Shown here: positions 1 to 5,207 of the stretch, piece by piece | Layout: the number at the start of each line of letters is the position of its first letter | Numbering within the stretch: position 1 is the stretch's first letter | Source: a virus | Virus record (IMG/VR): IMGVR_UViG_3300045988_050141 | Span: 1-5,207 of that record | Length of the DNA: 5,207 nucleotides | Strand: one strand, 5' to 3' | The notes under the pieces: model-generated | Database searches by the model: none | The model's input: the letters and a program-made list of their open reading frames with translations, nothing else | Told to the model about the DNA's origin: nothing | Position numbers and translations under genes: made by a program

Positions 1-99
1 ATTTTTTTTGAAAGGAGATGTTTTTATATGAATAAGTGGTTTACTGCCCTCGTAACGGCTATTGCAGCCGCCGCAAGCTACCTTCTCGGTATCAATAAC
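1..99. repeat. Terminal redundancy: 1..99 is identical to 5109..5207. It marks a circular genome of about 5108 nt linearised with a 99-nt overlap.
   Basis: Direct comparison of the first and last ~100 nt (attttttttgaaaggagatgtttttatatgaataagtgg...ggtatcaataac) shows exact identity. Confidence 0.95.
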
Positions 100-108
100 C
101 CTCTTTAA
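28..108 (+). CDS. Small hydrophobic single-pass membrane peptide, 26 aa, MNKWFTALVTAIAAAASYLLGINNPL. Candidate lysis or membrane-associated accessory protein. A truncated second copy begins at 5136.
   Basis: ATG at 28 is preceded by AGGAG (13-17) with a 10-nt spacer. The product has a K-containing N-terminus, an 18-residue hydrophobic core and a short polar tail. It uses TAA as its stop codon. Confidence 0.5.
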   Translation: MNKWFTALVTAIAAAASYLLGINNPL

Positions 109-126
109 GAAAGGAGATTTTTAATC

Positions 127-246
127 ATGGCACAACGTAAAAAAGTTTCTCGTAAAGGCTCTCGCCGATTGTTTACTGCTGTCGGTAACCGTACCCAGTC
201 TATTAATTTGCAACAGCCCCCGCATAGAGGAGGTTGGAGATTATGA
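127..246 (+). CDS. Small highly basic protein, 39 aa, MAQRKKVSRKGSRRLFTAVGNRTQSINLQQPPHRGGWRL. Likely the DNA-binding/packaging protein, a phiX174 J-like or gokushovirus ORF8-like analogue.
   Basis: AAGGAG (111-116) lies 10 nt upstream of ATG 127. The sequence is very rich in R/K. Its stop TGA (244-246) overlaps the VP3 start ATG (243-245) in an ATGA junction. Size and charge match Microviridae J/VP8-class proteins. Confidence 0.6.
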   Translation: MAQRKKVSRKGSRRLFTAVGNRTQSINLQQPPHRGGWRL

Positions 247-689
247 GTAATGTTTTATCTCGTTTTAGTCCCTCTACTCGGTGTTATGCTGCTAATAATG
301 GTGTTACTCTTACTGTACAAGATGAATCTATTGTAAACCAATGTGATATTAATAAACTCTGTGATAACTATATTCGTACTGGCGAATATTATCCCGGACT
401 TCTTGCACGTAAGCTTCGCCGTCCTGTTTTTGGTGAGTTTGACCCTTCTAAACAATCTCTCAGTAATGTTCTTATGGCTCAAAGACGTGCTTTGGAAAGT
501 TTTGATTTGCTTCCCCCTGAAATACGTGAACGTTTTAATAATGATCCACGTAAATTTTTTGAATTTGTAACGGATATGAATAACCAAGATGAAATTATCA
601 AAATGGGTCTTGCCGTTGATAAGCGCCCTGTTGAAACTGTTCAAAAGGTAGAAATTGTCAACCCCGAGTCAGCGAAGGGGTCGGAGTGA
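243..689 (+). CDS. VP3 internal scaffolding protein, 148 aa.
   Basis: GAGGAGG (226-232) lies 10 nt upstream of ATG 243. The ORF track's start at 234 is an upstream TTG. The protein contains the QCDINKL motif, resembling the conserved ECDINNI box of gokushovirus VP3. Its C-terminal half has a FGEFD...LPPEIRERFNNDP...FFEF pattern typical of VP3. Confidence 0.8.
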   Translation: MSNVLSRFSPSTRCYAANNGVTLTVQDESIVNQCDINKLCDNYIRTGEYYPGLLARKLRRPVFGEFDPSKQSLSNVLMAQRRALESFDLLPPEIRERFNNDPRKFFEFVTDMNNQDEIIKMGLAVDKRPVETVQKVEIVNPESAKGSE

Positions 690-747
690 ATTTTGTGAAC
701 GGAGCCTAGCTTTTCCTACTTGTTCATATATATGCTAGGTGACACCC

Positions 748-785
748 CCCGCATGGAGCCTACGTTTTCAGCTATTCCATGCGGG
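748..785 (+). other. Stable hairpin in the VP3-VP1 intergenic region. A 9-bp perfect stem cccgcatgg / ccatgcggg encloses a 20-nt loop.
   Basis: 748-756 is the reverse complement of 777-785. An A-rich tract (taaaataaaaaaaagg) follows. A nearby direct repeat ggagccta occurs at 701-708 and 756-763. Confidence 0.6.
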
Positions 786-824
786 TAAAATAAAAAAAAG
801 GATGTGATTCTTTTGAAATCAAAT

Positions 825-2381
825 ATGATACATCGCTTTAGCAATGTACCGGAAGCTAATATTCAACGTAGTCGTATTAAGCGTAGTTTTACATATAAAA
901 CTACTTGCTCCGAAGGTTATCTTATTCCTTTCTATAATGACATTATGTATCCCGGCGATACTTTTATTGGTCGTGCTACCATATTTGGTCGTATGGCAAC
1001 ACCAGTGTTCCCTATTATGGATAATCTTTTTGTAGATACCTTTTATTTTGGCGTTCCTTGGCGTCTTGTTTGGGATAAATTTCAAGAGTTTATGGGTGAA
1101 GTTAATCGTTCTGGTGAAATTACTACTTACGAGATCCCACACCGTACTGTAACTACTGCTTATCAAGCAAATTCTCTTGAAGATTATTTCGGACTTCCGA
1201 CTAAAGTTACTGGATACTCTCACAGTATCTTGCCACTTCGTGCTTACGCTTTAATTTACAATGACTGGTTTAGGTCTGATTATCTGCAGGACCCCATTGG
1301 TATTGAGTTTGGTGACTACAATGAGGATAGCACTCATAATTATGACGACGGGTACGTCCTTATGCACCGTGGCAAACGTTTTGACTACTATACGTCCTGT
1401 CTGCCATTTCCTCAGGCTGGTCCCGGCGTTGAGGTGTCTTTAGCTGGCGATGCGCCCGTTCGTGGACCTATGTTTGTTGCTGCCGCTCCTGGCACTTCTT
1501 CGGGTACTCAGCTTTATAACGGTAATGATAATGTCGTCCATTGTGACATTTCTACTGGTACTTATCTCTACGCCGCTAATCCTGCTTCTGCCAGTCCTAC
1601 TGGTCTTTATGCTGATCTGAGTAGTCTTACTTCTATTACCATTAATACTTTACGCGAGGCTTTTGCAATGCAACATTTCCTTGAGCGTCTTGCTGTTGGT
1701 GGTAATCGCTATACCGAAATTGTTTATTCTATGTTCGGTGTAAAATCTCCTGACGCTCGGCTTCAACGTCCGGAATTTCTTGGTCACGGTCAGGCTCGTA
1801 TTAATATTAATCCTGTCGAGCAGACCGCTCAAAGTTCTGAAACGAGTCCGCAAGGCAATCTTGCCGCTTATGCCGTATTCAGAAATGAACACCATGCGTT
1901 CAGCTATTCCGCTACTGAGCATATGATTATTCTGGGCTTGTTGTCTATCCGTGCTGACTTGACTTATCAGCAGCCGTTGTGGAAGCAATGGAGTTATAAG
2001 ACCCGTGAAGAACTTTATTGGCCGCAATTTAGCCATTTAGGTGAACAAGCTGTTTATACACGTGAGATTGATTGCCGTGGTACTGAGTCGGATTCTACTG
2101 TCTTTGGTTATCAGGAACGTTACGGCGAATGTCGCTACTATCCGTCTTTAATTACCGGCTTATTTAAGTCAAATACTGATAGCGGTTTAGATCGTTGGCA
2201 TTTGTCGCAGGATTTTAAAACTGCCCCTGTTTTAAACAGTGACTTTATAGTTGATAATCCGCCTGTATCCCGTATAGTAGCTGTTCCTTCGGAGCCGCAT
2301 TTCTATATTGATATTTATATGGATTTGCAGTGTATCCGTCCTATGCCTATTTATAGTACTCCCGGCTTGACAAGGATGTGA
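825..2381 (+). CDS. VP1 major capsid protein (F-like jelly-roll), 518 aa from ATG 825. In-frame alternative starts are TTG 813 and GTG 804.
   Basis: The N-terminus ...HRFSNVPEANIQRSRIKRSFTYKTTCSEGYLIPFYNDIMYPGDTF closely matches the conserved gokushovirus/Chlamydia-phage VP1 N-terminal block (SHSFAQVPSARIQRS...KTT...GYLIPI..DEVLPGDTF). It is the largest ORF, shows strong T-ending codon bias and stops at TGA 2379-2381. Confidence 0.9.
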   Translation: MIHRFSNVPEANIQRSRIKRSFTYKTTCSEGYLIPFYNDIMYPGDTFIGRATIFGRMATPVFPIMDNLFVDTFYFGVPWRLVWDKFQEFMGEVNRSGEITTYEIPHRTVTTAYQANSLEDYFGLPTKVTGYSHSILPLRAYALIYNDWFRSDYLQDPIGIEFGDYNEDSTHNYDDGYVLMHRGKRFDYYTSCLPFPQAGPGVEVSLAGDAPVRGPMFVAAAPGTSSGTQLYNGNDNVVHCDISTGTYLYAANPASASPTGLYADLSSLTSITINTLREAFAMQHFLERLAVGGNRYTEIVYSMFGVKSPDARLQRPEFLGHGQARININPVEQTAQSSETSPQGNLAAYAVFRNEHHAFSYSATEHMIILGLLSIRADLTYQQPLWKQWSYKTREELYWPQFSHLGEQAVYTREIDCRGTESDSTVFGYQERYGECRYYPSLITGLFKSNTDSGLDRWHLSQDFKTAPVLNSDFIVDNPPVSRIVAVPSEPHFYIDIYMDLQCIRPMPIYSTPGLTRM

Positions 2382-2385
2382 TGAT

Positions 2386-3180
2386 ATGAGCTTTCTCGGA
2401 GATATTGCTGGCGATCTTGTCGGTGGTGTTCTTGGTTTTGCTGGTCAAAATAGTGCTAATTCTGCTAACGCCGCCGCTGCCCAAGCTGACAGAGATTTCC
2501 AACGTGAAGTATTACAAAACCGTCACCAGTGGGAAGCTGACGATTACGAAAAAGCAGGTTTTAATCGTATTCTTTCGGTTACTTCTTCTTCTGGTGGTAT
2601 TGGTTCTAATTCTTCTATCGCTGCCCAAAATGCTCTCGACCCTCTTGCTCGTGGCGTATCTTCTGCTGTTCAGACTAGACTTAGAAGTAAGGAACTTGAT
2701 GAACAAATAAACCTGATGCGTAGTCAGATTTTTAAAAATCATGCTGACGCAGATAAAGCGGACGCCGAATATGATCTCGCTAGGTCCCAGTCTAGTTATT
2801 ATAAGACTTTAGAAGATTATCAGGATATGCAGTCAATGGTTGCTGAACTTATGCTTCCATGGCAGGTTGAGCAGATGAAGCAAAATATTGTTAATTCCGC
2901 TAAAGTGTCTGATGCTCAGGTGGTCGAGCTTCTTGCTGGTGCTGGTGCTCATAGTGCCGTAGCCGAGGAAGCTCGTGAGCGTGCTCGTGGCTATCGCCGT
3001 GATAATGATGCTTTAGACAAGGTAGGTGGTGTTGGTAAGTTTTTTAATGACATTGGTGAATCTACCCTTGGAAAACGTGCTACTTCTTATGTCCGTGGAT
3101 TCCTGAGCGGTCTGCCTTCCTTTGATTGGAATCCGCAGAAGGAGTTTGAAAAATATCGCAAACTTTATACTGGTCGCTAA
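2386..3180 (+). CDS. VP2 minor capsid / DNA pilot protein (H-like), 264 aa.
   Basis: AAGGA (2372-2376) lies 9 nt upstream of ATG 2386, 4 nt after the VP1 stop. The N-terminus is glycine-rich and hydrophobic (MSFLGDIAGDLVGGVLGFAG). It is followed by Ala/Gln-rich predicted coiled-coil segments typical of Microviridae pilot proteins, in the usual position after VP1. Confidence 0.8.
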   Translation: MSFLGDIAGDLVGGVLGFAGQNSANSANAAAAQADRDFQREVLQNRHQWEADDYEKAGFNRILSVTSSSGGIGSNSSIAAQNALDPLARGVSSAVQTRLRSKELDEQINLMRSQIFKNHADADKADAEYDLARSQSSYYKTLEDYQDMQSMVAELMLPWQVEQMKQNIVNSAKVSDAQVVELLAGAGAHSAVAEEARERARGYRRDNDALDKVGGVGKFFNDIGESTLGKRATSYVRGFLSGLPSFDWNPQKEFEKYRKLYTGR

Positions 3181-3207
3181 ATTGTCTTAAATTTGTCTAC
3201 AATTTTT
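3175..3207. repeat. 33-bp direct repeat copy 1 (cgctaaattgtcttaaatttgtctacaattttt). It overlaps the last two codons and stop of VP2.
   Basis: Exact 33-nt identity with 3275..3307, offset by exactly 100 bp. Confidence 0.9.
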
Positions 3208-3265
3208 TTACCTTAAGGTATACAATTTTTTTACCTTAAGGTAAAAAAATGTATACCTTAAGGTA
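3198..3265. repeat. Tandem and inverted repeat array. The 23-bp unit tacaatttttttaccttaaggta occurs twice in tandem (3198-3220, 3221-3243), followed by an inverted third unit (3244-3265, aaaaaatgta + taccttaaggta). It contains three copies of the perfect 12-bp palindrome TACCTTAAGGTA, at 3209-3220, 3232-3243 and 3254-3265.
   Basis: Read directly from the sequence. The palindrome centres are spaced 23 and 22 bp apart. The spacers tacaatttttt and aaaaaatgta are near reverse complements, so 3209-3265 is a roughly 57-bp near-perfect dyad. Confidence 0.9.
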
Positions 3266-3274
3266 TTTGAAGGA

Positions 3275-3307
3275 CGCTAAATTGTCTTAAATTTGTCTAC
3301 AATTTTT
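3275..3307. repeat. 33-bp direct repeat copy 2.
   Basis: Exact identity to 3175..3207. Confidence 0.9.
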
Positions 3308-3318
3308 ATATCTTTTTG

Positions 3319-3327
3319 TGTTATACT
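3319..3327 (+). promoter_or_regulatory. Possible extended -10 element (TGtTATACT) for rep transcription. No convincing -35 box is present.
   Basis: TG at 3319-3320 and TATACT at 3322-3327 sit about 25 nt upstream of the rep start, with an SD (GAGGTG, 3340-3345) 6 nt before ATG 3352. Confidence 0.3.
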
Positions 3328-3351
3328 TTCTATAGAAACGAGGTGAAATAT

Positions 3352-4335
3352 ATGTGTCAAAATCCTTTAACTGCTTGGAGAGTACCGCCCAAAACTAATA
3401 CTTTTGGTTATGCCCCTCAGGTAACTTTCGGCAAAATTAAAGGTCAGCTCATACGTTCACCTCGTTCTATTACTTTCCGCCGTTCGGAAGGCATTACTGG
3501 TTCTGAAATGAAAATTCCTTGCGGTAAATGCCCTGAATGTCGTGCTGCTCTGCGCCGCGATTGGTCACACCGTATTATGCAGGAGGCTTCTTGTTTTGAT
3601 AAAGTTTCTTTTCTTACTCTTACTTACAACAATGATAATTTACCCCTTTCTGATTCTGGTGTTCCGACTTTGCGCAAGGAACATGTACAGTTATTTCTTA
3701 AACGTTTACGCAAAGCTCTTGGTCTTAGAAATACTCTTATTCGGTTTTATTGTGTTGGTGAATACGGTAGTAGATATTCTCGCCCTCACTATCATTTAAT
3801 TATTTTTGGAGAGGACTTCAGCTATGATAGGAAAATTATTCGCAAGAACGGACGTTTTTATGATTATGTGTCTTGTACTATTTCTCGTCTGTGGCCTTTT
3901 GGATTTCATACCGTTAATGATTTTTCTAATGCTACCGCTCGTTACATTTCTGGTTATGTTACTAAAAAGCTTGTTGATACGGAGCTTCCTAAAGGGATTA
4001 CTCCTAGCTTTCATACTATGTCTTTGCGGCGTGGTATTGGTTATACTTGGTTTGAAAGAAATTGGCGTAATGTTTTTTCTCCTTCCTCTGTGCGTATGGT
4101 TATCTCTTCAGATCTCACTCATCATTATACTGCTCGGGTGCCTCTTGCTTATTGGAACTGGCTTAAGTCTATAGATGAAGTGTTATATAAAGCTTGCAAA
4201 TTATATTGCTATCGTATGGCTATGTCTATTCCCGAACGGTCTTTAACTGAGGCTGTCCGTGTTAATAGAGTATTACAAAATCAAATAAGAAAGGAGTGTC
4301 GTCCATTTGAAACTGCCAGACCGCGTACCTCTTGA
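3352..4335 (+). CDS. VP4 replication initiation protein, an HUH rolling-circle endonuclease (phiX174 A-like), 327 aa.
   Basis: GAGGTG SD lies 6 nt upstream of ATG 3352; the track start 3316 is an upstream TTG. It has an N-terminal Cys cluster (CGKCPEC), motif I (FLTLTY), motif II HUH (PHYHLIIFG) and motif III with dual catalytic Tyr (YISGYVTKK), the canonical Microviridae Rep architecture. Confidence 0.92.
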   Translation: MCQNPLTAWRVPPKTNTFGYAPQVTFGKIKGQLIRSPRSITFRRSEGITGSEMKIPCGKCPECRAALRRDWSHRIMQEASCFDKVSFLTLTYNNDNLPLSDSGVPTLRKEHVQLFLKRLRKALGLRNTLIRFYCVGEYGSRYSRPHYHLIIFGEDFSYDRKIIRKNGRFYDYVSCTISRLWPFGFHTVNDFSNATARYISGYVTKKLVDTELPKGITPSFHTMSLRRGIGYTWFERNWRNVFSPSSVRMVISSDLTHHYTARVPLAYWNWLKSIDEVLYKACKLYCYRMAMSIPERSLTEAVRVNRVLQNQIRKECRPFETARPRTS

Positions 4336-4340
4336 TATTA
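4331..4340 (+). other. Candidate origin nick-site core, cttgatatta, a 10/10 match to the phiX174 ori core CTTG^ATATTA. It spans the rep stop codon TGA at 4333-4335.
   Basis: Exact decamer identity to the phiX174 gene-A-protein recognition/cleavage sequence (CAACTTG^ATATTAATAAC). The expected chance occurrence of a given 10-mer on both strands of a 5.1-kb genome is about 0.01. Confidence 0.4.
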
Positions 4341-4408
4341 CCGTATTTCCTTTCGGCGACATGAAATCGGCTCAGATGTACCGTGAAAATCGTTGTATGA
4401 GTGATAGA

Positions 4409-4420
4409 GATAGTACTATC
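4409..4420. repeat. Perfect 12-bp palindrome GATAGTACTATC in the rep-downstream intergenic region.
   Basis: The sequence is self-reverse-complementary. It lies about 50 nt upstream of ORF 4473. Confidence 0.8.
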
Positions 4421-4472
4421 ATTTCTGCTTTTGGCTGTTATTTTTTATGTACATGGGCTATAAGGTATTAGC

Positions 4473-4730
4473 ATGAATTTCGTATTTATGCTTTCTTTGC
4501 TTTTTCCCAGCTTGCAGTTTGAACGCATTGAGTCCTCGGAATATGTTCGTGTTTCCTTCGTTGTTCACAATTTCCGTCTTTTTTTGGACATACCCGTCGG
4601 ACTTGCTCACGAACGTGTTGAGCTTAACGAGCGTAACGTATCTGTCGTGCTGGATAGGCTTGTCGCCTGCCTTCGTGCGTGTGCTAGCCCAGGCATCGCC
4701 CCCCTTGTTAGGTTATTTTTTGGTAAGTAA
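4473..4730 (+). CDS. Hypothetical protein, 85 aa. Coding status is uncertain. It lies in a locally GC-richer segment with a weak RBS.
   Basis: It is an ATG-initiated ORF whose codon third positions are closer to the phage's T/C-ending preference than those of the overlapping 4519 frame. Only AAGG lies 7 nt upstream, and it has no recognisable motifs. Confidence 0.3.
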   Translation: MNFVFMLSLLFPSLQFERIESSEYVRVSFVVHNFRLFLDIPVGLAHERVELNERNVSVVLDRLVACLRACASPGIAPLVRLFFGK

Positions 4731-4754
4731 ATATTATTTAAGGAGTTGATTTTT

Positions 4755-5063
4755 ATGTCTAAAAGTCTGTTGTTTGGTGTTTATGATAAAGTTGCTCAAA
4801 AATATATTGGTCTTGAAGTGAGTGATAGCGAAGCCCTTTGTAAACGCTCTTTCTATAATCGTGTTCGTATGGCTCCTCAATCCCCTTTGGCTACCTATCC
4901 TAATGATTTTTCACTTATGCTTCTTGGAGAGCTTGACGATTCCACTGGTCGTGTAGATTCTTACGAAGTCCCTGTTACTGTATGTGCTAGTGCTATCCCT
5001 CCTGAAGTTTTCTCGGCCGCCGCTGAAGCTGTCGCAGATGATGCCCGTAATCGTTCTAACTAA
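4755..5063 (+). CDS. Small conserved nonstructural protein, 102 aa, tentatively VP5-like. MSKSLLFGVYDKVAQKY...FYNRV...YPNDFSLMLLGELDDSTGRVDSYEVPV.
   Basis: AGGAG (4741-4745) lies 9 nt upstream of ATG 4755; the track start 4746 is an upstream TTG. It uses a TAA stop. The F.VYDK.A..Y ... F.L..LGE.DD.TG pattern recalls a small protein family recurrent in gokushovirus genomes. This family assignment is from memory, not verified. Confidence 0.65.
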   Translation: MSKSLLFGVYDKVAQKYIGLEVSDSEALCKRSFYNRVRMAPQSPLATYPNDFSLMLLGELDDSTGRVDSYEVPVTVCASAIPPEVFSAAAEAVADDARNRSN

Positions 5064-5066
5064 TTA

Positions 5067-5095
5067 TTGATTTTCCCCCTCTATTGCCTTATAAT
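5067..5095 (+). promoter_or_regulatory. Sigma70-like promoter: TTGATT (5067-5072), a 17-bp spacer, then TATAAT (5090-5095). It would drive the peptide/J/VP3/VP1 gene block across the circular junction.
   Basis: Perfect -10 consensus with optimal 17-bp spacing to a 4/6 -35 match. The predicted transcription start is about 5102, upstream of the AGGAG SD and ATG of the 26-aa ORF. Confidence 0.45.
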
Positions 5096-5117
5096 TGGCT
5101 TTAGAGGGATTTTTTTT
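5077..5117 (+). terminator. Rho-independent terminator-like hairpin followed by a T8 run, downstream of the VP5-like gene.
   Basis: ccctcta (5077-5083) pairs with tagaggg (5102-5108) as a 7-bp stem. An inner gcc/ggc pairing is present. The hairpin is followed by A then tttttttt (5110-5117). Confidence 0.45.
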
Positions 5118-5207
5118 GAAAGGAGATGTTTTTATATGAATAAGTGGTTTACTGCCCTCGTAACGGCTATTGCAGCCGCCGCAAGCTACCTTCTCGGTAT
5201 CAATAAC

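What the first reader, a model, noticed from the sequence alone, without database searches (positions are those of the whole stretch)
28..108. 26-aa single-pass transmembrane peptide with a strong SD, a candidate lysis or membrane effector
Gokushoviruses have no homologue of the phiX174 E lysis gene, and their lysis mechanism is poorly defined. This ORF has an optimal AGGAG spaced 10 nt from its ATG. It encodes MNKW-[18 hydrophobic residues]-NNPL, a classic short positively charged N-terminus plus one TM helix. It is the first gene downstream of a consensus promoter. It resembles the minimal single-gene-lysis (Sgl) proteins of small phages in size and shape.
Basis: partly seen in the sequence, partly recalled or inferred. 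Interest (0 to 1): 0.7.

Follow-up and report, generated by a model that had tools for sequence, protein, structure and literature searches.

The report
Conserved tiny membrane-peptide gene in gokushoviruses
A 26-codon gene that annotation pipelines miss is among the most strictly conserved genes in a group of gut microviruses, including prophages of Phascolarctobacterium; it encodes one membrane-type helix and is a good but untested candidate for how these phages lyse their host.

Summary
ORF 28-108 encodes MNKWFTALVTAIAAAASYLLGINNPL, AGGAG lies 10 nt upstream, and a TTGATT-17-TATAAT promoter-like site lies 40 nt upstream in this circular 5108-nt gokushovirus.

It is a real gene. Homologues of 25-28 aa occur in 11 lineages, all unannotated under the match in GenBank. 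Each has its own SD, and nearly all sit directly upstream of the J-like VP8 gene, whichever core gene follows. Window versus a prophage lineage (VP4 34%, VP1 ~50% identical) shows 15 nucleotide differences in codons 2-21 and no amino-acid change. One helix face is invariantly small or polar. Peptide type (A or B) does not follow the phage backbone, which points to a host partner.

One type-A lineage is a prophage flanked by Phascolarctobacterium faecium genes. No member genome has a recognisable lysis enzyme, and this is the only unassigned ORF they all share.

The lysis role remains inference (about 0.4). The family is absent from EC6098, Chp2, phiMH2K and a large aquatic clade, its conservation is unlike known Sgls, and type B falls below the classical TM threshold.

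Verdict: real, new, lineage-restricted micro-gene, and a plausible single-gene lysis effector that can be tested in a culturable host.

The parts
28..108 (+). ORF26 (the 'NKW peptide' gene, type A): 26 codons plus TAA, encoding MNKWFTALVTAIAAAASYLLGINNPL
   Evidence: It is intact in all relatives. Variable sites by codon position in the close clade are 4/4/13. Window versus L009, codons 2-21: pS 0.91 and no amino-acid change.
11..17 (+). Shine-Dalgarno AAAGGAG of ORF26, 10 nt before the ATG
   Evidence: Every family member has a GGAG, GAGG or GGTG motif upstream of its start.
5136..5207 (+). Second, truncated copy of ORF26, produced by the 99-nt terminal redundancy of the assembled circle (5109-5207 = 1-99)
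5067..5095 (+). Promoter-like site: TTGATT (-35), 17-nt spacer, TATAAT (-10)
   Evidence: The hexamers are largely kept in the close clade. L007 has TTGACA-18-TATAAT at the same place.
5077..5117 (+). Hairpin (arms CCCTCTA 5077-5083 and TAGAGGG 5102-5108, with the -10 box in the loop) followed by T8: terminator-like for read-through from ORF5. A transcript started at the loop promoter would lack the 5' arm.
   Evidence: MFE -20.4 kcal/mol, z = -3.1. L007, L006 and L100 also have a strong hairpin at this position, built from different sequence.
127..246 (+). VP8-like, J-like basic DNA-binding protein (39 aa), the conserved downstream partner gene; its SD (110-116) begins 2 nt after the ORF26 stop
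   Evidence: phrog_10695. The small-ORF/VP8 pairing holds in 10 of 11 lineages.

Best explanation
ORF26 is a genuine, unannotated gene for a 26-aa single-helix membrane peptide. It belongs to a family of 25-28-aa peptides with the pattern M-N-K-W-[FW]-T-A-x3-[AGS]-[IL]-[AS]-[AS]-x2-[SG]-x-[LVI]-L-G. The family is found in a subset of gut gokushoviruses, including prophages of Phascolarctobacterium faecium. Shown: it is protein-coding, under very strong purifying selection, has its own SD, is linked to the late J-like gene VP8, is predicted to be helical, and has one invariant small or polar face. Inferred: it is made together with the structural proteins and inserts in the cytoplasmic membrane with Lys3 and Trp4 at the inner interface. 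Through its small-residue face (T6, A7, T/Q/E10, A11, A13, A14, S/G17, G21) it packs against a conserved host membrane component, or against itself. The proposed result is host lysis in the manner of single-gene lysis proteins: blocking a membrane step of lipid II supply such as MraY or MurJ, or making a membrane lesion that sets off autolysis.
For: Coding and selection: variable sites by codon position are 4/4/13 in the close clade. Window versus L009 has 15 nucleotide differences in 14 of codons 2-21 with no amino-acid change (pS 0.91). With about 25% synonymous sites, that would occur by chance at roughly 1e-9 (my calculation). The family profile separates members (at least 49.8 bits) from everything else (at most 16.9 bits). 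Helix: AlphaFold2 predicts a single helix with core pLDDT ~82, and the helical wheel shows a small/polar face and a bulky face. Host-directed: peptide type A is shared by two backbones that are only 50% (VP1), 34% (VP4) and 46% (VP8) identical, and the prophage backbone is closer to type-B phages at 64-67% VP1 identity. Host: prophage flanks cluster with P. faecium proteins. Lysis-specific support: ORF26 meets the sgl screening criteria. No lysis enzyme is recognisable in any member genome, and this is the only unassigned ORF common to all of them. It sits immediately upstream of the J-like gene among late genes, as E does in phiX174 (established knowledge). Five of 11 lineages use weak starts, TTG or ATT, as expected for a product that must be dosed.
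Against: No functional data exist. The family is absent from EC6098, Chp2, phiMH2K, SpV4 and about 45 aquatic gokushoviruses. These phages lyse or persist without it, so another mechanism exists in the subfamily. Known Sgls evolve fast; closely related phages share only 38-47% identity (PMC7693330), whereas this peptide is nearly frozen. In that screen only 33 of 293 candidates had a phenotype, and 178 with a TMD had none. Type-B members have Q or E at position 10 and Kyte-Doolittle means of 1.02-1.46, below the TM threshold. The window also has two other unassigned real genes, orf54 and orf85.
Confidence: 0.4

Rival explanations
1. It is a host-directed membrane peptide with a non-lytic role. 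For example, it could mediate superinfection exclusion by blocking the VP2 DNA-delivery step of incoming microviruses at the inner membrane, or modulate a host membrane protein during lysogeny or carrier state.
For: It is present in integrated prophages at a fixed chromosomal site in at least 7 contigs. Gokushovirus carrier cultures are immune to reinfection by an unknown mechanism (10.1101/743518). The strict conservation and host-matched rather than phage-matched distribution fit any specific host target. Gokushoviruses without the peptide still complete their cycle.
Against: It always lies on the phage sense strand among late structural genes, with no separate lysogeny-type promoter seen in the prophage architecture. 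EC6098, which shows the immunity phenotype, lacks the gene. Its tight pairing with VP8 suggests late co-expression.
Confidence: 0.3
2. It is a phage assembly, packaging or virion cofactor that acts with VP8 or the capsid interior. In this reading it is an amphipathic helix buried in a protein interface, not a membrane protein.
For: It is adjacent to VP8 in 10 of 11 lineages. Type-B hydrophobicity is below the TM threshold, with Q or E at position 10. An Ala/Gly/Ser face can equally pack against a protein, and both helix faces are conserved within type A.
Against: The peptide does not co-diverge with any phage protein: it is identical over residues 1-21 where VP8 is 46%, VP1 ~50%, VP2 ~35% and VP4 34% identical. 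In L096 it precedes VP2 and no VP8 was detected. Most gokushoviruses assemble without it.
Confidence: 0.12
3. It is a regulatory upstream ORF whose translation controls VP8 expression through coupling or unmasking of the VP8 SD, so the peptide sequence itself would not matter.
For: The VP8 SD starts 2 nt after the ORF26 stop, and the two genes are almost always adjacent.
Against: The amino-acid sequence is conserved at saturating synonymous divergence, which a sequence-independent uORF would not show. The gap and frame relative to VP8 vary: 8, 15, 18, 19 and 20 nt. VP8 has its own strong SD.
Confidence: 0.05
4. It is a chance ORF or a non-coding conserved element, such as part of an origin or terminator region.
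For: The window has many small ORFs. The first 8 codons are invariant at the nucleotide level within the close clade, and the ORF lies next to a conserved hairpin.
Against: Variation is concentrated at third codon positions, while the upstream intergenic control shows 3/4/2. Both other frames carry stops. The ORF, start, stop and SD are kept in 11 lineages whose DNA no longer aligns: blastn finds no hit to L006 or L100, yet their peptides score 64-66 bits.
Confidence: 0.02

Closest known systems
phiX174 lysis protein E (Bullavirinae; MraY inhibitor)
   Same: A microvirus-encoded small protein whose active part is a single transmembrane helix, encoded immediately upstream of the J-type DNA-binding protein gene among late genes. 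No endolysin is present in the genome.
   Different: There is no sequence similarity (no Pfam-A hit). E is 91 aa with a cytoplasmic C-terminal domain and is overprinted inside scaffold gene D (established knowledge). ORF26 is 26 aa, has no soluble domain and stands alone in intergenic space with its own SD. The target and any lytic activity are unknown.
Single-gene lysis proteins of ssRNA phages (for example Lys of phage M, a MurJ inhibitor, MS2 L, and the metagenomic Sgls of PMC7693330)
   Same: Very small size, an SD plus a single predicted TMD, no enzymatic domain, and a phage with a tiny genome and no holin-endolysin pair. ORF26 meets all three screening criteria.
   Different: ORF26 comes from a different virus realm. 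Those Sgls are mostly embedded in other genes and evolve quickly (38-47% identity between close relatives). ORF26 is free-standing and almost invariant across phages whose core proteins are 34-50% identical. It is shorter than the characterised examples (Lys of phage M is 37 aa, from my own knowledge).
Type I toxin peptides and other small membrane toxins (TisB 29 aa, DinQ 27 aa, ShoB 26 aa, Fst 33 aa; sizes from my own knowledge)
   Same: Same size class: a single hydrophobic or amphipathic helix with a polar stripe that could self-assemble and depolarise the membrane.
   Different: Those are chromosomal or plasmid toxin-antitoxin loci controlled by antisense RNA. No NCBIfam or Pfam toxin family matches ORF26. 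ORF26 is a phage late gene with a normal SD.
Holins and pinholins
   Same: A phage-encoded membrane helix expressed late.
   Different: Holins are larger, usually have at least 2 TMDs or a highly charged C-terminal tail, and work with an endolysin. ORF26 has a 4-7-residue, mostly uncharged tail, and no endolysin or peptidase is found in any member genome.
phiMH2K OrfN (annotated as 'similar to phiX174 E and K') and an unannotated 26-aa ORF upstream of the phiMH2K J-like gene
   Same: These are gokushovirus small hydrophobic ORFs of unknown function. The 26-aa ORF (NC_002643 3392-3472, AAGGAG SD) occupies the same position relative to the J-like gene.
   Different: Neither shows sequence similarity to the NKW family. 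OrfN is overprinted in the replication gene. Neither has been shown to be functional or conserved.

Membership tests
phiX174 E lysis protein family | Detectable sequence similarity to protein E | tested here: not met
   No Pfam-A family at E <= 0.1 and no PHROG
phiX174 E lysis protein family | Gene overprinted in another frame inside the scaffolding gene | tested here: not met
   ORF26 lies in intergenic space between ORF5 and VP8 and overlaps no gene
phiX174 E lysis protein family | N-terminal TMD followed by a cytoplasmic C-terminal domain of about 55 aa; inhibits MraY | tested here: not met
   The whole product is 26 aa with no soluble domain. MraY inhibition cannot be tested with these tools.
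Single-gene lysis (Sgl) candidate, operational criteria of PMC7693330 | ORF of at least 25 codons | tested here: met
   26 codons; family members have 25-28
Single-gene lysis (Sgl) candidate, operational criteria of PMC7693330 | Legitimate Shine-Dalgarno sequence | tested here: met
   AAAGGAG at 11-17; an SD-like motif occurs in all members
Single-gene lysis (Sgl) candidate, operational criteria of PMC7693330 | Predicted transmembrane domain | tested here: inconclusive
   Type A Kyte-Doolittle 19-residue mean is 1.52-1.79 (window 1.76, above 1.6); type B is 1.02-1.46. AlphaFold2 predicts a helix. TMHMM and DeepTMHMM were not available.
Single-gene lysis (Sgl) protein | Expression alone causes host lysis or growth arrest | not testable with these tools
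   Needs expression in a Negativicute host or a surrogate
Holin | Charged hydrophilic C-terminal tail and a partner endolysin gene | tested here: not met
   The tail is INNPL with no charge. No endolysin or peptidase is found in the window or in other member genomes.
Type I toxin peptide | Match to a known toxin family; antisense-RNA-controlled toxin-antitoxin locus | tested here: not met
   No NCBIfam or Pfam hit at E <= 10 / 0.1. Antisense RNA was not examined.
Secreted pro-peptide or lipoprotein signal sequence | Conserved AxA signal-peptidase site or a lipobox with an invariant Cys | tested here: not met
   Position 16 is A, C, I or V; no lipobox or AxA motif is conserved across types, and the C-terminal tails vary
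Gokushovirus-type microvirus (identity of the window) | VP1 (Phage_F), VP3 (Chlamy_scaf), VP4 Rep, ORF5 and a VP8-like gene, all on one strand of a circular genome of about 5 kb | tested here: met
   the best GenBank VP1 matches are gokushoviruses at 50-53% identity

The most novel reading that the evidence does not exclude
The NKW peptide is the lysis protein of a lineage of gut gokushoviruses. That would make it the first lysis gene identified in Gokushovirinae and the smallest free-standing single-gene lysis protein. It would consist of little more than one helix whose invariant small-residue face binds a conserved inner-membrane enzyme of cell-wall precursor supply in diderm Firmicutes (Negativicutes). 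Its two sequence types would be matched to hosts rather than to phage backbones, so it would behave as an exchangeable, host-specific lysis module.
Probability: 0.35. Interest if true: 0.8.

Novelty: new variant of a known kind. Interest (0 to 1): 0.62.

Why it matters
How gokushoviruses, the dominant microviruses in gut and aquatic viromes, release progeny is unknown outside the few lineages that acquired peptidases. This work turns a sequence-only guess into a defined, testable object. It is a conserved, unannotated micro-gene family with a known consensus and two sequence types. It comes with a likely host genus that can be cultured, and with natural prophages in which a clean nonsense mutation is possible because the ORF overlaps no other gene. 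If it is lytic, a 26-residue helix that disables a conserved envelope step in Negativicutes would be a minimal 'protein antibiotic' and a probe for that target. If it is not lytic, it is still a strongly constrained host-directed peptide that standard gene callers discard, since 81-87 nt is below the usual 90-nt cut-off (my own knowledge of Prodigal). That would mean microvirus gene catalogues systematically miss such genes.

Tried and rejected
1. My own error: the scans of genome contigs and metagenome contigs used a pattern with 17 Ns instead of 16, which put its 3' half out of frame. These scans say nothing about presence or absence of the family.
tblastn of the type-A peptide against GenBank phages found nothing, and megablast of the whole genome found nothing.
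3. The confirmation step of the VP8-alignment scan kept only 6 of 75 matches because the query is so short. I replaced it with a raw motif scan.
4. The apparent natural ORF26-VP8 fusion protein (P0032) is an artefact. The DNA has a TAG stop, and the tool reports that the locus does not translate to the query.
5. Programmed read-through into VP8 is rejected. The two genes share a frame in the window, but the gap is 8, 15, 18, 19 or 20 nt in different lineages.
6. A signal-peptide, lipoprotein or secreted-tail reading is rejected. No AxA site or lipobox is conserved, and the tails vary.
7. Overprinted hydrophobic ORFs inside VP3, VP1, VP2 and VP4 were considered as E-like rivals. They persist only in the close clade, and they break or lose their starts in L007, L006 and L100. 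They are also expected from 54-59% T at third codon positions. They are not excluded as genes, but nothing supports them.
8. Pfam, PHROGs and NCBIfam give no hit for any family member.
9. A literature search for 'microvirus' plus 'amurin' found no papers. The papers I read do not mention a small hydrophobic ORF next to VP8.
10. The single-microbe RNA-seq paper had no usable expression data for this gene.

Full report
**What the window is.** The 5207-base window is a circularly permuted assembly of a 5108-nt genome with a 99-nt terminal overlap. Its genes all lie on the + strand and are typical of gokushovirus-type microviruses:
- a 39-aa basic J-like protein, 127-246 (phrog_10695)
- VP3 scaffold, 243-689 (Chlamy_scaf)
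- VP1 capsid, 825-2381 (Phage_F, E = 3e-151)
- VP2 pilot, 2386-3180
- VP4 replication initiator, 3352-4335
- ORF5, 4755-5063

The nearest GenBank genomes are gut-derived gokushoviruses with only 50-53% VP1 identity. No nucleotide-level match exists in the phage collection.

**The observation.** ORF 28-108 reads MNKWFTALVTAIAAAASYLLGINNPL. AGGAG sits at 13-17, 10 nt before the ATG, which is the same motif and spacing as the next gene. A TTGATT-17-TATAAT site lies at 5067-5095. The description is accurate. The ORF alone would not be significant, for two reasons. The window has 66 ORFs of at least 20 aa. Also, 54-59% T at third codon positions makes the +1 frames of the core genes open and hydrophobic.

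**It is a real gene.**
- Five IMG/VR relatives (VP1 79-88% identical) all keep the ORF. Variable sites fall 4/4/13 by codon position, and 2/1/10 in codons 1-21, whereas the adjacent intergenic control gives 3/4/2.
- Motif scans and tblastn then recovered homologues in much more distant genomes: L007, the L009/L010/L011 group, L096 and L100 in IMG/VR, and six GenBank gut microviruses from dog, fox and pig. In those six the tool lists no annotated feature under the match.
- Every copy has its own SD-like motif. Starts are ATG in 6 lineages and TTG or ATT in 5.
- Window versus L009 has 15 nucleotide differences in 14 of codons 2-21 and no amino-acid change (pS 0.91), although VP4 is 34%, VP2 about 35% and VP1 50-57% identical.
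- A profile built from 13 distinct peptides scores members at 49.8 bits or more and everything else in 206 loci at 16.9 bits or less.
- No Pfam, PHROG or NCBIfam family matches. One extended form exists in nr only as 'hypothetical protein [Microviridae sp.]'.

**Anatomy of the family.** There are two sequence types:
- Type A: NKWFTALVTAIAAA[AC]SYLLG
- Type B: NKW[WF]TA[FL]F[QE]x[LI][AS][AS]F.[GS]S[VI]LG

M1, N2, K3, W4, T6, A7, L20 and G21 are invariant, and the 4-7-residue C-terminal tails vary. On a helical wheel, all always-small or always-polar positions (T6, A7, T/Q/E10, A11, A13, A14, S/G17, G21) fall within 120-280 degrees, and the always-bulky ones fall on the other half. AlphaFold2 predicts one continuous helix with pLDDT ~82 in the core. 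Type A reaches the classical Kyte-Doolittle TM threshold (1.52-1.79), but type B does not (1.02-1.46). So 'single-pass TM helix' is likely for the window's peptide but is not secure for the whole family.

**Context.**
- In 10 of 11 lineages the small ORF lies directly upstream of the J-like VP8 gene. This holds whether the pair precedes VP3 (window clade, L007, L006, L100) or VP4 (L009-L011, L114-L118). In L096 it precedes VP2.
- In the window's architecture the ORF always follows a strong hairpin. In the window and L007 the hairpin loop holds a -10 box and is preceded by a -35 box, so ORF26 plausibly opens the late transcription unit.
- The family is not general. About 45 aquatic ~4.3-kb gokushoviruses have VP3 directly upstream of VP8 and no such ORF. 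EC6098, Chp2, phiMH2K and SpV4 have no member.

**Host.** L011 and L010 are integrated prophages, not free genomes. The order VP1-VP2-small ORF-VP8-VP4-VP5-VP3 is flanked on one side by LexA and a methionine-gamma-lyase-family gene, and on the other by PduL and oxidoreductase genes. The two flank proteins I looked up belong to 90%-identity clusters named Phascolarctobacterium faecium. The same insertion occurs on at least 7 independent contigs of up to 36.7 kb. Published work already links gut Microviridae prophages mainly to Phascolarctobacterium (PMC12748750). These are diderm Firmicutes. That the window phage has the same or a related host is an inference from the identical peptide core.

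**What it most likely does.** Peptide type does not follow the phage backbone. The type-A prophage lineage is closest by VP1 to type-B phages (64-67% identical) and only ~50% identical to the type-A window clade, and both types occur in both genome architectures. The peptide is frozen while VP8, VP1, VP2 and VP4 have diverged to 34-57%. A partner that is itself a phage protein should have driven co-divergence. A conserved host component fits better.

No member genome encodes a recognisable lysis enzyme, and this is the only unassigned ORF that all of them share. ORF26 meets the published sgl screening criteria. It sits where E sits relative to J in phiX174. Nearly half the lineages use weak start codons. 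I therefore rank 'late-expressed, host-directed membrane peptide that causes lysis' first, at about 0.4.

Four points count against that ranking:
- The family is absent from other gokushoviruses.
- Known Sgls diverge rapidly.
- Such candidates have a low base rate of success: 33 of 293 in PMC7693330.
- Two other real unassigned genes exist in this window: orf54 at 4307-4471 and orf85 at 4473-4730.

The rivals are a non-lytic host-directed role such as superinfection exclusion (0.3), an assembly or packaging cofactor of VP8 (0.12), a regulatory uORF (0.05), and a chance ORF (0.02).

**Limits.** Two collection scans were wasted by my pattern error, so the host range and true abundance of the family are under-sampled. 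No TM predictor, multimer modelling or expression data were available. An apparent ORF26-VP8 fusion protein turned out to be a gene-calling artefact.

Noticed in passing
L010 5375-10073, L011 13-4410, L201-L206: These are integrated gokushovirus prophages (VP1-VP2-small ORF-VP8-VP4-VP5-VP3) at one chromosomal site, between lexA and a 516-aa gene. The flanks are Phascolarctobacterium faecium-like genes, and the insertion appears on at least 7 independent contigs. The phage-side junction lies between VP3 and VP1. att or dif sites were not examined.
   Followed up: partly
window 4307-4471: An unannotated 54-aa ORF (TTG start, overlapping the last 29 nt of VP4) is conserved in the close clade (87-96% aa identity) and in L007 (61%). 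Variable sites are 8/3/23 by codon position, so it is a real gene. It has no Pfam or PHROG hit and was not found in the other member genomes.
   Followed up: partly
window 4473-4730: orf85 starts 2 nt after orf54 ends and has a short hydrophobic N-terminus. Variable sites are 11/7/38 by codon position in the close clade, so it is probably coding, but the frame is broken in L007. It matches no family. It is a second candidate for any missing function, including lysis.
   Followed up: partly
window 3172-3314: The VP2-VP4 intergenic region holds a 43-nt direct repeat (3172-3214 and 3272-3314, 93% identical, 100 nt apart). The repeat brackets three copies of the palindrome TACCTTAAGGTA and long inverted repeats. 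The close relatives have a VP2-VP4 gap about 100 nt shorter, so this looks like a recent 100-nt duplication or insertion.
   Followed up: partly
window 748-785: A perfect 10-bp inverted repeat (CCCGCATGGA / TCCATGCGGG, 18-nt loop) followed by an A-rich run lies in the VP3-VP1 intergenic region. In the prophage lineage, this is the same gene interval where the genome is opened by integration.
   Followed up: no
L198 (phiMH2K, NC_002643) 3392-3472: An unannotated 26-aa hydrophobic ORF (MEIPVLDPTTLILALTLLILKSYPLF) with an AAGGAG SD lies in the gap just upstream of the annotated J-like gene (3516-3632). It is a positional analogue of ORF26 with no sequence similarity. Its conservation was not tested.
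   Followed up: no
L117 4704-4781 and L118 2833-2910 (MG945357, MG945367): This family member has no ATG, GTG or TTG at the conserved start position. An ATT codon sits 5 nt after a GAGGTGAT SD, and an in-frame GTG lies inside the SD itself. This suggests a non-canonical, weak start.
   Followed up: no
window, +1 frames of VP3, VP1, VP2 and VP4 (for example 250-336, 2405-2710, 3542-3799, 3806-4174): Long, very hydrophobic overprinted ORFs occur because third codon positions are 54-59% T. They are kept only among close relatives. They are a general trap when hunting E-like lysis genes in these genomes.
   Followed up: yes
L207 1355-1573 (protein P0032): A database protein that appears to fuse ORF26 to VP8 results from a gene call that read the TAG stop as Gln. 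The DNA has a normal TAG stop.
   Followed up: yes
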